Shown here: in pieces, positions 1 to 64,000 of the stretch | How the letters are laid out: each line of letters begins with the position of its first letter | Position numbering within the stretch: position 1 is the stretch's first letter | NCBI GenBank assembly: GCA_964352145.1 | Contig: CAYGQA010000001.1 | Coordinates: 152,617-216,616, forward strand | From: an uncultured Candidatus Peribacteria bacterium | GTDB lineage: Bacteria; Patescibacteriota; Gracilibacteria; JAUYGZ01 | Reading direction: 5' to 3' | Length of the DNA stretch: 64,000 bases | Translations under genes and position numbers: made by a program | Notes under the pieces: generated by a model | Seen by the model: only the letters and a program-made list of their open reading frames with translations | Database searches by the model: none | Told to the model about the DNA's origin: nothing

Positions 1-214
1 CGGCTTCTTGTAGTGTTTCTGCTCCTTTTTTGAGCTGTTCCCAGCTTGCACTAGCTTCGCTACTAGTCGGTACTTGTAGTGGTTTACCAGTTGCATCTGT
101 TTTCAGGGTTCCTGATGAGATCTTATAGTTGGTACCCTCAGGAGTATCTAGGAAGAGGAATCTTTTAGCGATGAGACTCATAGAGGCAGTAAAAATTGGA
201 AAATTTGGAAGCAT
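1..214 (-). CDS. hypothetical protein (C-terminal part lies beyond left window edge)
   Basis: Stop-free minus-strand frame from ATG 212-214 (second in-frame ATG 179-181) down to position 1. A consensus-like promoter lies just upstream. Absent from the supplied track because incomplete. Confidence 0.35.
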   Translation of the reverse strand, partial: MLPNFPIFTASMSLIAKRFLFLDTPEGTNYKISSGTLKTDATGKPLQVPTSSEASASWEQLKKGAETLQEA

Positions 215-240
215 GGTTTGATAATTATGTTTTAGCTTGA

Positions 241-269
241 TTTATACCTTAGATTTTTATAGTTGTCAA
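241..269 (-). promoter_or_regulatory. sigma-70-type promoter (TTGACA-17-TATAAA)
   Basis: Minus strand reads TTGACA (269-264), 17-nt spacer, TATAAA (246-241), about 27 nt upstream of ATG 214. Confidence 0.5.
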
Positions 270-283
270 TATTTAACAACTTA

Positions 284-1477
284 TTAAGACTGTAAATATC
301 CTGCATATTCTGATTCAAGTCTGTCGATATCATCGATGAGATCTTGTAAGAATGCTTTTTCTTCAAGGCTTGCCTGTTCTCTCATGCTGTAACCAAACAT
401 TATCTCAAGCTTGCGAATGTAGAGCATCGCAAAGGCACGATAGTTTTCAGTAATCGTCTCAAGTGCAATCGTAGGAATTCCTACTCTTTTTGAATCATAT
501 ATATTATTGAGCTTGAAAACTTTTTTATAATCATCATGGAGACTATCGAGATGATCCTGACCTGAGGAATCAACTAATGGCCTGAGTTGATCTATCTGAG
601 TATTGATTTCTTTTAATGCTTCTCGAGACAGAGGCCACTCTCCTGCTATAAGTTTTCTTAGAGATTCTGTCGTTTGATAGAGCATAGCTCTTGGGCTTTT
701 TTCTCTCTCTAATCTCCTCATATTTTCTTCTCCCTGTTCTAAGATAAAAAGATGCCTTCTTACTCCTACATGAGCATCTGGTAGTTTACGCAATTCACGA
801 GTCATAGTAGCTATGCGGACTCTCACTTTTTGATACTCCTCTAAGACTTCTACTATATGATCCAAGGCTAAGCTTTCCAGGACCTCATATCTCACTGTCG
901 CATACTTCCAATCAATGAAGAGTTCTTCTAAGTTTGTCTGGAGCTCTGGAGAGATTCCTGAAGGGAGAGGGGTGTTGTCGGTGCTAGGAGCAGGAGTGCT
1001 GTTTAAATCAGTACTTTGGATTGGAGATGGTGGAGGATTTGTTTGTGAACCTGAGCTACTTGCTGCACTCGTATTGTTAGCTTCTTGTGGCACCTGCGGG
1101 GGACTGCTTGGTCTTACTTTTTGAGCTGAAGTTGATTGAGCTGCGAGTGCATGTCCTATTTCAACTCTTTGAGACTGCTGTTGTAATCTCAATGTAAGCA
1201 GTATTTTTGTTATTCTTCCGAGTTCACGACTTTGATCTGTACTCAAAGGTCCCCTAAGTTGTGCTTCTAGGAGATGTAACAAGTTGGAATAAAATGCTTG
1301 TTGCTCTTGATCCAGAGTACCACTCGCTAATAGCTCTTTAAGTCTTTGGATTTTTACTTGCTGAGCAGTCTTCACTGCTTCTTCTCGAGACATGCTAAAT
1401 CGTTCTCTTTCTGCATTTTTAAGTGCTTCCGAAAGATCTTGATGACTAAGAGATGATAATGAAGACAGTTCACTCAT
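284..1477 (-). CDS. hypothetical protein, helical ends with central S/P/Q/T-rich low-complexity linker
   Basis: 397-aa ORF. Central segment SSPPQVPQEANNTSAASSSGSQTNPPPSPIQS. No signal peptide and no recognised family motif. Confidence 0.6.
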   Translation of the reverse strand: MSELSSLSSLSHQDLSEALKNAERERFSMSREEAVKTAQQVKIQRLKELLASGTLDQEQQAFYSNLLHLLEAQLRGPLSTDQSRELGRITKILLTLRLQQQSQRVEIGHALAAQSTSAQKVRPSSPPQVPQEANNTSAASSSGSQTNPPPSPIQSTDLNSTPAPSTDNTPLPSGISPELQTNLEELFIDWKYATVRYEVLESLALDHIVEVLEEYQKVRVRIATMTRELRKLPDAHVGVRRHLFILEQGEENMRRLEREKSPRAMLYQTTESLRKLIAGEWPLSREALKEINTQIDQLRPLVDSSGQDHLDSLHDDYKKVFKLNNIYDSKRVGIPTIALETITENYRAFAMLYIRKLEIMFGYSMREQASLEEKAFLQDLIDDIDRLESEYAGYLQS

Positions 1478-1495
1478 GCTAAAATATTAGTATTC

Positions 1496-1523
1496 ATTAT
1501 ATTTTATATTTGTCAAAAGTCAA
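1496..1523 (-). promoter_or_regulatory. sigma-70-type promoter (TTGACT-16-TATAAT)
   Basis: Minus strand: TTGACT (1523-1518), 16-nt spacer, TATAAT (1501-1496). Start codon at 1477, implying a very short 5' UTR without SD. Confidence 0.5.
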
Positions 1524-1563
1524 CAACAAGCTTAGTGCTTCTTGAGTCATTAGCTCCAACCTA

Positions 1564-1591
1564 TTGACAATTATAAATTTTAATCTATAAT
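1564..1591 (+). promoter_or_regulatory. sigma-70-type promoter (TTGACA-16-TATAAT)
   Basis: TTGACA 1564-1569, 16-nt spacer, TATAAT 1586-1591. It lies 22 nt upstream of ATG 1614. Confidence 0.55.
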
Positions 1592-1613
1592 ATTATTCTT
1601 ATTTCTCAGTACT

Positions 1614-2729
1614 ATGGCAGAAACTCATAGCAAACCAGAATCACAAAAAAAGCAGCTCTCACTGGCTTTCTTTAATGAACTCCCTACAAAAGTTCAACAA
1701 GCTAGCCAATCAGGAAAGAGCCTGGACGAGATATATAGAGAACTAAGTACATCTTTAGAAATTTTTTGGCGTGATCAAATGGGCCACCAGACTCCAGTGC
1801 CTGAACGATTTAAGGATGTCCTAGCAAAAGTTATTCAGCATTCATTTCCAAATTTTAAAGTGTCTGAAGTAGTAGCTACCCAACGAGTTCAAGTGCAGCA
1901 ACAACTCAGCACTACTGGTTCAGCTGTCCAAGCACCAGTATCTACTCCTCCTGTTCAAGCCTTACAGCCAGCCCAAGCTCCTGAGCAAGTTGCTTATGAC
2001 CCTGAGCTATCCTACGAATGGCAGCGAAGAAACTTTGAAAAACTGGCTCAATTGAGCTATTCGGCTCCTCGATATGCACAGACCCGTCACCTGTATGGGG
2101 TGTATGAACGCATTGCTGATCCGAGGTACCGTGGTGACTTTTTCCAAGAAGTTTTCAGAATCTATCCTGATGCGGATATTAGCGCTCGTCTCGATGCCAA
2201 ACTTCAAACAAGCTTGCCATATACTCCTGAAAAAATGATTCGCTTCATAGCTGAACCAAATCTACTGGAATACATCTATAGAGCAATTGCTGACCTCTAT
2301 GAAAATGGACTCGCTACAAACTATGACCTCAATCATATAGATCCTGAATATGATGGGAGACAAGTTGGTGTAGCAACTCTCTCATTAGTCAGCAAAAGTG
2401 ATGTTAAGAAGGAATATGCCAATATAGTAGAAACTTTGCGAGATGAATTTGCTATCACAGATTTAGCTGGCCTCCCAAACATCGGAAAGGCTCGTTATGG
2501 ATTGAGAGATGTCCTCTCCAAACAAGGAGCTTTAGATGGGAATATCGCTGATATGTATCTCGACATCGCACTCGTGAATATGCAGGTACTCCTAGATGCT
2601 CTGAGGAAAAAAATTGTTATCCAGAGTTTGGACAAGAGATGGTCTATAGCTCCAGGACGTGTTTTGAAGTGTTATGATCGTCCACATGGCAAGCTAGAAG
2701 ACATATGTCTGACAGATACAGCGTCATAA
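1614..2729 (+). CDS. hypothetical protein
   Basis: 371-aa ORF with a Q/P/A/V-rich linker (QQQLSTTGSAVQAPVSTPPVQALQPAQAPEQ). No recognised motif. Confidence 0.6.
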   Translation: MAETHSKPESQKKQLSLAFFNELPTKVQQASQSGKSLDEIYRELSTSLEIFWRDQMGHQTPVPERFKDVLAKVIQHSFPNFKVSEVVATQRVQVQQQLSTTGSAVQAPVSTPPVQALQPAQAPEQVAYDPELSYEWQRRNFEKLAQLSYSAPRYAQTRHLYGVYERIADPRYRGDFFQEVFRIYPDADISARLDAKLQTSLPYTPEKMIRFIAEPNLLEYIYRAIADLYENGLATNYDLNHIDPEYDGRQVGVATLSLVSKSDVKKEYANIVETLRDEFAITDLAGLPNIGKARYGLRDVLSKQGALDGNIADMYLDIALVNMQVLLDALRKKIVIQSLDKRWSIAPGRVLKCYDRPHGKLEDICLTDTAS

Positions 2730-2730
2730 C

Positions 2731-2759
2731 TTGACAACCTTTCACAAACAACGTATATT
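2731..2759 (+). promoter_or_regulatory. sigma-70-type promoter (TTGACA-17-TATATT)
   Basis: TTGACA 2731-2736, 17-nt spacer, TATATT 2754-2759. ATG at 2784. Confidence 0.55.
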
Positions 2760-2783
2760 TCTTTCTTCTTAAATTCAACACCC

Positions 2784-4307
2784 ATGCCAACTACACTCGA
2801 AGACCTCAACTTAAATACTCCTCCTCTAGAGGAGCTAGAAAATCATGCTTCTGAAGCTCAAGCTGAGCAGCTTAGAATCCATGATAATGCTGGCTTTGTT
2901 GAAAACCAGGTACTTGAAGTAGCTGATGCAGTAGATGATCTCGTATCTGCTAATCCAAAGAAGCTTGAAGCGACTCAAGAATGGATGAAGGCACTGAGTG
3001 CTGCACGTGCAATGACAGAGCAGATCTTCGATGATATCCCTGGAAAAAATGCCGTTGAACAAGAACGATCAACCCTCACTCAAATTGAACGAGACTTACT
3101 TCCTACTATCCCAGATAATTCTGAATATCCTGATAATGAAGCTCGCTTTTCTGAACTTAAAAGAAAGCTCACAGGACTTTTTGAATCTGGGGAAATGACC
3201 AGTAAAGCTGCTGTTCTTATCCTCTCTCAGATTTCTGAGACTATCAAAAAAGCTATTTCCGAGACTGATCGCATTAGTGATGAGGATAGTCAAAATCTTG
3301 TGAGTGATGAACTCATGCAGGCACTTTCCGAGCTTTACCAAAAGCACCAGGAGATGGTCATGACTGCAGATCAACTCATATCAGTAGCAAAATCAATTCT
3401 TTCTGTTGAACTTATAGCTGAATTAGAAAAAATAGAGGCTATAGAGCAACTCCTCAAAGACATCACAGAAGGAAGCACACCATTGCCGAGAGCTACTCGA
3501 AAACGAATAGAAATCAAAGAAGAGCTCCAACAACAAGACTGGTATATGTCAGCAAGAGCAGAAATATCAGCAAGTATGGTAAGGAAAGACAATCGTGATT
3601 CTTCAGATGCTCGTGCAGAAGTTGAAGATCTCTTTGCAGAACTCGAAGAAAGCCTCGACCAAAAAGTAGAAGAAGAAATCGCAAAACTCTGGCAAGATCT
3701 CAACCCAAATGCTCCAGGGAATAGAGCTGAGATACTCGCTGCTCTCTATACAGCCCGAAAACGAGCTGAAATAGTGGCTAGCTCACTTCGTAAGACCCTA
3801 AACCTGGCAACAGGTGTAGAAGAAGCTGACAGCTACCTCTCCGTAGAAATCATGGACATCCTCGAAAAGGCAGACAAAGATCCTGATGAACTCGAACGGA
3901 TCCTCAATGAAGCGATGACGATCCAGACTCAAGTCGTAGAAATACGTGCTGCGATCAAGAAGATTGGTGCAGGTGAGGTACACCTTGGACATCGAGAATT
4001 AGCAAAAGCAATCGAAGATTATGAATTCACCAGTGAGTTTGTAGATGGATCTAACTCTAATGGATCTGGTGGAACACCTCCAAGCGGAGGATCTGGTAAT
4101 GCACCTGCTGCTGCTGCTCAGAGCTCAGCAAGTACTCCTGCTAGCGGAACTCCAGCTCAAAGCTCTCCAAGCGCTAGTCCGGCTGCTGCTCCAGGAGCTC
4201 CAGCTGCGCCGGCACCTGGAAATCCAAATGCTCCTCAAACTCCAGCCCAAAAGAAAGCTGCTAAGAAAAAGAAGAAAGGAAATGGAGCTAGCGGAGGAGG
4301 GAACTAG
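2784..4307 (+). CDS. hypothetical acidic coiled-coil protein with A/P/S-rich and K-rich C-terminal tail
   Basis: 507-aa ORF. The long E/D/L/K-rich helical body ends in GSGGTPPSGGSGNAPAAAAQSSASTPASG...KKAAKKKKKGNG. No recognised family. Confidence 0.6.
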   Translation: MPTTLEDLNLNTPPLEELENHASEAQAEQLRIHDNAGFVENQVLEVADAVDDLVSANPKKLEATQEWMKALSAARAMTEQIFDDIPGKNAVEQERSTLTQIERDLLPTIPDNSEYPDNEARFSELKRKLTGLFESGEMTSKAAVLILSQISETIKKAISETDRISDEDSQNLVSDELMQALSELYQKHQEMVMTADQLISVAKSILSVELIAELEKIEAIEQLLKDITEGSTPLPRATRKRIEIKEELQQQDWYMSARAEISASMVRKDNRDSSDARAEVEDLFAELEESLDQKVEEEIAKLWQDLNPNAPGNRAEILAALYTARKRAEIVASSLRKTLNLATGVEEADSYLSVEIMDILEKADKDPDELERILNEAMTIQTQVVEIRAAIKKIGAGEVHLGHRELAKAIEDYEFTSEFVDGSNSNGSGGTPPSGGSGNAPAAAAQSSASTPASGTPAQSSPSASPAAAPGAPAAPAPGNPNAPQTPAQKKAAKKKKKGNGASGGGN

Positions 4308-4325
4308 AAAAGATAAAAAAGATAT

Positions 4326-4355
4326 TTAAAAAAGGCCCTCTGGGCCTTTTTTTAT
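4326..4355. terminator. bidirectional intrinsic terminator between convergent genes
   Basis: AAAAAAGGCCC-TCT-GGGCCTTTTTTT: a 5-bp GC stem (4334-4338/4342-4346) with an A-run on one side and a T-run on the other. Confidence 0.7.
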
Positions 4356-4373
4356 TATTTATATTTTGAGTAT

Positions 4374-6545
4374 TTAGCTTCCAGTGCTGGTCGCAGCATC
4401 ACCTGCTGACCTATTCAAATCTTGTTGCAATGATTCAGGCACATTTAATTCACCTGCTGGGATCAGACTTGCACTTGCATTGGCATTCATAGCATCAGCA
4501 AGTATTTGAACAACTTCCTGAAGACTTTCAATTTTCTGTGAAAGAGATGATATTTGTGTACTCTCGGTTTGCTGACCTTGAAGCTCTTGAGTTTTATTTT
4601 GTTCTGCTTCTTGAGTTTTTCTTTTAGCCTGTAATTCTCCAGCTAATTCACCAATGAACTCAATCGGCCCCTCTGACTTTTTTGCTGCTTTTGGTTGAGC
4701 ATATGAAGTCCCTACAGGTACTTGAGTAATAGCCATGAGATATTTGTAGATCTCTTTATTAGAGTTTTGAATCTCTTTTAGTAAGGGGTGTTTAATTAAT
4801 ATTTCCTTCTCTGATAATTCCCTTAGATTTTTTAGATCTTCTAATAGATCCATAAGCTGACGGCCTTCACTATCATCCTCGAACCCTGCCAAAAACTCTT
4901 TCATTTTCTTTTTATCTATCCCTCGGATCGTCTCCTGCGCCTCCTTCACTTTCTGCTTTTCTTGGAGTTTTTTTGCCTCTTCTTTTGCCTGTAGTTCAAG
5001 CATCAGCTCAAGAGCTTCGGGATTCACCGTTTGCTCGTAGAGTGATTTCAACACTCCAGCTGGTACTGGTTGCTTGGCATACTTTTCGTTGAGTCCATAG
5101 ACTCGTTGTACTCGCTCCAAGGCTTTCATAGCTTCAGTAGCTCGATCCATCACTTTTTGAGCTTCATCCATCGCTTTCTTAGCATTTGTACGCTCTGCCT
5201 CAGCTCCATCTTCTTTATTATTCACTCTCATCTGAGCGAGAGCCATTTGTTGAGTCATATCACTCATGATGCTTTTTGCGTCTTTTACTTTCGCTTCGAG
5301 AGCCATGAAGTTGGTATCAAAACTACTCTTCATAGCAGAGATATCTGAGCTATGAGCTGAAAGCATGTTTACCACTCGGTCCAGCTTCCCTTGCTGTTTT
5401 TCCAGCTTCTTTTCAAGCACTGCTTGAGTAGCATGTTTTTCTTGTCCATCTGTGTCTACCATAGGGAGACTGACCACGGTTTTTTCAGCAACATTTCCAG
5501 AGACCACCGCATTTCTTGGTGCTATTTCTCCCTGTTCAGACTTCACTACGCGTCCATCAATGATAGCGTTTTTTTGAACGCGAAAAGGGGTTGTTGTTTT
5601 GAATTCATAGAGGAACTGTCCTTTAGTAAGAGTGACAGTCCCTTTTTGAATGAGATCTTTTTGAAGGGAGATAGTCTTTAAACGGTCTTTGTGTTTATTT
5701 TCAAAAATCTGTAATCCTGGAAGTATTCTTTGTGTTAAATAGCCTGCTAAACCAATTGAAAGCAGGTTAGCTGTTGCCCCTACAGCAGTAAACCCTAAAG
5801 ATGTTGCTCCAATTATAGTAGAGACCAATGAGCCTTTTTTTGCAGTTAACCAAAGTTGTTTTATCCTACTTCCTTTTTCTTCAGCAGTCTTTTCAAGAGC
5901 CTCTATGTGATTCACTTGAGACTTTAAGAGTCCCAGTCGTGTCTGAGTTAAGTTTCGTGCTTGTTCGAGTGTCTTTACACGTCCAGTGAGTTCATTTGTT
6001 CGCATCAACTGATCTTTTTTGAGTCCCATTGACTCTACTACGTCAGCTAAGTTTTTATAAAAATCTGCTTCGTTGTCTGCTTTTTCATCAGAAGTCCCAT
6101 CATAATTTTGAGCTGTTTCGCTGAGTGTATTTAAGACATCTCGAGCAGTATCAGTTACTTCTTTATCTGCCGAAAGAGGGGATTGCTGTAAATCGCTTAT
6201 TCTGTTCCAAGTGTTTTTAGCGGTCATAGATCCCATGCGTCCCACCAAAGCCTCCATAACTGCTTTTCTTTTATCTGAATCAATTTTTCTACTAGTAACG
6301 ACTTCTTCTAGATTAATATTTACCCCCTCTAATTCATTTAAAAAAGAAAAGGCTTCTTTAAACTCCTTAGGGTTGTCGATCACGTATACTTGACCGACTT
6401 TTTCCATCAGACTTTTGCTGCTATCAGCAGTTTTGATCTCTTCTTGATCCTCTAGACCCCTATTTGAAGTATTTAGACTACTCTTGAACAGCAGACGTTT
6501 CGTGAGGAGTTCTTGAGATTTGAGATGGGTTTTTTTTATATTCAT
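4374..6545 (-). CDS. hypothetical coiled-coil protein with one long (bilobed) hydrophobic segment
   Basis: 723-aa ORF. Its single ~35-aa hydrophobic stretch is LVSTIIGATSLGFTAVGATANLLSIGLAGYL, flanked by long helical E/K/Q-rich regions. No family recognised. Confidence 0.6.
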   Translation of the reverse strand: MNIKKTHLKSQELLTKRLLFKSSLNTSNRGLEDQEEIKTADSSKSLMEKVGQVYVIDNPKEFKEAFSFLNELEGVNINLEEVVTSRKIDSDKRKAVMEALVGRMGSMTAKNTWNRISDLQQSPLSADKEVTDTARDVLNTLSETAQNYDGTSDEKADNEADFYKNLADVVESMGLKKDQLMRTNELTGRVKTLEQARNLTQTRLGLLKSQVNHIEALEKTAEEKGSRIKQLWLTAKKGSLVSTIIGATSLGFTAVGATANLLSIGLAGYLTQRILPGLQIFENKHKDRLKTISLQKDLIQKGTVTLTKGQFLYEFKTTTPFRVQKNAIIDGRVVKSEQGEIAPRNAVVSGNVAEKTVVSLPMVDTDGQEKHATQAVLEKKLEKQQGKLDRVVNMLSAHSSDISAMKSSFDTNFMALEAKVKDAKSIMSDMTQQMALAQMRVNNKEDGAEAERTNAKKAMDEAQKVMDRATEAMKALERVQRVYGLNEKYAKQPVPAGVLKSLYEQTVNPEALELMLELQAKEEAKKLQEKQKVKEAQETIRGIDKKKMKEFLAGFEDDSEGRQLMDLLEDLKNLRELSEKEILIKHPLLKEIQNSNKEIYKYLMAITQVPVGTSYAQPKAAKKSEGPIEFIGELAGELQAKRKTQEAEQNKTQELQGQQTESTQISSLSQKIESLQEVVQILADAMNANASASLIPAGELNVPESLQQDLNRSAGDAATSTGS

Positions 6546-6665
6546 AGATTTTAGCTGAAGGCTTGAAGCGGGAAGCTAGAAGCTGTTTTTATTGTTGATG
6601 TTTGTTTTCTTTGAATTTGTATAATTGTTTCTTGAATGAAAATTGGAAATTGAAAATTCGAAAAT

Positions 6666-7124
6666 TTACTTCTTCAGCTTATTCCGAATCTCATCTACCT
6701 CCGCCCCCTCCTTTTTCCCCGCTCTCATCTCCAGCTCTTTAGCAGTCGACACTTCGACATGCTCACAAGCAGCTTCGATCTCTTTGATCGCTCCTTGAGC
6801 AGCCTCAGTCAGCTCTTCACTAGCAGTCTCTAGCTGACTTTCAAAAGCATCCAGTTGCTGTTGGACTTTTTCAGCTTCGCGAAGAAGCCCTTCTTTGTAC
6901 TGTTTGAGGAGTTGTTGATAGCCTTCGTAAAGATTAAGATTGAAGCTTCCTTGAGCGATAGCATAGAGGAAGACCGCTTTATCAGCCTCTTCTATCGGAC
7001 TTAGGGCGATCTCTGCAGCTATCTCACCGATATTTTCTGCTGCTAGATCAGCACTCTGAGCTTCTTTCAGCTGAGCCTTTTTAAGGTCTTTTTTCTGAGA
7101 ATTTTTTTGTGGTTTTTGAGTCAT
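6666..7124 (-). CDS. hypothetical small coiled-coil protein
   Basis: 152-aa ORF, K/E/A/Q-rich and helical. No motif recognised. Confidence 0.5.
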   Translation of the reverse strand: MTQKPQKNSQKKDLKKAQLKEAQSADLAAENIGEIAAEIALSPIEEADKAVFLYAIAQGSFNLNLYEGYQQLLKQYKEGLLREAEKVQQQLDAFESQLETASEELTEAAQGAIKEIEAACEHVEVSTAKELEMRAGKKEGAEVDEIRNKLKK

Positions 7125-7185
7125 TTTTATTTTTTATTTCTCTATATTATAGCATATTTTTGTGGCTTAAGGAAGGGGGGGGTAA

Positions 7186-7238
7186 GGAGAATTGGGAGAA
7201 TTGGGAGGATTGGGAGGATTGGGAGGATTGGGAGGATA
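7186..7238. repeat. 9-bp tandem repeat (GGAG[A/G]ATTG, about 6 units)
   Basis: Direct reading: ggagaattg ggagaattg ggaggattg ggaggattg ggaggattg ggaggata. Confidence 0.9.
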
Positions 7239-7265
7239 AGTATCCATCTAAAATTCTCTCCTCAT

Positions 7266-7345
7266 AGGAGAGATCCCGCCACGCAAGTGAGCGGGAGAGA
7301 GGTTCAGGAGAGATCCCGCCACGCAAGTGAGCGGGAGAGAGGTTT
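7266..7345. repeat. 40-bp direct repeat x2, each with an internal hairpin
   Basis: aggagagatcccgccacgcaagtgagcgggagagaggtt occurs twice back to back. It contains the hairpin tcccgc-N11-gcggga. Confidence 0.9.
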
Positions 7346-7346
7346 C

Positions 7347-7388
7347 GCCCTTGGCCCTTGTTATTTGGCCCTTGGCCCTTGTTATTTT
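7347..7388. repeat. 21-bp direct repeat x2 overlapping the ATPase stop codon
   Basis: gcccttggcccttgttattt(g/t) occurs twice. The stop codon of the 7382..10144 gene lies inside the second copy. Confidence 0.85.
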
Positions 7389-10144
7389 ACCTTCATCCTC
7401 CAAATCAACTTCCTCATCTCCTCTACGAAGAGTACGAGTACTCCAGCTCCTATTACAATTCCCCATTCATTGAGATTGAGGCCTGTTGTCCTAAAGACCT
7501 TTTGAAAGAGAGGGAGATAGAGGATTGCTATTACTAGCAGCATAGAGACGACTATAGAGCCCCAGAGTTGCCAGAGGCTACGAAGCTTGAAGACTGAGTT
7601 ATGGAAACTTCTGGCATTGAAAGCATTGAAAAGTTGAATGATCACCAAGGCAGTAAAAGCAAGACTAGAGGCTTTCTTTTGAATAGGATTATCAGTTGTC
7701 AAAGACTCCCCAAAACTCCAACCATATTGGGTGAGTTCCCAGAAGTAAATCCCGACAACGATTGCTCCTATGAAGATCCCTATGCAAAGGAAATGCGTTA
7801 CGAAGGCTTTATTCATGATACGTTGCTTTTGATCGCGAGGCGCTTTATCCATCACATCTGGCTCTGCATGATCCAGTCCAAGAGCTATCCCTGGTAAGAT
7901 ATCTGTCCCTAGGTCGATGGCTAAGATCAGTGCTGCAGTCAGTGGAGCAGGGATCTGGAAGATAATTGCGGAAAATACCGTCACCAACTCACCGATATTG
8001 CAGGAGAAGATAAACCAGGTGAATTTTTTTAGGTTGGTATAGATCTTCCGCCCTTCTCTCACAGCTGTCACGATACTTGCGAATGAATCGTCGAGAAGGA
8101 TCATATTAGCTGTTTCTTTGCTGACTTCTGTCCCCGTGATCCCCATAGCAATCCCGAGATCTGCTCTCTTCAGAGCTGGAGCGTCATTTACCCCATCTCC
8201 AGTGACGGCCACGATCTCTCCCATACGCTTTAATCTGTCAACAATACGTCTCTTATGCTCTGGATTGACCCGAGAGAAGATAAGAGACTGGTCTTGCATT
8301 GTCTTAGGAGAGGATAGCTCTAGAGCTATCTTTACAGCGTCGGCTGCGACTATGAGGACTTTATCGAGTTGTTTGTCGCTCATCTTATCTATTTCTGTAC
8401 CGGAGTAGACCGGCGTTTTTTCGCTGGCAATGCCAATATCTTTAGCAATCGCTTTTGCTGTCAGGCCGTTATCTCCAGTGATGATGATGGTTCGGATACC
8501 CGCCTTATGACAAAGACCTACCGCTTTTGGTACAGCTGCTCGAGCTGGATCAATCATCCCAGCCAATCCGACGTAGATCAGGTCTTTTTCGAGCTTTTTC
8601 CCCGTCATACCTACTTTGTAGCTGCTAGGGAGTTGTCTGTAAGCGAACCCTATGACTCTCAAAGCCTGTTCAGCAAGGACTTTGTTTTGTTCTAAAATTT
8701 GCTTTTTGTGGGCAGTACTGAGTTTTTGTACTTTTCCATTTAGGAGGATCTTCGAGCATCTTTTGATCAGTTCATCTGGAGCTCCTTTCGTCAGGAGTTC
8801 ATACTTTTGATTTTTCCCTTTTCCCTTTTTACTTACTACTACGCTCATCATCTTCCTTTCACTATCGAAAGGCACTTCTTGTGCGATCTGTAGTTTCGCT
8901 ATCGTAGTTTTCTCAGCAGCTTCCAGTTTTTTTTGAGCTAATGTCAGCAAGGCTCCTTCTGTTGGATCTCCGATGACTCTGTAGGCGGACCCTTTTTTCT
9001 CTAAAACTGCCTCTGAGCAATACTGAGCTACTTCTCTCAACTTTTGGAGATTCTCTTTTTGAAACTTGGCTGATGTTTCTTTCGAGTTCCCAATGTGATT
9101 TTTAGCAATTTTTCCAGCATTTGGATTATACCCACTTCCCTTCACATCTAAGAGTTGATCTATTCCTAAGACGAGTTTCGTCACTGTCATCTCATTTTGA
9201 GTCAAGGTCCCTGTCTTATCACTACAGATGACGGTCGTAGAGCCAAGTGTTTCTATAGATGATAATCGCTTCACCACGGCATTCTTTTTGACCATTTTTT
9301 GTACGCCCAATGCTAAGGCAACAGTGATCGTAGCTGGCAAACCTTCTGGTACTGCTGCAACGGCTACAGATACCGCGAAGAGAAGGGAGTTGATGAAGCT
9401 TTGACCTTGGATAAACACTCCTGTGAGGATGAGAATGGCTGAGATCCCCAAGGTCACTTTTGTGACAAAGACTCCGATGTGAAAGAGTTCTTTTTGGAGA
9501 GGCGATTCATCTTTTACGGTGGTGGTGGTGAGATGTGCTATACGTCCAAATCTTGTTTTCATCCCTATCTCTGTCACTTTCATTTTCCCAGATCCTGCTA
9601 CAACAGTGGTCCCCATCGAGAGTTCATCTTTTATTTGTTTATGCACTGGTACTGATTCACCTGTGAGAGGAGCTTCATCGACTTTTATTTCATTAGACTC
9701 TATCATCACTCCATCAGCTGCGATTTTATCTCCAGCAGCCAATACGATGATATCCCCAGGGACGACATTTTCTGCTTTTATTTGCTGCTTCTGACCATTC
9801 CTTATCACTAAAGTCGTTGGAGAAATGAGCTTTTGTAGTGCTTCAAGGGCTTTCTCTGCTTTGAATTCCTGGAAGAACCCAATCCCTGCATTGATGATCA
9901 CAATCGCAAAAATCACCAAACCATCAATCAAACCGCCTTCTTCACCTTCGAAAAGACCAAATGCAATCGCAATCAGTGCAGAAACCATCAATAAGATTAC
10001 CATTAAGTCCGTAAACTGACGATAGAGCATCTTCCACCAAGGGTTTGGATTTACAGCTGTGAGGACATTTTTGCCGTATTTTTTTTGCAATTTTCGTACA
10101 GCAGCATTGTCGAGACCTTCCATGAGAGATTTTTTAGAAAACAT
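7382..10144 (-). CDS. P-type (P2, Ca2+-type) cation-transporting ATPase
   Basis: Motifs LTGESVPV (TGES), CSDKTGTLT (phosphorylation site), PEGLPA in TM4, and TGDGVNDAPALK hinge. Multiple TM helices at both ends. Confidence 0.9.
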   Translation of the reverse strand: MFSKKSLMEGLDNAAVRKLQKKYGKNVLTAVNPNPWWKMLYRQFTDLMVILLMVSALIAIAFGLFEGEEGGLIDGLVIFAIVIINAGIGFFQEFKAEKALEALQKLISPTTLVIRNGQKQQIKAENVVPGDIIVLAAGDKIAADGVMIESNEIKVDEAPLTGESVPVHKQIKDELSMGTTVVAGSGKMKVTEIGMKTRFGRIAHLTTTTVKDESPLQKELFHIGVFVTKVTLGISAILILTGVFIQGQSFINSLLFAVSVAVAAVPEGLPATITVALALGVQKMVKKNAVVKRLSSIETLGSTTVICSDKTGTLTQNEMTVTKLVLGIDQLLDVKGSGYNPNAGKIAKNHIGNSKETSAKFQKENLQKLREVAQYCSEAVLEKKGSAYRVIGDPTEGALLTLAQKKLEAAEKTTIAKLQIAQEVPFDSERKMMSVVVSKKGKGKNQKYELLTKGAPDELIKRCSKILLNGKVQKLSTAHKKQILEQNKVLAEQALRVIGFAYRQLPSSYKVGMTGKKLEKDLIYVGLAGMIDPARAAVPKAVGLCHKAGIRTIIITGDNGLTAKAIAKDIGIASEKTPVYSGTEIDKMSDKQLDKVLIVAADAVKIALELSSPKTMQDQSLIFSRVNPEHKRRIVDRLKRMGEIVAVTGDGVNDAPALKRADLGIAMGITGTEVSKETANMILLDDSFASIVTAVREGRKIYTNLKKFTWFIFSCNIGELVTVFSAIIFQIPAPLTAALILAIDLGTDILPGIALGLDHAEPDVMDKAPRDQKQRIMNKAFVTHFLCIGIFIGAIVVGIYFWELTQYGWSFGESLTTDNPIQKKASSLAFTALVIIQLFNAFNARSFHNSVFKLRSLWQLWGSIVVSMLLVIAILYLPLFQKVFRTTGLNLNEWGIVIGAGVLVLFVEEMRKLIWRMKVK

Positions 10145-10345
10145 TTTGTCTATTTTCTCATAAGCCTTCGAAATTCGGAATGAAGCGGGCTTGAAGTGGG
10201 GGAGTGAGTAGTGGGTAGTATGTAGTGAGCTTCAAAAATTCTGAAAATTTGAAAATTGATACTTCTTTCCTACAGTCAATTTCACATGATTGATTCAGTA
10301 TCAAAAACAGCTAAAGTAGATACCCTATGAGAGTATTTTGTACAC

Positions 10346-10374
10346 TTGACGAAATATAAACATTTGTATATATT
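10346..10374 (+). promoter_or_regulatory. candidate promoter (TTGACG-17-TATATT)
   Basis: TTGACG 10346-10351, 17-nt spacer, TATATT 10369-10374. ATG at 10404. Confidence 0.45.
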
Positions 10375-10403
10375 TATTGTGAATATTTTGTAATAGATGA
10401 ACC

Positions 10404-10709
10404 ATGGCACTTACCAAAGAGGACATATCACAGATCTCAGAGCTTTTCAATCAAGGCTTCGAGCAACTGATTTTACCTCGTTTTGATATAATAGATCATC
10501 GCTTTGATAAAGTTGATGAACGTTTAAATAAGCTTGAGAAAGGTCAGAAGTCTTTACAGAAAAGCCTTCATGATCATGTTTTTGATAATGAAGAGAAATA
10601 TCAAGAAGCTTATAAAAGTATTGGTCATTATAGAGAAAACACTCCTTCGCGAGACGAATTTAAAAGCTTAAAAGAAAGAGTCTTCAGATTAGAAAAACAT
10701 CATCAATAA
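10404..10709 (+). CDS. hypothetical small helical protein (paralog of 53273..53767)
   Basis: 101 aa. MALTKEDISQI and DHRFDKVDERLNKLE resemble MSLTKNDLQQI and DHRFEKMDIRFEKVDE in the 53273 ORF. Confidence 0.5.
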   Translation: MALTKEDISQISELFNQGFEQLILPRFDIIDHRFDKVDERLNKLEKGQKSLQKSLHDHVFDNEEKYQEAYKSIGHYRENTPSRDEFKSLKERVFRLEKHHQ

Positions 10710-10789
10710 CATTTCTACAATCAATAATTGATAATTTCAGAAGATCTTGTACTATTTCTTTACGAATTATTCTTTTAGAGTTTTGAGCT

Positions 10790-11311
10790 ATGGCCTATGT
10801 CATCTTCGATACAGAAACGACTGGTTTTACTCCTCAAACAGGTGATCGTATCATCGAAATAGCCGCAGTAAGAGTACATAATGGAGTAGTGACAGAGGAA
10901 ACTTTTGATGAGTTAATCAATCCACATCGTCCTATTCCTATGGATTCATTTAAGGTCCACGGGATTAGTAATGAGATGCTTGTAGGAGCAGCAGATGCTG
11001 CTGAGGTAATCCCACGTTTTTTGGATTTTGTGGGACAAGACACCCTCGTGGCACATAATGCAGAGTTTGATATGGCTTTCCTTCACCATGAGATGAGTCT
11101 TTTACATCTTGATATCTCTCAACTGCCAAATACCATCTGTACTGTTAGGATGTCTCGAAAAGAATTACCTGATCTGCCCAGACACAATCTTGATGCCTTA
11201 ACAAAACACTTTGGAATAAACGTAGAGAGAAGACATAGGGCCTTAGATGACGTGATAGCGACTGCCGAGATTTTCTTGAAGATTCATAAAGAGGAGCCGA
11301 CATTATTTTAA
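10790..11311 (+). CDS. DnaQ-like 3'-5' exonuclease (DEDDh family)
   Basis: Exo motifs IFDTETTG, HNAEFDMAFL and HRALDDV. Confidence 0.8.
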   Translation: MAYVIFDTETTGFTPQTGDRIIEIAAVRVHNGVVTEETFDELINPHRPIPMDSFKVHGISNEMLVGAADAAEVIPRFLDFVGQDTLVAHNAEFDMAFLHHEMSLLHLDISQLPNTICTVRMSRKELPDLPRHNLDALTKHFGINVERRHRALDDVIATAEIFLKIHKEEPTLF

Positions 11312-11407
11312 AGGAGAAGAATTTATACAGGCCAAAATTCATAAGGTACAAGGTCCAAATTCCAAGTTCCAAGGAAAGTCCGAAGCTCAATATCCAAAAA
11401 AAATCTT

Positions 11408-11468
11408 GCTAGCCCTTCTTTTTTGAAAAAGAGAAGGGCAGCCGATGCGAAGCAAGGCGGGATGAGAG
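11408..11468. repeat. CTCACC-hairpin repeat family, solo copy
   Basis: Hairpin gcccttcttttt-tga-aaaaagagaagggc, followed by ...aaggcgggatgagag. The reverse complement aligns by eye with copies at 32298, 32358 and 48498. Confidence 0.6.
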
Positions 11469-11579
11469 TATTAAGGACCAAGTGTTAAGGTCCAAAGATA
11501 AAGGATACCTTAAGCATTCTTCATTTTGTAAATAGGACAGTTTCTAGTTATCCATCGTATGTAAGCTATCCTTCTTTAT

Positions 11580-12053
11580 ATGGACACCCAAATGGATCGA
11601 AAAACTCAAAGAGCTCTGCAATTCGCCATCAAGTCCATCATGTATAAGCGCCAAAGTGTCGCAGAAATGACAGAACGTCTCGAAGAACGCCATCCCGGTG
11701 CTGATGGAGTAGCAGTAATCCAACGCTTAATAGAGCTTGATTACCTGAATGACCAAGCCTATTGCTCTGCTTTTATCAGACATAGGAGTCTCAGCTCTCC
11801 GAGGGGGAAATACCTTCTCTCTCAGGAACTCCGGAGGAAAGGGATAGGGTCTGATGAGATTACTTTGAGCTTAGAGAGCTTTGAAGAGAAGGAAATCATC
11901 CATGACTTAGCGCTTAATAAATGGAACAAACTCCATCGTTCTCCTTTAAAAAAACGTAAAGATCAATTGATGAGATTCCTTGCGAGTAGAGGTTTTGCTA
12001 TCTCAGAGGTAATAAACACCGTAAATACAATTGCCCAAGAAGGAGAAGAATGA
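11580..12053 (+). CDS. recX: RecX family regulatory protein
   Basis: 157 aa. Shows the RecX-type pattern YLNDQAYCSAFIRHR...GKYLLSQELRRKGI with repeated three-helix units. Confidence 0.7.
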   Translation: MDTQMDRKTQRALQFAIKSIMYKRQSVAEMTERLEERHPGADGVAVIQRLIELDYLNDQAYCSAFIRHRSLSSPRGKYLLSQELRRKGIGSDEITLSLESFEEKEIIHDLALNKWNKLHRSPLKKRKDQLMRFLASRGFAISEVINTVNTIAQEGEE

Positions 12054-12160
12054 TATACTTACTACGTAATGATGATTAGAAGTGAATCAGACTCCTCGTG
12101 AGTGTGGTTTTTTTGTTGTTTCTTTATTACTTATCAATTTTCCTTTCTAACTTAACAGAT

Positions 12161-13663
12161 ATGCAATCAAAATTTATGGCTGCCATTAATCAGTTGGCAT
12201 CCGAAAAAAATCTTCCTAAAGAAAAAGTCGTCGATATCGTAACCCATGCTCTCCGAGCGGCTTACCGTAAAGACTATGGGAACCGAGAACAAAATATCAA
12301 AGTCACTATCGATGAAGATACAGCGATAGCGACGGTATATATGATCAAAGAAGTCATCGGAGATGATGATGAGATGGAGTTTCCAGATCGACAGGCCACT
12401 GTGACTGAAGCGAAAAAATTTAAAAAAGATGCTAAGGTAGGGGATATCATAGAAATGGATGTCACACCTGCTGATTATGGTCGTATCGCTGCACAAAGTG
12501 CGAAACAAGTGATCATCCAACGAATACAAGAAGCTGAAAAAGATATCATCACTGATATGTATAAAGATCGAGAACATGAAATCCTCAACGGATATGTGAA
12601 TCGTGTTGAAGGACCTAATGTCTATGTCGATCTTGACCGTACTCAAGCTATCTTACGCCCACAAGATCAGATTCGACGTGAAAACTATAGCAATGGACAG
12701 CGTATTAAAGTCTATCTAGAGAAAGTGGTTGCATCTCCAAAAGGTCCTCGTCTTCTTATTTCACGTTCTCATCCAAAACTCGTGAACTGTTTGCTAGAGC
12801 TGGAAATCCCAGAAGTCAGAGAAGGAGTCGTTGAAATCAAAAATGTTGCTCGAGAAGCTGGTGTTAGATCTAAAGTAACGGTGACCTCAAATGATCCAAA
12901 TGTAGACCCTATTGGAGCTTGTGTTGGACAAAAAGGGGTTCGTATTCAGAGTATTATGGAAGAGTTTAATGGAGAACGAATCGATATCATCCAGCACTCT
13001 GAAGATGAGATCGTCATGCTTAATGCAGCTCTTGCTCCAGCAAAAATCTCTCATATTAACCTTGATGAAACCAATAAAAGAGCTCAAGTCTTCGTGCCTG
13101 TAGAGGAGAGAGCACTTGCTATCGGTAAAGGTGGTCAAAATGTTCGTTTAGCTTCAATGCTTACTGGATGGGAAATAGATATCATCGATCTCGATAAGCT
13201 TGATACTGCTACTCTTGATGAAGTGAAGAAGAAGCAGGTTGAAAACAAACTTAAAGGAGAAGATGCAAAAGGACCAAAAGCAAAACAAGAAAAAGTTGTT
13301 ATGCCTGTGGCTGCTGAAGATATTAAAGACCTTCCAGGGGTTTCAGCTGAAGTTGCTGAAAAACTTGAAGCTGCTGGATTTATGAAGAGTATCCAACTGA
13401 TGGGGCTTAACGCAGCTGCTATGACAGCTATCGAAGGGATCACTCAAGAAGAAGCTGAAATGGTTGAACAAGCTTTGAAAGGAAAACCAGAAGAACCAGC
13501 AGAAAAGGAAGCTAAAGAAAATGTTGAAACTGAAGAAAATGCAGCTGAACCTGAAGCGGCTGAAGAAGAAGTAAAGGAAAAGAAAGCAAAGAAGGTGAAA
13601 AAGGAGGAGAAGGAGGAGAAAGAGGAGAAAGAGGATGGTGAGGAAAAAGAAGAAGAGAAATAA
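12161..13663 (+). CDS. nusA: transcription termination/antitermination factor NusA with K/E-rich C-terminal tail
   Basis: N-terminal, S1 and two KH regions (IGACVGQKGVRIQ, AIGKGGQNVRLAS). Start placed at ATG 12161, because the track start at 12098 is a GTG preceding hydrophobic junk. Confidence 0.9.
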   Translation: MQSKFMAAINQLASEKNLPKEKVVDIVTHALRAAYRKDYGNREQNIKVTIDEDTAIATVYMIKEVIGDDDEMEFPDRQATVTEAKKFKKDAKVGDIIEMDVTPADYGRIAAQSAKQVIIQRIQEAEKDIITDMYKDREHEILNGYVNRVEGPNVYVDLDRTQAILRPQDQIRRENYSNGQRIKVYLEKVVASPKGPRLLISRSHPKLVNCLLELEIPEVREGVVEIKNVAREAGVRSKVTVTSNDPNVDPIGACVGQKGVRIQSIMEEFNGERIDIIQHSEDEIVMLNAALAPAKISHINLDETNKRAQVFVPVEERALAIGKGGQNVRLASMLTGWEIDIIDLDKLDTATLDEVKKKQVENKLKGEDAKGPKAKQEKVVMPVAAEDIKDLPGVSAEVAEKLEAAGFMKSIQLMGLNAAAMTAIEGITQEEAEMVEQALKGKPEEPAEKEAKENVETEENAAEPEAAEEEVKEKKAKKVKKEEKEEKEEKEDGEEKEEEK

Positions 13664-13672
13664 GACTTGATC

Positions 13673-13707
13673 AAAAAAGACGGGGATGTATATCCTCGTC
13701 TTTTTTT
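13673..13707 (+). terminator. intrinsic terminator after nusA
   Basis: GACGGGGA-N6-TCCTCGTC: an 8-bp stem with one G-U pair, followed by TTTTTTT (13701-13707). Confidence 0.7.
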
Positions 13708-13862
13708 GATAGAGAAAAACCATATATCACCTAACAATTAAAGATTCTCTATTACCTACACGATGACGAACTATGCAGACAACAGTATATCTCTCTAAAA
13801 ACACCTCTTTACTTTTTTAGCTGACTTTGAAGAGCTATACTTCTCACAAATCACTCACTCAA

Positions 13863-13980
13863 ATGCACAGAAATTCTATCATGATGATGATGCCTGTACT
13901 GCTCGACCCGAGCTAGAGTGTTTGTGAAAATTAACTTTCCTCATTCTCTTAGCTTGGCTAAGAGGAGTTTTTTATTTTAT
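13863..13980 (+). promoter_or_regulatory. candidate leader-peptide attenuator (MHRNSIMMMMPVLLDPS plus alternative hairpins plus terminator)
   Basis: Short ORF 13863-13916 has four consecutive ATG codons (13881-13892). It is followed by mutually exclusive pairings 13901-05/13909-13, 13912-18/13946-53 and 13946-53/13957-64, then a U-tract. See findings. Confidence 0.35.
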
Positions 13981-13988
13981 TTTTTCTT

Positions 13989-15050
13989 ATGTCACTTTCA
14001 AATTCACGTCTTTCATTTTTAGACGCTAACAGTAAGGATAAAGCTGTGGTGCCCAGTTCTTCTACTCAGGCTCTTCGAAATATCCCAGGACAGCTAAGCG
14101 GATGGGCATCTATACAGGATCCAGATATCCAGGGTGCTATGACCGAGCTCCATCTCCAAGATCTTCAAGCTGGAGCGAGCTTCGCTGTGACTGGCACCTG
14201 CGGTATGGGAGTAAGAAGAGTGAGAGAAAAAAATGATCTTCAGTCCTTTCCAAAAGGGATCCAAACTCTAAGTGGTCTGGAAGACTTCGTCTCTGACTCC
14301 AACGAGAAAGCCCTCAAGTCAGCACTAAGTGCTCGAGACCAATATGAACAAGAACATCAAGAAGCAGCTGCTGTGCTTGGCTCAATCGTCACGAGTAGTG
14401 ATTGCTATGACCCGAGGAAGAAAAAGCCTTTTGATCTTGGTAAGCATGGATCTCATGAGTCGGTGATAAATGCCTATAGAGAAGATCACATTGCCCAAAT
14501 ATCCGGTCTCACGAGTGACCCAAACAGGAAAGTGGATGCTCTTTTAATCGAAGCTGGAGGTGTTTCATTTCATGAGCTTTTAGCTATCGCTATGCTCTCA
14601 AGTGAATCTGAAACTCCGCTTATCGCAAGCTTAGTAGTGAATGATCAAGGAGACATCTTAGATCCTGATTTCACAGGAAGCTTGGAAGGTATTTCTCGAG
14701 AGCTACGAAGTATACTCGGCCCTCTTTTTCTTGGACTTGGACTGAACTGCAATAGCCATGAGGCCACTTTACAGGCATTACGAAAAGACAAGTCTTCTGA
14801 AATCAGGATGGTCTACCCTAACCAAGCACAGTTGAATACTGATCAAAGAGCGCGACATGCCTTTACGGAAGCTCGTAGTGCTTCAATTGATGAAGAAGTA
14901 CAATTTGCGGAGACTCTTTTGAAAGATTTTGAGCATGTATGTGTGATTGGTTGCTGTTGTAGAGATGAAAGAAGTGAAGTTCTAATTCACTCCTTTCGAC
15001 AGCTGATTGAAACTCGTTTTGCACCGATAAAGCAGCTCAGGTTCTCCTAG
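13989..15050 (+). CDS. homocysteine S-methyltransferase-family (Hcy-binding domain) protein
   Basis: PF02574-like landmarks: LQAGASFAVTGT (AGAdiixTnT), GLNC (Zn Cys), MVYPNQA (vyPNaG) and IGCCC (GGCC Zn Cys pair). Confidence 0.55.
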   Translation: MSLSNSRLSFLDANSKDKAVVPSSSTQALRNIPGQLSGWASIQDPDIQGAMTELHLQDLQAGASFAVTGTCGMGVRRVREKNDLQSFPKGIQTLSGLEDFVSDSNEKALKSALSARDQYEQEHQEAAAVLGSIVTSSDCYDPRKKKPFDLGKHGSHESVINAYREDHIAQISGLTSDPNRKVDALLIEAGGVSFHELLAIAMLSSESETPLIASLVVNDQGDILDPDFTGSLEGISRELRSILGPLFLGLGLNCNSHEATLQALRKDKSSEIRMVYPNQAQLNTDQRARHAFTEARSASIDEEVQFAETLLKDFEHVCVIGCCCRDERSEVLIHSFRQLIETRFAPIKQLRFS

Positions 15051-15082
15051 TATGATATACTATTGACCCTCTAATACTCCTT

Positions 15083-15466
15083 ATGAGTCACCTTTCTGTC
15101 ACAAAAATTTTTGAATTTGCTGCATCACATTTCCTTACCAAATATCATGGAAAATGTGAAAACTTACATGGCCACAACTATAAACTAGAAGTGACTGTAG
15201 TAGGTGAATTAAATGAAGATGACTTGGTGCTGGACTTTGTTCTTTTGAAAAAAATAGTCAAAGAGAAGATCATAGATAAGCTCGATCATACTCACTTGAA
15301 TGATACATTTGACAACCCTTCGGCAGAAGTTATCGCCATATGGATCTGGGAGCAACTTGAGTCAGAGCTCAGTTTGCATGAGATCAAACTCTGGGAAACG
15401 TCGACCTGTTTTGTCACTTACCGTGGAAAAAATGGATTCAATAGTCCTCAGCCTGGGAACAAATAA
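15083..15466 (+). CDS. 6-pyruvoyl-tetrahydropterin synthase / QueD-family protein (possible FolB-replacing PTPS-III type)
   Basis: Motifs FAASHFL, KCENLHGHNYKLEV and LDHTHLND. Its last 35 nt overlap the folK start. Confidence 0.8.
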   Translation: MSHLSVTKIFEFAASHFLTKYHGKCENLHGHNYKLEVTVVGELNEDDLVLDFVLLKKIVKEKIIDKLDHTHLNDTFDNPSAEVIAIWIWEQLESELSLHEIKLWETSTCFVTYRGKNGFNSPQPGNK

Positions 15467-15914
15467 AGGAGATCGAGAAGCTTATCTAGAGCAAGCTCAT
15501 GAGCTTCTCAAAGGTAAAGGGATCTCTGTCCTTAAAGCATCTTCAGTCTACGAATCAGAACCTGTTGGGTATGCTGATCAGGGTGACTTTTTAAATCAGC
15601 TCCTTATAGTAGAGACGACATTAAAGTCAGAAGAGTTGCTCAAAACTTGTCTTGGCATAGAATCAGAAATGGGAAGAGTAAGAAGCATTAAAAATGGCCC
15701 AAGAGTCATTGATATAGACCTTCTTTTTTATCATGATGAAGTATCTGACAAGGAAGATCTTATCTTACCTCACCCTAGGATATCAGAACGTCTCTTTGTC
15801 TTAATCCCATTAGTGGAATTACTCGCTCATGAAATACACCCAATAATAGGGGTCAGCTCTCAAAAATTATTAGAGAACTGCAAAGATCAGAGCAAAGTGG
15901 AAAAATACAAGTAA
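15432..15914 (+). CDS. folK: 2-amino-4-hydroxy-6-hydroxymethyldihydropteridine diphosphokinase (HPPK)
   Basis: Motifs LGTNKGD, YESEPVG, NGPRVIDIDLL and LILPHPRISERLFVLIPL. Start set at ATG 15432, because the track ORF beginning at 15300 starts inside the PTPS gene. Confidence 0.85.
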   Translation: MDSIVLSLGTNKGDREAYLEQAHELLKGKGISVLKASSVYESEPVGYADQGDFLNQLLIVETTLKSEELLKTCLGIESEMGRVRSIKNGPRVIDIDLLFYHDEVSDKEDLILPHPRISERLFVLIPLVELLAHEIHPIIGVSSQKLLENCKDQSKVEKYK

Positions 15915-15986
15915 GTAAGAGCTTCAATATGCTCAGTATTTTTTCTCTAAGAGTTTTAAGATGATTACTTCAATGACATTTAAAAA

Positions 15987-16014
15987 TTGAAATATACTTA
16001 ATTTATCGTATACT
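15987..16014 (+). promoter_or_regulatory. candidate promoter (TTGAAA-16-TATACT)
   Basis: TTGAAA 15987-15992, 16-nt spacer, TATACT 16009-16014. folE ATG at 16039. Confidence 0.4.
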
Positions 16015-16038
16015 TAAGCCTCAAAATACTCTTCCATC

Positions 16039-16632
16039 ATGAACCATTCTCTCAAACAGATTGTAGAAAAGATGCCAACTCCTGGAATGAGTGAAGAGAC
16101 TTTTAAAGAATGGATTCGATCACTTGGAGAAGATCCTGAAAGAGAAGGTCTCCAAGATACCTATCGCCGTTTCACCGAGAGTCGACAAGAGCTCTTCTCT
16201 GGATACCATGTCGACCCCGCTTCAGTGATGACGCTTTTTGATTCTGAAGGATATGATGAGATGGTCATCTGTCGTGACATCGATTTTTTTTCTACCTGTG
16301 AGCACCACTTGCTGCCATTTTATGGACGTGCACATATCGGATATATCCCTGATAAGAAGATCGTTGGATTATCTAAATTTTCTCGAGTGATAGACGTCTT
16401 CGCAAGACGCATGCAAAACCAAGAACGACTGACTACTCAGATTGCTGACTTCTTCATGGAGCAGCTCAAGCCTAGGGGCCTAGGAGTCATCCTTGAAGCA
16501 GAACATCTATGTATCAAATCAAGAGGAGCAGACAAACAAAACTCTGAAGTAACGACTTCATCATTTCAAGGACTCCTCAAGAAACGACCAGAAACCCGCT
16601 CAGAGTTTCTTCATCTCGTTCGCAAATCTTAA
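16039..16632 (+). CDS. folE: GTP cyclohydrolase I
   Basis: Motifs STCEHHLLPFYG, HIGYIP and RRMQNQERLT. Confidence 0.9.
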   Translation: MNHSLKQIVEKMPTPGMSEETFKEWIRSLGEDPEREGLQDTYRRFTESRQELFSGYHVDPASVMTLFDSEGYDEMVICRDIDFFSTCEHHLLPFYGRAHIGYIPDKKIVGLSKFSRVIDVFARRMQNQERLTTQIADFFMEQLKPRGLGVILEAEHLCIKSRGADKQNSEVTTSSFQGLLKKRPETRSEFLHLVRKS

Positions 16633-16634
16633 GT

Positions 16635-17930
16635 ATGAATCTCCAGATTAATCAGCTTGATATTCCTCACAGCCCACGCGAGCTTTTTTTGATGATTCCT
16701 GATGAAATTACAGGACTCGTGTACTTCTCTAGTGATGGATCTGAAGGCTCTCGATACAGTGTGATCGCTATGAATCCGGTAGAACAGTTCCGCTATGATG
16801 GTTCTCAAGTGTGGAGAAATGGGGAAAAAAGTGACAGAAGTTTTCATGAACTCATGAATGAGATCCTACGAGAGAGAAAAATCACAGCAAAGAGTCATCT
16901 CCCTTTTTTGGGAGGGCTGATTGGATCGATCGACTATGAATATGGATACGAATTAATGCAGCTGCCTAAAGCTCCAATGGGAGATCATCAAGTCTTCTGG
17001 AATGTCTACGACCATCTGCTTATCTTTGATCACCAAGAGAGTATATGGTCAGAAGTACTGAGATCCGAGACGCCAGCTTTTGCTTGGAGAGAATGGCCTG
17101 AGAGAAGAGAGAAGAAAAATCATGCTCTACAACTACAAGCCCTTTGGGATGAAGAGCAATATACCGAAGCCTTTCAAGAGGTCCATAAAAATATCCAAAA
17201 AGGGGAGATCTACCAGGCTTGTTTAAGCTTTCCTTTTGAAGGACCACAAGTACAGAGACCCCGGGAATCTTTTACTGAATTGATCGAGAGAAACCCAGCA
17301 CCCATGGCAGCTTATCTCGAGCAAGGGGACCGACAAATCCTCAGCCTGTCTCCAGAACGGTTCCTTCATTGGGATGGCTCTCGTATAGAAACAAAACCCA
17401 TCAAAGGGACTCGACCTCGTTCTTCAGATCCTTCAGAAGACTTGAAAATGCAGAAAGAACTTTTAGAAGATGAGAAAGAACGAGCTGAACTCAATATGAT
17501 CACTGATTTATTGAGGAATGATCTGTCCCAAGTCTGTGAAGCTGGCACCGTGCAAGTCTTGCTTCATCATGCCTTACAGACTTGTCCTAGTATCTGGCAT
17601 ACTTATTCACATATCGTCGGTAAAACGAAGCAGGGGATATCAGCTTGGGATATCATTCGGAAGACTTTCCCTGGAGGGTCTATCAGTGGATGTCCGAAGA
17701 GAAGAGCTTTAGAGATCCTAAGAGACTTAGAACATTCTCCTCGAGGGGTTTATACCGGTTGTATCGGATATATCAGTGACCATGGTCAGATGGACTTGAA
17801 TATTGCCATTCGCACACTAGAAAACAAGCCAACAGCAGTACGAGCAAGTTTTGGAGGAGGTATCGTCTACGATTCAGAAGCTAAAAGGGAATATCAGGAA
17901 TGTTATGATAAGGCTCGCATTTTTTTATAG
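16635..17930 (+). CDS. pabB: aminodeoxychorismate synthase component I (chorismate-binding enzyme)
   Basis: Motifs ERAELNMITDLLRNDL, FPGGSISGCPKRRALEIL and RGVYTGCIGY. The folate gene context favours PabB over TrpE. Confidence 0.8.
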   Translation: MNLQINQLDIPHSPRELFLMIPDEITGLVYFSSDGSEGSRYSVIAMNPVEQFRYDGSQVWRNGEKSDRSFHELMNEILRERKITAKSHLPFLGGLIGSIDYEYGYELMQLPKAPMGDHQVFWNVYDHLLIFDHQESIWSEVLRSETPAFAWREWPERREKKNHALQLQALWDEEQYTEAFQEVHKNIQKGEIYQACLSFPFEGPQVQRPRESFTELIERNPAPMAAYLEQGDRQILSLSPERFLHWDGSRIETKPIKGTRPRSSDPSEDLKMQKELLEDEKERAELNMITDLLRNDLSQVCEAGTVQVLLHHALQTCPSIWHTYSHIVGKTKQGISAWDIIRKTFPGGSISGCPKRRALEILRDLEHSPRGVYTGCIGYISDHGQMDLNIAIRTLENKPTAVRASFGGGIVYDSEAKREYQECYDKARIFL

Positions 17931-18463
17931 AGTTCATTGATACCCAAAGAACTCCATACCTTTATTTGCTGGGATTCCTCTGAAAAATACACTACGACCT
18001 CATAAGGGGGAATAAGAAGGAAATGCCGTTGGGCTATTTCTCTTAAGAGATCTTCTAGACGTGTTGTATGGAAGTTTATTTCTTTTAGGATAGAAGGGAT
18101 GTACGCGATGGATTGCTTGTATTCTCTTTCAAATCTTTCTTTACCGATACAGACACAGAGTTCATAGTTTGATTTTTTTGATTTGAGCATGCTGGCAAGT
18201 GCTCCTTCTTCCGCTCTACTGAGGACTGGGATTCTCTTTAACCTTTTTCCATCCGCTTCTTTTTCTTCTTGCACCTCTCCAATAGGGGAAAGCATCCAAT
18301 CGGACTCCAATAAAGTTCTTCTTTGCAGCAGCCATGCTTTTACGTTCCCGATAGCTTCTGAGACTTGTAATTCTTCCAAGCTCATTTCATTACTGCAGCT
18401 AGGTTCACTTGATAAAGCTTTATCTGATAATAATTCTTTTTTTGACATTTGTTGGTATGACAT
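17903..18463 (-). CDS. hypothetical protein (antisense-oriented insert in the folate cluster)
   Basis: 186-aa ORF. Its 3' end overlaps the pabB 3' end by 28 nt. No motif recognised. Confidence 0.45.
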   Translation of the reverse strand: MSYQQMSKKELLSDKALSSEPSCSNEMSLEELQVSEAIGNVKAWLLQRRTLLESDWMLSPIGEVQEEKEADGKRLKRIPVLSRAEEGALASMLKSKKSNYELCVCIGKERFEREYKQSIAYIPSILKEINFHTTRLEDLLREIAQRHFLLIPPYEVVVYFSEESQQIKVWSSLGINELYKKMRALS

Positions 18464-18581
18464 AACGACAATTATTTCGCCAATATAGTATCTATTTTTC
18501 TTGAAAAATCCAGCCCAGTCTCTTCAGCTTGGAGATGAGAAGCTTTCTTCTTATAATAAGAGTCAGTTTTTTCTCTTTCTT

Positions 18582-19397
18582 ATGCAGCAAATCTATACTT
18601 ACTTCGTTCCAAAAGGTTCATCGGAAGATCCTGATGGAGTCCTGAAAAATGATGCAGACTATCAGTTAGGAAAAGCTGTTTATACCTCTATCAGAACATA
18701 TGCAGGAAAGCCTTTTCGCTTAGAGAAGCATATGCTTCGATTACAAGCATCAGCTCAGTTATTAGGTATTGAGCTCAAACACCCTCTTGAAGAGATAAAA
18801 AAAGCACTTCAAGTACTGGTTTCAAAAAACACAAAAACTGAGCATTTTTTGAAAATAAGCCTCACTCCCAATAATGTCGTCATCATCTCTCGGCCTCTTC
18901 ATATCGATGAATCTATATACAAAGGTGTTTCTTTAGGGGTAGCAGAGCTTGAGAGAGAAATTGTTGAAGCCAAGACCTTTCCTACAGAGAACATCAAAAT
19001 GGCTTATGAGAAGGCTGCTTTGTCTGGTCATCATGATGTCTTACTAGTAGATAAGAAGGGAAATATCACTGAAGGATCACGATCAAATATCCTTTGGATC
19101 AAAGGAAATGCTTTGTATTTTTGTTCTCATGCACTTGGAGGCATCACTCAGGAGGAAGTCATACGTTGCGCAGCTGATCTTTTTGATACAGGAATAATCG
19201 AATGCATTCAAAAAACTTCTACAGGTCTTCCTCTTGATGAACTTGGCAACATAGATGAACTCTTCCTCACTCAAACGAGTCGAGGAATTGTACCAGTGAC
19301 TCGAGTAGGGGATATCAGTATAGCGAATGGAAAAGTTGGCCCTAAAACACTAATCCTTCGTCAGCAATTTCAAAAAAATACTCAGCACACACTATGA
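18582..19397 (+). CDS. pabC: aminodeoxychorismate lyase / class IV aminotransferase-fold protein
   Basis: Fold-type IV pattern FRLEKHMLRLQASAQLLGI. Lies between pabB and folP. Start set at ATG 18582, because the track start at 18501 is a TTG. Confidence 0.7.
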   Translation: MQQIYTYFVPKGSSEDPDGVLKNDADYQLGKAVYTSIRTYAGKPFRLEKHMLRLQASAQLLGIELKHPLEEIKKALQVLVSKNTKTEHFLKISLTPNNVVIISRPLHIDESIYKGVSLGVAELEREIVEAKTFPTENIKMAYEKAALSGHHDVLLVDKKGNITEGSRSNILWIKGNALYFCSHALGGITQEEVIRCAADLFDTGIIECIQKTSTGLPLDELGNIDELFLTQTSRGIVPVTRVGDISIANGKVGPKTLILRQQFQKNTQHTL

Positions 19398-20170
19398 CGA
19401 TCGACTTTAAAAAAAGGCTCTTAATGGGCATCTTGAATATCACTCCTGATTCTTTTTCAGACGGAGCTCAATTTATTGAAGAGAAAGAGGCTCTTCGTCG
19501 TATCGGAGAAATGCTCGAAGAGGGAGCTGATATCATCGATATCGGAGCTGAGTCTACTTTTGGACCTGAATCTCAGATCAGCCCTGAAGTAGAGTGGGAA
19601 CGACTTAAACCAGTGCTCACTCAGATCGACTATGATCGGGCATTTGTTTCTTTAGATACTTCTAAAGCAGCTGTTGCTGAGCAGGGACTCAAACTCGGTG
19701 TGCAAATGATCAATGATGTGACAGCTTTACATGGAGACGAGAGCATGATCGATGTTTTGCTGAAATACACACCCTATATCTGCTTGATGTATTCAGCTGA
19801 TAAGAGCCCATATGCGACTCGGACAGATCATCAATATGATGATGTGATTGAAACAGTTTCACAATTTTTGAAGAAACAGGCTGATCTTTTGATGAGAGCT
19901 GATTTCCCTCAAGAAAAGATCATCATTGATCCTGGCTTGGGATTCTTTCTTTCCTCAGATCCGGCTGTCAGCTGGGAAGTGATCGATCGCTTAAAGGAAC
20001 TGCGAGAGCTTGGCTTTCCTATCCTCATCGGTCCTTCTATGAAGTCTTTCTTAGGTGGAGAGATCGCTGATCGCGGACCAGCATCTGTGCTAGCCGCTCA
20101 GAAATGTTTTGAAAATGGAGCTAGCATCCTGAGGATTCATGATGTATCAGCTCATAGAGTTTTACAATAG
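19394..20170 (+). CDS. folP: dihydropteroate synthase
   Basis: Motifs GILNITPDSFSDG, DIGAEST, MINDVTAL and DPGLGF. Overlaps the pabC stop by 4 nt. Confidence 0.9.
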   Translation: MTIDFKKRLLMGILNITPDSFSDGAQFIEEKEALRRIGEMLEEGADIIDIGAESTFGPESQISPEVEWERLKPVLTQIDYDRAFVSLDTSKAAVAEQGLKLGVQMINDVTALHGDESMIDVLLKYTPYICLMYSADKSPYATRTDHQYDDVIETVSQFLKKQADLLMRADFPQEKIIIDPGLGFFLSSDPAVSWEVIDRLKELRELGFPILIGPSMKSFLGGEIADRGPASVLAAQKCFENGASILRIHDVSAHRVLQ

Positions 20171-20181
20171 GCCCCTAAAGC

Positions 20182-20211
20182 TTGACGAAAACTCACAACA
20201 CTTGCTACACT
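20182..20211 (+). promoter_or_regulatory. candidate promoter (TTGACG-18-TACACT)
   Basis: TTGACG 20182-20187, 18-nt spacer, TACACT 20206-20211. The TTG used as the ORF start in the track is part of the -35 box. Confidence 0.4.
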
Positions 20212-20238
20212 CATGTCTTGTTTGATTTACATCATCAT

Positions 20239-20844
20239 ATGCTCAAAAAAGCTGAGTCGCTCTTGAACTATAAAGTTCCTATTATAAAAGAAGAGGGTGC
20301 TTGCACTGGTTCTGACTGCATGGGCTCTTTTAATGCTGAAGAGTATCTTCCCTTTCTCCTTGATGAAGATAAGAGTGAACTCCTATTTGCAATGGATGAC
20401 TTGATGGAAGAGATGTTTGCTCTAGAGAATGTTGACTGGTGTGGAGTCTATATGAGTATACCTGCTCGAGAGCACCTTGAAGTCTATGATCCTTGTTTAC
20501 TCAAGATAAGCTACAGAGGAGCTATTAGCCGTGGTCTTTTCCCACTCACTGAAGCCTTTGCAGAAAAAAGCAATAATTCAACAGTGGCTCTCAGCGCAAA
20601 ACCTGTCACGGTAGATGATGTCCAAGACTATGTGACTTCCGGAGGTTGTTATTATGAATGTGATATGAGAGTTCGTTCGGAGTACTGTCATCCGCTCTTT
20701 GCTCATGATGGCAAGGTCGTTGGTATCGTCGATGTCGAATCGTTTACTCCGAATACTTTTTCTGATGAGGAAAGAATGCAAAAAATCCATCAGATGCTCG
20801 AATGCATAGAAGCCTTATTGAGAGCTTTTAGTGCTGATCAGTAA
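20239..20844 (+). CDS. GAF-domain protein (free methionine-R-sulfoxide reductase-like)
   Basis: VDDVQDYVTSGGCYYECDMRVRSEYCHPLFAHDGKVVGIVDVESF resembles the fRMsr/GAF core pattern DV..fpgHIaCd..s.SEivvPl...g..iGVLDiDS. Start set at ATG 20239. Confidence 0.5.
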   Translation: MLKKAESLLNYKVPIIKEEGACTGSDCMGSFNAEEYLPFLLDEDKSELLFAMDDLMEEMFALENVDWCGVYMSIPAREHLEVYDPCLLKISYRGAISRGLFPLTEAFAEKSNNSTVALSAKPVTVDDVQDYVTSGGCYYECDMRVRSEYCHPLFAHDGKVVGIVDVESFTPNTFSDEERMQKIHQMLECIEALLRAFSADQ

Positions 20845-20862
20845 AGAAAAAACTGTTACAAT

Positions 20863-20887
20863 GAGGCTACTTTTTGCCTCTTTTTTT
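20863..20887 (+). terminator. weak intrinsic terminator
   Basis: GAGGC-N8-GCCTC followed by TTTTTTT. Lies upstream of the preferred metG start. Confidence 0.4.
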
Positions 20888-20894
20888 GTATTAC

Positions 20895-22451
20895 ATGTCA
20901 GATACTGATTCAAAGACTTTTTCGATTACTACAGCTATTGCCTATGTGAATGGAGCTCCGCACATCGGACATGCTTTAGAATTCGTAGAAGCTGATTGCC
21001 TGGCTCGATACCATCGAATGATTGGAGATGATGTGTATTTTTTGACGGGTACTGATGAACATGGATCGAAAATCGTTGCAACGGCAGAGAAACAAGGAGT
21101 GAGCGTAGAAGAACTGGTAGATACCAATGCTCAGAAATTCAAAGATATGATGAGTCAGTATGCCATCCAATATGATCAATTTATCCGTACCTCTGACCAA
21201 GAAAAACACTGGCCTTCAGTGCATAAGATCTGGGAAAAGATGGCTGAAAAAGGTGATATCTACAAAGGTGAATACAAAGGTCTCTACTGTGTCGGATGTG
21301 AAGAATACAAACTTGAAAAGGACCTCGTGGAAGGGAACTGTCCGAATCATGATACGGCTCCTGAAGAGGTCGAACAGGAAAACTATTTTTTCAAACTCTC
21401 GAAGTATTCTGATCAAATTGCGGAGCTTTTGAAGTCCAAGAAACTTCGTATTGTTCCAGAGTACCGAGCGAATGAGATCATTGCTATGTGTGAGCAAGGA
21501 CTAGAAGACGTGAGTTTCTCTCGCCCAAAAGAACAACTTTCATGGGGAGTACCTGTCCCAGGTGATGAAGATCAGGTCATGTATGTCTGGTGCGATGCCC
21601 TGACGAATTATATTTCTGGGCTTGATTATGCCAATGAAGGAGAGCTATATAAGAAATACTGGCCGACTGACTGCCATGTGATTGGAAAAGATATCTTGAG
21701 ATTTCACGCTGGGATCTGGATTGGGATGCTTCTCTCTGCTGAGCTTCCACTACCGAAGGCTGAGCTCGTCCATGGATGGATTCATTTTGAAGGGGGACGG
21801 ATGAGTAAATCTAAGGGGAATGTGGTTGATCCGATCGAACTCGCAAATATCTATGGAGTAGATGCTACTCGTTATTATTTATTGGCAGAGATCCCAGTAG
21901 GAGGAGATGGGAATTTTGGATATGAGATCTTCACTAATAAAATCAACGCTGATCTGGCAAATAATCTCGGAAATTTTATCAATCGAGTGCTCTCTATGAC
22001 TGAGAGATATCTGGAAGGGAAGGTCCCCGCTCAGAAACAAGATACTCCTTCTGAGATTGATGACCTGTGGCAAGAATATCACGCTGCTTTTGTAGATTTT
22101 GATCATCAGAAAGCTGCTCAGTCACTCATCCAAGTCGTGAATATAGGGAATAAACTTATCGCTGATCTCAAACCTTGGGAAATTGCAAAAGATGAGTCAC
22201 TACAAGAAGAGCTCGCTCAACTCCTGAGAAGACTGCTCAAATTTGTACTGCATGTCGCTTTCATGCTAGAACCTTTTTGCCCAGAGAAAGCTCAGCAGAT
22301 CGCTGCAAGCTTCGAGCTTGATGACCAGCTAGATGCTACGGGACTGAAGAAATTGCAACAGAATACTTTACTTGATGAAGTCAAAATGGTCACAAAAGGA
22401 GATATTCTTTTCAATCGTGTCGAAGTACCTGAACCTTCTGAAAATGAGTAA
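20895..22451 (+). CDS. metG: methionyl-tRNA synthetase
   Basis: HIGH-type APHIGHALE, KMSKS-type RMSKSKGN, and Zn knuckle CVGCEEY...CPNH. Start set at ATG 20895. Confidence 0.9.
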   Translation: MSDTDSKTFSITTAIAYVNGAPHIGHALEFVEADCLARYHRMIGDDVYFLTGTDEHGSKIVATAEKQGVSVEELVDTNAQKFKDMMSQYAIQYDQFIRTSDQEKHWPSVHKIWEKMAEKGDIYKGEYKGLYCVGCEEYKLEKDLVEGNCPNHDTAPEEVEQENYFFKLSKYSDQIAELLKSKKLRIVPEYRANEIIAMCEQGLEDVSFSRPKEQLSWGVPVPGDEDQVMYVWCDALTNYISGLDYANEGELYKKYWPTDCHVIGKDILRFHAGIWIGMLLSAELPLPKAELVHGWIHFEGGRMSKSKGNVVDPIELANIYGVDATRYYLLAEIPVGGDGNFGYEIFTNKINADLANNLGNFINRVLSMTERYLEGKVPAQKQDTPSEIDDLWQEYHAAFVDFDHQKAAQSLIQVVNIGNKLIADLKPWEIAKDESLQEELAQLLRRLLKFVLHVAFMLEPFCPEKAQQIAASFELDDQLDATGLKKLQQNTLLDEVKMVTKGDILFNRVEVPEPSENE

Positions 22452-23028
22452 ACTTAGCGACATCGTTGATTTCATCTTTGAAATAGGTCAGCTCAAACGC
22501 ATACCACATATTGGCTGGTTTCATGCTGGTGTGCCAAATCCTGAGCGGGTAGGGGAACATGCCTTCAGGGCATCGCAGATGGCCTATATCCTCGCTGATA
22601 TGGAAGGAGCTGATGGGATGAAGACCACTCTGATGACCTTAATCCATGATAATGGAGAGGCTCGAATAGGGGACCATGATCTGGTGACTCAACAATATAT
22701 CGATGCTAAAGCTGCCGAACAAAAGGCTTTTGAAGACCAGTGTAATAAATTGCCAGATCATATCGGTGGACTCTGGGTGGACTTATTTCGTGAACGCGAA
22801 GCGAAAGAGAGCATCGAAGCGAAGTGCTCTAAGGATGCCGATATGCTTGAGCAGGCCTTCCAAGCCAAGGAATATTTAGAACAAGGTTTCCAAAATGCTC
22901 AAAAATGGATCGATAATATTCAAGACTCTTTGCATACTGACTCAGCTCGAGAACTCCTGGAAGAAATGAAAAAACGAAGTTTTATGGATTGGGCTGATTT
23001 TGCTCAGCGGACCAAAGCTAAAGGCTAA
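22444..23028 (+). CDS. HD-domain phosphohydrolase (YfbR-like)
   Basis: GEHAFRASQ...LIHDNGEARIGDHD (H..HD..D pattern). ATG 22444 overlaps the metG stop by 8 nt. Confidence 0.7.
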   Translation: MSKLSDIVDFIFEIGQLKRIPHIGWFHAGVPNPERVGEHAFRASQMAYILADMEGADGMKTTLMTLIHDNGEARIGDHDLVTQQYIDAKAAEQKAFEDQCNKLPDHIGGLWVDLFREREAKESIEAKCSKDADMLEQAFQAKEYLEQGFQNAQKWIDNIQDSLHTDSARELLEEMKKRSFMDWADFAQRTKAKG

Positions 23029-23054
23029 TGGCCAATAGCTGATAGCTCCACCAA

Positions 23055-23510
23055 TCAGTCTCCCAAATTTAAAGAAAACAGTTCGTTACGATATTTTTGA
23101 AACCCCAATCTTTCATATAGTTGCATTGCTCTATAGTTGTCTGGAGTGACTTCGAGCTGGATCATTACTGCGTTCTTAAACTTTGATTTTTTAATATATT
23201 CTATAAATCCAGAAGCTACTCCTTGAGATCTATATTTTTTCTTCACATATACCTCATCTATTGTCAGAATATTTCCACCAAATTCATTGCTCCAAAAATA
23301 AATAAGTATAGCATAACCGATCACTAATGCTTCTTTTTCAAAGACCACTATGCTTCCTCTTTCTGGTTCTTTATGAAGCACTTCAAGAGTTTTTTTAGCC
23401 TTCTTATCTGTGAAGGTCTCAGTGCCTGGATCCTCGATATAAAGAGACTTCATCATCTCTTTAAGCTCTTTGAAGTCTGTAAGTCTAAATATTCTATAAT
23501 TGACTTTCAT
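23055..23510 (-). CDS. GNAT family N-acetyltransferase
   Basis: Acetyl-CoA binding pattern RSQGVASGFIEY and LYERLGF. Confidence 0.75.
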   Translation of the reverse strand: MKVNYRIFRLTDFKELKEMMKSLYIEDPGTETFTDKKAKKTLEVLHKEPERGSIVVFEKEALVIGYAILIYFWSNEFGGNILTIDEVYVKKKYRSQGVASGFIEYIKKSKFKNAVMIQLEVTPDNYRAMQLYERLGFQKYRNELFSLNLGD

Positions 23511-23618
23511 AAATCTCTTTTAGCGATATATGAAAGATTTTACATTACTATGCCTTACTGTGTCTTCTACATTTCAGAATTTTCAGAATTTTAATTTCAC
23601 CATCTGAACATTGCCTTT

Positions 23619-24512
23619 TTATAGGTATAACTGCTTGCTTAAAAGAAAGCGAATAATGGACAGATAATTGCTTGAATATGGAGTATACAGTCTGCCAAAA
23701 GCAATCAACATGACATAACGCTTTACACAGATATCTTCTCGAAAATCTTTTTGATACCCTTGTATGAATGACTGAAGACAAATAACTTCTTCTTGGTTTT
23801 CACTCTCAGTCAAGCTTCCTTCTGCCATATCGACCCAAGCAATAGCAAGATCTAATAGAGGATCACCTGAAAAAATATCAGGATTTTTATCAAAAAGAAC
23901 AAGCTCTGCATCTTTTATAAGGACATTATTACTATGGATATCTGCATGAATGAGAGAATACTGATCATCGTTTCGCTCTAACAAAGGCTCTATAAAAAGC
24001 TCAATTTTTTTCAGTTCTTCTTTGTTTAACCCATAAGCCTTATGCTCATGGCATTTTTTCCAGGCTTTTTTTCTTTTCTTCTCTAAATATGCTGACCATG
24101 TTTGCACTTCTTTTTCAGCATTTTCTTTATAATAAAAGCATTCTTTATAATGTATTTGATGTATCTTTTGAAGAACTTCACCCCATTTTCTACAGTTTTT
24201 TGGAGTAAATCGATCTGATAGAGTTATTGAACCCTCTATATATTCAAGAAGTATCTCATTTTTTCTTAGAGACTTATCAGTGAAACTCCTTAAGGAAGGA
24301 AGCTTATGTTGAGAAAGTGTTTGATGAAAAAGAAGCTCTGTGATGAGTTCATTTTTTTCTCCACGCTTTAAGATCATTTTTTTCCCTTCTTTTTCAACGA
24401 GGAAAAGCTCAGATGAAAAACTCCCCGGCATGCTCTGAATAATTTTCATTTCATAGATATTAAGGTTTAAGAGGTGCTTCTTACAGTGTAAACCTCTCAA
24501 GGAAAATGTCAT
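23619..24512 (-). CDS. aminoglycoside/choline-kinase-like phosphotransferase (APH fold)
   Basis: Catalytic loop LIHADIHSNNVLI, and FDKNPDIFSGDPLLDLA (DxD-type). Confidence 0.65.
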   Translation of the reverse strand: MTFSLRGLHCKKHLLNLNIYEMKIIQSMPGSFSSELFLVEKEGKKMILKRGEKNELITELLFHQTLSQHKLPSLRSFTDKSLRKNEILLEYIEGSITLSDRFTPKNCRKWGEVLQKIHQIHYKECFYYKENAEKEVQTWSAYLEKKRKKAWKKCHEHKAYGLNKEELKKIELFIEPLLERNDDQYSLIHADIHSNNVLIKDAELVLFDKNPDIFSGDPLLDLAIAWVDMAEGSLTESENQEEVICLQSFIQGYQKDFREDICVKRYVMLIAFGRLYTPYSSNYLSIIRFLLSKQLYL

Positions 24513-24597
24513 CTTTCCTTCTCTACACTTCCTTATTGTGTCGTATTACATTTCGATTGAAGAGGCAATTTGTTAGATGGGAAATTGAAAATTGATC

Positions 24598-26406
24598 ATG
24601 CTATACTCTCCCTACTTAATCGCTTCTAGCTACCAGCCTCAAGCTATTAGCCACCAGCCCTCTATGAAAACCCTCTACATCGATATCGACGAACAGATCA
24701 CTGAAGTGTTGAAGAAAGTTTCTGCTCTAAAAGGAAAACAAATCCTTTTGGTCATCCCTCGTAAGGCGGTGCTTTTTAATAATGTGATTCATTTTAAACT
24801 CCTTAAAAAAACAGCCAATAAAGAAGGGAAGGAGCTCCAGATATTCACAAATGATGATAAAGGGCTCCTCATGATCGAAAAAGCTGGTATTAAAAAATAC
24901 GAAGGACATGCTAAAAAAAGAAAAACCCTCAAAAGTGCTCAGATAGCACGTCTCCCCAAAGAAGCCCCGCAACAGATGGGAACGAAAATTTCTATCACTG
25001 AGGTCTCTGAAAAATCTCGAAAGGATTCTCGCAGTCATTTAGCTTCTAGTCCACAAAAGAAGCGGAAGAAAAAAGAACAGAGAGAATGGACCACCTTCTT
25101 TCTCTTCAATACTTTGCGAAAAAAAACATTACTGGGCTTTTCGGCAGTGGCTTTGTTATTTTTCTTTTTAGTCCTTTATATCGCTATTCCTTCAGCAACT
25201 ATCTCACTCACTCCGTCGTCCAATGTCTTGGAAGGAACAGTAAATGTCATCTTCGCGGACGCAGCTAATCGTGAAGATTTGTTTCGAAACCCTAGTAATC
25301 ACAGTATCCCTACACTGCCTTTGGATCTTACTTTTGAGCAGCAAATCCTCTATAAACCTACTGGTAAAGTGTTTACTGGTTCTTTGTCGCGCTGCAATAT
25401 CAAGATCTACAACGAACGGACTTCAGCCTGGAACTTGATTCCAAAAACGCGTTTGAAAGATAATACAGGAGTGATCTTTAGGACAAAAGATGACCTAGAA
25501 GTTCCCGCAGCTCGATTTGAAGTCGTGAAAGATGAAAATGGCAATGCCTCACGACAAAAAGTACCCGGAAGCTTGATTGTTTCGGTCGTAGCTGATGAAT
25601 TCGATGAAAATGAAAATATCATCGGAGCTCGAGGAAATCTCCCTGCTGAGACAAAATTTTTCCTTCCGGGACTCTCGACCTTTAACCAGTCCCTGTTGTA
25701 TGGCGTAAATGAAAAACCTTGCCTCGGTGGAGTGACAGAATTTTATCCTATCGTCACAGAAAACGATGTCATAGCCTCTCAAGAAAAAATCATCCAAGAG
25801 TTAGAAGCCTCAGCTCTCCAGTATTTGAGAGATTTCATCGAAGGAGAAAATGTCAAAAGAGCCGAATCAGAACAAGAAGGGGAAGCCCTTTCTAAGATTG
25901 CCCTTTTTGATACCCCACAAGCCATTAAATATGAAATACTCGACACAAAAGTACCACCTGATCTGGTAGGAGAAAGGATGAGCGAATTTAGTGTTTCTGG
26001 TGAAATGAGGGTTCAAGGTATCGCTTATGAAGAACAAAGTTTCTTTGAACTCCTCGAGCAAGGACTGCTCTCCAGAGTGCACCCTCAAAAAGTCCTCTCG
26101 AGGATTGATTTTGAATCTGCTACTCAAAATATCGTGTATAGTGATTCTAATCTTGAGAGCCTGGATATGATCAAGGTGTCTGTCACTGTCAGGGGAGTAG
26201 AAGAATATAATTTTGATCCACGGACCGATGAAGGGAAAAGAGTGGTGGAGCGAATAATGCAGTATGTTCCTGGTAAAACCAGCCTAGATGCTCATTACTT
26301 CATCGCAAATCTGGAGCAAATCCAAAAAGCGAGCATCAGTATCTGGCCTTTTTGGAAAGGAGAACTACCGACCAGAAGGTCGAGTATCTCGATAAATGTG
26401 AAATAG
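24598..26406 (+). CDS. hypothetical membrane-anchored protein
   Basis: Single TM helix LLGFSAVALLFFFLVLYIAIP after a basic linker. The start is uncertain: TTG 24592, ATG 24598 or ATG 24667 (MKTLYIDID). Confidence 0.55.
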   Translation: MLYSPYLIASSYQPQAISHQPSMKTLYIDIDEQITEVLKKVSALKGKQILLVIPRKAVLFNNVIHFKLLKKTANKEGKELQIFTNDDKGLLMIEKAGIKKYEGHAKKRKTLKSAQIARLPKEAPQQMGTKISITEVSEKSRKDSRSHLASSPQKKRKKKEQREWTTFFLFNTLRKKTLLGFSAVALLFFFLVLYIAIPSATISLTPSSNVLEGTVNVIFADAANREDLFRNPSNHSIPTLPLDLTFEQQILYKPTGKVFTGSLSRCNIKIYNERTSAWNLIPKTRLKDNTGVIFRTKDDLEVPAARFEVVKDENGNASRQKVPGSLIVSVVADEFDENENIIGARGNLPAETKFFLPGLSTFNQSLLYGVNEKPCLGGVTEFYPIVTENDVIASQEKIIQELEASALQYLRDFIEGENVKRAESEQEGEALSKIALFDTPQAIKYEILDTKVPPDLVGERMSEFSVSGEMRVQGIAYEEQSFFELLEQGLLSRVHPQKVLSRIDFESATQNIVYSDSNLESLDMIKVSVTVRGVEEYNFDPRTDEGKRVVERIMQYVPGKTSLDAHYFIANLEQIQKASISIWPFWKGELPTRRSSISINVK

Positions 26407-26489
26407 AAACATCGTGAATAAAGTGCCCGTACACTTAACCTTCACTTAATGTCTGAAGAGTATCTTGAGAGTATTCTTAATTTCATACT

Positions 26490-26870
26490 ATGAAATCCCC
26501 TCATTCTTTTCGCAAACTTATTGTTTGGCAGAAGGCAAAAGAGCTCAGCCTCTATGTCTATGACAATATGTATTCATTTCCAAAGTCAGAACAACATGCT
26601 CTCTGTCCTCAGTTAAAAAGCGTCAGTTACTCCATCGTTGCCAACATTGCAGAAGGGAACAATAGAAAGTTAAAAAAAGACAGAGCTCATTTTTTTACTC
26701 TTGCTCTCTCTTCTCTGACAGAACTCGATTGCCTACTAGAGCTCAGTCACGATCTTCGATACCTGAGTGACGATGCTTATGAAGTGTTTTTAGAGGAACT
26801 CAATAAAACTCAATACCTTCTGCAAAGACTCATCAAGGGTACAGATAAAAAACTCTCTAAAAGTTCCTAA
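26490..26870 (+). CDS. four-helix-bundle protein (23S rRNA intervening-sequence protein family)
   Basis: Typical pattern FRKLIVWQKA...FPKSEQHAL..QLKSVSYSIVANIAEGNNRK...ELDCLLELS. Confidence 0.8.
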   Translation: MKSPHSFRKLIVWQKAKELSLYVYDNMYSFPKSEQHALCPQLKSVSYSIVANIAEGNNRKLKKDRAHFFTLALSSLTELDCLLELSHDLRYLSDDAYEVFLEELNKTQYLLQRLIKGTDKKLSKSS

Positions 26871-26882
26871 AGTTCTTTAGTT

Positions 26883-28511
26883 CTATTTCCCTAAAGTTTT
26901 CACAAGACGAAACAAACCTCTCCTTAAGAAGAGAAATACTACTGCTCCATAAATCCCTGCTCCCAGTGTCGTCATGAGGATGATCTGAGAGATAAGCATG
27001 AGAGTACCATCAGCATAAGAGAAGCTATTGGAAATGGAGGAGAGGATGAAAGTCATCACTCCTGAGGCAATCAAGAATATTAGGGTGTTTTTAAAAGGGA
27101 AAAAAGAATGCCCTTTTAGATATTTTTTTGTCAAAATAAAAGTCAGTACTATGACGGCTAGACTACTCGTGATAGAGCTAGAAAGCCCAATCCCGATCAC
27201 TCCCATCCTTTGTGAGAGATACCAAGCTAAAACAGTATTCACTATCACTGTCACGAGCATGACGTAAAAAGGTCGAACAGTATCGTGAAAAGCAAAGAAC
27301 ACTCGTGTCACAAGAGGCATTACTGCTGCCGCTACCAGTCCTATACAGAGATAGGCGAGTGTACTAGAGGTCATCAGGACTGCTTGATCATCGAACACAC
27401 CACCTTCTAAGATGAGCTTCACGATCGGTATGCGTAATACATAGAGTCCGAAGGCAGCTGGAATCATCAGTAAAAAGAGATGATCAAGTTTATCGCGAAG
27501 ATAATCTGATAACTTCAGGTACTGCTCATCTATCACGAAATGACTCAACACAGAAAAACTACTAACTGCTATTGAAATGCCAATGATACCGATTGGGAAA
27601 GACTGGATATCCTGAGCGTAACGAAGAACGGTTAAATTCCCAGCGAAGAGGAGTGTAGCGATGACTCCTTCTATAAAAAAGTTCACCTGGAAGCTTGCCA
27701 TACTGAGGATACGAGGAATCGCTGTGACGAGTAGTTTTTTAAACTCGGGGCTCCAATGAAGTGTTGGTCTCCATCTGAAGCCAAGTTTTAATGCTGGATA
27801 GAACTGTACAGATGCATGAAAGAAGGCTCCTAAAACCACTCCATAAGCTACACCATTCACCCCATACTGAGGAGCTAATACGAGAATCCCAAAAATAATC
27901 CCGATATTATAAACGATTGGAGCGAGGGCATATCCCCAAAAAGTCCTAAAAGCGTTTTGAATACCTGCAAAAAGTGAGGAACAAGTAAAAAAGAGAGGAG
28001 AGAAGAGCATTATCCTTAAGAGTTGTACTGTTTGCTCTTGATTTTCAGCAGAGAAAGCCGGGTAAAGTAACTCTACGAATGGTTTTGCAAAAAGAAAGAC
28101 CAGTACTGAAATGAGTGCAATGAAGAGAAGAAAGCCATTCATGACTGATGAAACGAATTCTTGAGCTTTTTTGCTGTCTTTTTTTTGTAAAGAAAGGAAT
28201 AAAGGAACAAAAGATGCGGATATTGCTCCAAAGACCAACAAACGATATAATGTGTCAGGTACTTGAAATGCTGCAAAATAAGCATCACTAAGCTCTGTAG
28301 CACCAAAAGAATCAGCAAGAGCGTGATTTCTATAGACTCCTAGAAGTCTTGAAAGAAGAGAGGACAGAGCCAGAAGAAAGGTCATTGTCGTTGTAAATCG
28401 CAGTATAAAAGTCATCTGATTGTAGCATATACATAAGGAATACAGCTTGAACATTGAGTATTTACCCAAAAAATGGTATAATAAATAGAAAATTTGCAGT
28501 ATTGGGTTCAT
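26883..28511 (-). CDS. murJ: lipid II flippase MurJ (MviN)
   Basis: LLSRLLGVYRNHALADSFGATELSDAYFAAFQVPD plus about 14 TM helices. The true start is probably an internal ATG (M33 or M43 of the track ORF). Confidence 0.85.
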   Translation of the reverse strand: MNPILQIFYLLYHFLGKYSMFKLYSLCICYNQMTFILRFTTTMTFLLALSSLLSRLLGVYRNHALADSFGATELSDAYFAAFQVPDTLYRLLVFGAISASFVPLFLSLQKKDSKKAQEFVSSVMNGFLLFIALISVLVFLFAKPFVELLYPAFSAENQEQTVQLLRIMLFSPLFFTCSSLFAGIQNAFRTFWGYALAPIVYNIGIIFGILVLAPQYGVNGVAYGVVLGAFFHASVQFYPALKLGFRWRPTLHWSPEFKKLLVTAIPRILSMASFQVNFFIEGVIATLLFAGNLTVLRYAQDIQSFPIGIIGISIAVSSFSVLSHFVIDEQYLKLSDYLRDKLDHLFLLMIPAAFGLYVLRIPIVKLILEGGVFDDQAVLMTSSTLAYLCIGLVAAAVMPLVTRVFFAFHDTVRPFYVMLVTVIVNTVLAWYLSQRMGVIGIGLSSSITSSLAVIVLTFILTKKYLKGHSFFPFKNTLIFLIASGVMTFILSSISNSFSYADGTLMLISQIILMTTLGAGIYGAVVFLFLRRGLFRLVKTLGK

Positions 28512-28568
28512 GAAGAGTAATTCTTTGGATCCCTCACTCCTTTTGTTAATTGGAATTTTTCCTCACAT

Positions 28569-29129
28569 ATGGCTGACACTCCAAACACTCTCGAGAATAA
28601 AGAAGAAGTAAAAGCTGCTCCAAAGCAGTCACAAGCTGTCGAATCACCTAGCTCTCCGCAAGGTTTAGATTCAAGTCGTCAAAATATTGCTGGTGCTCTA
28701 GAAGGAGCAGCTGAAGGAGGAGATAGCGTAGATAGCATGGAGAGCTCTGAAAAAGTCAGTGAGATGGCCGCTGAAGGGCGAGAGAGAAAAGGGGATGGCT
28801 TTAAAAAAGGATCAAAAAAAGATGATGGGAAGAAAGACGATGGAGATGGGAAAAAAGACGATCAGTTTGTGTTTGATGAAACAAACCTTCCTCCAGCTCC
28901 AGCAATGATCAAAAAAATCGAGAAACAATTAAGAACTGATATCTCAATGTTAGAAAAAGAAGCTCGCAAATATCAAGGAGGGCTCTTTAGAAAAGCGAAT
29001 TACTCGAAATACTCTGAGACAATGATAGAAATAAGGAAAAAAACTATCCTGCTCAAAAGACTTGTCAGTATGGCTGCTGATCAACTCAAAAAAATGTTTT
29101 TGCATATGTTTGGAAAGAAAGAAGCTTAG
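28569..29129 (+). CDS. hypothetical protein with K/D/G-rich low-complexity centre
   Basis: 186-aa ORF containing GDGFKKGSKKDDGKKDDGDGKKDD. No motif recognised. Confidence 0.5.
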   Translation: MADTPNTLENKEEVKAAPKQSQAVESPSSPQGLDSSRQNIAGALEGAAEGGDSVDSMESSEKVSEMAAEGRERKGDGFKKGSKKDDGKKDDGDGKKDDQFVFDETNLPPAPAMIKKIEKQLRTDISMLEKEARKYQGGLFRKANYSKYSETMIEIRKKTILLKRLVSMAADQLKKMFLHMFGKKEA

Positions 29130-29136
29130 TTTTTTA

Positions 29137-29772
29137 TCACTTTGTAAGACTTGTCACTGCTTTTTTGATTTGCACTTCGAAATCATCATCCATGTTTAAT
29201 ACGTTGAAGCTCATTCTATTGGCTTCTTTTTTTAAGGAATCTCCATAATATTTTACCATCATTGCTATCTTAAAGAATGTTTCCTCATTCTTTGTTTTGT
29301 TCAAAATCCAATCATTTGGAGTCGAACTTTTTCTGACATTTTCTACGAATTTTTCTCTATCTGATTTTACAAGAAAAACAACCTTGAAGTTCTCAATGCC
29401 GTACTTTTTTATTAAGAATGCAACAAGCTGAGGGGTCACATGATATCCTTCTATGATGTAATCATTTCCATCTTTAATTTCACATATAGAAAACATCTCA
29501 ATTGCTAAGTAACTGCTTTCAGCTTGTTGCATATATTTTTTGGCTATTTCTACTGGAGTAGCAGCAGCATAGGTTTCGTCATTGGTTTCCCCATTCATTA
29601 AGCTATGCGGGTAGAGATCATTTATATTTTTTGGTGCATACTTCTTGGTATATTCCTTAGCGACTACTTCTAAAGTATCAGAGGATACCCATGGAATAGA
29701 GAGTTTCTTTGCGAGTTGTTTTGCAAGGGTAGTTTTACCACATTTTGGAGGCCCACCTATGAGATATATCAT
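29137..29772 (-). CDS. P-loop NTPase / kinase-like protein
   Basis: N-terminal Walker A motif IGGPPKCGKTT. Size and layout resemble small nucleotide/metabolite kinases. Confidence 0.55.
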   Translation of the reverse strand: MIYLIGGPPKCGKTTLAKQLAKKLSIPWVSSDTLEVVAKEYTKKYAPKNINDLYPHSLMNGETNDETYAAATPVEIAKKYMQQAESSYLAIEMFSICEIKDGNDYIIEGYHVTPQLVAFLIKKYGIENFKVVFLVKSDREKFVENVRKSSTPNDWILNKTKNEETFFKIAMMVKYYGDSLKKEANRMSFNVLNMDDDFEVQIKKAVTSLTK

Positions 29773-29915
29773 ACTTTTTTTAAAGAAATCGATAGTAGTA
29801 TGTCATACATTGCACTCACTACTCCATATTTTCATAGTTTAGCACTATGAAACGCTGTAGAGAGCTCTTCTGTTTGTTAAAATAGGACAAGCTCTTTATT
29901 TGATGTTTCTCAAAG

Positions 29916-31112
29916 ATGAAAAAACGCAACCTCGTCCCTCTCGTTCTCTTTTGTATTATATTTCTGGCCTACAGCCTGTACTTCGTAAAGGTCATCAATA
30001 CTACGGAGCAACTTGAGCCAAACTCTATCGCAAAGACTATCAAAAAAGCCCTAGAAAATAGGGCCACAACAGACAACAATATCGACACTCCCAAGATAGC
30101 TGAACCTCTCAGTGAACCTCTTAAGCGCTATGTCAATTACCGTTGGCTCAATGTCCGTGAAAATCCAGTGATCGGAAGTAAAGTCATTGAGAAAATTTAT
30201 ATGAATGATGAAGTGAGTGTTCTTTCTTATCCCACTTCTGGATGGGCTTTGATCGAGACTGGAGATGGTAACAAAGGATATGTTGCTAGAGATTATCTCA
30301 GCGATAAACTTCCACAGACTGCTCCGATAGTGACTACTCCAGAAGTACCTAAAGTCACTGAAGTGGTAGATACTCCAGATGTCCCTGTGATTGATAGCAT
30401 TGCTGAAGATCCTGAAACAAGTATTGTTAGCCAACAAGGAGAACAAGTCATTTACGATCTCCCTGTTATAATCTACCACCATATTTCTGATGAAACACAA
30501 CTCTATCCACCGAGTATGGTTTTGCCTGAGATTAATTTCTTCGCACAACTCGACTATTTAGTAGAGAATGGATTTAAAGCCGTCACATTCAGAGAGCTTG
30601 ATGCTGCGAGGAAAGGATCACAAGCACTTTCTTCTAAAAGTGTGATCATTACTTTTAATGGAGGATATGATGATGCTTATGTAGCTGCACAACATCTGAA
30701 TGGTAAAGGATTAAAAGGAGTTTTCTTCATCACGACAGACAAGATCGGGACTGAAGGTCATCTTGACTGGAGACAAGTGAAAAAAATGCACGAATGGGGT
30801 ATGGAAATAGGATCAGCTGGAGTAACGGGAGCGAGTCTTCTTTCTTCAGGAGAATTCTATGTGCGTGATGAGATCTTTAGATCAAAACAAATCATCGACG
30901 AGCAACTTGGTAAACCGATCATTACTTTCGCTTACTCAAATGGTGCCTTTAATAATTCTGTAAAAGAAATCGTAGAAGAAGCAGGCTACCTCTTTGCTCG
31001 GAGCTCAAACGATGGAAGCCGTTATTCTAATAAACAATTCTTTGAAATACCTACACTGCGAGTGTTCTTCCCTGCAGGTGCGAATCAGTTCCGAGTATGG
31101 TTAGGACAATAA
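29916..31112 (+). CDS. membrane-anchored SH3b plus polysaccharide deacetylase (NodB-type) protein
   Basis: N-terminal TM helix, SH3b-like WLNVRENPVIGSKV...GYVARDYL, and deacetylase-like IYHHISD and ITFNGGYDDAY. Confidence 0.7.
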   Translation: MKKRNLVPLVLFCIIFLAYSLYFVKVINTTEQLEPNSIAKTIKKALENRATTDNNIDTPKIAEPLSEPLKRYVNYRWLNVRENPVIGSKVIEKIYMNDEVSVLSYPTSGWALIETGDGNKGYVARDYLSDKLPQTAPIVTTPEVPKVTEVVDTPDVPVIDSIAEDPETSIVSQQGEQVIYDLPVIIYHHISDETQLYPPSMVLPEINFFAQLDYLVENGFKAVTFRELDAARKGSQALSSKSVIITFNGGYDDAYVAAQHLNGKGLKGVFFITTDKIGTEGHLDWRQVKKMHEWGMEIGSAGVTGASLLSSGEFYVRDEIFRSKQIIDEQLGKPIITFAYSNGAFNNSVKEIVEEAGYLFARSSNDGSRYSNKQFFEIPTLRVFFPAGANQFRVWLGQ

Positions 31113-31163
31113 TTATATACATTTGAATATATTTTTTACTAGCTGAAAAAGAGAATAAAATAT

Positions 31164-31195
31164 AAAGTAGCTCTGAAATACGAGCTACTTTTTTG
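31164..31195 (+). terminator. intrinsic terminator
   Basis: AAAGTAGCTC-N8-GAGCTACTTT (10-bp stem) running into TTTTTT. Confidence 0.7.
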
Positions 31196-31206
31196 ATGAA
31201 TAAGAG

Positions 31207-32280
31207 ATGAATAATGAAACGATTGCTTTAGCATGCCTCCGAGAGATAGGACTGACTCCGAGCACACTGTGGAGACTTAGAGAATTTTTTGGTGAGCTTA
31301 AGAGTGCTTGGGAAAGCACTTCTTTTGCAGGCTTACAGCTAAAAGACAAGGAACTGCAAGCCCTCTCATTACGTAGTCCGGAGCTTTGGCAGAAGATAGG
31401 TCAAAAAGTAAAGAACTATCAAGTATCAAGTCTTCACAGAGAAGACGAATATTTTCCTCTTCTCTTAAAAGAAATTTCTTCAACTCCTCCTTTTCTCTTT
31501 GCAAGAGGGGATCTCAATGCCTTAATGGCGAAGCATCCTATAGCTGTGGTGGGGACTCGTGAGATGTCTTCCTATGGAGAACGAGTACTGCGCCGTATCA
31601 TTCCTCCGCTGGTGAAGGCTGGAGCTACGATCGTCTCAGGTCTTGCTTATGGGATCGATGCACTCTCTCATGAGATTGCTCTAGAGTATGGTGGCACTTG
31701 TATAGCGGTCTTTGGATCTGGAGTGGATGTGATCTACCCAAGGAAGAACAAAGCCCTGGCTGATCGTATCCTTTTGAATGGAGGAGTCTTGTTATCAGAA
31801 CAAGGCTTAGGAGTGAGACCACAAGCTTCATTCTTCCCAGCAAGAAACCGTATCATCTCTGGCCTCTCCAAAGCGACTCTTGTCATCGAGGCTAAAAAAA
31901 AGTCTGGATCCTTGATCACGGCGAGATTTGCATTGGATCAAAATCGAGATGTCTACTCAGTCCCAGGTTCGATCTTCGAAGACAAGCAAGCAGGTACTAA
32001 TCAACTCATTGCGCAAGGTGCATACCCTCTCATAGATGAAGAATCCTTCATCAAGCAATTAGGCTTGGAGATGGAGAAAGAAGCTGTCAGTACTCAAGTC
32101 TTGAGTTTTGATACTCCTGTGGAGCAACAGCTCTACGAACTCTTAAAAGAGGTCTTAGACCTCGATACCTTGTGTAGAAAGACTGGACTAGCTGCCTCTC
32201 AGATCAATCAAACACTCTCACTGATGGAGCTGAAGGGGATGTTGAGATCTGTGCAGGGAAGGAGATATGTGCGCATGTAG
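31207..32280 (+). CDS. dprA: DNA processing protein DprA (Smf)
   Basis: VVGTREMSSYG, SGLAYGIDALSHE, FPARNRIISGLS and SGSLITARFALDQNRDVYSVPG. Confidence 0.85.
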   Translation: MNNETIALACLREIGLTPSTLWRLREFFGELKSAWESTSFAGLQLKDKELQALSLRSPELWQKIGQKVKNYQVSSLHREDEYFPLLLKEISSTPPFLFARGDLNALMAKHPIAVVGTREMSSYGERVLRRIIPPLVKAGATIVSGLAYGIDALSHEIALEYGGTCIAVFGSGVDVIYPRKNKALADRILLNGGVLLSEQGLGVRPQASFFPARNRIISGLSKATLVIEAKKKSGSLITARFALDQNRDVYSVPGSIFEDKQAGTNQLIAQGAYPLIDEESFIKQLGLEMEKEAVSTQVLSFDTPVEQQLYELLKEVLDLDTLCRKTGLAASQINQTLSLMELKGMLRSVQGRRYVRM

Positions 32281-32297
32281 CGAATAAGCTTCGAGTG

Positions 32298-32414
32298 GAA
32301 CTCACCCCGCCTAACGGCTTTCCCTCTCTTCTGCCGAGAGAGGGACTATCATTGGTTGAAACTCACCCTTCCGCTCTTACGAGCTCCCTCCCTCTCTTCT
32401 GTCGAGAGAGGGAC
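32298..32414. repeat. CTCACC-hairpin repeat family, two tandem copies (32298-32346, 32358-32414)
   Basis: gaactcaccccgcctaacggctttCCCTCTCttctgccGAGAGAGGGa and gaaactcacccttccgctcttacgagctccctCCCTCTCttctgtcGAGAGAGGGac. Confidence 0.7.
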
Positions 32415-32434
32415 TCTGATTGTTTAAGATTGTT

Positions 32435-32851
32435 ATGAAGGATTCAAAATATTTATCGAGAAAACTCCGTAGATTTCAAACGAAGGCTGAGAAAAAACTT
32501 TGGTATTTGATAAGAAATAAAGCCCTAGAAGATACACGTTTTACCAGGCAACATCCTCTCCATGTCATAGTAGACCAAAAAAAGAGGTTCTTTATTGCAG
32601 ATTTTTACTGTCCTGAACAAAAGCTTGTCATAGAAATCGATGGAAAGATTCATGAGAAACAAAAAGAATATGATGCATATAGAACTGATTGTTTATGCCT
32701 TATTGGGCTTCAAGTAGTTCGATTTACGAATGAGGAAGCAATAGAAAATCCTGAACTTGTCCTACATTCACTCCGAAACACTCTACGTTCCCTCTCTCGG
32801 CAGAAGAGAGGGAAAGAATCCGTAAGGATGAAAGGGCGCGTCCTTCCGTAG
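32435..32851 (+). CDS. DUF559 (Vsr-like endonuclease fold) protein
   Basis: LRRFQTKAEKKLW..FTRQHPL...FIADFYCPEQKLVIEIDGKIHE...VVRFTNEE. The last ~20 codons are encoded by the downstream repeat copy. Start set at ATG 32435. Confidence 0.8.
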   Translation: MKDSKYLSRKLRRFQTKAEKKLWYLIRNKALEDTRFTRQHPLHVIVDQKKRFFIADFYCPEQKLVIEIDGKIHEKQKEYDAYRTDCLCLIGLQVVRFTNEEAIENPELVLHSLRNTLRSLSRQKRGKESVRMKGRVLP

Positions 32852-32894
32852 CTAGAGATGGTTTTGGGGAGGGAGCGAAGGAGGATGAGTTCCA
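32789..32894. repeat. CTCACC-hairpin repeat family, inverted orientation
   Basis: tCCCTCTCtcggcagaaGAGAGGGaaagaatccgtaagg...ggaggatgagttcc is the reverse-complement layout of the copies at 32298-32414. Confidence 0.65.
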
Positions 32895-32979
32895 ATAAAT
32901 CTAAGTCTCATCTTGTCCCTTTCCTCTTGAAGAATCTCTTAATTTCCGTAGAATTATCCTCGCAATTTACTTTGTTTAA

Positions 32980-33054
32980 GCCATCTTAGCTCAGGGGTAG
33001 AGCACACCCATGGTAAGGGTGGGGTCCCGGGTTCAATTCCCGGAGATGGCTCCA
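32980..33054 (+). tRNA. tRNA-Thr (anticodon GGU), CCA encoded
   Basis: Cloverleaf read by hand: acceptor GCCATCT/AGATGGC, D arm GCTC..GAGC, anticodon stem CACCC/GGGTG with loop AT-GGT-AA, T arm CCGGG-TTCAATT-CCCGG, discriminator T, then CCA. Confidence 0.9.
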
Positions 33055-33168
33055 GAAGAATATATTAGAAAACCTAAGGTTAATGATTATTTATCTGTAA
33101 ACTCCATTACTGTTCATCAAATTAGATTTTGATTATCTAACATCAATAAATATTTCATCATCTGAACT

Positions 33169-33345
33169 ATGACTCCTAGAAAAATTATATTTCTCAATCT
33201 CATGATTTCTTTTCTTTTTGCGATTGCCATTCTCTTCTCCGATTATTTGGCTGGAGAGCAATATGATCCAGAGTTCATTAGGAATATGCTGATCGCTCTC
33301 TGGTTTATTCCTTTTTCCTTTCTTTCCGTATTAGGAACCAAATAA
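33169..33345 (+). CDS. possible small membrane protein (58 aa, two hydrophobic segments)
   Basis: ATG 33169 to TAA 33343-33345 encodes MTPRKIIFLNLMISFLFAIAILFSDYLAGEQYDPEFIRNMLIALWFIPFSFLSVLGTK. Below the track length cutoff. Confidence 0.3.
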   Translation: MTPRKIIFLNLMISFLFAIAILFSDYLAGEQYDPEFIRNMLIALWFIPFSFLSVLGTK

Positions 33346-33362
33346 TCTCTTGGTGACTGTTG

Positions 33363-33788
33363 CTAAACAGTACAACTTGCGCAGAGTCCATAAAACTCCA
33401 GACTATGAGACATCACTCGAAAATTTCTTTTTTTCTGAATAGATGATTCTACTGATTCGAGATGTTTATCCATTTCAAAAGCTTGAATTGATTCACAAGA
33501 GTTACACACGAGATGATGGTGATGTTGACCTTCTTTGTATTCATAACGTATGACTCCATCTTTCAAAACCACTTCTTGAGCAATATCTTGTTGATTTAAA
33601 AACTGTAACTCTCGATAGATTGTAGAGATATTTGGATTTAACTCCTGCTTCTTAAGCAGATTTAGGATGTCTTGAGCAGAAAGGGCACAGTGCTCATCCA
33701 TTAAGTGCTTTAGGATAGCCAAGCGAACTTTGGTCATTCGAAAGCCTGATTTTCTCAAGCGAGCTGTAAGGGCTTCTAGTGAAATCAT
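33363..33788 (-). CDS. zur: Fur-family metalloregulator, probably Zur
   Basis: Winged-helix N-terminus, HHHH..C..C and C..C metal sites. Last gene of the znuACB operon. Confidence 0.75.
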   Translation of the reverse strand: MISLEALTARLRKSGFRMTKVRLAILKHLMDEHCALSAQDILNLLKKQELNPNISTIYRELQFLNQQDIAQEVVLKDGVIRYEYKEGQHHHHLVCNSCESIQAFEMDKHLESVESSIQKKRNFRVMSHSLEFYGLCASCTV

Positions 33789-34588
33789 ATCCTTTTCCCT
33801 TTAAAAATAAACGAAAGACAAAAACAAATCAACGCGACCAATACAATAGTCCCTCCGCTCGCAAGATCTAAGTAAAAAGAACTATAGAGTCCTGTGAAGG
33901 TAGCAAAGACTGATACCAAAAGCGCTATCAGTAGTGTTGACTTAAAATCTTTTCTCCATAAAAAGGCCGTAAGCGCTGGTATCACCATCAAGGCTCCTAT
34001 CAAAAGGACTCCTACTATCTGGATGGAAAGTGACACCGTGACAGCAGCAAGTGTGATCAAAAGGATATTGTATCTTTCGACAGCAATACCTTCTACCTGA
34101 GCAAGATCTTCATCGAAACTCAACAAAAAGAATCGTTCATAGTTCCAGTATAAGATCCCCAGTATACTCACCGTCAAAGCAGCGATGATCCCGAGTTCAT
34201 CCCATGAGATGGTCGTAATGCTCCCGAAGAGAAAGCTGAAAAGATCGCTATTGAATCCATCTGCCAGGCTTATCAAGACTACTGAGATCGCTAAGCTACC
34301 AGAGAGAAACAAAGCTAACAATGACTCTCCAAAAAGCCCATGATAGTGCCTGAGCTTTTCGATGGCAAAAGAAGCTATCAAGGTGACTACAAGTGCTCCT
34401 AATAGGGGACTGACATTAAGTAATAATCCTCCTGCTACACCGACAAGAGAAACATGTGCAAGGGTATCTGCCATATATGAATACCTCCGGATCACCAGAA
34501 AAGTCCCTATCAAAGGAGCTATAGTGGCGATCATCAAGCCCCCAAGGAAGGCTCTGAGCATGAAGTCATAGGAGAATATTTCTAACAT
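33785..34588 (-). CDS. znuB: zinc/manganese ABC transporter permease
   Basis: 267 aa with about 8 TM helices, ABC-3 family layout. Overlaps neighbouring genes by 1-4 nt. Confidence 0.85.
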   Translation of the reverse strand: MLEIFSYDFMLRAFLGGLMIATIAPLIGTFLVIRRYSYMADTLAHVSLVGVAGGLLLNVSPLLGALVVTLIASFAIEKLRHYHGLFGESLLALFLSGSLAISVVLISLADGFNSDLFSFLFGSITTISWDELGIIAALTVSILGILYWNYERFFLLSFDEDLAQVEGIAVERYNILLITLAAVTVSLSIQIVGVLLIGALMVIPALTAFLWRKDFKSTLLIALLVSVFATFTGLYSSFYLDLASGGTIVLVALICFCLSFIFKGKRI

Positions 34589-35334
34589 TATTTGTGTTTA
34601 TGGATATGGGAATGGTCTATTTTTTTCATATTTGATCCGTAGAGTTTTTTTAGAGCTTCATCATTGACAATGTCTTTCGGGGTCCCATGACATACGAGAG
34701 TTTGATTTAAACAAAAGACGTGTTTGACATGTAGTGCGATAGTATCGATATCATGAGATATCAGGATGATACTGATCCCTTGTTTGTTGAGATCTGAGAG
34801 GAAATCATAAAATTCATTTTTCCCTGAGATATCTATGGCGAGTGTTGGCTCATCCAATATCAAAACTTCTGGTTTACCGATCAAGGCTCTTGCGATCAAG
34901 ACTCTTTGCAGTTGCCCTCCAGAAAGTTCTCCTATCAATTGATCTCTTATATCCCAAACCCCAGCTCTTTTAAGAGCTTTCTCGACTTCTTTCATTTTTG
35001 CTTTTTTGCCTCTTTGTGGATAGGCATGGATTTTGACGACTTCTTCGACAGTTGCTGGGAAGTTTCTGGTGCCTTCTCCCATCAATTGGGGGACGTAACC
35101 GATACGATGCCCGAGATGTCGTTTATCACTACAAGCACAACGAACCTTGCCTTTTGTAGGGTTGATCAGTCCAAGGAGGATTTTTATCAGAGTCGTTTTA
35201 CCACCACCATTAGGTCCGATGATACCGACGTAATCACCTTTTTCGATCTCAAAACTGACATCCTTGAGGACCCATTCTTTATCGTACTTGAAGGAAAGAT
35301 CTTTGACCGATATGCATGAGTCATTTACTGACAT
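34588..35334 (-). CDS. znuC: zinc/manganese ABC transporter ATP-binding protein
   Basis: Walker A GPNGGGKTT, signature LSGGQLQR, Walker B LILDEP. Confidence 0.9.
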   Translation of the reverse strand: MSVNDSCISVKDLSFKYDKEWVLKDVSFEIEKGDYVGIIGPNGGGKTTLIKILLGLINPTKGKVRCACSDKRHLGHRIGYVPQLMGEGTRNFPATVEEVVKIHAYPQRGKKAKMKEVEKALKRAGVWDIRDQLIGELSGGQLQRVLIARALIGKPEVLILDEPTLAIDISGKNEFYDFLSDLNKQGISIILISHDIDTIALHVKHVFCLNQTLVCHGTPKDIVNDEALKKLYGSNMKKIDHSHIHKHK

Positions 35335-36431
35335 TGGAGAGCTATTTTAAGATTTGTGAGGTTTTCTCGCATCAGAGAGAGGTAATCGACACCGGCATCA
35401 GCTTGATCTGGAGTGAGTCCTTCTATTGGGTTTAAAACCAAGATCTCCGCATTGGCTTCAGCAGCGATCGTCGTAGCCAGTTTATCACTGACGAGTGTTT
35501 CGAAGAAGACATGTTGTATTCCTTTGTCCTGAGCAAGATCAGTCAACTCTGCCATGTGCTTAGCTGATGGCTCTGACTGAGGAGAAATACCAGAAATAGA
35601 ATGAAAATCGATATCGTAACGAGCTCCTAAATACGCAAAAGCATCGTGACTAACGATCACTTCACTGAGTGCACAGCTGCTGAATGCTGCAGTAAAGTCT
35701 TGGTCCAAAGACTCTAAACTTTGCAGATACTCTGCCGCATTTTGTTGATAGATATCGCTGTGTTCTGGATCAATCTTGCTAAGTGTATCCATGATGATAG
35801 TGATCTGCTCTTGGGCTAATACTGGATCCAACCAGATATGTGGATCGAATTCTCCATGATTGTGTTCGTCATGATCTTCATGATCTTCTTCATCCTCGTG
35901 TTCATCTTCATGTTCATCATGGTTCTCTTCGTGCTCATCATCCTCGTGTTCATCTTCATGTTCATCATGGTTCTCTTCGTGCTCATCATCCTCGTGTTCA
36001 TCATGGTCTTCTTTCTCTTCTTCATGTTTCATAAGCTCGAGTTTTTGACTTATTTCGAGAGTGTTTTTGAGTGCAATACTCTTCTGTGCATCTTCTGCCC
36101 ACGGCTCAAAACTCGCTCCCATGTAGACAAAAAGATCTGCTGCTTGTAGTTCCGCGAGTTCACGTGGAGAAGGTTCGAAATCGTGAGGCTCTCCTCCTAC
36201 AGGAGTCATGTTTGTAACTTGTACTCGATCTCCTCCCACTTTTGCAGTGAAGTGAGCAAGTGGGTAAAAGCTGGCCATTATTTGTAAAGGACCATCGCTA
36301 TCGACTTGAGAGAGTTCTTGGTTTTCCTGTTCATTCTCGTGACCACGTCCGTCTTCATCATGGTGAATATCCGCTTGGCAAGCGCTTAAGAGGAGAGAGA
36401 ATGTGAGAAAAGGAATGAGTAATTTTTTCAT
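35325..36431 (-). CDS. znuA: zinc ABC transporter substrate-binding lipoprotein with His/Asp/Glu-rich loop
   Basis: Lipobox LLLSAC, cluster A-I SBP pattern, and a ~55-aa loop HDEHEDDEHEENHDEHEDEHED... typical of ZnuA. Confidence 0.85.
   Translation of the reverse strand: MKKLLIPFLTFSLLLSACQADIHHDEDGRGHENEQENQELSQVDSDGPLQIMASFYPLAHFTAKVGGDRVQVTNMTPVGGEPHDFEPSPRELAELQAADLFVYMGASFEPWAEDAQKSIALKNTLEISQKLELMKHEEEKEDHDEHEDDEHEENHDEHEDEHEDDEHEENHDEHEDEHEDEEDHEDHDEHNHGEFDPHIWLDPVLAQEQITIIMDTLSKIDPEHSDIYQQNAAEYLQSLESLDQDFTAAFSSCALSEVIVSHDAFAYLGARYDIDFHSISGISPQSEPSAKHMAELTDLAQDKGIQHVFFETLVSDKLATTIAAEANAEILVLNPIEGLTPDQADAGVDYLSLMRENLTNLKIALQCQ
35891..36004. repeat. 48-bp in-frame tandem repeat (2.4 units) encoding the ZnuA acidic/His loop
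   Basis: catcctcgtgttcatcttcatgttcatcatggttctcttcgtgctcat occurs at 35891-35938 and 35939-35986, with a partial third unit. Confidence 0.85.
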
Positions 36432-36477
36432 AAAACATATTAAAAGACTGCCCTAGTATAAGGCGATTATTCTTTTT

Positions 36478-36492
36478 TGCAAATGATTTGCA
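36478..36492. promoter_or_regulatory. candidate Zur operator (perfect 7-1-7 palindrome)
   Basis: TGCAAAT-G-ATTTGCA lies 47-61 nt upstream of the znuA start, followed by an AT-rich Fur-box-like sequence (cattatgattatt). Confidence 0.45.
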
Positions 36493-36505
36493 TTATGATT
36501 ATTCC

Positions 36506-37111
36506 TTAGTGAAGCTCCACCTCATAGAAATGAGAGTAGCAGGCTGGAGCACCTCGGCCACCCGATAGGGTGAGTTTTGTCAGCTTAAATTGCAACTGTT
36601 CTGCAGTATCTAAAGCGTCAAAGAAGGCTTGAGCATCTTCTCCGCTTATCTCTCTACTAGCAAAGCCTTGTTCATCGGAGTCATTGGAATACACAATACT
36701 TGAGTCTTCTCGACATCCGATCATGATCTCTGCGAGCGCTCCTTCGTTTGAAGGACGAGCATAAGCGTTTCCACTGTTTTCTTTTAAAAACTCTTCAAAT
36801 TGTTTATTACCCGTTTCTGTGACTTTGAGAAAAATTGCTTCATAATTTGTTTCACAAGGTTCTTCACAAAAAGCTTCTGGGATGGTTTTTTGTATTAATG
36901 ATCCTGCTACATAGAGTTCTCCAAAAAAATTCCCATACTCGTTGAATTCAAAATTCCCCTCAGGGAGTACTACTGCTGATTTATCTTGTATTAATTCCTG
37001 AGTTTCAGTGCCCTTTTCTTTATCAGAAACACTCATATTAGAAGGGGACTCTGAAATAGAGCTACATGCCGTAAGGCTAAACAAAGCGAGAACGATAACA
37101 TATTTTTTCAT
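36506..37111 (-). CDS. hypothetical lipoprotein
   Basis: Signal peptide plus lipobox MKKYVIVLALFSLTAC. No further motif recognised. Confidence 0.6.
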   Translation of the reverse strand: MKKYVIVLALFSLTACSSISESPSNMSVSDKEKGTETQELIQDKSAVVLPEGNFEFNEYGNFFGELYVAGSLIQKTIPEAFCEEPCETNYEAIFLKVTETGNKQFEEFLKENSGNAYARPSNEGALAEIMIGCREDSSIVYSNDSDEQGFASREISGEDAQAFFDALDTAEQLQFKLTKLTLSGGRGAPACYSHFYEVELH

Positions 37112-37165
37112 AATAGAGGTGAGGGATACTTTTTCATCATTAGAGTTTGAAGCAGTTTTTGAAAC

Positions 37166-38341
37166 TTACTTTTTATAGCGAATCAAATAGATCGCCTCAG
37201 CTGCATCATCTGAAACTAAGAGTGACCCGTCAGGCATTACTTCCACATCTACTGGTCTTCCCCAAGCAGATTGTCCTTGCAGCCATCCTTCTGCGAAAGG
37301 CTCATATGAGATAGCTTTTCCATCTTCCAGTCGAACAAGACTTATACGGTAGCCAGTTTTTTCACTGCGATTCCAAGATCCATGTTCAGCGATGAAGATT
37401 TGTTGATCATACTCAGTAGGGAACTGTTCTCCTGTATAAAACCTCATACCGAGTGCAGCGACATGTGGACCGAGGAGTTGTTCTGGTGCTGTAAATTCTT
37501 CGCATTCTCTCCCCCTGGCATAGTTCTCATCGAGGAGATAACCAGCATGACAAACAGGGAATCCGAAATGTTCTCCAAGCTCTGAAACTCGATTTAATTC
37601 GTCAGCAGGTTGATCATCTCCTAACCAGTCTGCACCATTTTCTGTAAACCAGAGCTGATCAGTGTCTGGATGCCAATCAAAACCAACGGTATTGCGAATA
37701 CCAGCAGCTACCATTTCGAAGTCTGTGCCATCAAGATTCATCCTATGAAGAGCAGAGTAAATGGGTGCTGATTCACAGATATTACAAGGAGCTCCTACGG
37801 GGATATAGATCTTGTTCTCTGGTCCTAGGCGGATAAATTTCCAGCCATGGTGTGCGTCTGTTGGAAGGTCATCTTTGATCACTACTGGCCTAGGAGGAGA
37901 CGATAAGTTGTTTTCTATATCGTCAAAGCGAATGATCCTACTGATCTCGGCAACGTAAAGACTGCCATCCTTGATGACGACTCCATTTGGACTATTTAAG
38001 CCTGAAGCGATGGTGAAGAACTGATCAGCCTTACCATCTTGATCCAGATCTTTAAGAGCATAGACTTTACCGGTCTTACGCGTTCCTACGAAGAGAGTTC
38101 CTTCAGGGCTGAGAGCCATAGACCTGGCACCATCTACACCTGATGCGAAGAGAGAGATCTCAAAACCTTCTGGAAGGACTATCTGATCCAGAGGAAGTGA
38201 ATGTACTTGGAGTTTTGCTTCTATTTCTTCTGCTTCGGCATCGTTTTCTATGATGATGGGATAAGCAGGTGCATCTACAAAAGTCGATGGTGTACAGGCA
38301 GAGAGTAAGATACTCACGAAGAGCAGGAGGGATTTTTTCAT
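37166..38341 (-). CDS. PQQ-dependent sugar (glucose/sorbosone) dehydrogenase-like beta-propeller lipoprotein
   Basis: Lipobox ILLSAC. GSDH-family-like stretches PNGVVIKDGSLYVAE, HGSWNRS and GRPVDVEVMPDGSLLVSDD. Confidence 0.65.
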   Translation of the reverse strand: MKKSLLLFVSILLSACTPSTFVDAPAYPIIIENDAEAEEIEAKLQVHSLPLDQIVLPEGFEISLFASGVDGARSMALSPEGTLFVGTRKTGKVYALKDLDQDGKADQFFTIASGLNSPNGVVIKDGSLYVAEISRIIRFDDIENNLSSPPRPVVIKDDLPTDAHHGWKFIRLGPENKIYIPVGAPCNICESAPIYSALHRMNLDGTDFEMVAAGIRNTVGFDWHPDTDQLWFTENGADWLGDDQPADELNRVSELGEHFGFPVCHAGYLLDENYARGRECEEFTAPEQLLGPHVAALGMRFYTGEQFPTEYDQQIFIAEHGSWNRSEKTGYRISLVRLEDGKAISYEPFAEGWLQGQSAWGRPVDVEVMPDGSLLVSDDAAEAIYLIRYKK

Positions 38342-38465
38342 AAAAATTGTTGAGGAGTTGAAATTCCTTAAAAGTCTCTTTTAGCTTACAAGACTGCTTA
38401 GGAGTCCTCAAGTTTTGCCACATAGCTAAGTATTGTCTTGAGATTTGAGAGCTTAGGAATACCAA

Positions 38466-39533
38466 CTAACGCCTTACTAGCGACCCAATCTTCTCCCACA
38501 AACTCATTTTCCCTAGACTCGGTCTTACTGCTCTCTTATACCTTTTAAAAGTATGAGGTACTCCAGCTCTTAGTTTCCGTTGCTTCTCTATCGGCATCAG
38601 CGAGATTTTTTTACACTTTGGCGTGCAAGCGTGATTCATTTGCTCTCCACACTTTTCACATTGGATGAACAGGAGATTACACATTGCATTAGAGCAGTTT
38701 ACATATCTATCACAATCCTCTCCACATTGATCACAATCTGCTAAAACGTCATCTGTGATGGTCTCTGCTATACGATCATCGAAGACAAAATTTTTCCCTA
38801 CAAATCGAGACTTTTGACCTTTCTGAGCCATCTCATGAGCGTAGTTGATGATTCCTCCGTGCAGTTGGTTGACGTCATTAAAACCTTGTTTTTTTAAGTA
38901 GGCTGAAGCTTTTTCACAGCGAATACCGCCAGTACAGTAGAGGAGGACTTTCTGATCTTCTTTGCCTTTCAGCATCTCTTTTACCATTGGGAGCTCTTCT
39001 CGGAAGGTATCGACATCAGGAGTAAGCGCATTTTCGAATTTTCCGATACGGCTCTCATAGTGATTCCTCATATCTACACAGATCGCTCCATTTTCGAGTT
39101 CTTTATTAAATTCCTCTGGATCGAGGTGCTTGCCGACATTGGTTACATCGTAGTCTTCTTCGGTCAGACCATCAGCTACGATTTGTTTTTTGACTTTGAT
39201 GGTCAGTTTCCAAAATGATTCAGCAGGTTCTTCTACAGCTATTTTAAAAGGCATGTTTTTGAATTCTGGATGAGCGAAAAGCTTTGCTACAAATTCATCC
39301 CAATGTGGCTCTGGCACACAGATCTGAGCGTTAATCCCTTCACGCGCGACATAGGTACGACCAAGAACTCCTAGATCTTGCCATTCTTCATACAGCTTGT
39401 CTCTCATCTGTTGAGCGTCTTCGACGATGACATATCGATAAAAAGAGAGCGTTTTTCTGCTAAAGTTTTCTTGAGAGATTTTCTCAAGGGCTTGTTCTTT
39501 ATTTAATCGGTTGAAGAGCAGACTCATAATCAT
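38466..39533 (-). CDS. trhO: rhodanese-domain tRNA uridine(34) hydroxylase TrhO (UPF0176/YceA)
   Basis: LLYCTGGIRCEKASAYLKKQGF..V.QLHGGIINY, plus a Cys-rich C-terminal extension. Confidence 0.8.
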   Translation of the reverse strand: MIMSLLFNRLNKEQALEKISQENFSRKTLSFYRYVIVEDAQQMRDKLYEEWQDLGVLGRTYVAREGINAQICVPEPHWDEFVAKLFAHPEFKNMPFKIAVEEPAESFWKLTIKVKKQIVADGLTEEDYDVTNVGKHLDPEEFNKELENGAICVDMRNHYESRIGKFENALTPDVDTFREELPMVKEMLKGKEDQKVLLYCTGGIRCEKASAYLKKQGFNDVNQLHGGIINYAHEMAQKGQKSRFVGKNFVFDDRIAETITDDVLADCDQCGEDCDRYVNCSNAMCNLLFIQCEKCGEQMNHACTPKCKKISLMPIEKQRKLRAGVPHTFKRYKRAVRPSLGKMSLWEKIGSLVRR

Positions 39534-39642
39534 ATTTCGTTAAAGACAAGCCTATTTTAGGCATTTTTCAGTATTCTGCAAGCGTCTCGTAAGCTTTACA
39601 TATCTTGGTTTTACCATTATAATAGGCTCCTTTTTCATTCTT

Positions 39643-41349
39643 ATGGAAAAACTAGAGAGAACTGCAATGACGGCTAGGGGGCTTGAGTCTTTAGATACAG
39701 CTAAAAACACAGCTGAATCAGCTGTGTTGAATGAACTTTCTGAGCAAGTCCGCGTACAGTCTGAGATCATCTTAGATCAATCAAAAGATGCTTTGATGTT
39801 CTTTTTGAGTATCTTGAGCTCACTTGCCGTACTTTTCAAAGAAAACCCACAGAAACTCCGGCTGCTTATGCCAGTGCTCCTGATGCTATTTTCTCAAGGC
39901 TGTATGTATGCCCCAAAGTATGAGGACTATTATGACGAATCAATACAAGACGTCGAATACCAAGAGCAACACACACGCAAGAATCGAATCGTAAGACTCA
40001 CCGCTAATGCTGATGTAAACGGTGAAGATATTGCTGCTGTTACTACAGAAATCAACCCTTGCCAGAGACAACGGATCATAGAGAATATGGAAACAATGAT
40101 CAAAGACATCTCCAAAGAAGACTTCGAAGAATACTTAAGTCTCTGCGAGAAGGCAAAAAGAGTCTGTGGGATCATGAATCCAGATCGCTACTCTCCTCGA
40201 TTATTGGAAGAAGTCGTGAAGAACTATGAATCTCGAGAACATAATGCTGGACTCAAACAAGTCCTCATACTTACTTCTCGTAAAGACGTCGAAAAGACTT
40301 TCGATATCCAAGCTCTTAGCGTTCAGAGTCATGAAGTGGAAGAGCTCACAAAATACTATAAAGTCATCCTGATAGAGACAGGATCAGAAAGTGAACTACA
40401 GACTCATCTCAATATCTTGCATAGAGATGGCATCCTGGAAAGAGCTCAACTGAGATCAGTGCTTGTGATCTCTCATGGAAATCCTAGCACTACAGAAAAT
40501 GGTATTACGGAGAAAAACATAGGGATGCTCAGAAGACTGAATCAACTTTGGGTTCCTGGTCAAGAATCTTCATTTGTCTTCTTCTCCTGTCGCTCAGCTG
40601 AAGGAGGTCATGACAGGATCAATCTTGCCAATCGAGCATCTATTATGTTTCCTAATACCAAAGTATTTGGATGTACTACTGTCGTAGAATCTGTAAATTA
40701 TGATTTAGATGAACAGGGGAGACTGGTAAAGGGATCACTCGAGATGTCTACGTTCTTTAGTATTGGTAGTGACACTTTCCGACCAGACAGAAAGAAAGCG
40801 GTAAAGAAGACTGCTCAAGCTCTCCAGGAAGAACTCCGAACAAATAAAAAGACTCAATGTCAGAGAAAGTTTGAATTTTTTCATGAAGCGGTTCAACTCG
40901 GTATCATTGACACAGAATCTCTCACAAATATCTGCACGGAAAACCTTGACATGAAGAGTTATTCCATCTTACAGGCTGCAGGATGGATGAAGAGCGAGCT
41001 AAAAAACTATGATAAAAAAGTAGATATACCTCTTGAAATAGCCTGTGCATATGCCTCAGAAGGAGTAAGAGGAAGGTCTGGGATGATGAAACTTTATGAA
41101 AATGAAATAAGCCCAGCAGAATTTTCTTTTCTTAGAGAAGCAGCTAGGTCTTCCCGGCTAAATAGAAACATTATCCACCCAGCTGCCTTGGCGATGTTTA
41201 AAAAAAACAGTGTCAAGCCACAAGATCTGGTCAGATTCATCTATCAAAGAGAAATGGATCCTCTTAAAATCATTAAGCAAGTTCATAGCGATCGATTATT
41301 GGCTCAAGCAAAAAGAAATCAACAATACTCTGTAGTCAGTAGTGATTAG
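39643..41349 (+). CDS. hypothetical membrane-associated protein with possible clan-CD-like His/Cys dyad
   Basis: 568 aa with two N-terminal hydrophobic segments. Two motifs, VLVISHG and SFVFFSC, each have a hydrophobic strand preceding the H-G or C residue. Confidence 0.55.
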   Translation: MEKLERTAMTARGLESLDTAKNTAESAVLNELSEQVRVQSEIILDQSKDALMFFLSILSSLAVLFKENPQKLRLLMPVLLMLFSQGCMYAPKYEDYYDESIQDVEYQEQHTRKNRIVRLTANADVNGEDIAAVTTEINPCQRQRIIENMETMIKDISKEDFEEYLSLCEKAKRVCGIMNPDRYSPRLLEEVVKNYESREHNAGLKQVLILTSRKDVEKTFDIQALSVQSHEVEELTKYYKVILIETGSESELQTHLNILHRDGILERAQLRSVLVISHGNPSTTENGITEKNIGMLRRLNQLWVPGQESSFVFFSCRSAEGGHDRINLANRASIMFPNTKVFGCTTVVESVNYDLDEQGRLVKGSLEMSTFFSIGSDTFRPDRKKAVKKTAQALQEELRTNKKTQCQRKFEFFHEAVQLGIIDTESLTNICTENLDMKSYSILQAAGWMKSELKNYDKKVDIPLEIACAYASEGVRGRSGMMKLYENEISPAEFSFLREAARSSRLNRNIIHPAALAMFKKNSVKPQDLVRFIYQREMDPLKIIKQVHSDRLLAQAKRNQQYSVVSSD

Positions 41350-41383
41350 AAGAATGATATACTGTATTGGCTTCTTTCTTTTT

Positions 41384-41656
41384 ATGAAACATCTCAACAT
41401 CATCATCACTGGCCTTGTCCAAGGCGTCTGCTTCAGAGCTCGTACTTTAGAAAAGGCTAAAGAACTAGGGGTTCGTGGTTTTGTAAGGAATGAAGCCGAT
41501 GGATCAGTTTTAATTGAAGCTGAAGGAGGTGATGATGCTCTACAAGTATTTGTTGATTGGGTGAATGTGGGGCCAGAGAGGGCTGAGGTCGGATCTGTGA
41601 GTGTGGAGGAAGGGGAGTTGGTTTCATACTCAAACTTTGTTATTGATCGTTCATGA
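41384..41656 (+). CDS. acyP: acylphosphatase
   Basis: ITGLVQGVCFRARTLEKAKELGVRGFVRNEADGSVLIEAEG. Start set at ATG 41384, because the track start is a GTG at 41342. Confidence 0.8.
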   Translation: MKHLNIIITGLVQGVCFRARTLEKAKELGVRGFVRNEADGSVLIEAEGGDDALQVFVDWVNVGPERAEVGSVSVEEGELVSYSNFVIDRS

Positions 41657-42210
41657 AGAAACGCTTATTTATAGGTATACCTGTCTCTGAAGATATTGAG
41701 AAGTTTTCTAAGCAAGTAGATGAGAAGAATAGTCATCAGGTCAATGCTCGATGGACTCCACGAAAAAATCTGCATATGACAGTTGTTTTCCTCGGATCTG
41801 TAGAAGAAGATGATATCCCAAAGCTAGCATCAGATCTTCATGATCTTGCAAAATCCCTCAAATCTTTTTCTTTGGAATGGTCACATTGTAGTACTGCTCC
41901 AGCTCGTACAAATCCTCCCACTATGATCTGGTCACAGTATAATTCAAGCCTTGCGTGGGAAAAACTTGTGGATGCTGTGAGAAAGATTGTTGCGCCATAT
42001 ATGCAAAAAGCTGACTTTCGCCAACAACAAATCCCTCATATCACCTTAGCTCGTTTTAGAAGTGCAGCTTTTGTAAAAGATGCAAGATTTGAAGGTCTAA
42101 CACTAGAGAATACGCCTTTTACTATTGAAAAATTTTGTCTTTATAAATCCATACCTTCAGCATCTGGATCTAGATATCATGTTCTCAATTCCTTCGATTT
42201 ACAAGGATGA
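41653..42210 (+). CDS. thpR: RNA 2',3'-cyclic phosphodiesterase (2H family, LigT/ThpR)
   Basis: Two HxT/S motifs: HMTVVFLG and HITLARF. Confidence 0.75.
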   Translation: MKKRLFIGIPVSEDIEKFSKQVDEKNSHQVNARWTPRKNLHMTVVFLGSVEEDDIPKLASDLHDLAKSLKSFSLEWSHCSTAPARTNPPTMIWSQYNSSLAWEKLVDAVRKIVAPYMQKADFRQQQIPHITLARFRSAAFVKDARFEGLTLENTPFTIEKFCLYKSIPSASGSRYHVLNSFDLQG

Positions 42211-43118
42211 ACCAATACAAACAAGAACGAAGAGGGGAATTGATGGTCTTGGGACAAGCATTTGTCTATGGCCTCTTCCCGGTGATCCTCAGTTATTCGG
42301 GTGGGAAGATACCTCCCTTGTTTTTTGCGGGTCTCTCTACACTCATCTCAGGGACGGTTATTTTGATGTATTTGATCTACAGCAAAAAAACTCATGAGCT
42401 TTGGAATATAAAAGCTTGGCCATATATCCTGAAACTCTGCCTGTTTATGGTAATTGGATATTGTTTTATGTATATCGGAGGCAGTCAGACGACCGGTATT
42501 AATATTTCCATATTAGCTCAAGCTGAGATAGTCTTTACCTTTTTCTTCGCTGGACTCTTTTTTGGAGAAAGAATGCCCCGTAAGAAGGCTTTAGCAGGTC
42601 TCTTGGTTATCTTTGGTACGATTATGGTGGTCTACAATGGTGCCTTCAATCTCAACCCTGGCGACCTTATGATACTAGCAGCGACGGCTATTTTCCCTTT
42701 TGGAAACAAGAATGCAAAAAAAGCTATGGACCACGTCTCTCCACAGACCGTTTTAACGATCAGATCATTTATAAGTTCAGCAGCATTTTTGAGTTTGAGT
42801 TTTCTTTTTGAAACAGCACTCACTGATGTACACAATATCATTGTAAGCAATTGGGAGATTATTCTCATCAATGGGATTATCATCTTTTCATTAACCAAAG
42901 TCATGTGGTACGAAGGACTAAAGAGACTAGAGCTCTCCAAAGCGATCACTCTTGGGATGACCTTCACTGCCTTTGGAGTCGCCTATTCTATGCTTCTTCT
43001 GAATGAAGTTCCCTCAATCTACCAACTCATAGGATTCGTCATCGTGATGCTTGGGGTATTCATCATCACGAGGAAGGAAAGGGGAGTGACATCTTTTGAT
43101 GTACTTGAGGAAATCTAA
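42207..43118 (+). CDS. EamA/DMT-family transporter
   Basis: 303 aa with about 10 TM helices arranged as two EamA-like halves. Confidence 0.7.
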   Translation: MNQYKQERRGELMVLGQAFVYGLFPVILSYSGGKIPPLFFAGLSTLISGTVILMYLIYSKKTHELWNIKAWPYILKLCLFMVIGYCFMYIGGSQTTGINISILAQAEIVFTFFFAGLFFGERMPRKKALAGLLVIFGTIMVVYNGAFNLNPGDLMILAATAIFPFGNKNAKKAMDHVSPQTVLTIRSFISSAAFLSLSFLFETALTDVHNIIVSNWEIILINGIIIFSLTKVMWYEGLKRLELSKAITLGMTFTAFGVAYSMLLLNEVPSIYQLIGFVIVMLGVFIITRKERGVTSFDVLEEI

Positions 43119-43236
43119 TTGATAATGACCAATCTGTAGCAATGAGCCATCAATGATCAATGTTTTTTTGATAATTGATGCTTGGGATTTTATTGATAAT
43201 TGTGATTTGATCATTGATCATTACTCCGAAGGAGTA

Positions 43237-43926
43237 CTACCAGCGTACCCAAGACTTCTTCCCAAACAAGGATTTCTCAACCCCCATCTCATAGTAGAGA
43301 GGCTTCGGAATACCAATGTCGAGGATGTAGATTTCTCCAGCCCGTTCACGAGCTTCTTTCGAAGCGAAAACCTCTTTAGGGATCGTAAATGTCAGTGTCG
43401 AATCTGCCTGAACCGTAAGACTTTCTCCTTTGAACTCGATGGACTCCATTCCCGAAGGGAGATCACAGGACATAATCTTAGCGTGTTGAGCATTCATCCA
43501 TTTGATCAGCAACTCATGATCTTTTTTGAGTTCTCCTTTGAAACCAAAACCAAAGAGGCAGTCAACTATGAGACTGGGTTCTGGTTCTTCTATTTGCTCT
43601 GCGCATTCTATACCGAGCTTATGACAAGATTCTAAGTTTTGTTTTACTACGCCCTCATAAGCTTCCTCTGGGAAAGCAAGAAGCACTGAAACCTTTGCTC
43701 CCCAGTTGTGAAGTACGCGAGCACAGACTAAGCCATCTCCTCCATTATTTCCCTTCCCACAGATGATCAAGATCTCCTTCTGAGCTATCGGAGCATACCT
43801 CTCTCTCAAAAAACCCGCCATCCGAGCTCCAGCGACCTCCATCAGCTGAAGAAGGCTAATGCCATACTCCGACTCAGCTTTTTCATCGATTTTTTTAAGA
43901 GTTTTGCCGTTTACGTAGGGGATCAT
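43237..43926 (-). CDS. nnrE: NAD(P)H-hydrate epimerase (YjeF N-terminal domain)
   Basis: Motif ICGKGNNGGDGLVCARVL. Confidence 0.8.
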   Translation of the reverse strand: MIPYVNGKTLKKIDEKAESEYGISLLQLMEVAGARMAGFLRERYAPIAQKEILIICGKGNNGGDGLVCARVLHNWGAKVSVLLAFPEEAYEGVVKQNLESCHKLGIECAEQIEEPEPSLIVDCLFGFGFKGELKKDHELLIKWMNAQHAKIMSCDLPSGMESIEFKGESLTVQADSTLTFTIPKEVFASKEARERAGEIYILDIGIPKPLYYEMGVEKSLFGKKSWVRW

Positions 43927-44059
43927 AACTTAGTAATTACCAATTATCACTTACCAATTTTCAATCAATATTCAAGTTTCAAATCCCAAGAACCGTATGA
44001 ATCTAACAAATCTCACCCTCCTAATACTCTCCATTCTCTTAATACTCTCAATACTCTTA

Positions 44060-44920
44060 CTAGAGTAACACCGGCTGCACATGCCCATCTCCACTCAACT
44101 CATGCTCATCAATGACGTTTTGATTAGCGAGGAGAGCCTTAGGGACCTCTATGTTGATCCCAACCGGACAATGATCACTTCCCATCACATCAGGCAGGAT
44201 AAACCCATCCCTTACTTTATCTTTGATATTGTCTGAGCAATAGAAATAATCAATCCTCCAGCCGACGTTACGGCCTCTAGATCCTGCACGCATACTCCAC
44301 CACGAGTAGTGGTCTGGTTCTTCTGGGTGAAAGATCCTGAAAGTGTCATGAAAACCAGCCCCTTCAAAGCGGTCCATCCAATCTCTTTCCATCGGCAGAA
44401 ACCCAGAGATCTTTATATTATCTTTAGGGCGAGCGAGATCGATCGGATGATGAGCAGTATTCACATCACCACACATGATCACTTTTTTTCCCTTCTTCAC
44501 TTCTTCCATGGCACGCTTCTGGAAGGCTTCGTAGAAGCCCATCTTAAACTCCAGTCTCTCAGGGCTTCCTTTCCCATTAGGGAAGTAAATATTGAAGAGG
44601 ACTATATCTCCGAACTCTGCAATGAGCGTACGTCCTTCTTGGTCGAATTCTTCTACGCCAAGTCCATATGAGATACGGTCTGGCTTCCATTTGGTGAAGA
44701 TTGCAGTACCGCTGTATCCCTTTTTACCTTTCGAAGAGTTCCAATAGGTCGTATATCCATCAGGAAGAAGAAGCTCTTCATCAAGCTGTTCTTTTTCAGC
44801 TTTGGTTTCTTGGAGACAGACGATGTCTGGTTGCTTTGATTGAAGCCATTCTAAAAAACCTTTTCGTTGTGCGGCTCTGACGCCGTTGACATTCCAGGAG
44901 AGGATCTTGATGTTTTGCAT
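44060..44920 (-). CDS. xth: exodeoxyribonuclease III
   Basis: ILSWNVNG, DIVCLQETK, GDVNTAH and SDHCPV. Confidence 0.9.
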   Translation of the reverse strand: MQNIKILSWNVNGVRAAQRKGFLEWLQSKQPDIVCLQETKAEKEQLDEELLLPDGYTTYWNSSKGKKGYSGTAIFTKWKPDRISYGLGVEEFDQEGRTLIAEFGDIVLFNIYFPNGKGSPERLEFKMGFYEAFQKRAMEEVKKGKKVIMCGDVNTAHHPIDLARPKDNIKISGFLPMERDWMDRFEGAGFHDTFRIFHPEEPDHYSWWSMRAGSRGRNVGWRIDYFYCSDNIKDKVRDGFILPDVMGSDHCPVGINIEVPKALLANQNVIDEHELSGDGHVQPVLL

Positions 44921-44981
44921 AATGAAGAAATTTTTATAAAGAGACTATAAGCAATTCCCTTAAATCATGCAAAGAGACTCT

Positions 44982-46115
44982 TCACTGCACTAAAACCTCT
45001 ATTTTCTTTCTCCTTGCTGGCACCTCTAATCTCTCCATGGCTTTTGTTTCTATTAGACGTACTTGTTCTCTACTACAGCCTAAAATTTTCCCTATCTTCA
45101 CTAAACTGATTCTACCTGAAGAATATAAACCATTCCTCATGCATAATACTTCCCTTTGAAGGAATGTGAGTTCATTAAGGACAGCCCTAAACCTTTTCTT
45201 TATTTCTTCTCTTTCTATTTGATCAGGCACTTTTTCTTGCTTGTAGGCTATACAGTCTTTGAGTTTCACCGGTCTTTGATCGACTTCTTGTTCATCATGT
45301 ACTTCTTTCGGTGACTTTGCTTTTTCTTCGAAAGAAAAGAGGTGTGCAGTTGCTATCATGACTCGTATGATTCGCTGTCGAGGCTTGTCAAAATTTCTTG
45401 CGATATCATCAAAACAAGCCCTTTCTCCATTTTCTGCAAAGGACTCAATGTAATCATCATATTGGCGTATTTCTCTGTAATAATTATTATTGATTTTAAG
45501 CATATATTTAGTAACTCCGATGAAATTCATCATTTTTCCTATTATACATCTGTATGCATAAGTAATAAATGATACCTCCAAGTTTCCTTGAAAGCTTACT
45601 ACAGCTTCTATAAGAGCTATATTTCCTTCTTGCACAAGATCCATACGATCCCATTCGTTTCTCTTTCGAAATTTATTTGCAATTGATACAACGAGCCTTG
45701 AATATTGATGTACTACCTTTTCAGTAAGTATATCAATATTTATCCATTGATCGATAATAAATTGACTTAATCCGTTTTCTGGATTTTCTCTCACATACTG
45801 ATCACATAGCCCTCTGAGTTCAGCCTCTTTGAGCTTTGAACCTTCAATAGAAGCTTTTTCATTTTCAGGACCCAGAGCTTGCTCATGGAGATTCGATGTA
45901 TCTCTGTCTTCTGGATTTGTATTTTGATTTTTTTGATGAAGATTAAGTAATCCAAGAAAAAATGGATGAGCATAAACTTTCTTAAAAAGCTCGTCTTTAT
46001 GTGTTTTTCTTTTACATAAAAGCTCTAAAACTTGTTCATTACTCAGACGTTCCTTGACAGGGCCAATACTTTCGAAGTAATCATCTAAGTCATTTTGGTA
46101 GATGTTCTCTTTCAT
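44982..46115 (-). CDS. sigma-70-family RNA polymerase sigma factor with atypical N-terminal ~150 aa
   Basis: Region 2-like DLVQEGNIALIEAV and region 4 HTH SLVKIGKILGCSREQVRLIETKAMERL. Confidence 0.75.
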   Translation of the reverse strand: MKENIYQNDLDDYFESIGPVKERLSNEQVLELLCKRKTHKDELFKKVYAHPFFLGLLNLHQKNQNTNPEDRDTSNLHEQALGPENEKASIEGSKLKEAELRGLCDQYVRENPENGLSQFIIDQWINIDILTEKVVHQYSRLVVSIANKFRKRNEWDRMDLVQEGNIALIEAVVSFQGNLEVSFITYAYRCIIGKMMNFIGVTKYMLKINNNYYREIRQYDDYIESFAENGERACFDDIARNFDKPRQRIIRVMIATAHLFSFEEKAKSPKEVHDEQEVDQRPVKLKDCIAYKQEKVPDQIEREEIKKRFRAVLNELTFLQREVLCMRNGLYSSGRISLVKIGKILGCSREQVRLIETKAMERLEVPARRKKIEVLVQ

Positions 46116-46217
46116 TCGATTATTTACGAAAATTTCTTAAAAAAGTATCATAATGTAATATGTTTTTTATGAATTCGCCACTCTTAAAAGAGAGAAGGTG
46201 CTGTTATTTATAATCAA

Positions 46218-46802
46218 CTAATCAAAGAGAAAGCTCAACCAGTACCAGCTATACGCCAAGTATTCCCGACTAAGTCTTGCTTTCGTGTTCGCTCTGGCAT
46301 CCTCTACGGGAATCATACGTCCTACCTTGATCCCGAGATGAGATGCAGTCATGTTTGCTCTGGCAAGATGAAAGTCATGACTAAGGATATCTACACTGTC
46401 GCATGCTTGTTGGCGAATGAGTGACTTACTGAAGGTCAGATTTTCCAGAGTGCTTGTACTCTTATCTTCGAGGATGAGTTTCTCTTCGGATATACCTGAG
46501 ATGATCAGCTGTTCTTTCATCACTTCAGCTTCTGTTTTTTCTTCATCAAGACTCCCTCCCGTGAGGATGACAGACTGGACTTCATCCTTGATGACTTTCT
46601 GCGCCATAGATAGCCGCTCCCTCATCATCAAACCTGGGATACCTCCAGGCAAACTTCGAGAGCCTAATATGATCAAGCACTCAGAGGGATTCTTGTCTTC
46701 CCATTGAGGATTGTAATGGTTTACCTGATATACACTGTGTCCAAAAATCAGAACAGGACTGATAAGTGTAGCGATAATCAAACTGGTCACGTATTTCTTC
46801 AT
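46218..46802 (-). CDS. DUF218 (YdcF/ElyC/SanA-like) protein
   Basis: N-terminal TM helix, then CLIILGS, VILTGG, EAEVMKEQL and EDKSTSTLENL. Confidence 0.7.
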   Translation of the reverse strand: MKKYVTSLIIATLISPVLIFGHSVYQVNHYNPQWEDKNPSECLIILGSRSLPGGIPGLMMRERLSMAQKVIKDEVQSVILTGGSLDEEKTEAEVMKEQLIISGISEEKLILEDKSTSTLENLTFSKSLIRQQACDSVDILSHDFHLARANMTASHLGIKVGRMIPVEDARANTKARLSREYLAYSWYWLSFLFD

Positions 46803-46859
46803 AAAAAAGGTAGCTCGATTATAGGCGAGCGCTTGAGATGAGCAATACGAATCTGTGAT

Positions 46860-47474
46860 TTATGCTGCCTTTTGCTTGAGCACTTGTAAAACACTTGTTC
46901 TGGTCGCATCCGAGAAGCGAATAATGGGTTTCTGCAAAGGTGTGAACGCTTTCGAAACCCGGAAGGGGACTAGCTGACCATCATTCTTAGAAACGTGTGA
47001 TTTTTCATCTAAATGGTACCCATTTTCCCCAGCTTCTAGATCCTTGAAAGACTGTTTTCCCATGGTGACGGCCATCCCTCTCTTCACAGCTAGTTTTACG
47101 ACTGAGAGTTGCGTCGTTTCGATCATAAGTGAATAGCGGAGAGCATCTCTATTCGAAAGAGCTTGAACTCGTTGCTCGAGAGCGTAGAGCATCTCTGTAC
47201 CGATCCCTTGTCCTCTGAATGCAGGATTGACGATACGATGCGAGACATTGATGAGACCAGATACCTCTTCCCATATCAGGTGGAAGACGTCTAGATTTTT
47301 GTAAGAAAGAAGCGCTGAATATCCTGATTGAGGCAAAGGAAAGAATCGGAACTCAAGATTTTCTCCGAGCTGCACACATTGATAGGCTTCACTCGTTTTC
47401 ATGACCTGTTTGATCTTCTCCCAGTGTGTAGGAGTTAATTGTAGTGTTTCGTTTTGGTTTTTTTGTTTTTCCAT
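46860..47474 (-). CDS. GNAT-family acetyltransferase-like protein
   Basis: VNPAFRGQGIGTEMLYALE (Q/RxxGxG/A motif). Confidence 0.6.
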   Translation of the reverse strand: MEKQKNQNETLQLTPTHWEKIKQVMKTSEAYQCVQLGENLEFRFFPLPQSGYSALLSYKNLDVFHLIWEEVSGLINVSHRIVNPAFRGQGIGTEMLYALEQRVQALSNRDALRYSLMIETTQLSVVKLAVKRGMAVTMGKQSFKDLEAGENGYHLDEKSHVSKNDGQLVPFRVSKAFTPLQKPIIRFSDATRTSVLQVLKQKAA

Positions 47475-47770
47475 GGTTGGCTCGAAGCTTGAAGCAAGAA
47501 GCGAGAGGCTTGATGCTTGAAGCAGAATTCGGATTTTTTTTATTTTTTGACTTCTTTTTTTGAAATTTGGAAACCGAAAATTGCTCAGATTTCTTATTAT
47601 TATACCATTTTTATTATTCTTAGCCCATTGTGCTTTCTGTACTTATTCTTTAAAATGTTGCGGAGTTATAATTGAGATATTTGAGAATAATGAGTCGCTT
47701 CAAGCTTCCAGCCTCAAGCAAAATTTTTCCTAATTAGTCCAATTCAATCCTAGAGTATCCAAAAAACATC

Positions 47771-48214
47771 ATGAAAATTTTAAGTACCAACAAAAAGGCC
47801 AAATTTGATTACGAAATCGTCGAAGAATACTCGGCTGGTATTAAGCTAGAAGGACGAGAAATCAAATCGCTACGCAATCAAAAACCCGCTTTTGCAGGGA
47901 GTTATGTCACGATCAGCAATGGAAAACCTATGCTCCATGATCTGAATATCCCTCGATATAAGCACGACCCTTCTCCAGAATATGATCCAAAGAGGGAACG
48001 TCTGCTTCTTTTGAAGCAATCAGAAATCAACCGTATCCAAGGAAAACTCAAAGAACAGGGAGTGACTGTGGTACCCATCGCGATCGGACTTGAGCGGCAA
48101 TGGGCCAAGGTGACGATAGGTATCGTCCGTGGTAAAAAGCAGCATGACAAAAGACAGACCATCCGTGACCGTGAAGATAAGCGAAAAATGCAACGAGTGA
48201 TGAAGCAATATTAA
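47771..48214 (+). CDS. smpB: SsrA-binding protein SmpB
   Basis: NKKAKFDYEI, GIKLEGREIKSLR and a basic C-terminal tail KKQHDKRQTIRDREDKRKM. Confidence 0.9.
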   Translation: MKILSTNKKAKFDYEIVEEYSAGIKLEGREIKSLRNQKPAFAGSYVTISNGKPMLHDLNIPRYKHDPSPEYDPKRERLLLLKQSEINRIQGKLKEQGVTVVPIAIGLERQWAKVTIGIVRGKKQHDKRQTIRDREDKRKMQRVMKQY

Positions 48215-48246
48215 AATGTTTATATTTATATCAAGGAGAAGCTAAT

Positions 48247-48423
48247 ATGGGCAAAAAAGAAAAACAATTTTATCTTTGGTGGAGAGATCGTGTCTCTCTT
48301 TCAGAGAAATTAAGAATAATGTCAATTGAAAGCTCTGTAGTGATTAAAATGATGCAAACTGTTGATATTTTTTTAATTGATCCTGGTAAAAACCTCCCTG
48401 AAAAATTCAATACTTTTCACTGA
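48247..48423 (+). CDS. possible small protein (58 aa)
   Basis: ATG 48247 is preceded by AAGGAG at -13 to -8, one of the very few canonical SD sequences I saw in the window. Encodes MGKKEKQFYLWWRDRVSLSEK.... Below the track cutoff. Confidence 0.35.
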   Translation: MGKKEKQFYLWWRDRVSLSEKLRIMSIESSVVIKMMQTVDIFLIDPGKNLPEKFNTFH

Positions 48424-48497
48424 CTAAAGTAATAAAGAAAAATCTCATACTGCTTTTTTAGATTATCTTAAGCCTTACAAAAGCTCAGTCAATCTAA

Positions 48498-48545
48498 GCC
48501 CTTCTCTTGAGGCAAGAGAGGAAAGCCTTTAGGCAGGGTGAGTTC
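48498..48545. repeat. CTCACC-hairpin repeat family, solo copy (inverted orientation)
   Basis: The reverse complement gaactcaccctgcctaaaggctttcctctcttgcctcaagagaagggc matches the first ~26 nt of the 32298 copy at all but 2 positions. Confidence 0.6.
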
Positions 48546-48601
48546 ATCAGCGGCGAAGACGATCCACAAATAAGCTCAACTATTTTTAAAATAGTAAAAT
48601 T

Positions 48602-48680
48602 GTGCCTCGCTACCACACAGACCTGAGTCCCTACGAGGGATACAGTGAAGTATGGACAGCGAGGCGATGCTCTCTGCTAG
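48602..48680 (-). terminator. cassette 3' hairpin H1 (conserved stem, U-rich tail), end of array
   Basis: Minus strand GCCUCGCUG-U-CCAUAC...GUGUGG-UAGCGAGGC with an internal UCCC-UCGUA-GGGA hairpin, followed by AAUUUUACUAUUUU. The G-U pairs work only on the minus strand. Confidence 0.55.
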
Positions 48681-49273
48681 TTTTCGATGTTTGCCATTTT
48701 TGAATTTACAATTCTTCTTAAACGTATAAATAAAGAGGCAAATTTTGGCATTAAATCCTCCTTATTTTCGGCTGCTAATTCTCTATCGAGAAAACTTTTT
48801 GCTATGGTTAGAAGAGCAAGTGAATCTACAAAACCTAGGTAATATTTGTAGAGAAAATCATCCATATCCTCAATCTCTTTCTGTGAGAGATCTTTAGGAT
48901 TTAGCATTGCGTTCTGTATCACTTCTAAACTAACTTTCTTTTTTTCTTCTTTTTTTTCTCGAGCTTCTGCTTCTTCATCGAGAACTTTTTGAGCCTCCTT
49001 AATCAAAAGTTTTTTTAAATTAGTTTCAATTTCGGAGTTTGGAACTAATCCTTTTTTTTCTTCATCTGCTTCTACAACCAATTCTGAATTATAATCCATT
49101 ACATAATATGTAAAGTTTTTTTCCAAAGGAATTTCCGAAGAATATTTTTGAAGGAGCTCCTTGAAGGGTTTTGTTTTTTCAGTACTTAAACTATCCCCTC
49201 TAGTAAGAGCCTCTAAACTCAGTCCGGACTCTTCTTTTCTTGAAAAAGAGATTTCTAAAATTATTGGATTCAT
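48677..49273 (-). CDS. cassette A protein (hypothetical, 198 aa)
   Basis: ORF body directly 3' of conserved leader L1. Start placed at AUG 49271-49273, because the track start at 49318 lies inside the leader. Confidence 0.6.
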   Translation of the reverse strand: MNPIILEISFSRKEESGLSLEALTRGDSLSTEKTKPFKELLQKYSSEIPLEKNFTYYVMDYNSELVVEADEEKKGLVPNSEIETNLKKLLIKEAQKVLDEEAEAREKKEEKKKVSLEVIQNAMLNPKDLSQKEIEDMDDFLYKYYLGFVDSLALLTIAKSFLDRELAAENKEDLMPKFASLFIRLRRIVNSKMANIEN

Positions 49274-49280
49274 CACATTA

Positions 49281-49396
49281 CCAACCAGCAGAGAGCGAAC
49301 TCCCTGCGGCCTTTTCATATATATTTTTTACAAATGAATACCCAAAGCAGAAGCTTTGAATGAGGCTCCACACGGAGTTCTCTGAATACTGATTGG
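49281..49396 (-). ncRNA. conserved structured cassette leader L1
   Basis: Closing helices CCAAUCAG/CUGGUUGG, CAGAG/CUCUG, AACUCC/GGAGUU and UGUGG/CCGCA, with apical hairpin CAAAGC-UUCU-GCUUUG. Nearly identical to L2-L4. Confidence 0.55.
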
Positions 49397-49425
49397 TTCG
49401 ATTTTTCAAGGTTCTTTAAAAATGC

Positions 49426-49501
49426 GTGCCTCGCTGCCATACCGGTCTGGCTCCCACGAAGGGAGGAGATATGGTCAACGAGGCGTGGCCTCTGCTGTTA
49501 G
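49426..49501 (-). terminator. cassette 3' hairpin H2
   Basis: GCCUCGUUG-A-CCAUA...UAUGG-CAGCGAGGC with internal CUCCC-UUCGU-GGGAG, followed by GCAUUUUUAAAG. Overlaps the cassette B stop codon. Confidence 0.5.
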
Positions 49502-50091
49502 TCGTCTTTCTTGAGCATAATTCTTATCAAATCAAGTTGTGCTGCTACTTGATTGTGAAGAGTAAGATCCTTGTCTTCTGTGCAGTCTCCATATTCTTTC
49601 ATTTCATCAAGATCTTTTTCAATCTGAACTGCGACGGGCAATATCCTGAGGATATCTGTAAGTAAGTCAGGTATATTTACCCCATCTGTTTTATCTCTCA
49701 AAGAGAAATTCACTATGTCACTTATTATGTCTTCCATTCTTTTACTAGTTTCTTTTATCTCTTGATCTTCCAAGTCTGATAGAATTGTTTTCGTAGTGTT
49801 TACGAGAAAAGCACCCAAATCTTTGAGAAAATCATCAGATAAATTTCCTCCTTGAGTTGCTTTTTCAGAACTCAAAAGACCTGAATCACTTGAGTAAACA
49901 AGAAAATCAAACTCTATTTCTGCAGGAATGTTATCCTTGTTTTGACAGAGAAAATGCTGGAATATATTTAGTTTTGCAGGATTTAACACTTCTTTTTCTT
50001 TGATGGTTAAGCTCACCATCATTCCTTTTTCTACTTTCTTACAGAAGCAAAGCCTTAAAACCTCTTCAGATGAATTTCCGCGTACTACCAT
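49498..50091 (-). CDS. cassette B protein (hypothetical, 197 aa)
   Basis: ORF body 3' of leader L2. Start placed at AUG 50089-50091. Ends ...KKDD, followed by UAACAGCAGAGG. Confidence 0.6.
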   Translation of the reverse strand: MVVRGNSSEEVLRLCFCKKVEKGMMVSLTIKEKEVLNPAKLNIFQHFLCQNKDNIPAEIEFDFLVYSSDSGLLSSEKATQGGNLSDDFLKDLGAFLVNTTKTILSDLEDQEIKETSKRMEDIISDIVNFSLRDKTDGVNIPDLLTDILRILPVAVQIEKDLDEMKEYGDCTEDKDLTLHNQVAAQLDLIRIMLKKDD

Positions 50092-50098
50092 CACATCA

Positions 50099-50214
50099 CC
50101 AACCAGCAGAGAGCGAACTCCCTGCGGCCCTTTCATATATATTTTTTACAAATGAATACCCAAAGCCGAAGCTTTGAATGAGGCTCCACACGGAGTTCTC
50201 TGAATACTGATTGG
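50099..50214 (-). ncRNA. conserved structured cassette leader L2
   Basis: Same helices as L1. The apical hairpin is CAAAGC-UUCG-GCUUUG. Confidence 0.55.
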
Positions 50215-50243
50215 CCCGTTTTTTCAAGGTTCTTAATAAAGTT

Positions 50244-50320
50244 GTGCCATCGCTGCCATATCGGTTCTTCTCCCTCGGAGGGAGGAGATATGGACAGCGA
50301 GGCGATGCCTCTGCTGTTAG
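50244..50320 (-). terminator. cassette 3' hairpin H3
   Basis: GCCUCGCUG-U-CCAUAUC...GAUAUGG-CAGCGAUGGC with internal CUCCC-UCCGA-GGGAG, followed by AACUUUAUUAAG. Overlaps the cassette C stop codon. Confidence 0.5.
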
Positions 50321-50934
50321 TCGTCTTGACTTAAAAGTTCTCTAAGCTCCTGAATAAGCTTCTTTGTTTTTGAAAGAGTCGGAATTTCGGAGATGAATTT
50401 TTTCTCATCTGCATCTAACTTACCTGTTACATCTTTCAAGTCACAAAAAAGAGACTCCGCTCTAAGTGCATTATCAATTTCTGCTAAACAAGTCTTCAAT
50501 TTGTCTGCAAAAGCACAATCAAGAGCCTCAATATCTAAAACACTCACCCCTCTTAACTTCTTCGTAGCTTTTTCAAGATTTACTTCTTTTTCATCAAGAC
50601 GCTGAAGTAAATTTGAAGCTAAAGTGAGCATACGCCCACGAAGTCTTTTGCAAAATTTTGAAGCAGACTTTATGCTGCCTTCGATTTTTCTAAAAGACAA
50701 AGCCTCTGTGTCGAGTACTACCTCAAAACTGTATATCTCCTCGGATTCAAACTCTTCTTTGTTCTTGTTTATGAACGCTTCCATGCGTTCCAAGCTGGTT
50801 TCAATAAGCTCTTTCTCTTTACAAGAAAAAGTTACTTCTACGTTCCTTGAGCCTTTTCTTCTGAAAAAAGATACATGAAGTACTTGATCGTCTTCATAAA
50901 GCTGTCCTTCAGAAAAATCTCCAATTACTACCAT
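50317..50934 (-). CDS. cassette C protein (hypothetical, 205 aa)
   Basis: ORF body 3' of leader L3. Start placed at AUG 50932-50934. The 263-aa track ORF reads through the leader and promoter. Ends ...SQDD, followed by UAACAGCAGAGG. Confidence 0.6.
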   Translation of the reverse strand: MVVIGDFSEGQLYEDDQVLHVSFFRRKGSRNVEVTFSCKEKELIETSLERMEAFINKNKEEFESEEIYSFEVVLDTEALSFRKIEGSIKSASKFCKRLRGRMLTLASNLLQRLDEKEVNLEKATKKLRGVSVLDIEALDCAFADKLKTCLAEIDNALRAESLFCDLKDVTGKLDADEKKFISEIPTLSKTKKLIQELRELLSQDD

Positions 50935-50941
50935 CACATTA

Positions 50942-51056
50942 CCAACCAGCAGAGAGCGAACTCCCTGTGGCCCTTCATACGCATAACTTACAAATGAATA
51001 CCCAAAGTCGAAACTTTGAGTGAGGCTCCACACGGAGTTCTCTGAATACTGATTGG
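50942..51056 (-). ncRNA. conserved structured cassette leader L3
   Basis: Same helices as L1. The apical hairpin CAAAGU-UUCG-ACUUUG shows a compensatory C-G to U-A change. CCACA replaces CCGCA, turning a U-G pair into U-A. Confidence 0.55.
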
Positions 51057-51089
51057 TTCGATTTTTCAAAGTACACCAAAAGAGTGCAC

Positions 51090-51118
51090 AGTTTACTTTA
51101 CATCTCATATTATGTCAA
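51090..51118 (-). promoter_or_regulatory. cassette promoter P2 (TTGACA-17-TAAACT)
   Basis: Minus strand: TTGACA (51118-51113), 17-nt spacer, TAAACT (51095-51090). The block is shared with P1. Confidence 0.55.
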
Positions 51119-51142
51119 TAATTTCTGACATTATAAAAAGTT

Positions 51143-51217
51143 GTGCGTCGCTGCCATACGTTCGATTCCCTACGAGGGAGGAGGTATGGACAGCGAGGCA
51201 TGTGCCTCTGCTGTTAA
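51143..51217 (-). terminator. cassette 3' hairpin H4
   Basis: GCCUCGCUG-U-CCAUACC...ACGUAUGG-CAGCGACGC with internal UCCC-UCGUA-GGGA, followed by AACUUUUUAUAAUG. Confidence 0.5.
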
Positions 51218-51245
51218 TTTAAGTTCTCTTCTTTGCTTGATCAAA

Positions 51246-51551
51246 CTACTGATTCATTCTCATTCCAAGGTTGATGGCATGCGCATACAGTTGATGCAGA
51301 ATATCAGACGACATACTCAAAAGATTCTCGTTTGGTTTTACAGCAATTCCACCATCATGAGGTTCATATACCTCAATACTGATTACTTTCCCTATAGGAA
51401 AGTTCTCAATATTCTGTTCGATATACTCCACTAAAAATTTTTGAACTTCTTTTAAAGAATCTGGAATCTCCTGTGAGAAGTTGATATCAAATTCTTTGGA
51501 AGATTTTTTTCTGAGAATCTCAATTCGGATGAGTTCTTTTTTAGTCCCCAT
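51246..51551 (-). CDS. cassette D protein (hypothetical, 101 aa; N-domain only)
   Basis: ORF body 3' of leader L4. Start placed at AUG 51549-51551, because the track start at 51563 is a TTG inside the leader helix. Confidence 0.6.
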   Translation of the reverse strand: MGTKKELIRIEILRKKSSKEFDINFSQEIPDSLKEVQKFLVEYIEQNIENFPIGKVISIEVYEPHDGGIAVKPNENLLSMSSDILHQLYAHAINLGMRMNQ

Positions 51552-51559
51552 TCTTTTTA

Positions 51560-51681
51560 CCAACCAGCAGAGAGCGAACTCCCTGCGGCCCTTTCTTTAC
51601 ACTTGTTTCTAAAAACAACATAAAACCCAAAGCAGAAGCTTTGAATGAGGCTCCACACGGAGTTCTCTGAATACTGATTGG
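51560..51681 (-). ncRNA. conserved structured cassette leader L4
   Basis: Same closing helices and apical hairpin as L1. The A/U linker is replaced by a small extra hairpin, UUGUUU-UUAG-AAACAA. Confidence 0.55.
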
Positions 51682-51714
51682 TTCGATTTTTCAAAGTACA
51701 CCAAAAGAGTGCAC

Positions 51715-51743
51715 AGTTTACTTTACATTTATAATTCTGTCAA
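51715..51743 (-). promoter_or_regulatory. cassette promoter P1 (TTGACA-17-TAAACT)
   Basis: Minus strand: TTGACA (51743-51738), 17-nt spacer, TAAACT (51720-51715). It lies 31 nt downstream of the asnS stop. Confidence 0.55.
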
Positions 51744-51773
51744 CAATCTCTGACATTTAATCTGAAAAATGTC

Positions 51774-53063
51774 TTAAGGAGCCAGACGGTTCATAAGACG
51801 AGGGAAGGGGATGGTCTCTCTGACATGCTTCAATCCGCACATCCATCCGACGATACGCTCGAGTCCATAACCAAATCCAGAGTGAGGAACTGATCCGTAT
51901 CGACGTAAGTCCATATACCATTCAAGGCCTTTTTCAGGGACATTATGCTCAGACATCCATTTTTTCATGAGCTCTAGATCATCTTCTCGTTGTGAACCTC
52001 CGATGATTTCTCCGTATCCTTCAGGAGCAAGAAGATCGACACAGAGACAATTTTGTTCATCTTCAGTTCTCTTCATGTAGAAGGCTTTTACCTTCGCTGG
52101 GTAATGAGTGACGAAGATTGGTTGGTCATATTTTTTTGTCAGGATAGTCTCATCATCACCTCCAAGGTCTCTATCAGCGGTGATATCAGAGCCCATTGAT
52201 TGCAGCTCAGCGACTGCCTCAGCGTGAGTCATACGTTTGAAAGGACCTTTGATCTTTTTCAGTGGCTCGAGATCTCTTTCGAGAGTGAGCAGTTCTTTTT
52301 CTTTATTTTCCAAGACTCTTTTGATGACATGCAACATGAGGGATTCTTGGATATCGATGATTCCTTCGAGGTCACAGAAGGTAGCCTCAGCATCCATCAT
52401 CCAAAACTCTGTCAGGTGACGTCTTGTCTTTGATTTCTCTGAACGAAATACTGGTCCAAAATCAAAACCACGTCCACAACTCATCACGGCTGCCTCAAGG
52501 TAGAGTTGTCCAGATTGAGCGAGATAAGCTTGTCCTTCGTCGAAGTATTCCATTTCAAAGAGTTCTGTTGAACCTTCACAGGCATTATTCGTCATGATCG
52601 GTGTATCGACTTTCATAAAGCCGTTTGTATGCATCCATTCGAAGGTGGCTCGGATGACTTCGTCACGGACTCTTTGTACTGCGAGTTGTTTTTGAGAGCG
52701 AAGCCAGAGATGTCTATTGTCGAGGAGGAACTCCGGACCATGTTCTTTTTTTCCAATTGGGTATTCTTCCGCTATTTGGATGATTTCTATATCAGAAACC
52801 TGTATTTCAAACACATCCTCTTTTTTTGGATGTTGAGAGATGGTACCAGTCACTCGTACAGATGATTCGATAGTCAGTTGTTCTGCTTTTTCCATGACTT
52901 CTGGAGCGACTGCAGAAGCCTCTACGACTCCTTGCATTACCCCGGTCCCATCACGTAGCTGAAGGAAGGCAATCTTCCCAGACCCTCGCTTGTTGTACAT
53001 CCATCCTTGGATAGTGACCGTTTGGTCGACGAAATCTTTAGCATCTTTAATGAAAAAACTCAT
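51774..53063 (-). CDS. asnS: asparaginyl-tRNA synthetase
   Basis: Class IIb enzyme with an OB-fold N-terminus, FRSEKSKTRRHLTEFWMMDAE and GFGYGLERIV. Length is typical of AsnRS. Start set at ATG 53061-53063, because the track start is a TTG. Confidence 0.85.
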   Translation of the reverse strand: MSFFIKDAKDFVDQTVTIQGWMYNKRGSGKIAFLQLRDGTGVMQGVVEASAVAPEVMEKAEQLTIESSVRVTGTISQHPKKEDVFEIQVSDIEIIQIAEEYPIGKKEHGPEFLLDNRHLWLRSQKQLAVQRVRDEVIRATFEWMHTNGFMKVDTPIMTNNACEGSTELFEMEYFDEGQAYLAQSGQLYLEAAVMSCGRGFDFGPVFRSEKSKTRRHLTEFWMMDAEATFCDLEGIIDIQESLMLHVIKRVLENKEKELLTLERDLEPLKKIKGPFKRMTHAEAVAELQSMGSDITADRDLGGDDETILTKKYDQPIFVTHYPAKVKAFYMKRTEDEQNCLCVDLLAPEGYGEIIGGSQREDDLELMKKWMSEHNVPEKGLEWYMDLRRYGSVPHSGFGYGLERIVGWMCGLKHVRETIPFPRLMNRLAP

Positions 53064-53272
53064 GGAAAACAATAAAAAAAACAGTGATAGCAGTATAATG
53101 GAGCCTTCATAAATACCAAAAGAGAATGCGTCGTTTTATTACGGTGACAAAGTAAACTCCTCTAAAGATTCTTGCCAAAGATGAAGTTCAGATGAAGACT
53201 ATAGATCATTTTATTGAAGACCTTGAGAGGCAGGCGTAGGATAAATATCCATTATGAATAAACACAGGAATC

Positions 53273-53767
53273 ATGAGCCTTACGAAAAATGATCTCCAGC
53301 AGATCAAAAATGTCGTCACTGAAGTGATCGATGAAAAAGTCCCGAAGATGATAGATGAAGGTATAGAAAGGAAAGTGCCAAAAATGATAGAAGATGCTAT
53401 CGATAAGAAGGTACCTAAAATGATAGAAGACGCTATCGACAAGAAAGTGCCTGCAATGATCCAAGAAGGAGCTTCTGAAGTTTTTGTACAAGGCTTCGAG
53501 AATTATGTCATCCCATATGTAGACTCAAAATTTAATGAACTAAAAGGAGAAATGGATCACAGATTTGAAAAAATGGATATTAGGTTTGAAAAAGTAGATG
53601 AGACATTCAAAAAACTCAACAACAATATGGATAAGCATGTCTTAAGTCTTCACGAAAGAATCGATGACTCAATAACACTTAATGATCGTTATTATTACGA
53701 CTGTGCCACAAAGAACGAGCATAAAGCTCTTATCACAGGAGTGAATCGACTTGAATCTGCTCTTTAA
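53273..53767 (+). CDS. hypothetical helical protein with 12-aa tandem repeats (paralog of 10404..10709)
   Basis: KVPKMIDEGIER / KVPKMIEDAIDK / KVPKMIEDAIDK / KVPAMIQEG. The N-terminus and DHRFEK motif are shared with the 10404 ORF. Confidence 0.55.
   Translation: MSLTKNDLQQIKNVVTEVIDEKVPKMIDEGIERKVPKMIEDAIDKKVPKMIEDAIDKKVPAMIQEGASEVFVQGFENYVIPYVDSKFNELKGEMDHRFEKMDIRFEKVDETFKKLNNNMDKHVLSLHERIDDSITLNDRYYYDCATKNEHKALITGVNRLESAL
53336..53470. repeat. 36-bp in-frame tandem repeat (about 3.75 units)
   Basis: Units at 53336-53371, 53372-53407 and 53408-53443, with a partial unit at 53444-53470. Confidence 0.85.
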
Positions 53768-54501
53768 TTGCTCTGCTGCCACATCACCTCGAAGAGACTT
53801 GATAAGATATCGTAAGCAGCTTGAGAATCCAGGATGAAACCAAACATCTCTTGTTTTTTGAATGAGCTTATAGAAACCTTACTAGCTCCGAAAAGCAGTA
53901 ACTCTATATATAACTCTTTTTGCGAAAGAGAATCTAAAAGTCGATGTTCTGTATAAATCCCGGGATCATCTTTTTTGATCTTTTGATTCTTTTTTGTGTT
54001 GGGGCATATAAGCCTAGCGAAGTTCTTTCGATCTTTTCTCATCGGGATGATTTCTTTTCTGATGTACTCAAAAAGCGCCGCTGGCATATGACTATAATCA
54101 GTAAAACCCATCGTTTCACCTTTTTCATGACCCAACTCTAAGAGGATCTCTTTCATTCCTTCTAAACCGTCGAAGAAACGTATACGAGGTTTTAGAGGGC
54201 TTTCAAAAGCCATATCTATCAACTGAGGAAGCATATTTTCAGCGAGCGCTGCTGATTGTTTAAAACGATTCACTAAAATCTGAGGATTAAGTGCAGAAGC
54301 ATACTTCACTCCTTTTTTCTTTATCGTTTTAACAACAGCTTTTTTTTCTAAAACTTCTATGACGGGGTAAACAGTACTTCTTTTGATCCCAGTTTTTGCT
54401 GCGACTTGAGAGTAGGGGAGCTCTCCCATGCTTAAAATGGCTAAATAAATCTTCGCTTCTTTTTCTGAGAAACCGTTTTTTATCAGGATGTCTTGTATCA
54501 T
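53764..54501 (-). CDS. TrmB-family transcriptional regulator
   Basis: N-terminal wHTH GFSEKEAKIYLAILSMGELPYSQVAAKTGIKRSTVYPVIEVLEKKAVV. Confidence 0.7.
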   Translation of the reverse strand: MIQDILIKNGFSEKEAKIYLAILSMGELPYSQVAAKTGIKRSTVYPVIEVLEKKAVVKTIKKKGVKYASALNPQILVNRFKQSAALAENMLPQLIDMAFESPLKPRIRFFDGLEGMKEILLELGHEKGETMGFTDYSHMPAALFEYIRKEIIPMRKDRKNFARLICPNTKKNQKIKKDDPGIYTEHRLLDSLSQKELYIELLLFGASKVSISSFKKQEMFGFILDSQAAYDILSSLFEVMWQQSN

Positions 54502-54510
54502 ACTTTTATT

Positions 54511-55743
54511 CTATATTTCCTCCTCTATCCTTAACAACTGATTATACTTCGCAATCCTATCTGTCCGACTCAAGCTTCCCGTCTTGATTTGTCCTGAATT
54601 CAAGCCTACAGCAAGATCGGCGATACTGGTGTCTTCTGACTCCCCAGAACGATGTGATACGATTACATTCATACCATTATTTTGTGCCATTTGGATAGCG
54701 TCTATGGTTTCTGAAAGGGTACCGATTTGATTAAATTTGATGAGGATAGCATTACAGGCCTTCTTATCGATCGCTTCTTTGAGTTTTTTAACATTTGTAA
54801 CCAATAGATCATCTCCTACGATTTGTACTTTATCACCGAGTTTCTCAGTAATCTTGATCCAGCCTTCCCAGTCATCTTCATGGAGAGGATCTTCGATAGA
54901 AACAATGGGGAACTTCTCACACAAGTAAGCGTAATACTCTATTAGTTTTTCAGATTCCGTTTCTTCTCCTTCGATGATATAGACTCCTTTTTCCGGATGA
55001 TAAAATTCAGAAGCTGCTGCATCGAGAGCGAATTCCATTTGATCCATATGTCCTGCAGCTTCGCTTGCTTCTACCATCACAGCTAGAGCTTCCTCATGAG
55101 TATGTAAGTTTGGCGCGAAACCTCCCTCATCTCCGACGGAAGTCGCCATATTTTTTGTTTGGAGGATCTTCCTCATATGATGGAAAACTTCAGCTCCGAT
55201 ACGGAGATTTTCTGAGAAAGTGTCAGCCTTTGGAAAAAGCATAAACTCTTGGATGTCCAAAGTATTGTCAGCATGCTCTCCTCCATTGATGACATTCATC
55301 ATCGGTCGAGGAAGACTCATTTTTTTAGTTTCTGATATTTCTGCAAGGTACTGATAAAACTTTTGCCCTTTTTCCATAGCACTGAGTCGAGCATAGGCGA
55401 GTGAGACCCCTAAGATAGCATTCGCACCTAAGCGTCCTTTATTTTCAGTCCCATCTACATCATTCAAATGTTGGTCAAGATCTCGTTGCAGTCCTAGCTC
55501 CATCCCCATGATTGAGTCTTTTATCTCTGTATTTACATTCTGAACTGCCTTTAAGACACCCTTTCCTCTATATACTGACTCATCTCCATCTCGAAGCTCA
55601 ACAGCCTCATAAGCTCCTGTAGATGCTCCGCTAGGGACGATAGCCCAGGCCTTATGATTCTCAGAAAAAATCTCTACTTCAACAGTAGGATTACCTCGGC
55701 TATCGAGGACTTGGCGGGCTTTGAGATCGGTGATTGTTGGCAT
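54511..55743 (-). CDS. eno: enolase
   Basis: [33 protein letters not shown] and [22 protein letters not shown]. Confidence 0.95.
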
Positions 55744-55898
55744 GGATTATTAGGAATTAGGAGGTAGGGGATTAGCTCGTAGCTTGTAGAGAGAGCAGTA
55801 AATAGTAGATAGTAACTAGTGGGAACAGTGTTTGAGTTTTGAAATTTTGGTGTTTGTGATTTGAATGAAAATTAGAAATTGAAAATTGAAAATTCTTG

Positions 55899-56183
55899 CT
55901 ATGGAGCCAGCTCTACTTCCCGCTCACACTTAGCAATAAGCGTTGCCTTACTCATCTCAGTACAGATACTCTCGTCTTTTTTTTCTACCGCTAACCTCAT
56001 GTAGCAATTATTCGCAGCATTTTGACTGAGTTTCTCACAATCATCCGTCTCTGTGATCTCTTCTGCTACTGGAGGGACTTGATTGAGTACTTGTGTCTGG
56101 AGTTGCTGACCATTGATCAAATATGCAGAGCTTCCTACTACGATAAGGACCATACCGACAATGAGATACGAAGGGTGTTTCAT
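55899..56183 (-). CDS. hypothetical small membrane-anchored Cys-containing protein
   Basis: 94 aa. N-terminal TM helix YLIVGMVLIVVGSSAYLI, with four Cys residues in the C-terminal half. Confidence 0.45.
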   Translation of the reverse strand: MKHPSYLIVGMVLIVVGSSAYLINGQQLQTQVLNQVPPVAEEITETDDCEKLSQNAANNCYMRLAVEKKDESICTEMSKATLIAKCEREVELAP

Positions 56184-56192
56184 AAGAAGGTA

Positions 56193-58802
56193 TTATGCTT
56201 TCTTAAGCGCTGCTTGAGCTGCTGCAAGACGAGCGATCGGGACTCGAAAAGGTGAGCAAGAGACATAGTCAAAACCAAGTGATATACAGAACTCTACTGA
56301 GCTTGGCTCACCTCCATGCTCTCCACAGATACCTAGCTTGATATCTGGACGTACTGAGCGTCCTTTTTCGACTGCCATTTGCATGAGCGCTCCGATACCA
56401 GACTGGTCGATGACCGCAAATGGATCGTTTTTGAGGATGCCTTTTTCTTGATATAACCCGATGAACTTCCCAGCATCATCTCGAGAGAAGCCGAAGGCCA
56501 TTTGTGTCAGATCGTTGGTACCAAAAGAGAAAAACTCTGCTTTTTTAGCGATACTATCAGCGACCAGGCAGGCTCTAGGGATTTCGATCATCGTCCCTAC
56601 TTTATATTCTAGTTCAATTCCTGATTCTTCGATCAATTGATCTGCAAACTTTCGTATCTTCTTTTCAAGATGGTCGAACTCTTCTGAAATGGCTACCAAA
56701 GGCACCATGATCTCAGGATAGACGTCCTTCCCTGTTTTTTTCACTTCTATAGCTGCCATGATAATGGCCTTTGCTTGCATGATTGGGATCTCTGGATAGC
56801 TGATCGCCAGTCGACATCCACGATGCCCAAGCATAGGATTGACTTCATGGAGACCTTTAATCTTTTCTTTCACATCCTCAGCAGAAAGATTGAGCTCATG
56901 AGCTACTGCAGAGATCTCTTCATCTTCTTGAGGGAGGAATTCGTGAAGTGGTGGATCAAGCAGACGGATAGTTACAGGACGTCCATCCATAATGTCAAAA
57001 ATTTGTACGAAATCATCTTTTTGATAGGGGAGCAGCTTGTCGATAGCCATGATCCTTTTTTCAATCGTATCAGAAAGAATCATTTCACGGACATGAAGTA
57101 TTCTTTGGGTGTCGAAGAACATGTGCTCTGTCCGACAAAGCCCAATCCCTTCTGCTCCAAACTTTATCGCATTTTTACAATCATTTGGTGTCTCAGCATT
57201 TGTCCTGACTTTGATAGTCCGTGCTTCATCTACCCATTTCATCAGTGTTTCGAAATGTTCTCCTAGCTGAGGTGCAACCGTCTTCACTTCTCCTTCGATC
57301 ACCTCACCAGTATTCCCTGAGAGAGTGATCACATCACCTTTTTTAAAAGTTTTCCCGTCGACAGAAAAGGTCTCTTCTTTATAATTAATCTTCACCTCTC
57401 CAGCTCCAGACACACAACATTTCCCCATACCACGAGCAACGACCGCTGCATGAGAAGTCATCCCTCCAGTCGAAGTCAGGATCCCTTCAGCTGCGTGCAT
57501 CCCAGCGATATCTTCTGGAGAAGTCTCGTGTCGCACTAAGACTACTTTTTCTTTATTTGAGTGTGCTTCAACTGCTGCTTCTGTTGTAAACACTACTTTC
57601 CCACAGGCTGCCCCAGGAGATGCTGGGAGACCTTTGGTAAGCACTGTTTTCTCTGCATTTGGATCTATATCGTCGTGAAGCATTGGCTCGAGACAATTTG
57701 GGTCTATACGAAGGATAGCTGTTTGTTGATCGATAAGTCCTTCGGAAACCATATCTACGGCGATACGTACCGCTGACTGACCTGTCCTTTTACCAGTACG
57801 AGTTTGGAGGAGGAAAAGCCGTCCTTTTTCGATCGTAAACTCGATATCTTGCATATCGTGGTAGTGCTTTTCAAGTTTTTCAAAGATATCCGTTAGCTCT
57901 TTATAGACTTCCGGCATTTGTTGATTGAGATCATCGATTTTGTTTGGTGTACGGGTCCCTGCTACTACATCTTCACCCTGAGCATTCATGAGGTACTCTC
58001 CATAATAATGGTTTTCACCAGTGGCAGGATCTCTTGTAAAAGCCACTCCTGTCCCAGAATCTTCTCCCATATTTCCAAAAACCATTGATTGGACGTTCAC
58101 TGCTGTACCCCAATCATGAGCGATCTTGTTGATATTTCGGTAAGTAATCGCACGTTTGTTGTTCCAAGAGCTGAAGACAGCGTCGATAGCACCTGTGAGT
58201 TGATCCCATGGATCCTCAGGGAAGTCCTTACCAGAATGTTCTTTTACGACAGCTTTTAAGGTAGCGACTAATCCTTTCAAATCTTCAGCTGTCAGATCTG
58301 TATCTGCAGTCACTCCTTTGGCAGCTTTGAGCTCATTAAGTTTTTCTTCGAAATGATGACCATTGAGTCCCATCACAACATTTCCATACATAGAAATAAA
58401 ACGGCGATACGCATCATAGGCGAATCGCTCGTTGTTTGTTTCTGAGATAAGTCCTTGGACAGTGAGGTCGTTTAGACCGAGATTTAACACCGTGTCCATC
58501 ATTCCTGGCATGCTCACGCGAGCACCAGACCGTACTGAGACCAAGAGAGGATTTGATTGATCACCGAATTTTTTTCCCATCTCTTGCTCTACTCCAGAGA
58601 TGTACTTTTTCACTTCTTCTTCAAAACCTTCGACGTGTTTTTCTTCTTTTAAATACTCAATGCAGTACTCTGTACTGATGGTGAATCCTTGTGGAACAGG
58701 TAAGCCTAAGCCAGTCATTTCTGACAAATTGGCCCCTTTACCACCAAGGAGATTTTTGAGTTCTTTGCTCCCTTCAGCGAAGGAGTAAATGTATTTGTCC
58801 AT
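56193..58802 (-). CDS. ppdK: pyruvate, phosphate dikinase
   Basis: ATP-grasp N-terminus, phosphohistidine loop GGMTSHAAVVARGMGK, and PEP-utilizer C-terminus GICGEHGGEP. Confidence 0.95.
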   Translation of the reverse strand: MDKYIYSFAEGSKELKNLLGGKGANLSEMTGLGLPVPQGFTISTEYCIEYLKEEKHVEGFEEEVKKYISGVEQEMGKKFGDQSNPLLVSVRSGARVSMPGMMDTVLNLGLNDLTVQGLISETNNERFAYDAYRRFISMYGNVVMGLNGHHFEEKLNELKAAKGVTADTDLTAEDLKGLVATLKAVVKEHSGKDFPEDPWDQLTGAIDAVFSSWNNKRAITYRNINKIAHDWGTAVNVQSMVFGNMGEDSGTGVAFTRDPATGENHYYGEYLMNAQGEDVVAGTRTPNKIDDLNQQMPEVYKELTDIFEKLEKHYHDMQDIEFTIEKGRLFLLQTRTGKRTGQSAVRIAVDMVSEGLIDQQTAILRIDPNCLEPMLHDDIDPNAEKTVLTKGLPASPGAACGKVVFTTEAAVEAHSNKEKVVLVRHETSPEDIAGMHAAEGILTSTGGMTSHAAVVARGMGKCCVSGAGEVKINYKEETFSVDGKTFKKGDVITLSGNTGEVIEGEVKTVAPQLGEHFETLMKWVDEARTIKVRTNAETPNDCKNAIKFGAEGIGLCRTEHMFFDTQRILHVREMILSDTIEKRIMAIDKLLPYQKDDFVQIFDIMDGRPVTIRLLDPPLHEFLPQEDEEISAVAHELNLSAEDVKEKIKGLHEVNPMLGHRGCRLAISYPEIPIMQAKAIIMAAIEVKKTGKDVYPEIMVPLVAISEEFDHLEKKIRKFADQLIEESGIELEYKVGTMIEIPRACLVADSIAKKAEFFSFGTNDLTQMAFGFSRDDAGKFIGLYQEKGILKNDPFAVIDQSGIGALMQMAVEKGRSVRPDIKLGICGEHGGEPSSVEFCISLGFDYVSCSPFRVPIARLAAAQAALKKA

Positions 58803-58907
58803 TCGATTACGAGTTATGCTTGATTATGTATGAGGATTTTTGCAGGACTACTTTAGCATTTTTGTTCGGTTTGTGAAGAAGAATAAGTGAGTTGGGTGAC
58901 AGGATAC

Positions 58908-58964
58908 GTCAAGGGTCGAGAGTCAAGGGTCGAGAGCATCACTTGACTCTCGACCCTTGACTCT
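58908..58964. repeat. 14-bp direct repeat x2 plus 18-bp perfect inverted repeat
   Basis: gtcaagggtcgaga occurs twice (58908-58935). The arm agagtcaagggtcgagag (58919-58936) pairs perfectly with ctctcgacccttgactct (58947-58964), leaving a 10-nt loop. Confidence 0.85.
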
Positions 58965-59049
58965 GGACCGTAATAAACACTTTCTAAAACTCGTAAAATC
59001 AACAAAATCCTCTATACTGGAACCCCATTATTCCCTTAGGAATCACCTC

Positions 59050-60051
59050 ATGTTCTCCTGGTCTGACTATAATAACGACAAACCTGCTATCATCCACTCT
59101 CCGATGTCTGGCTATACTGATTCGGCATGCAAGCAGATTTCAAGGATGGTTGCACCTGACTGCATTGTCGTGACGGAGTTTTTATCAACGGATGCGATTT
59201 TTTATAACTCGAAAAAGACGCTTAAGATGATGGCTATCGACGAATCTGAGCATCCTGTCATACTTCAAGTGTTTGGGAAGAATCCAGAGCGCTTCGTCCA
59301 TGCTGCGAAGATGGCGGAGGAAATGGGCTACGATGGTGTCGATATCAACATGGGTTGTCCTGCGAAAAAAATCATTGGTTCAGATCACGGATCAGCTTTA
59401 GTGAAAATTAAAAACAGGTGTACGGCTATGAAGATCGTCTCTGACATGGCAAAAGCCGTGAAAATACCAATCTCAGTGAAAACTCGTATTGGCTGGGACA
59501 ACTACGATGATTTGGTAAATTTTTGTCTAGAACTAGAAAAAAATGGCTGCGCTTCTGTCGGGATCCACGGAAGAACTACTAAACAAGCCTATACTGGTAT
59601 GGCCAACTGGGATCCAATCTACGAAGTCAAAAGACAGCTCAAAATCCCCGTCATGGGTAATGGTGACGTCATGTCTGTCAGTGCTTATCGTGAACGAATA
59701 GGGGATCTTGATGGTGTATTCGTCGCCCGTGGGACCTTCGGTGATCCATGGATTTTGGCTGATATCCTAGAATACACGAAGAACAAAGAAGAATTTGATA
59801 AACTTTCAGATGAAGAGCTAGATGCTCGTTTCCCTCGAGCAGGGGATATCCCATGGGAACGGAAAAAACCTGTCGCTATCGCTCACTGCGAAGTATCTGT
59901 GAAAACTAAAGGAGAGAAGCTGGGTATGCTTGAAATGCGAAAGCACTTAGCGGCGTATATCAAAGGAATCCCAAATGCGAAAGAGTATCGAGAAAAACTC
60001 GTCCGAGTCGAAAGCTTGGATGAGGCGGTGAAGATTATTGAGGGGATCTAG
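59050..60051 (+). CDS. tRNA-dihydrouridine synthase
   Basis: SPMSGYTD, DINMGCP and IHGRT. Start set at ATG 59050, because the track start at 58957 is a TTG inside the inverted repeat. Confidence 0.85.
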   Translation: MFSWSDYNNDKPAIIHSPMSGYTDSACKQISRMVAPDCIVVTEFLSTDAIFYNSKKTLKMMAIDESEHPVILQVFGKNPERFVHAAKMAEEMGYDGVDINMGCPAKKIIGSDHGSALVKIKNRCTAMKIVSDMAKAVKIPISVKTRIGWDNYDDLVNFCLELEKNGCASVGIHGRTTKQAYTGMANWDPIYEVKRQLKIPVMGNGDVMSVSAYRERIGDLDGVFVARGTFGDPWILADILEYTKNKEEFDKLSDEELDARFPRAGDIPWERKKPVAIAHCEVSVKTKGEKLGMLEMRKHLAAYIKGIPNAKEYREKLVRVESLDEAVKIIEGI

Positions 60052-60060
60052 TGGGAAGCC

Positions 60061-60119
60061 GGAATATTTTTTATCGTAGAGGCGTTGCAATGCAAGGCCT
60101 CTACGATAAAAAATATTCC
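60061..60119. terminator. long perfect hairpin between convergent genes (bidirectional terminator candidate)
   Basis: ggaatattttttatcgtagaggc (60061-60083) pairs with gcctctacgataaaaaatattcc (60097-60119): a 23-bp perfect stem with a 13-nt loop that is itself partly palindromic. Confidence 0.7.
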
Positions 60120-60227
60120 TACAACTGTTCCTCATTGAAAATCCATCCGTTCTTGATTTAATCTTTCTTTTAAAGATTTCAGCACCTCAAATAACCAACA
60201 CCTTCATTTATCAAGCGAATAAAGCTC

Positions 60228-63200
60228 CTACATTTTTGCTTCATCTACAACCCAGCCATTGAGTTTCTTTATTCTCTTACTATTTTCCATACTGGTATCT
60301 CCCATACCACTGCTATTAAGCGAACCAATAACCTCAGCACCCCAAGAATGCTGACTTGCTAAACTCTTCACATGATTCATAAAAGAGCCCATCACTTTCT
60401 TCCACTGACCAGCAGGGTCGAACGTTTCCTTATTATATGGAGTATATGAGCTTCGATCTGCTTTACCTGTCTCTGGATTTACTCCTAAACTCTTCACCAT
60501 GTGAAACCCTGCCATATACTTGAAATCTCTACGAAGCTCAGATGACATGCTATCGATACCATCAAGATGTTCACTACTTTGTCCCATTCTTTGATGAGGC
60601 CCTGTTGCACCCTCAAGGATAAGTTTCTCAAAATTTGTTGTACCAGAGGAAGCTCTTTCTTCTTTGTGTTTACTTTCAAAATTTGGTGAACCATCCAAAG
60701 TGTTCATATTATAATCTTTTGTTCGTCCTTTCTGTCGAGTCATAAAAGAGGCATAAGCTTGAGTCTTACAGATTGATTTGTAAGCGTTCCATACTGTTCT
60801 CTTGAAGGTCAAAGCATCTTTCATCTTCGATTTGTCTCCCATGGCTTCCATATAGGCTCCAAATTCATAATGAATCCCACGATAAGCAGCTACGATATCA
60901 TGAGGTCTTGCTTCGATATTCCCCTGAGTATTTGGTGAAAGAGCATTTTCAATCTGAGCCCATTCATAACACGGTGAGAAAATACCAATACACGAGTTAT
61001 CCATTTTTCTATGAAACTCTGGTTGAGCTTCACGATATGCCTGCAGTTGATGAACCGTGACTTCGATATCTTCTAATGATTTATCCTCCTCTGCAGCTTT
61101 TTTTTGCTTGTCTGTCACCAAAAATTTCCATTTTCCAGAAGCTCTTATACCCTTCAATGGGAGAGTACTTTGACCTTGGTAAAAGAGGACCACTGGATTG
61201 TCGTAATCTAAACTATGACCACCAGCAAGAGCTTTCTTAATATGATCACTTAAACCACAAATTTCTGCCTGTTTTGGCTCGAGGAGAGCATGTATTGGTA
61301 AATCATTTGTATGAGCTGTCTGGAGACGGCGAACATGATCAAGCTTCACAATCCCCATGGAGATCATAGCCTGCATGATGGCAAAATTTGTCCCTGAATC
61401 ATTATCTCCTTGCTCGAGATCTTGTTCAATATTTCCCACTAATTCTCCTGGATGCATTTTCTTTAGTTCTGCTATACCAGAGTCGGTTTTGAGGAGCTCC
61501 CAGTAATGCTCATAGTATCGTGCTTTTTCACGCCCACTATTACCAGAAAAATTATCCCAAGACTCTTTTCGTTTTGATTCATATTTGCTCGCTGATGCTG
61601 AACGCCAAGACTGCCAGGTACCATCTCCCCAGATATCATCCATCGCTGAACGCAAATGCTCGATCATCTTAAATCTTACCTCTTCATCGGACTCCATATC
61701 TGCTTCAGACACATTCATTGGAATGGTCATGCCTTTGGTATAGAGGTTTAATTGCTTGAAAAATCTTCTATCGAGTAAGTCTTCTAAAGTGATAACCCCT
61801 CTATTCTCCATACCTTCGAGTAGAGCTGCCTTGAGTTCAAATTGATCTGATGCTGTGTAAATTTTTTCTATGACTTGATCATGACCAAAATCCCCGAAAG
61901 CATCTTTAAACTCATTTACACGCTTATCCTCTTCTCCTTGATAAAGCTTTGTAAACTCATTCCCGACCAGAGTTCCAGCGAAGACATTCATGAGGAGCTC
62001 GTAGGATCCAATCTTCACTCGGAAATCTGCTAAACCGGTAATATGCTCGATCATCTGGTCAGTAGCCATCCAGATATGCTGGGGCGAGTACCAATCCATT
62101 TTCTTCCAAAAATCATTTAATACTTCTCCCGGTAAGTCCCTAGCAAAGCGCCCTACATTTAAACCCATCTGCGCTGCCATCTCAGCGCCTCCTACCGTAC
62201 CTCCGAGGACCATACTGTTAAACTGAGCCATACGCCCAGCCATGACGGGGTAGTCTTTGGCTATCTCTCTGAGTTTTTCTTCAGATATCTTTGTCCCACC
62301 AGGAATCCCAAGACCACGACATTCTTTATCCGATTCAATGCCCATAACATAGTCCTGAAGCCCATCAAAAGCATCTAATGAAGCCTCTTCATTTACTGTC
62401 CCGTCTTCGTTGTAAACGATGGCCTCTTGATAGTTTGCGATTGCTTCGATCTGCATATTTTCGTTGTTCGCTCCGAAACTCATCTGAAAAGCCCCTTCAT
62501 CTATCAATGAATTGGAAATATTTTGCAACTCCTCAAACTCACGTTCCCTTTTAAAGGTTCCATCTTTTCCTTCCAAACTCATGTACTTTTTATCGAAAAA
62601 GTTGCGATCCTTAGCAGAGCTGATCCGATCATCATCGATGACCCAAGCTATCTGAGTATCTTTTCGTTCTTCCTTATAAAAAGTCTTTAAAGTGGCATCA
62701 GGACTTTTTAAGGTCATCAACGGAAAGAATGAAGCATCTATAAAAAGTCTGTCTCCAATCTGCCCTCTCTCAAAGAGCTTCTCAAGTTGTACATAATTCC
62801 CTTGGAGGATGTATTCTTGAGCTACCCTTAGTAAATGCCTGGATCGATCTAAATAGGTCGCAGGATTAGGCTCACCTGGGACTCTATGTATTTGGTAGCC
62901 TCCATTGTTCATCATGGGCACCTTGTTGGTAGAGTGGAACCTGATCGCTGTCAGCGGGTGATCCATACTCATCACCTTACTGAGCATTTTGAGTTGAGTG
63001 TGACCTTTGTTCACTTCATGAAATCCTCCAAAAAGTGCCTCCATCCCTTCTCGGACATTATTTGGATTATTAAAATCTGCATCGAGCTTGAAAAATTTTG
63101 CTTTACGAAGCTCTTCTACGTGAGCATACCTTTCTTGATGCTCTCGGGCATTCATGAGACTTTCGAGCTGTTGTTTCTCTAAGATTGGCAGGTCTTGCTG

Positions 63201-63992
63201 AGCCCAGCTGACTTCTGTCACTCTCTGAGTACCCATGTAGAGTGGTTTCCCTTTATCATCATAGACTGGCTCATCAATTTTAAATTGTTGGACCTTTAAT
63301 GTTTTTTGAAGATATCTACGAGAATCGTCGAAGGCATCCTTATCATGATCTTCAGAAAACTCTCTATCAACGATCTCCTGCATTTGTTCTAGATGAGTTC
63401 TGATGTCATCGAGCACAACTGGATTCACAATGATAGGACTGTTCTCGTTATCAATCTTCTCTTCTTTTTCTTCTTTCTTCTTCCCAAGAGGGGATTGAGG
63501 ATTCTCTTTTTTCCATTTATGAAAGAAACTAAAGAGATTGAAGTAAGGGTCAATTTTTTTAAATTTTTTGATCTGATCTTCATCGACAGCTCTCTCTCCT
63601 AGGTAAGCGATCACATCTTGCTCAGCTAACTCTAGAATGCCATTGATATCTTCATCTGAGCTGGCAGCAGCGAGTCGAATAAGAATAGGCTTCATTGGTC
63701 CTTCATCTTTTTCAACTTCTTTCCCATCTAGAGCTTCATCGATATCAGTATCCTTCTCATTCTTTTTGATCCCATAGACAAATTTTAGAGCCTTCAAAGC
63801 TTGCTTGAGTTCGCTACGCTTCTGGAAACTCATCCAATCACTCTGATCTTCTACTGCCTGATCAGTGTTATAGATCTCTTCTCGGAAGTGTTGGATTTGT
63901 TTTTTAAGAGCTGACATTTCTCCGTTTATTTGATCCAAGTATCTATCAATCATTGTTTGATTGTGCATTTCCACAGGTAGCATTCTATTCAA
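60228..63992 (-). CDS. very large hypothetical protein (at least 1254 aa; N-terminus may lie beyond right window edge)
   Basis: Uninterrupted ORF. The track start is a TTG at 63990-63992 and the frame stays open to the window end. First in-frame ATG at 63981-63983. No catalytic motif recognised. Confidence 0.6.
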   Translation of the reverse strand: MNRMLPVEMHNQTMIDRYLDQINGEMSALKKQIQHFREEIYNTDQAVEDQSDWMSFQKRSELKQALKALKFVYGIKKNEKDTDIDEALDGKEVEKDEGPMKPILIRLAAASSDEDINGILELAEQDVIAYLGERAVDEDQIKKFKKIDPYFNLFSFFHKWKKENPQSPLGKKKEEKEEKIDNENSPIIVNPVVLDDIRTHLEQMQEIVDREFSEDHDKDAFDDSRRYLQKTLKVQQFKIDEPVYDDKGKPLYMGTQRVTEVSWAQQDLPILEKQQLESLMNAREHQERYAHVEELRKAKFFKLDADFNNPNNVREGMEALFGGFHEVNKGHTQLKMLSKVMSMDHPLTAIRFHSTNKVPMMNNGGYQIHRVPGEPNPATYLDRSRHLLRVAQEYILQGNYVQLEKLFERGQIGDRLFIDASFFPLMTLKSPDATLKTFYKEERKDTQIAWVIDDDRISSAKDRNFFDKKYMSLEGKDGTFKREREFEELQNISNSLIDEGAFQMSFGANNENMQIEAIANYQEAIVYNEDGTVNEEASLDAFDGLQDYVMGIESDKECRGLGIPGGTKISEEKLREIAKDYPVMAGRMAQFNSMVLGGTVGGAEMAAQMGLNVGRFARDLPGEVLNDFWKKMDWYSPQHIWMATDQMIEHITGLADFRVKIGSYELLMNVFAGTLVGNEFTKLYQGEEDKRVNEFKDAFGDFGHDQVIEKIYTASDQFELKAALLEGMENRGVITLEDLLDRRFFKQLNLYTKGMTIPMNVSEADMESDEEVRFKMIEHLRSAMDDIWGDGTWQSWRSASASKYESKRKESWDNFSGNSGREKARYYEHYWELLKTDSGIAELKKMHPGELVGNIEQDLEQGDNDSGTNFAIMQAMISMGIVKLDHVRRLQTAHTNDLPIHALLEPKQAEICGLSDHIKKALAGGHSLDYDNPVVLFYQGQSTLPLKGIRASGKWKFLVTDKQKKAAEEDKSLEDIEVTVHQLQAYREAQPEFHRKMDNSCIGIFSPCYEWAQIENALSPNTQGNIEARPHDIVAAYRGIHYEFGAYMEAMGDKSKMKDALTFKRTVWNAYKSICKTQAYASFMTRQKGRTKDYNMNTLDGSPNFESKHKEERASSGTTNFEKLILEGATGPHQRMGQSSEHLDGIDSMSSELRRDFKYMAGFHMVKSLGVNPETGKADRSSYTPYNKETFDPAGQWKKVMGSFMNHVKSLASQHSWGAEVIGSLNSSGMGDTSMENSKRIKKLNGWVVDEAKM

Positions 63993-64000
63993 AGCGATCT

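Follow-up and report, generated by a model that had tools for sequence, protein, structure and literature searches.

A putative methionine-codon leader-peptide attenuator ahead of a homocysteine S-methyltransferase-family gene and folate genes in an uncultured Peribacteria bacterium

The window analysed here is a 64,000-nucleotide stretch of the genome of an uncultured Candidatus Peribacteria bacterium. On its forward strand, the terminator of nusA is followed by a short open reading frame (ORF), a hairpin with a long U-tract, and a gene for a divergent homocysteine S-methyltransferase-family protein with folate-biosynthesis genes behind it. The features of the locus are listed below, with the basis of each assignment in brackets.

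13679-13707, forward strand: nusA intrinsic terminator, GACGGGGAT-GTAT-ATCCTCGTC then T7, at G000:C1:166295-166323 (sequence; hairpin and T-run scan)
13813-13841, forward strand: candidate promoter of the leader transcript, with a weak -35 element, TTTTTA/TTTTTT (position matches the promoters of relatives)
13863-13916, forward strand: leader peptide ORF, MHRNSIMMMMPVLLDPS, 17 codons (sequence; homologous ORFs in seven other species)
13881-13892, forward strand: putative regulatory codons, four consecutive in-frame AUG (Met) codons, 7 codons ahead of the stop (sequence and codon count)
13901-13913, forward strand: helix 1:2, GCUCG-ACC-CGAGC, -6.7 kcal/mol (folding; covariation with relatives)
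13907-13918, forward strand: segment 2, the antiterminator 5' strand, which spans the leader stop UAG (duplex energies; folds)
13944-13956, forward strand: segment 3, the terminator 5' arm and loop, whose partner is either segment 2 or segment 4 (terminator scan; folds)
13957-13987, forward strand: segment 4, the terminator 3' arm GCUAAGAGGA and the U-tract GUUUUUUAUUUUAUUUUUUCUU, which reaches the start codon (sequence; fold; terminator scan)
13989-15050, forward strand: first regulated gene, P0001, a divergent homocysteine S-methyltransferase-family protein of 353 aa (Pfam PF02574, E = 8e-15)
15083-15466, forward strand: PTPS-family gene (domain match)
15432-15914, forward strand: HPPK gene, folK (domain match)
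16039-16632, forward strand: folE (domain match)
16635-17930, forward strand: pabB (domain match)

The nusA terminator separates nusA from the leader unit, a modular element of ~125 nt. The leader ORF was checked to start with the ATG at 13863 and to end with the TAG at 13914-13916; the first-pass annotation, which had proposed both this ORF and its four AUG codons, was exact to the base. The three alternative pairings that it had drawn also lie where it placed them: GCTCG (13901-13905) with CGAGC (13909-13913) as helix 1:2, GCTAGAG (13912-13918) with CTCTTAGC (13946-13953) as the alternative helix 2:3, and CTCTTAGC with GCTAAGAG (13957-13964) as helix 3:4. The terminator was recovered independently by a terminator scan (13944-13966; 10 pairs, a loop of 3, then GTTTTTTATT), its hairpin (-12.0 kcal/mol) belongs to the minimum free energy (MFE) fold, and hairpin and U-tract together (13944-13987) stop just short of the ATG at 13989. 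The string AAGAGGAG at 13960-13967 was considered as a Shine-Dalgarno (SD) sequence of the downstream gene and rejected, because its distance to the ATG is 21 nt and SD motifs are avoided in this genome.

P0001 matches PF02574 with 55.9 bits against a cut-off of 22. The Zn-Cys landmarks of the homocysteine-binding domain, which had been read from the sequence at first pass, held up: the protein has the zinc-binding Cys of G-[LI]-N-C plus the Cys-Cys pair of G-x-C-C, the triad Cys254/Cys323/Cys324 is invariant in six orthologues, and in a distant match to MmuM (5dml) the cysteines align to the LGINC and GGCC motifs. P0001 falls far below the NCBIfam equivalog cut-offs, so that neither its methyl donor nor its exact activity can be assigned. 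MetK and SAH hydrolase are present in the genome, in which no MetE, MetH, MTHFR or second PF02574 protein was found; as MetE, MetH and a second PF02574 protein are missing, P0001 is the only candidate for the enzyme that converts homocysteine to methionine. The idea that P0001 is a disguised FolP was dropped, since the clusters already contain an ordinary Pterin_bind FolP. The genome shows pathways for aromatic amino acids and folate, which fit poorly with a Patescibacteria label. With MTHFR not found, a folate synthesis that answers to methionine lacks an explanation. No terminator-like site was found between 13989 and 15914, and the PTPS-family gene and folK are predicted from sequence, in the absence of RNA data, to be co-transcribed with the P0001 gene. 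Transcription probably reaches folE and pabB by read-through; a promoter-like site also lies ahead of this pair (15987-16014).

Whether relatives conserve the peptide and the helices was deemed the decisive test of the attenuator proposed at first pass, and the proposal passed it. In eight further species (nine in total) the same element is found between nusA and the folate operon, with in-frame Met runs in all complete leaders and with helices 1:2 and 3:4 that covary, and the first-gene proteins of these relatives show only ~40% identity or less. Five of the relatives were found through orthologues ~40% identical to P0001; the other three (G003, G004 and G005) were found only by a covariance model, at 43-64 bits, and P0001 itself has no match there. 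Complete leaders are available for eight of the nine species, and the leader statistics rest on those eight. In all of them the start codon, a run of 3-7 Met codons and the stop codon share one frame; this start codon is distinct from the run, stands 6-9 codons ahead of it and begins a peptide whose second residue is conserved (M-N/H). The distance from run to stop is 7 codons in six leaders, 8 in one and 9 in one, and spacing and length differences between leaders are multiples of three. Internal Met accounts for 36 of 149 leader codons (24%), as compared to 2.16% of the proteome. Outside the Met codons and the helices the sequence is not conserved, and the surrounding codons drift freely. 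The covariance model also retrieved weak class-wide matches (E = 1e-4 to 1e-2, 11 genomes), mostly terminators or coding sequence, which were not counted as members; one of them, in G104, was kept as a lead only. Two relatives part leader from methyltransferase: G001, of the same genus, has a folate operon that begins with a PF02574 gene and carries no leader, and G003 has kept the leader and lacks the PF02574 gene.

These patterns bear on whether the small ORF is translated at all. RNA-level conservation is seen in the alternative helices and in the string UAGAGUGUUU that follows the stop codon, as would be expected if the element were a ligand- or protein-binding RNA switch (for SAM, folate or tRNA, for example) with an untranslated ORF. 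We regard such a switch as highly improbable, given that start, run and stop keep one frame, that lengths change by multiples of three, that conservation ends outside the Met codons and helices, and that only ~50 nt separate the Met run from the terminator, with no conserved multi-helix core. An Rfam cmscan of positions 13000-15000 at E <= 10 found no Trp, His, Leu or Thr leader and no SAM, THF or T-box family, only sub-threshold chance matches.

The first-pass annotation had cautioned that the ATG run could be one more cryptic simple repeat, short repeats being many in the spacers of this genome, and a chance (ATG)4 beside an ordinary terminator, or beside that of an unrelated small transcript, would then explain the locus. 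This reading is already contradicted and retains next to no credence: the whole 1.63-Mb genome has only 7 copies of (ATG)4, both strands counted, the covariance model has exactly one match in that genome, and the single-copy module is conserved with compensatory changes in the eight further species. A protein-pattern scan of the genome contigs with P0001 returned nothing. Matches to TAGAGWGTT-N25-50-AGAGGAGTTTTTT (8 in the genome and 16 in the metagenome contigs) were coding or unrelated terminators without leaders, and were set aside as chance.

Two further reservations of the first-pass annotation concerned transcription and translation of the leader. Its objection that no convincing promoter could be seen is weakened by a -10 box, TATACT, at 13836-13841, 21 nt ahead of the leader ATG and at the position of the relatives' promoters, although the -35 element of the window is indeed weak and a stricter promoter scan of the window did not list the site at 13813-13841. 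A -10 hexamer lies 18-28 nt 5' of the leader ATG in all eight complete leaders, with 8-11 of 12 consensus matches, and the promoters at the equivalent position include TTGACG-16-TATAAT in G003 and TTGACG-17-TATACT in G002. The leader 5' untranslated region of the window is short and G-free. The absence of an SD sequence was correctly noted and extends to all eight complete leaders; as an objection it carries little force, since SD-like motifs are depleted 5' of starts genome-wide (31 of 895, as compared to 76 of 895 in a control window). A 16S 3'-end motif was searched for in the genome and was not found.

Helices 1:2 and 3:4 were aligned manually across species; pairing is 96.8%, and in 12 pairs both bases have changed, a result reached by 0 of 500 shuffles; slid controls collapse. 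The window strands GCUCG/CGAGC and CUCUUAGC/GCUAAGAG correspond in relatives to CCGC/GCGG (CCGC-N5-GCGG) and CUCCUCU../..AGAGGAG. The terminator is present and covaries in all nine species. Helix 1:2 is conserved and covarying too, but it has just 4-5 bp, is weak, and comes within reach of a stalled ribosome only at the last Met codon or codons of the run. Across species the energies are -5 to -7 kcal/mol for helix 1:2, -12 to -18 for helix 2:3 and -7.5 to -24 for helix 3:4.

Evidence for helix 2:3 is of a different kind. In the window, segment 2 binds the terminator 5' arm more strongly than any other 12-nt stretch upstream (-11.3 kcal/mol, as compared to a median of -1.7), and in eight of the nine species the best 12-mer binder of this arm begins 2-7 nt ahead of the leader stop and spans it. 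The exception is G004, in which no 2:3 pairing is convincing. Fixed-column covariation for this helix was not significant (93 of 500 shuffles) because the pairing register varies between species, and it was replaced by per-species sliding-duplex and masked-fold tests. An own-versus-cross duplex permutation was only marginal (39 of 720), as five relatives share an identical segment 2. The species are related, so all of these P-values overstate independence.

Folds in which the ribosome footprint was masked indicate how the helices could exchange. In the window, the MFE without a ribosome is helix 1:2 plus the terminator; it remains so with a stall at the third Met codon, and only a stall at the fourth reaches helix 1:2. 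Placing the A site at the final Met codon of the run makes the antiterminator the MFE in all five species of one set of folds. For G003 and G005, stalls within the main Met run give an antiterminator MFE, which a stall at an isolated later Met codon does not. With a ribosome at the stop codon only the terminator forms, in the window and in relatives. The folds agree with the first-pass annotation that the antiterminator results from a stall on the Met codons and the terminator from a ribosome at the stop, while its statement that a ribosome stalled on these codons covers segment 1 applies to the last of them and not to earlier ones, which do not reach it. Without any ribosome, the MFE already holds the antiterminator in five of the eight complete leaders (G002, L008, L010, G003 and G005). 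The trp rule that no translation means termination may therefore not hold here, and kinetics would decide.

Two sister leaders were found in the same genome. A leader with Phe codons (MNTFSNFYGYFFFFS) and a terminator precedes pheA-tyrA-DAHP synthase (aroG), and one with Thr codons (MFQQINSTTTTSTLC) and a terminator stands before a glyoxalase-like gene and thrS. Their folds switch in the way that those of the Met leader do, and all three share a start (MNxxxN) and architecture; they may be members of a single paralogous family, given new targets by exchange of the codon run. The occurrence of Phe codons before pheA and of Thr codons before thrS implies that this organism uses leader-peptide attenuation. 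The match of codon run and target gene in both sisters also speaks against a terminator coupled to an upstream ORF that senses general translation capacity, or the coupling of transcription and translation, with Met codons that are incidental or merely slow the ribosome. That the switch depends only on ribosome position, and that helix 1:2 is weak, would suit such a sensor. It is nonetheless very unlikely in our judgement, as Met is enriched 11-fold in the eight leaders while the codons around it drift, and as P0001, the product of the first regulated gene, is the sole candidate for a methionine-forming enzyme.

A reading that keeps methionine in view is that the AUG run offers alternative start codons in an SD-less leader, whose occupancy reports the supply of formyl-Met-tRNAfMet and with it of methionine and 10-formyl-THF. 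With little fMet-tRNA the leader would go untranslated, the antiterminator would persist, and the Met-forming enzyme and folate genes would be made. The regulated genes supply exactly these two inputs, the G003 leader stands before folate genes even though no PF02574 gene is present, and, with no MTHFR found, methionine synthesis as such has no obvious need of folate; every AUG of a run is in frame with the stop, and any of them would bring a ribosome to segment 2; and without a ribosome the MFE is the antiterminator in five of the eight complete leaders. The separate conserved upstream start in all eight leaders argues otherwise, as does the run-to-stop distance held at 7-9 codons, which fits the footprint of a stalled ribosome reaching onto segment 1 and would be unnecessary for initiation sensing. 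In addition, the ribosome-free MFE of the window is not the antiterminator, and in the Phe and Thr leaders this layout is built with elongation codons. Initiation sensing thus seems quite unlikely to us; the broader proposition that the run reports formyl-Met-tRNAfMet rather than, or besides, elongator Met-tRNA is, in our estimate, simply unlikely.

Our preferred explanation, which we hold with a probability of about 0.8, is that the element is a ribosome-mediated leader-peptide transcription attenuator that reads charged elongator tRNA-Met. The proposal made at first pass of a Met-codon attenuator is in this way supported by conservation in nine species, covariation, masked folds and the sister leaders. 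What was computed are sequence features, conservation, covariation, energetics and genomic logic; leader translation, stalling, premature termination and the response to methionine are inferred only, without RNA data. Under the proposed mechanism, transcription would begin ~12-15 nt 5' of the leader AUG, and the leader would be translated without an SD sequence, as is usual in this genome. With plentiful Met-tRNA, the ribosome would run to the UAG at 13914-13916 and cover segment 2 (13907-13918), leaving segments 3 and 4 to form the terminator (13944-13966 and U-tract), and RNA polymerase would halt before the ATG at 13989. With no ribosome near, hairpin 1:2 is predicted to sequester the antiterminator strand. 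When Met-tRNA is scarce, the ribosome would stall on the AUG codons at 13881-13892 and, on the last of these, its front edge would melt hairpin 1:2; the freed segment 2 could then pair with the emerging terminator 5' arm, no terminator would form, and transcription would continue into the homocysteine S-methyltransferase-family gene and on to the folate genes.

The element resembles the trpL, hisL, pheL, leuL, thrL and ilvL leaders of E. coli and Salmonella in its short ORF with codons for the end product, its predicted, mutually exclusive 1:2, 2:3 and 3:4 helices, a terminator directly before the first structural gene, and a stop codon whose position would let a terminating ribosome block segment 2. 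It departs from them in that the sensing codons are AUG, no SD sequence is present, no Rfam leader family matches, helix 1:2 has only a few base pairs with the regulatory codons upstream of segment 1 and not inside it, and the target is a PF02574 enzyme together with folate-biosynthesis genes. In Actinobacteria, a survey reported attenuators or candidate leader peptides for trp, ilvB and cys genes and attenuators for trpS and leuS in Streptomyces, and saw no RNA element for methionine operons (PMC1262725). Those cases likewise rest on comparative genomics, and attenuation there extends to Cys and to aminoacyl-tRNA synthetase genes, comparable to the Thr leader before thrS; unlike the actinobacterial Cys leaders, which have no terminator (PMC1262725), the element described here has a complete terminator and antiterminator set, in another lineage and for another amino acid. 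With SAM riboswitches (S-box and others) and Met T-boxes it shares the choice between terminator and antiterminator in a 5' leader and the purpose of making more methionine, whereas its sensor would be a ribosome translating Met codons and not the binding of SAM or uncharged tRNA. No Met-codon attenuator was found described in the literature.

To our knowledge, textbooks assign the control of methionine genes to riboswitches, T-boxes or repressors, and in no case to attenuation through the reading of codons. If fMet-tRNA sensing were true, it would explain a Met-codon leader over a folate operon without MTHFR, as well as retention of the G003 leader after loss of the methyltransferase, and it would be the first attenuator to sense a cofactor through start-codon decoding. 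For the very divergent PF02574 enzyme, attenuation by elongator tRNA-Met offers a hint of function, since the product of a gene that a shortage of Met-tRNA switches on would be expected to make methionine, and it suggests that de novo folate synthesis is, unexpectedly, tied by regulation to methionine status. A conserved Met-codon attenuator would fill a gap in methionine control as the methionine version of the trp attenuator, and would place classical attenuation in an uncultured, SD-less lineage with a reduced genome and at least three such switches, for Met, Phe and Thr.

The leader ORF, the ATG run and the alternative pairings proposed in the first-pass annotation were all found exactly as described when the sequence was re-read. 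They lie between nusA, which has its own terminator, and the gene for P0001, a homocysteine S-methyltransferase-family (PF02574) protein.

Features of the element and its surroundings, from the sequence (nusA terminator: also from a hairpin/T-run scan)
13679-13707: terminator of nusA, the upstream neighbour
13863 (ATG) to 13914-13916 (TAG), plus strand: leader ORF of 17 codons, MHRNSIMMMMPVLLDPS
13881-13892, plus strand: four consecutive ATG codons in the leader frame
13901-13905 and 13909-13913, plus strand: helix 1:2 mini-hairpin, GCTCG / CGAGC
13912-13918, plus strand: GCTAGAG, complement of CTCTTAGC at 13946-13953 (helix 2:3, antiterminator)
13946-13953 and 13957-13964, plus strand: 5' arm CTCTTAGC and 3' arm GCTAAGAG of the terminator hairpin (helix 3:4)
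After the hairpin, up to ATG 13989, plus strand: U-tract
15987-16014: promoter-like site TTGAAA-16-TATACT in the 125-nt HPPK-folE gap

The terminator hairpin was recovered independently in a consensus scan (10 pairs, a loop of 3, then GTTTTTTATT) and is included in the minimum-energy fold (MFE). The stretch 13000-15000 has no match in Rfam, even with the cut-off relaxed to E <= 10. The downstream gene order is PF02574 protein (353 aa, 55.9 bits), PTPS-family protein, HPPK, GTP cyclohydrolase I and PabB, and the folate clusters of relatives also contain PabC and FolP. No terminator-like sites were found between 13989 and 15914, and the promoter-like site at 15987-16014 may supply folE-pabB with a second, attenuator-independent start.

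Conservation of the peptide and helices in relatives, put forward earlier as a check, was examined, and the element is kept at the same locus in eight further species. Only five relatives of P0001 (counted as clusters, 39-42% identity) were present in a collection of 5.8 billion proteins, plus one in the same-family genome G002, and all are located after nusA and before the same folate genes. Their upstream regions have a fixed order: a promoter-like site, a G-poor, SD-less leader of 11-21 nt, a small ORF, a mini-hairpin (CCGC-N5-GCGG) that merges into the stop codon (TAG or TAA) with AG(U/A)GUUU behind it, a spacer, and a terminator hairpin (CUCCUCU...AGAGGAG) with 6-8 U. A covariance model (R1), built on the hand-made alignment A6, matches the window's own genome exactly once, and across 400 genomes of the class it gave three further strong matches, in same-family genomes G004, G003 and G005 (64, 59 and 43 bits), where the P0001 search had given no match. 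All three have it in the same place, with nusA on one side and the folate operon on the other; the operon's first gene is a more canonical member of PF02574 in G004 and G005 and an unrelated 245-aa ORF in G003. The element is absent from four genomes in which folate operons are present, the same-family G001 (same genus) and G006 and the sister-family G007 and G008. The G001 region (L067:1040-2221, plus strand) consists of nusA, a 105-nt spacer with neither leader nor terminator, and a PF02574 gene of more canonical type (91.6 bits), an arrangement that points to replacement of both the leading gene and its control region inside a single genus.

Judged from its pattern of conservation, the leader ORF is a coding sequence. 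Eight complete leaders could be counted, a ninth copy (locus L009) being truncated by a contig end.

Leader peptides
Window: MHRNSIMMMMPVLLDPS
G002: MNTVQSVMISMMLPHLPRLKR
Locus L006: MHSQAIMMMLIMTESRQQR
Locus L008: MHRPSPSMMMMSELRTPR
Locus L010: MNFSNFMMNMMMSELRSPR
G004: MNQTLNTIIMMMSSTICLKR
G003: MNPTAHTHMAMMMMMSMPRPPR
G005: MNFQTSQTMMSMMMSMRCPPR

Start codon, Met run and stop share one frame in all eight. Six leaders have a run-to-stop distance of 7 codons, one of 8 and one of 9, and lengths thus differ by whole codons. The non-Met residues are free to drift. Of 149 internal leader codons, 36 are Met, whereas Met makes up 2.16% in long ORFs of the genome. As the leader sequences are related, the nominal P (4e-27) serves only as an indication. 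The concern that the ATG run might be one more cryptic spacer repeat was not borne out, since (ATG)4 occurs only 7 times in the whole genome and is thus not among its common spacer repeats.

Two further caveats had been the lack of an SD and of a convincing promoter. The SD is indeed absent, as is usual here: SD-like motifs are depleted upstream of long ORFs (31/895 at -18 to -5 vs 76/895 in a control window), so an SD-less leader ORF is the norm in this genome. Genome-wide, G is held at ∼10% throughout the 25 nt preceding start codons, and T is found at -1 in 51% of genes. From these signals, translation initiation in this genome appears evidently SD-independent. As for the promoter, a -10 hexamer lies 18-28 nt 5' of the leader ATG in 8/8 species, with 8-11 of 12 consensus matches (for example, TTGACG-16-TATAAT in G003 and TTGACG-17-TATACT in G002). 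This -10 is also in place in the window (TATACT, 13836-13841), where the -35 is weak.

The pairings of helices 1:2 and 3:4 are likewise conserved. Together the two are 96.8% paired when nine sequences are aligned under guidance of the model, with 12/17 pairs changed on both sides, and 0/500 shuffles reached any of five measures; a hand alignment of six sequences gave the same picture. Both alignments were fitted to the structure and are biased in its favor; nevertheless, the signal is specific, as sliding the 3' partner by 1-3 columns lowers pairing to 42-60%. The window is the most divergent of the nine and hence the most informative. Its helix 1:2 is GCUCG/CGAGC vs CCGC/GCGG in relatives, and its terminator arms are CUCUUAGC/GCUAAGAG vs CUCCUCU(N)/(N)AGAGGAG, indicating that segments 2 and 4 changed jointly with segment 3. 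For helix 2:3, the fixed-column covariation count was not significant because the register varies between species. In a register-free test, a 12-nt window was slid across the whole upstream region (75-143 nt) and scored for binding the terminator 5' arm and loop. The best-binding 12-mer begins 4-7 nt 5' of the leader stop in 6/6 first-round species (-10 to -13 kcal/mol vs medians of -1 to -3) and 2-3 nt before it in G003 and G005; in G004 the best 12-mer is not at the leader stop.

The proposed logic, in which a Met stall would favor the antiterminator and a ribosome at the stop the terminator, was reproduced with two qualifications in folds run to the end of the terminator 3' arm, with the 5' part masked to the ribosome front edge, taken as 12 nt past the first nucleotide of the A site. 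When the A site is occupied by the run's last Met codon, the antiterminator is the MFE in five species; when the ribosome sits on the stop codon, nothing but the terminator hairpin is left. In G003 and G005 the antiterminator is longer, since leader CGCCCACCG also pairs with CGGUGGGCG in the terminator 3' arm; it is the MFE at all stalls on the main Met run, not at the isolated later Met codon, and is destroyed by a ribosome at the stop. Helix energies are -5 to -7 (1:2), -12 to -18 (2:3) and -7.5 to -24 kcal/mol (3:4). The claim that a stall on the Met codons covers segment 1 holds in the window only for the fourth codon; at the third, the MFE is still helix 1:2 plus terminator. The ribosome-free MFE already contains the antiterminator in 5/8 complete leaders, so the untranslated outcome depends on folding kinetics, which are not computable here. 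All support for the attenuator is comparative and thermodynamic, with no expression data.

When the whole genome was scanned for small ORFs that contain an amino-acid run and lie ahead of a hairpin and T-run, two candidates emerged besides the Met leader, both outside the window.

L078:3501-3609 (contig C21 of the window's genome), minus strand: Phe/Tyr-codon leader MNTFSNFYGYFFFFS, then terminator CTTCTCAGATCGAGAAG plus T7
L079:3501-3614 (contig C13 of the window's genome), minus strand: Thr-codon leader MFQQINSTTTTSTLC, then terminator

The first lies directly 5' of pheA (CM_2+PDT, chorismate mutase-prephenate dehydratase), tyrA (prephenate dehydrogenase) and DAHP synthase; the second precedes the genes for a glyoxalase-like protein and threonyl-tRNA synthetase, and could attenuate an aminoacyl-tRNA synthetase gene. 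In both, sequence at or just past the stop is complementary to the terminator 5' arm (post-stop GAGGUCGAUC in the Thr leader), and masked folds switch between antiterminator and terminator like the Met leader. Codon identity matches target-gene function in both, which is the best argument from within the genome for taking the Met run at face value. The Phe/Tyr leader start, MNTFSNF, resembles those of relatives' Met leaders (MNFSNF..., MNTVQS...). Two weak model matches were seen elsewhere in the class. In G104, from another family (26.5 bits; L050, L056:5837-5945, minus strand), the small ORF MILYSHSHFVLNTTNNNRLTR ends CGG-TAG-AGAGTTTTG, like Met leaders, followed by a hairpin and T-run; it is possibly related to this type of attenuator, with Asn codons. 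Only small ORFs lie downstream of it. In G343 (34 bits; L042, L057:5729-5825, minus strand), the stop region GAAGAGGTAGA of small ORF MFCNKNLSTPPYLNFMKR resembles the 3' arm of the terminator behind it (AAATCCCTCT-TCAG-TAGAGGGATTT plus T6), an attenuator-like layout with no obvious codon run.

P0001 is the sole visible enzyme that might turn homocysteine back into methionine, a candidate role whose methyl donor is open. Searches of the order's nine genomes found neither MetE (PF01717) nor MTHFR (PF02219), and no genome has more than one PF02574 gene, always the first of the folate operon, so MetH is absent too; together with the retained zinc cysteines, this leaves P0001 as the only visible candidate. 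These cysteines (C254, C323 and C324) are invariant among orthologues and, in alignment with MmuM 5dml, fall on its LGINC and GGCC motifs. P0001 scores far below every NCBIfam equivalog cut-off and forms a very small, isolated PF02574 branch, with 24% identity to the canonical-type protein at the same locus in G004 and a conserved N-terminal motif, VPSSSTAAL, not seen in MmuM. MetK and HPPK were found in all nine genomes, and in the window's genome SAH hydrolase (ahcY) lies next to metK (contig C5, 29460-31856, minus strand, outside the window); with P0001, metK and ahcY make up a methyl cycle.

A switch that reads Met-tRNA fits the presumed role of P0001. The folate half of the operon does not fit neatly and is unexplained, since without MTHFR there is no obvious methyl-THF. 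G003 has the richest Met leader (7 internal Met; leader and first regulated gene region at L054:694-1558, plus strand), yet no PF02574 gene anywhere in its genome; its first ORF, followed by folate genes, has no Pfam match and no similarity to P0001 or to G004's unknown second gene. On these two grounds, a minority reading is that the AUG run reports formyl-Met-tRNA, and hence folate status too.

Methionine genes are described as being under SAM riboswitches, Met T-boxes, MetJ/MetR or MtaR, and nothing relevant came up when full texts were searched for an attenuator or leader peptide with methionine codons. The Met-codon element shares its working principle with the trp/his/phe/leu/thr attenuators of Proteobacteria and works similarly to the attenuators and candidate leader peptides of Actinobacteria, a survey of which explicitly reports no RNA element for methionine operons (PMC1262725). 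The attenuation mechanism is thus known and classical; new are the amino-acid specificity and the target, a homocysteine methyltransferase plus folate biosynthesis. The proposed switch would be classical attenuation with methionine specificity, here in an SD-less, reduced-genome lineage.

Follow-up and report, generated by a model that had tools for sequence, protein, structure and literature searches.

The DNA between asnS and smpB carries on its minus strand four tandem modules, each built from leader, ORF and 3′ hairpin. We read them, with a probability of roughly 0.6, as an undescribed cis-acting mRNA leader/tail module placed around fast-evolving orphan genes and amplified by tandem duplication. 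The same frame occurs at the same spot in a related species, around a different-looking gene, which suggests an RNA control element not described before.

In the window (the whole stretch of 64,000 nt that was analyzed), the four modules described in the earlier note are present with all their features (Table 1). They occupy a strain-specific segment in which the GC content is 32–40%, versus 44–45% in the flanking genes. A 36-nt block, CCAATCAGTATTCAGAGAACTCCGTGTGGAGCCTCA, is present in four perfect copies, with no other occurrence in the 64 kb, and a 32-nt block, GGCCGCAGGGAGTTCGCTCTCTGCTGGTTGGT, in four copies with at most one mismatch (chance expectation 0 for both). In global alignments of the four copies, the leaders are 78.6–96.1% identical pairwise and the 3′ elements 69.8–82.7%, whereas the ORF nucleotides reach 39.8–55.4%, against 39–52.5% in shuffled controls. 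Noncoding flanks are thus far better conserved than the ORFs that they bracket, as had been noticed, and the array is not a simple recent tandem duplication, the ORF bodies being far less similar than the flanks. The repeated unit is leader–ORF–hairpin: no leader follows the last hairpin and no hairpin precedes the first leader. The conserved block takes in the final ∼11 nt of one ORF and continues into the following one, of which it covers the first 9 nt. The leaders of modules A and B, previously reckoned to differ at about two core and about six positions overall, agree at 122 of 127 positions and are identical even in the loops. Both observations make some homogenization likely; for cassette exchange, proposed together with it, we found no evidence. 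The near-100% identity of the 36- and 32-nt blocks exceeds what structure alone would require.

Table 1. Positions of the array features in the window (nucleotides counted from its first letter)
Feature	Position	Strand	Remarks
Strain-specific segment, smpB stop to asnS stop	48215..51773	-	58-aa ORF, spacer and four modules
58-aa ORF	48247..48423	+	Same strain-specific segment; AAGGAG ribosome-binding site
3′ element A	48598..48682	-	Head CUAGCAGAGAGC
ORF A, 198 aa	48677..49273	-	Most divergent family member
Leader A	49276..49400	-	Covariance-model score 146.3 bits
3′ element B	49422..49503	-	
ORF B, 197 aa	49498..50091	-	
Leader B	50094..50218	-	Covariance-model score 145.7 bits
3′ element C	50240..50322	-	Stop codon TAA inside conserved head GACUAACAGCAGAGGC
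ORF C, 205 aa	50317..50934	-	
Leader C	50937..51060	-	Covariance-model score 138.8 bits
5′ stem–loop, transcript C	51071..51089	-	Same sequence as D copy
Promoter-like site, module C	51090..51118	-	TTGACA-17-TAAACT; promoter scan
3′ element D	51140..51217	-	Head UUAACAGCAGAGGC, long bulged hairpin, U-run
ORF D, 101 aa	51246..51551	-	N-terminal domain of the family alone
Leader D	51555..51685	-	Covariance-model score 124.5 bits; P6 sequence differs from other copies
5′ stem–loop, transcript D	51696..51714	-	GUGCAC-UCUUUUG-GUGUAC, read from the sequence; candidate, putative function
Promoter-like site, module D	51715..51743	-	TTGACA-17-TAAACT; promoter scan

The leader, ∼125 nt long, forms a 28-bp imperfect rod (P1–P4) capped by a three-way junction with two hairpins, P5 and P6. 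The ATG of the ORF lies 7–11 nt downstream from the rod. The reading frame through the leader is broken in C and D, and the leader is therefore noncoding. All four copies share one closed fold (–52 to –54 kcal/mol, z-scores –4.7 to –6.2), with five to seven G·U pairs per copy and a sense strand 16–21 kcal/mol more stable than the antisense (in leader D, –53.4 versus –35.4 kcal/mol, z-score –5.7). In leader C, a C–G pair of P5 is replaced by U–A, a compensatory change. The 3′ strand can also form an alternative local hairpin, computed at –16 to –21 kcal/mol. With the 4227 models of Rfam 15, the only match above the gathering threshold in the window is a tRNA, and, at E-values up to 10, the region 48400–51800 gives chance matches only (at most 21 bits).

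A covariance model of the leader (R1), run with filters off, gave the four known copies alone in the 64-kb window, and ∼1.46 Mb of other loci yielded no extra ones. A single homologue was retrieved (51.5 bits, E ∼6e-11), at positions 11350–11481 of locus L098, a “Candidatus Gracilibacteria” MAG, and the element is thus not unique to one genome. There, the leader lies directly downstream from asnS on the same strand, and the locus shares the promoter, the 5′ stem–loop, the leader and the 3′ element. Inside this shared frame lies a 258-aa ORF for which no similarity to any of the four window ORFs could be detected. The L098 leader folds unaided into the same rod with two hairpins (–48.5 kcal/mol, z-score –4.0). 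Because its antisense folds nearly as well (–45.2 kcal/mol), the case for a sense RNA is drawn from the window copies and from the conservation of the G·U pairs. Two U·G pairs, at columns 9/122 and 13/118, do not vary among the five leaders.

In a structure-independent MAFFT alignment, 11 pairs carry changes in both partners; six of these lie in P2–P4, where the L098 copy breaks no pair. The model-fitted alignment gives 15 such pairs with 97.3% of the cells paired, a level reached by none of 500 shuffles (slid controls have just 36–48% paired), although the statistics are thin with five sequences, four of them paralogues, from two independent lineages. Since the pairing of the rod is kept through 11–15 compensatory changes and two G·U pairs are invariant, the structure is that of a sense-strand RNA. 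The leader therefore shows the marks of a structured 5′ leader, a conserved fold with cross-species compensatory changes, in two lineages, and the strong selection on the RNA elements proposed in the earlier note is backed by these same changes.

Each 3′ element starts with a 13-nt head, continues with a long bulged hairpin, and ends with a U-run. Five pairs of the lower stem covary. As canonical intrinsic terminators, these hairpins were rejected (4–5 nt separate the stem from the U-run and the terminator scan flagged none). The start of the element is complementary to the 3′ strand of the leader in both species. In module A, the head CUAGCAGAGAGC makes 14 contiguous pairs with that strand, in a shifted register (–29.2 kcal/mol). 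In the window, the leader–head duplexes range from –19 to –29 kcal/mol, and shuffled sequences do as well in 0 of 1000 cases for A, 122 of 1000 for B, 8 of 1000 for C and 25 of 1000 for D. In L098, the head is an exact 13-nt complement (–28.2 kcal/mol, a value that none of 1000 shuffles matches). Long-distance pairing between the 5′ and 3′ parts of the mRNA is thus found by computation, and the complementarity could equally be that of a DNA inverted repeat.

The TTGACA-17-TAAACT block stands, as had been stated, upstream of D and C only; the promoter scan gave no own promoter for module B or module A. The ∼75-nt promoter blocks of D and C are 89% identical in global alignment. In L098, TTGACA-17-TACAAT occurs at the equivalent place, and GUGCACUUCGCAC is found where D has its 5′ stem–loop.

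With the ATG that follows the leader as start codon, the ORFs encode 198, 197, 205 and 101 residues in A to D, within the 101–205 aa first given. The statement that they lack nucleotide similarity holds for the DNA, which stays at the level of shuffled controls; at the protein level, similarity is seen by BLASTP (C–D 7e-5, B–D 3e-3, B–C 8e-3) and with profiles. In leave-one-out comparisons, each protein scores better against the profile of the other three than all 2000 of its own shuffles (21.4 versus 8.0 for the best shuffle in ORF D, 14.1 versus 10.7 in ORF A). Judged by these sequence comparisons, the four ORFs, described before as unrelated-looking, are remote paralogues with 16–23% amino acid identity, so that duplication followed by divergence accounts for the growth of the array. 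The family is an orphan, with no homologues, Pfam match or fold match. The AF2 model of ORF D (pLDDT 90.3, pTM 0.80) has a predicted β–β–α–β–β–α topology with no fold match in the PDB (best E-value 0.07). For ORF C, pLDDT is 71.5 overall and 80–90 in the N-terminal domain. The proteins, that of L098 included (101–258 aa), are charged, rich in Glu, Lys and Leu, devoid of Trp and predicted to be globular.

In the sister species L005 (77–85% nucleotide identity), the stop codons of asnS and smpB are 7 nt apart. The module is missing at the same junction in L005, L088–L091, L104 and L105. In other relatives, the junction is empty or holds different cargo. This cargo includes selfish DNA, GIY-YIG genes and their repeats.

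From these data, we propose that each module forms an mRNA frame comprising a σ70-type promoter (D and C only), a 5′ stem–loop, the leader, the ORF and the 3′ element, and that leader and 3′ element would work as RNA, in cis. Translation and/or mRNA stability would most likely be set by a switch among three pairings of the leader 3′ strand: with the leader 5′ strand, to form the closed rod directly beside the start codon; with itself, in the local hairpin GCAGGGAG-UUCG-CUCUCUGC; or with the 3′ head, by which the mRNA would be closed 5′ to 3′. A trans factor (protein, RNase III or ligand) would be likely to recognize the invariant internal loop, which lies between the two invariant G·U pairs. 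Modules B and A may be served by read-through from the C promoter. The module is probably old in a Gracilibacteria-like lineage, at the asnS/smpB junction, and would have reached four copies in the window genome by tandem duplication. The orphan proteins, with their β–β–α–β–β–α N-terminal domain, would then have diverged almost beyond recognition, while the RNA parts were presumably held by purifying selection and by local gene conversion between neighbors. Like riboswitches and other 5′-UTR cis-regulators, the leader has ∼125 nt, a closing helix beside the start codon, a multistem junction, invariant internal-loop nucleotides, covarying stems and an alternative local hairpin. Unlike them, it has no Rfam match, precedes orphan, nonconserved ORFs and not a defined pathway, and comes with a matched 3′ element.

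The flanks, either the short inverted repeats or the hairpin in the role of an attC-like site, might instead be DNA recombination sites at which a remote recombinase inverts, excises or exchanges the ORFs, as in a CALIN or an inverton- or shufflon-like locus, which we consider unlikely. Inverted repeats bracket every ORF (exact over 8–10 bp in the window, by reading, and over 13 bp in L098), an unpaired U in the 5′ arm of the 3′ hairpin is retained, on reading the sequences, in five of five copies, one frame holds ORFs without detectable similarity in two species, the junction is a hot spot with cargo that varies among relatives, and B and A are without own promoter. The core sites of attC have the consensus R″ RYYYAAC and R′ GTTRRRY; modules B and C resemble these in having a stop codon within TAAC and a start codon after GTTGGT. 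However, a regular-expression search of both strands over 48200–51800 detected such a pair at none of the element boundaries; GACTAAC and GTTGGTA were near misses. Nor do the genes within ∼10 kb on either side contain a recombinase, tyrosine recombinase, integrase or transposase domain (Pfam). Because integron-type arrays without integrase, the CALINs, exist and are common, with attC sites made of R and L boxes (PMC4889954), the missing integrase is not enough to set an integron-type array aside, as had been done; the absent core motifs are what supports doing so. As in integron arrays and CALINs (Vibrio VCR/attC), a hairpin-forming noncoding repeat in constant orientation separates very different short ORFs, with stop and start codons tight against it, and such arrays can occur with no integrase nearby (PMC4889954). 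Here, on the other hand, the conserved unit is a leader plus a hairpin (∼240 nt) with sense-strand RNA features, it ends without an extra leader or hairpin, two modules have their own promoter, and the ORFs are paralogues, hence the product of duplication and not of capture. The conserved G·U pairs and the sense/antisense energy gap suit RNA and not a folded bottom-strand DNA; the UUCG/UUCU tetraloops also suit RNA. Phase-variable loci of the Mycoplasma vsp/vpma type combine a conserved 5′ UTR and signal peptide with an adjacent site-specific recombinase. That type was rejected: the N termini (MNPIIL, MVVRGN, MVVIGD, MGTKKE) share no conserved signal, and no recombinase is nearby. Similar in part is the lpl cluster of S. 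aureus, also tandem paralogues with a conserved unit of evolution formed by an ORF 3′ end, the intergenic region and the next 5′ end, where recombination at conserved segments shuffles the rest (Tsuru and Kobayashi, PMC2568036). Recombination in lpl takes place at a conserved block within each ORF, and the intergenic sequence covaries with its flanks; in the present array, it is the intergenic RNA elements that form the conserved block.

It is distinctly unlikely that the ORFs are addiction or toxin-type genes run like the type I toxin mRNAs hok and aapA, silenced by 5′–3′ pairing together with metastable folds of the leader and activated by 3′ processing, although this would explain a multicopy, patchy, intergenic insertion. 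Type I toxins are hydrophobic peptides of <60 aa, whereas the ORFs encode 101–258-aa, charged, Glu/Lys-rich proteins, predicted to be globular and soluble, with no PADLOC match. No conserved antisense promoter or antitoxin RNA was seen: the sole plus-strand promoter-like site near a leader, 51085–51113, has no flagged counterpart in module D. In hok/Sok, with its documented tac/fbi logic, and in H. pylori aapA/IsoA, a highly structured mRNA pairs its 5′ region either locally or with its 3′ end (PMC9841398). Here too, the conserved long-distance complementarity takes in the start-codon region, alternative leader folds exist, the module promoter is strong and of constitutive type, and tandem copies have a patchy distribution at one chromosomal junction, as type I toxin mRNAs have multiple copies at conserved spots. 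Highly improbable, finally, is a MITE- or Correia-type selfish repeat that lies upstream by chance and owes its identity to recent spread and gene conversion. P1 looks like 11-bp terminal inverted repeats with two transition mismatches, and the junction is a hot spot where other selfish DNA, the GIY-YIG genes and their repeats, is also found. Neisseria Correia elements are likewise inverted repeats of ∼100–150 nt upstream of genes, co-transcribed into a long mRNA hairpin that RNase III can cut, and they may supply promoters (PMC2649163). But they are dispersed by hundreds in both orientations with target duplications, whereas the present element is found only in fixed register with the ORF, without change of orientation or position, and no additional copy turned up in the rest of the window or in the ∼1.46 Mb of other loci. 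Its cross-species changes are compensatory, its G·U pairs are fixed, and the matched 3′ element accompanies it in both species.

The strain-specific segment also contains, on the plus strand, the 58-aa ORF, for which a family search gave no match. It has an AAGGAG ribosome-binding site, unlike most genes of the window, which lack one. A single member, present on four contigs, makes up its 90% cluster, and the complete ORF is carried by three Logan contigs that match the window at 100% identity.

Four consecutive modules lie on the minus strand between asnS and smpB, as the earlier note had claimed. Each consists of a conserved leader of ~125 nt, a variable ORF and a 3′ element made of a head, a bulged hairpin and a run of U's (see table). 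The feature is real and not due to chance. Comparative sequence analysis points to a structured mRNA leader of a type not described before, which with its matched 3′ element frames orphan genes that evolve very fast. It falls within a known general kind, that of cis-acting UTR structures and tandem paralogue arrays, but its features are unusual. The leaders share a 36-nt block (four copies, 0 mismatches) and a 32-nt block (four copies, at most one mismatch), both absent elsewhere in the window and both with a chance expectation of 0. On global alignment, pairwise identity is 79–96% for the leaders and 70–83% for the 3′ elements, against 40–55% for the ORF DNA, which is the level of shuffled controls. 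The flanks are therefore far better kept than the ORFs, as first noticed, and a simple recent tandem duplication, with ORF bodies as similar as their flanks, is rejected. The promoter-like block TTGACA-17-TAAACT occurs upstream of D and C only, again as described, and no recognizable promoter of their own is seen for B and A.

Features of the module array, of its counterpart in the Gracilibacteria locus L098, and of variable asnS–smpB junctions in relatives
Feature	Position	Strand	Remark
asnS stop	51774		start of minus-strand reading through D, C, B, A
smpB	47771-48214	plus	far end of array
Leader D	51555-51685	minus	
Leader C	50937-51060	minus	
Leader B	50094-50218	minus	
Leader A	49276-49400	minus	
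P5 hairpins	49340-49361, 50158-50179, 51000-51021, 51625-51646	minus	flagged by terminator scan
ORF D	51246-51551	minus	101 aa; ATG after leader
ORF C	50317-50934	minus	205 aa; ATG after leader
ORF B	49498-50091	minus	197 aa; ATG after leader
ORF A	48677-49273	minus	198 aa; ATG after leader
3′ element D	about 51140-51217	minus	
3′ element C	about 50240-50322	minus	
3′ element B	about 49422-49503	minus	
3′ element A	about 48598-48682	minus	
L098 promoter-like site			TTGACA-17-TACAAT; ahead of leader
L098 5′ stem-loop			GUGCACUUCGCAC; between promoter-like site and leader
L098 ORF	ATG at 11486		258 aa
L098 3′ element			AACCAGCAGAGAAC + bulged hairpin; ends at smpB stop
Variable junction, window	51774/48214		
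Variable junction, L005	10444-10452		
Variable junction, L088	11293-11296		
Variable junction, L092	11290-13200		
Variable junction, L096	3710-4396		
Variable junction, L102	2316-4547		

The leader is a sense-strand RNA structure. A closed shape is common to all four copies (−52 to −54 kcal/mol; z-scores −4.7 to −6.2), and none of the shuffled leaders folds as stably as the real ones. In P1, ACCAAUCAGUA pairs with UGCUGGUUGGU and an internal loop comes next; in P2, GAACUCC pairs with GGAGUUC, and P3 and P4 follow. A three-way junction caps the rod; of its two hairpins, P5 has a UUCG or UUCU loop and P6 is variable. The sense strand is more stable than the antisense strand by 16–21 kcal/mol, with 5–7 G·U pairs per copy. 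Within the array, the few differences leave the pairing intact: P5 of copy C has U-A in place of C-G, U·G pairs have become U-A or C-G, and P6 of copy D has another sequence and is still a hairpin. If the 5′ strand cannot take part, the 3′ strand can form the local hairpin GCAGGGAG-UUCG-CUCUCUGC by itself (−16 to −21 kcal/mol). A terminator scan flags P5 in every leader (a 9-bp stem, then a U-rich stretch), and this hairpin may compete with the closed rod as an attenuator within the leader. The leader is non-coding because the “MKGPQGVRSLLVGNVM” frame across it is broken in C and D, and a conserved N-terminal peptide or uORF is rejected on the same ground. A protein database searched with the translated leader returned 0 candidates, an exact look-up of the spurious ORFs spanning leaders or hairpins found none on record, and the leader region has no match in Rfam.

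The leader is not confined to the window genome. With a covariance model of the four window leaders, the asnS neighborhoods of relatives gave a single matching locus, L098 (11350-11481, 51.5 bits, E about 6e-11; identical in L099), on the contig of GCA_029233985.1 that measures 1.04 Mb and is annotated “MAG: Candidatus Gracilibacteria bacterium.” Its asnS shares 81% identity with the window gene, and its leader lies directly downstream of the asnS stop on the same strand. Folded alone, it forms the same rod with two capping hairpins (−48.5 kcal/mol, z-score −4.0). When the five leaders are aligned with MAFFT, without fitting to any structure, 11 pairs are changed on both sides, six of them in P2–P4 (A-U to G-C, three C-G to U-A and two G-C to U-A), where the L098 copy has 0 broken pairs. 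The model-fitted alignment gives 15 two-sided pairs with 97.3% of cells paired; 0 of 500 shuffles reach as high, and slid controls give 36–48%. The CAAUCAGUAUUCAGAG and CUCUCUGCUGGUU blocks are invariant across both species, including two U·G pairs. In the lower stem of the 3′ hairpin, the L098 sequence differs and the pairing is the same, with five compensatory pairs; on reading the sequences, an unpaired U in its 5′ arm is also kept. The evidence that selection acts on the RNA structure of the leader and 3′ hairpin is thus good, though thin, and of the “strong selection on the RNA/DNA elements” proposed in the earlier note, these compensatory pairs back the RNA side. The module is kept in at least two Gracilibacteria-like lineages and is amplified fourfold in the window.

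The four ORFs, described initially as unrelated-looking, are related at the protein level. BLASTP joins C with D (7e-5), B with D (3e-3) and B with C (8e-3), and leave-one-out profiles (2000 shuffles each) score A at 14.1 (best shuffle 10.7), B at 12.3 (10.0), C at 29.3 (15.0) and D at 21.4 (8.0); by these comparisons they are real genes and paralogues. AlphaFold2 gives protein D a pLDDT of 90.3 and a pTM of 0.80, with a β-β-α-β-β-α domain; in protein C, the N-terminal domain reaches 80–90 and the helical C-terminal half is lower. The N-terminal β-β-α-β-β-α fold is thus predicted confidently. The cassette family is an orphan: Pfam, PADLOC, PHROGs and NCBIfam assign no family, a word-index search of 5.8 billion clustered proteins finds no homologue beyond the four, and Foldseek with the two models against PDB and BFVD gives nothing below E = 0.05. 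A full HMMER search against 1.84 billion representatives returns self matches and two weak compositional matches only, rejected as homologues: P0007, a repeat protein, and P0008, a Glu/Lys-rich helical protein on a contig without a leader. The 258-aa ORF of L098 has no detectable similarity to the four window proteins: it scores 0.3 against the window-protein profile (521 of 2000 shuffles at least equal), with hhalign E-values of 0.39–0.48, and its N-terminus shows by eye the strand-strand-helix-strand-strand order of the window proteins. Either extreme divergence or ORF replacement separates it from the window ORFs.

Exact-pattern scans found no true match to the leader in viral contigs (31-mer, 19-mer and two-block pattern), genome contigs (20-mer) or metagenome contigs (21-mer and 19-mer); the single metagenome match, L086, is a chance one inside a high-GC ORF. 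Among the matches listed for genome contigs, smpB relatives are all at most 50% identical. The blastn search of hairpin plus leader against phage and plasmid collections gave nothing, and no further leader copy occurs in the window (filters off) or in 1.46 Mb of other loci, which speaks against a MITE. For an integron or CALIN, attC core motifs (RYYYAAC...GTTRRRY) are absent from every boundary and there is no recombinase within 10 kb, in agreement with the earlier claim that the integron layout does not fit; the repeated unit here is leader-ORF-hairpin, whereas that of an integron is ORF-attC, and the G·U pairs and strand asymmetry of the leader fit RNA. The locus illustrates that divergent ORFs separated by conserved hairpins need not form an integron. 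A type I toxin is rejected, the products being charged proteins of 101–258 aa, globular by prediction. Homogenization by gene conversion, raised in the earlier note, probably adds to the identity between neighboring copies, because leaders A and B are identical even in their loops and the conserved block takes in the last 11 nt of one ORF and the first 9 nt of the following one. A conserved unit spanning two genes is similarly found in the lpl cluster of S. aureus (PMC2568036).

In all modules and in L098, the 3′ element begins with ~13 nt complementary to the leader rod's 3′ strand (heads ACUAACAGCAGAG in B–D, CUAGCAGAGAGC in A and AAACCAGCAGAGA in L098), and beyond the head the last codons can pair with the start-codon region. 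The window duplexes have −19 to −29 kcal/mol, with 0 (A), 122 (B), 8 (C) and 25 (D) shuffles per 1000 as good; that of L098, an exact 13-nt complement, has −28.2 kcal/mol and 0 shuffles as good. Such complementarity could represent a 5′–3′ closure of the RNA, by analogy with hok mRNA (PMC9841398), or could equally be a DNA inverted repeat bracketing each ORF. By inspection of the sequences, the head matches the 5′ arm of the 3′ hairpin as a complement too, and so could act as an anti-terminator.

The rod ends 7–11 nt before the ATG, and a helix of −50 kcal/mol at this place would hinder initiation in a host that initiates without Shine–Dalgarno sequences. In the most likely mechanism, the 3′ strand of the leader would pair with the 5′ strand, with itself or with the 3′ head, each pairing excluding the other two, which would explain its frozen sequence. 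The invariant internal loop with its fixed G·U pairs is a likely recognition site for a trans factor, such as a protein, RNase III or a ligand, that would shift the balance among the three pairings. B and A would be expressed by read-through from the promoter of C, each under its own leader. A further reading, to which we give little credence, takes leader and 3′ element as a portable, self-pairing RNA “chassis” marking the enclosed ORF for a dedicated process; RNA or short inverted-repeat signals, instead of attC and integrase, would then define the cassette system. In an episymbiotic CPR bacterium, the process might be controlled translation, export, packaging or targeted diversification of the mRNA, and replacement or diversification of the enclosed ORFs would be exceptionally fast. 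Such a chassis is compatible with the data: ORFs without detectable similarity occupy it in two species, conserved inverted repeats of 8–13 bp flank every ORF, and the element occupies an insertion hot spot. A role of the cassette proteins in host–symbiont interaction is speculation.

The leader with its 3′ element, if confirmed, would be a structured RNA of a new class, from a group that is poorly studied, the Patescibacteria (CPR). Its layout is unusual, with a mutually pairable 5′ leader and 3′ element around orphan proteins whose evolution is so fast that the RNA frame alone can still be recognized. The locus is a tractable example of constraint that is stronger on non-coding than on coding sequence, and gives a handle on a lineage-specific protein family whose fold is confidently predicted but unmatched. 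The pattern CAATCAGTATTCAGAG-N(75-105)-CTCTCTGCTGGTT, together with the five-sequence leader model, gives a concrete search model for more modules.

The closest named asnS proteins belong to Candidatus Gracilibacteria, Peregrinibacteria and Patescibacteria MAGs. The standard code applies because TGA serves as a stop (it ends seven of 46 ORFs, and long conserved genes are intact), and alternative genetic code 25 is rejected. Most window genes (45 gene starts checked) have no recognizable Shine–Dalgarno sequence ahead of the start codon, and the cassette ORFs, which also lack one, are thus not exceptional in this respect. No tmRNA was found beside smpB. The sister species L005 lacks the segment 48215-51773, and its smpB and asnS stops are separated by 7 nt. 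Nothing lies between the two genes in L088–L091, L104 and L105, and in L100 the gap is only 120 nt long and contains no called gene. Junction content varies across the clade, with empty junctions or overlapping stops in several relatives. A TARA contig carries there a GIY-YIG gene and an HI0933-like flavoprotein; GCA_964352285.1 has a GIY-YIG gene with “cgtcattctgagc”-type repeats, and two Logan contigs end at the repeat start; GCA_001458795.1 has three unrelated minus-strand ORFs. This varied cargo and the empty junctions mark the asnS–smpB junction as a hot spot for insertion or deletion. Distribution of the module is patchy: it occurs at an asnS identity of 81% and is missing at 92, 88, 86 and 83%. 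The Logan contigs of ERR3534977-95 match the window at 100% identity, and the longest two stop inside leader A, as expected because the leader is a repeat.

On the other side of asnS, 53273-54501 is a second insertion relative to L005, with a 164-aa coiled-coil protein containing KVPKMIEDAIDKKVP repeats and a TrmB-like HTH regulator; a 29%-identical homologue of the former adjoins asnS in L092–L094. At 44982-46115 (minus strand), 2.5 kb from the array, a sigma-70-family gene (31–38% GC, regions 2 and 4 only, no equivalog), missing at the same position in L005, could encode an accessory sigma factor. At 48247-48423 (plus strand), an orphan ORF of 58 aa is preceded by a strong AAGGAG ribosome-binding site, unlike most genes here. 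The ~180 nt after it (48424-48600) contain a hairpin of the CCUCUCUUG/CAAGAGAGG type and, on the minus strand, a promoter-like TTGACT-16-TAAGAT pointing antisense into the 58-aa ORF; both the ORF and these ~180 nt lie inside the strain-specific segment.

Follow-up and report, generated by a model that had tools for sequence, protein, structure and literature searches.

Four highly divergent tandem paralogs framed by a candidate cis-regulatory RNA in an uncultured Peribacteria bacterium

Between asnS and smpB, the streamlined 1.63-Mb genome of an uncultured Candidatus Peribacteria bacterium (Gracilibacteria, CPR; GCA_964352145.1, contig CAYGQA010000001.1) carries four tandem cassettes, A to D, in which very divergent proteins are encoded between well-conserved RNA elements. 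The cassettes lie in a 64,000-nt stretch of that contig, which is called the window here (Table 1). Each unit has the order promoter with palindromic operator-like site (C and D only), leader, ORF, 3' box and terminator hairpin, and so the standardised control elements that a first-pass annotation had described around each ORF are borne out. Serial tandem duplication of a gene that is controlled at the RNA level and encodes a fast-evolving, non-enzymatic cytoplasmic product is, on balance, the probable explanation of this arrangement.

Table 1. Features of the asnS-smpB slot, in window coordinates
Feature	Coordinates	Strand	Remarks
Paralog A	48677..49273	-	198 aa; most divergent of A-D
Paralog B	49498..50091	-	197 aa; C-terminal DD
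Paralog C	50317..50934	-	205 aa; β-β-α-β-β + helix N-domain, helical acidic tail, C-terminal DD
Paralog D	51246..51551	-	101 aa; N-domain and beginning of helix 2; truncated copy
Leader of A	49274..49410	-	CM matches, covariation
Leader of B	50092..50228	-	CM matches, covariation
Leader of C	50935..51070	-	CM matches, covariation
Leader of D	51552..51695	-	rod-shaped structured 5' UTR; CM matches, covariation
Trailer of A	48595..48676	-	box UAGCAGAGAGC + hairpin
Trailer of B	49416..49497	-	67% identity to trailer of same-slot G004 cassette
Trailer of C	50235..50316	-	3' box + terminator hairpin
Trailer of D	51125..51212	-	3' box (A)CAGCAGAGGC, ~65-nt hairpin, U-run
Predicted sigma-70-type promoter of D	51715..51743	-	TTGACA-17-TAAACT, 10/12 match
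Palindrome at D promoter	51737-51754		TGTCA-N8-TGACA, overlaps -35 box
Predicted sigma-70-type promoter of C	51090..51118	-	TTGACA-17-TAAACT, 10/12 match
Palindrome at C promoter	51113-51130		same palindrome as at D (TGTCA-N8-TGACA)
asnS	51774..53072	-	upstream flank of slot; Pfam tRNA-synt_2, E = 2e-71
smpB	47771..48214	+	convergent downstream flank of slot

The four ORFs lie where they had first been placed, all on the minus strand, and they are real coding genes with native codon usage: the in-frame codon log-odds are 0.18-0.25 (genome mean 0.236 ± 0.061), against -0.4 to -0.5 off frame. The start codons as corrected in the first-pass annotation hold up. A and B do have an in-frame ATG further upstream, but it sits inside the conserved leader. 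In C this ATG falls out of frame, D lacks it, and in a same-genus relative it reads conserved nucleotides in another frame. A translated N-terminal extension (MKRPQGVRSLLVGNV) was ruled out, as its frame is not conserved; sequence conservation ends at the start codon. D is a truncated copy, since the profile match continues past its TAG stop and the ancestral TAA-CAGCAGAGGC box lies about 40 nt beyond this codon. The truncation of D fits relaxed selection and diversification equally well.

Shuffle z-scores and leave-one-out HMMs bear out the proposal that A-D are a very divergent paralog family, and on sequence evidence they are serial tandem duplicates of one gene. Full-length Smith-Waterman z-scores are 5.2 for A-B, 7.5 for B-C and 7.5 for C-D (each 0/400 shuffles), and the N-domain by itself gives 7.2, 7.9 and 6.6, respectively (each 0/1000 shuffles). 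The non-adjacent pairs A-C, A-D and B-D do not reach significance singly in the shuffle test, which makes the linkage of the family purely transitive; that the strongest similarity lies between neighbours fits stepwise duplication. BLASTP aligns B and C collinearly over their full length (E = 2e-7). When each paralog in turn was omitted from the HMM, it was the top remaining match among the 6,688 ORFs of the genome, with E-values of 0.012 for A, 0.034 for B, 1.9e-7 for C and 8.4e-5 for D. Detectable similarity lies in the N-terminal β-β-α-β-β domain, as had been noted by eye; local alignment of the C-terminal parts is not significant except between C and D (z = 4.2). Across A-D only K27, V72 and L98 are invariant, the lysine being the sole invariant polar residue.

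What kind of protein do these genes encode? The AlphaFold2 model of C comprises strands at residues 17-25 and 32-38, a helix at 41-57, strands at 67-75 and 78-85, and a second helix at 93-128, and the segments previously picked by eye coincide with these elements. The pLDDT is 80-91 in the N-domain, whereas the helical tail is of low confidence. The C-terminal DD reported for B and C is present in both. The proteins are predicted to be soluble and acidic (pI 4.6-5.6; net charge -3 to -14), with an N-domain of about 110 aa followed by a probably loosely constrained helical tail; the stated absence of signal peptides and TM segments from A-D holds, with maximum 19-residue hydropathy ≤1.27. Searches of A-D gave no match in Pfam at E ≤ 1, in PHROGs, NCBIfam or PADLOC, or among PDB sequences. 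An HMM search run exhaustively against 1.84 billion proteins returned nothing beyond the four window proteins and two weak matches taken as spurious, a word-indexed protein search with C and with the protein of a related genome (G004) recovered only the queries themselves, and protein scans of genome contigs and metagenomes yielded no further members. Foldseek found nothing significant for the model of C in PDB or BFVD (best PDB E 0.19); its weak matches include the flat-sheet α+β RNA binders p19 and Mago (E > 0.19, TM < 0.3). The N-domain is thus predicted to be compact and without structural match, and the claim that no recognisable family is involved comes through both profile and fold searches with its novelty intact.

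The first-pass annotation had called such paralogs typical of immunity, antitoxin, anti-defence or effector repertoires. Each paralog would then neutralise a different toxin, defence or attack protein, and the array would store a range of specificities; such a role would suit small, acidic, cytoplasmic, very fast-evolving tandem proteins without a catalytic motif. We consider this doubtful, although not without some plausibility: no test spoke for it, there being no PADLOC match, secretion signal or mobile-element context, and Pfam and PHROGs were equally without a match. No toxin, secretion or defence gene adjoins the module in its five contexts, where the neighbours are asnS/smpB, purQ-like/peroxiredoxin, ABC transporter/helicase and GTPase/943-aa ORF genes; an adjacent cognate toxin, as in a type II toxin-antitoxin or immunity pair, was found in none of the five, and PADLOC was negative. 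Furthermore, each related genome holds only one or two cassettes.

The leader is about 140 nt long, and its ends form a 25-bp interrupted rod in which 95% of cells are paired and 11 pairs show compensatory changes, a result matched by 0/500 shuffles. The leaders of A-D are 80-96% identical, compared with 40-56% for the ORF DNA, and G-U pairs favour folding of the sense-strand RNA. Directly after the stop codon in seven of eight cassettes is the 3' box (CCAGCAGAGA-like), which is complementary to the invariant 3' strand of the leader rod and covaries with the leader strand (GGUUU/AAACC vs GGUCA/UGACC). Whole-transcript folds use the rod in 5/7 cases and the 3' box in 1/7; in the whole-transcript MFE fold of A, the box of its trailer pairs with the invariant leader strand. 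There is no promoter at A or B equivalent to that of C and D, no trans partner for the invariant strand was found elsewhere in the genome, and the covariance models of Rfam 15 run against leader and trailer produced nothing relevant even at E ≤ 5. The genome also has a gene for RNase III. Derivation of the repeats from tmRNA, or island integration beside smpB, was ruled out: tmRNA itself is encoded on contig C17, and no tmRNA-like signal occurs here. The leader and its complementary 3' box could be viewed as a family-specific candidate for a new cis-regulatory RNA.

The N-domain might bind the 25-bp rod in the leader of the mRNA that encodes it, and so repress or stabilise that mRNA. Of eight leaders, seven are followed by a protein with the same β-β-α-β-β sequence pattern, and the appearance of p19 and Mago among the non-significant Foldseek matches would agree with such autoregulation. 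Self-binding is nevertheless unlikely, because the RNA strand is nearly invariant while no protein surface residue is conserved, and because one leader, on contig 5 of G004, drives a protein with a different N-terminal pattern and no detectable similarity to the others. The negative charge of A-D also argues against it.

Beyond the window, the module was found in 4/7 genomes of one Gracilibacteria family and was absent from about 294 others in the class; the related genomes have one or two cassettes each, mostly a single copy. G004, which belongs to another genus, has one cassette in the same asnS-smpB slot, with a leader 59% identical to that of B (for the trailer see Table 1). The cassette proteins of G004 and the window are 17-19% identical, compared with 81% for AsnRS and 60% for SmpB. 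The asnS flank is shared with G004, G003 and G005; in G003 nothing occupies the slot itself, in G005 it is taken by a different gene, and cassettes occur at other loci in G001, G005 and G004. The cassette is an accessory unit, possibly a mobile one. Between genera the cassette proteins have shuffle z < 2 and hhalign probability < 1%, and those of G001, G004 and G005 give no sequence signal with A-D, although their flanks are homologous. As far as alignment can tell, protein similarity between genera has dropped to the level of random sequence, whereas both RNA flanks stay alignable. MAFFT puts strands 1-2 of the cross-genus proteins in register, and AlphaFold2 predicts the E-E-H-E-E-H order for the G004 N-domain as well, but with a pLDDT of only 44; with so weak a cross-genus signal, the ORF may have been replaced between genera instead of having diverged. 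In JGI metagenomes the leader pattern occurs in three contigs, all judged to be chance matches on the strength of one (L052), which was read and has neither the outer helix nor a downstream ORF; no viral contig was found to carry the motif.

This scattered distribution, together with ORFs that cannot be aligned between genera and inverted repeats (CTCTCTGCTGG ... CCAGCAGAGAG) 5-25 nt from the start codon and 0-15 nt from the stop codon, would be expected of mobile cassettes that are integron-like, or recombine at these repeats, and carry unrelated cargo. Such a reading is improbable, as A-D are paralogs with native codon usage, C and D carry their own predicted promoters, and the repeat unit of about 240 nt lacks a GTTRRRY/RYYYAAC core. 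Tyrosine recombinases (PF00589) are encoded only on contigs C9 and C25, whereas the array is on C1, and the absence of the motif from viral contigs, the chance match in the JGI contig and a fold favoured in sense-strand RNA also speak against mobility. We hold it to be just as improbable that the cassettes are decaying duplicates under relaxed selection, with only the RNA elements or one copy still functional: the truncation of D and the extreme protein divergence despite conserved flanks would agree with decay, but A-C are intact at 197-205 codons each, their in-frame codon usage is typical of the genome, the model of the N-domain is confident, the genome is streamlined, and in three other genomes the leader is followed by intact ORFs of 231-265 codons.

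In the light of serial duplication under RNA-level control, the explanation that we prefer, the product would be a putative non-enzymatic binding or scaffold protein in which only the fold is constrained and the surface is free, or driven, to change. Dosage would be set post-transcriptionally, with the leader 5' strand and the 3' box competing for the invariant strand, and the outcome of this competition could be RNase III-type cleavage or a change in stability or translation. The four diverged copies would most likely have been selected for variety in a conflict or host-interaction setting; this is the weakest step of the explanation. A further reading, which strikes us as rather doubtful, is that rod leader, 3' box and ORF make up an undescribed post-transcriptional module that marks a private, hypervariable intracellular repertoire of this Gracilibacteria lineage, and that the 11-13-nt inverted repeats exactly bracketing each ORF permit coding segments to be swapped or inverted without an integrase.

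CPR/Patescibacteria have tiny genomes yet retain lineage-specific orphan genes with possible roles in an episymbiotic or predatory way of life. The locus is a clean case of the kind: a protein unrecognisable between genera, RNA flanks apparently held by selection, and a fourfold amplification in one genome. If the diversification is adaptive, the proteins would mark a conflict or host-interaction interface that has so far gone unrecognised; otherwise, the locus would illustrate with how little constraint on its sequence a bacterial protein can be retained.

How does the array compare with known systems? The orphan immunity arrays of polymorphic-toxin systems are likewise tandem, with fast-evolving, small cytoplasmic products without an enzymatic motif, but here there is no cognate toxin, Imm/SUKH-type domain or nearby secretion system, and the relatives are mostly single-copy. 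The AbrB/MazE/SpoVT swapped-hairpin domain has the same β-β-α-β-β order in a small N-terminal domain; the window domain, however, is about twice as long, acidic, and followed by a packed 35-residue helix, it lacks a toxin partner and a PF04014 match, and no such chain is among the Foldseek PDB matches. Integron attC arrays also consist of same-orientation small ORFs with conserved imperfect palindromes between them and inverted sequences bracketing each ORF. An integron was ruled out, as no IntI lies beside the array and the neighbours are housekeeping genes. Unlike attC sites (~57-141 bp, with R''/L''/L'/R' boxes), the inter-ORF repeat is about 240 nt and includes promoters, and its boundary words are GTTGGTA and ACTAAC/CTAGCAG, not RYYYAAC ... 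GTTRRRY. Integron cassettes are promoterless with unrelated cargo, whereas C and D have 10/12 sigma-70 promoters and A-D are paralogous.

The Mycoplasma vlp/vsp/vsa loci are multigene families in which a conserved 5' non-coding region precedes coding regions that diverge; their products are surface lipoproteins whose signal peptide is conserved, and switching is by homopolymer tracts or site-specific inversion. The window array is reminiscent of these loci in its tandem paralogs in a small-genome, host-dependent bacterium, in a leader better conserved than the coding part, and in a copy number that differs between relatives. Unlike them, it has no repeat tract or nearby recombinase, its proteins have no signal peptide, lipobox or N-terminal hydrophobic segment, and its conserved element is a covarying RNA rod. 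In having long imperfect duplexes between the genes of one array, it resembles the RNase III hairpins of phage T7 early genes. In the icaR mRNA of Staphylococcus aureus, the 5' UTR pairs with the 3' UTR and the mRNA is cleaved by RNase III; here, too, a box in the 3' UTR is complementary to part of the 5' UTR of its own transcript. Unlike in icaR, the predicted pairing spares the ribosome-binding site and competes with the intra-leader rod.

The interval between asnS and the convergent smpB contains four ORFs, A, B, C, and D, each bracketed by inverted repeats (CTCTCTGCTGG/CCAGCAGAGAG), preceded by a 5' leader of ~140 nt, and followed by a trailer in which the word CAGCAGAGGC (in A, UAGCAGAGAGC) leads into a hairpin of ~65 nt and then a U-run. 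Pairwise identity is 80-96% among the leaders and 68-80% among the trailers, but only 40-56%, near the floor of global alignment, for the ORF DNA. The genome (1.63 Mb, 98.6% complete) has no further copy of the repeat. C and D each possess a sigma-70 promoter (TTGACA-17-TAAACT, a 10/12 match), and an equivalent promoter was sought for A and B and found to be absent. An 18-nt palindrome, TGTCAGARATTRTTGACA (TGTCA-N8-TGACA), overlaps the -35 box of both promoters and, judged from its sequence, looks like a putative operator of a dimeric repressor. The gene for a TrmB-family regulator lies 2 kb away. Nearby, the ~460 nt of non-coding DNA between smpB and the A trailer include, right after smpB, an ORF of 58 codons that has a good Shine-Dalgarno sequence, and a 164-aa ORF exhibits internal tandem repeats of ~13 residues (KVPKMIEDAIDK-like); Pfam gives no match for either.

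Features of the asnS-smpB array and its surroundings
Feature	Position	Strand	Remark
smpB	47771-48214	plus	convergent, one flank of the array
58-codon ORF	48247-48423	plus	downstream of smpB
A	48677-49273	minus	ORF between asnS and smpB
B	49498-50091	minus	ORF between asnS and smpB
C	50317-50934	minus	ORF between asnS and smpB
D	51246-51551	minus	ORF between asnS and smpB
Public starts	49274-49318, 50092-50136, 50935-51108		in or upstream of the leader
Apical hairpins	49340-49361, 50158-50179, 51000-51021, 51625-51646	minus	one per leader
Palindromes	51113-51130 (C), 51737-51754 (D)	minus	overlap -35 boxes
asnS	51774-53072	minus	other flank of the array
164-aa ORF	53273-53767	plus	internal tandem repeats
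TrmB-family regulator	53764-54501		

Where do the proteins begin? Public gene calls start further upstream and give products of 213 aa (A), 212 aa (B), and 263 aa (C); because these starts lie in or upstream of the leader, a conserved RNA strand is translated as a spurious common N-terminus (…PQGVRSLLVG…). Leader conservation stops at GGTAA, 3-8 nt ahead of the ATG chosen in the first-pass annotation. A and B each have an in-frame ATG further upstream, located within the conserved leader; in C this ATG is out of frame, D has none, and in the same-genus relative (G001) an upstream ATG puts those conserved nucleotides in a different frame. The frame is therefore not kept, the leader is non-coding, and the corrected start codons are right. 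By codon usage, all four are native coding sequences, with log-odds of 0.18-0.25 in frame (genome mean, 0.236 +/- 0.061) and -0.4 to -0.5 in the other frames.

The very divergent paralog family proposed for A-D on sequence alone is real. BLASTP aligns B and C collinearly over their full length (22% identity, E = 2e-7), C and D with E = 4e-6, and A and B with E = 0.016. Against composition-preserving shuffles, full-length local scores give z = 5.2 (A-B), 7.5 (B-C), and 7.5 (C-D), and when the proteins are split after strand 4 it is the N-domain that carries the signal (z = 7.2, 7.9, and 6.6, respectively, each equalled in 0/1000 shuffles). Among the tails only that of C-D is significantly similar (z = 4.2, covering helix 2), and similarity is not significant for A-C, A-D, or B-D. 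Significant similarity is thus confined to neighbors, and the family forms a chain of the kind that tandem duplication in steps would produce. When each paralog in turn was left out of the profile and all 6,688 genome ORFs of at least 60 aa were searched, the omitted one was always the top non-training sequence (E = 0.012, 0.034, 1.9e-7, and 8.4e-5 for A, B, C, and D), and no fifth paralog emerged. D is a shortened copy: the profile match continues through its TAG stop, which is separated by ~40 nt from the ancestral TAA-CAGCAGAGGC.

The β-β-α-β-β-like N-terminal pattern discerned by the first-pass annotation matches the AlphaFold2 elements of C (E17-25, E32-38, H41-57, E67-75, E78-85), to which a long helix (H93-128) is added. 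The model, which is not independent of the four-sequence alignment supplied to it, has a pLDDT of 80-91 over residues 20-120, 54-69 in the helical tail, and a mean of 71.8; two of the five models were poor (41-45). A-D share just three invariant residues, K27, V72, and L98 as numbered in C, which argues against an enzyme, and in the modeled structure the protein is constrained at the level of the fold, not of the sequence. A-D also lack signal peptides and transmembrane segments, as first noted. No known family was matched, and the novelty stands: Pfam, PHROGs, NCBIfam, and PADLOC gave no match above noise, profile search of PDB sequences only keratin-type coiled-coil noise, and Foldseek nothing with E < 0.19 (PDB) or E < 0.04 (BFVD), with TM scores < 0.32. 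A word-indexed search of 5.8 billion proteins recovered the query alone. Run exhaustively against 1.84 billion representatives, a HMMER profile returned the four window proteins and two weak matches, a 1,523-aa repeat protein and a 191-aa protein (E = 1e-4), both judged spurious. The family is an orphan and lineage-restricted; as far as sequence defines it, it is confined to this genome.

The leader is more widely distributed. Its covariance model matches four of the seven genomes of this Gracilibacteria family, with four copies here, one in G001, two in G004 (a Candidatus Gracilibacteria MAG as deposited), and one in G005, and has no match in ~294 other genomes of the class; Rfam has no family matching leader or trailer, and the tmRNA gene lies elsewhere in the genome. 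Across the eight leaders, a 25-pair interrupted rod joins the leader ends; it is paired in 95% of cells and shows compensatory changes at 11 pairs, a statistic equalled by 0/500 shuffles (slid controls, 30-48%). Its 3' strand, UC(R)CUCUCUGCUGGU, is invariant, and a box complementary to it lies 0-15 nt after the stop codon in seven of the eight cassettes. This 3' box covaries with the leader strand in the two G004 cassettes (GGUUU/AAACC in G004-C3, GGUCA/UGACC in G004-C5). The RNA is under strong structural constraint. Minimum-energy folds of whole transcripts pair the invariant strand with the leader 5' strand in 5/7 and with the 3' box in 1/7, and the two pairings are predicted to be competing alternatives. 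The apical hairpin of the leader (CAAAGC-UUCU-GCUUUG, then a U-rich run) scores as terminator-like and could be an attenuator; in other genera this apical part of the leader is not conserved.

Are the cassette proteins of different genera the same gene? In G004 one cassette occupies the same slot (asnS -> cassette <- smpB), and its identity to the B cassette is 67% in the trailer hairpin and 59% in the leader; AsnRS is 81% and SmpB 60% identical between the two genomes, and the cassette proteins 17-19%, the random level. Neither hhalign nor shuffle tests detected similarity of A-D to the leader-borne proteins of G001, G004-C3, and G005, yet all three follow the strand-turn-strand-helix-strand-strand order of A-D in their sequence. 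In the MAFFT alignment, strands 1-2 of A-D are in register with those of the G004 and G005 proteins, the G001 protein being offset, and AlphaFold2 gives the G004 N-domain the same element order at a pLDDT (44) too low to count as evidence. We favor one orthologous gene that has diverged to an extreme degree, since the ORF directly adjoins its flanks on either side; in the alternative reading, the coding segment would have been swapped between the inverted repeats. The G004-C5 cassette (L041 1851-2865) has leader and 3' box around a protein of 265 aa that carries a C-x-C-x4-C motif and a different N-terminal pattern and shows no detectable similarity to other cassette proteins; its neighbors are an ABC transporter and a RecD/Pif1-like helicase. 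The RNA module is therefore not tied to a single protein family. The slot is empty in G003 (L066 930-1100, a bidirectional terminator only) and filled by an unrelated 162-aa ORF in G005 (L065 1176-1664), and the G001 and G005 cassettes are at other loci, indicating that the unit is accessory; the junction thus holds no cassette in G003 and G005, one in G004, and four here.

A self-contained promoter-leader-ORF-box-terminator unit has been duplicated in tandem. Its protein would be a non-enzymatic binder or scaffold, the level of which may be set by the leader/3'-box switch, possibly via RNase III, whose gene is present in the genome, and diversification of the proteins may be adaptive. Autoregulation, in which the N-domain would bind the rod of its own leader, is unlikely: the RNA is invariant while the protein surface varies, and A-D are all acidic (pI 4.6-5.6). 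No evidence was found for the suggested immunity, antitoxin, or anti-defence repertoire: the five contexts of the module contain no partner gene, and no defence family was matched. Nor is there evidence of an integron, the sole tyrosine recombinases being on other contigs. More remarkable than the protein family is the inverted conservation of the duplicated unit, with RNA flanks far better kept than the protein that they enclose.
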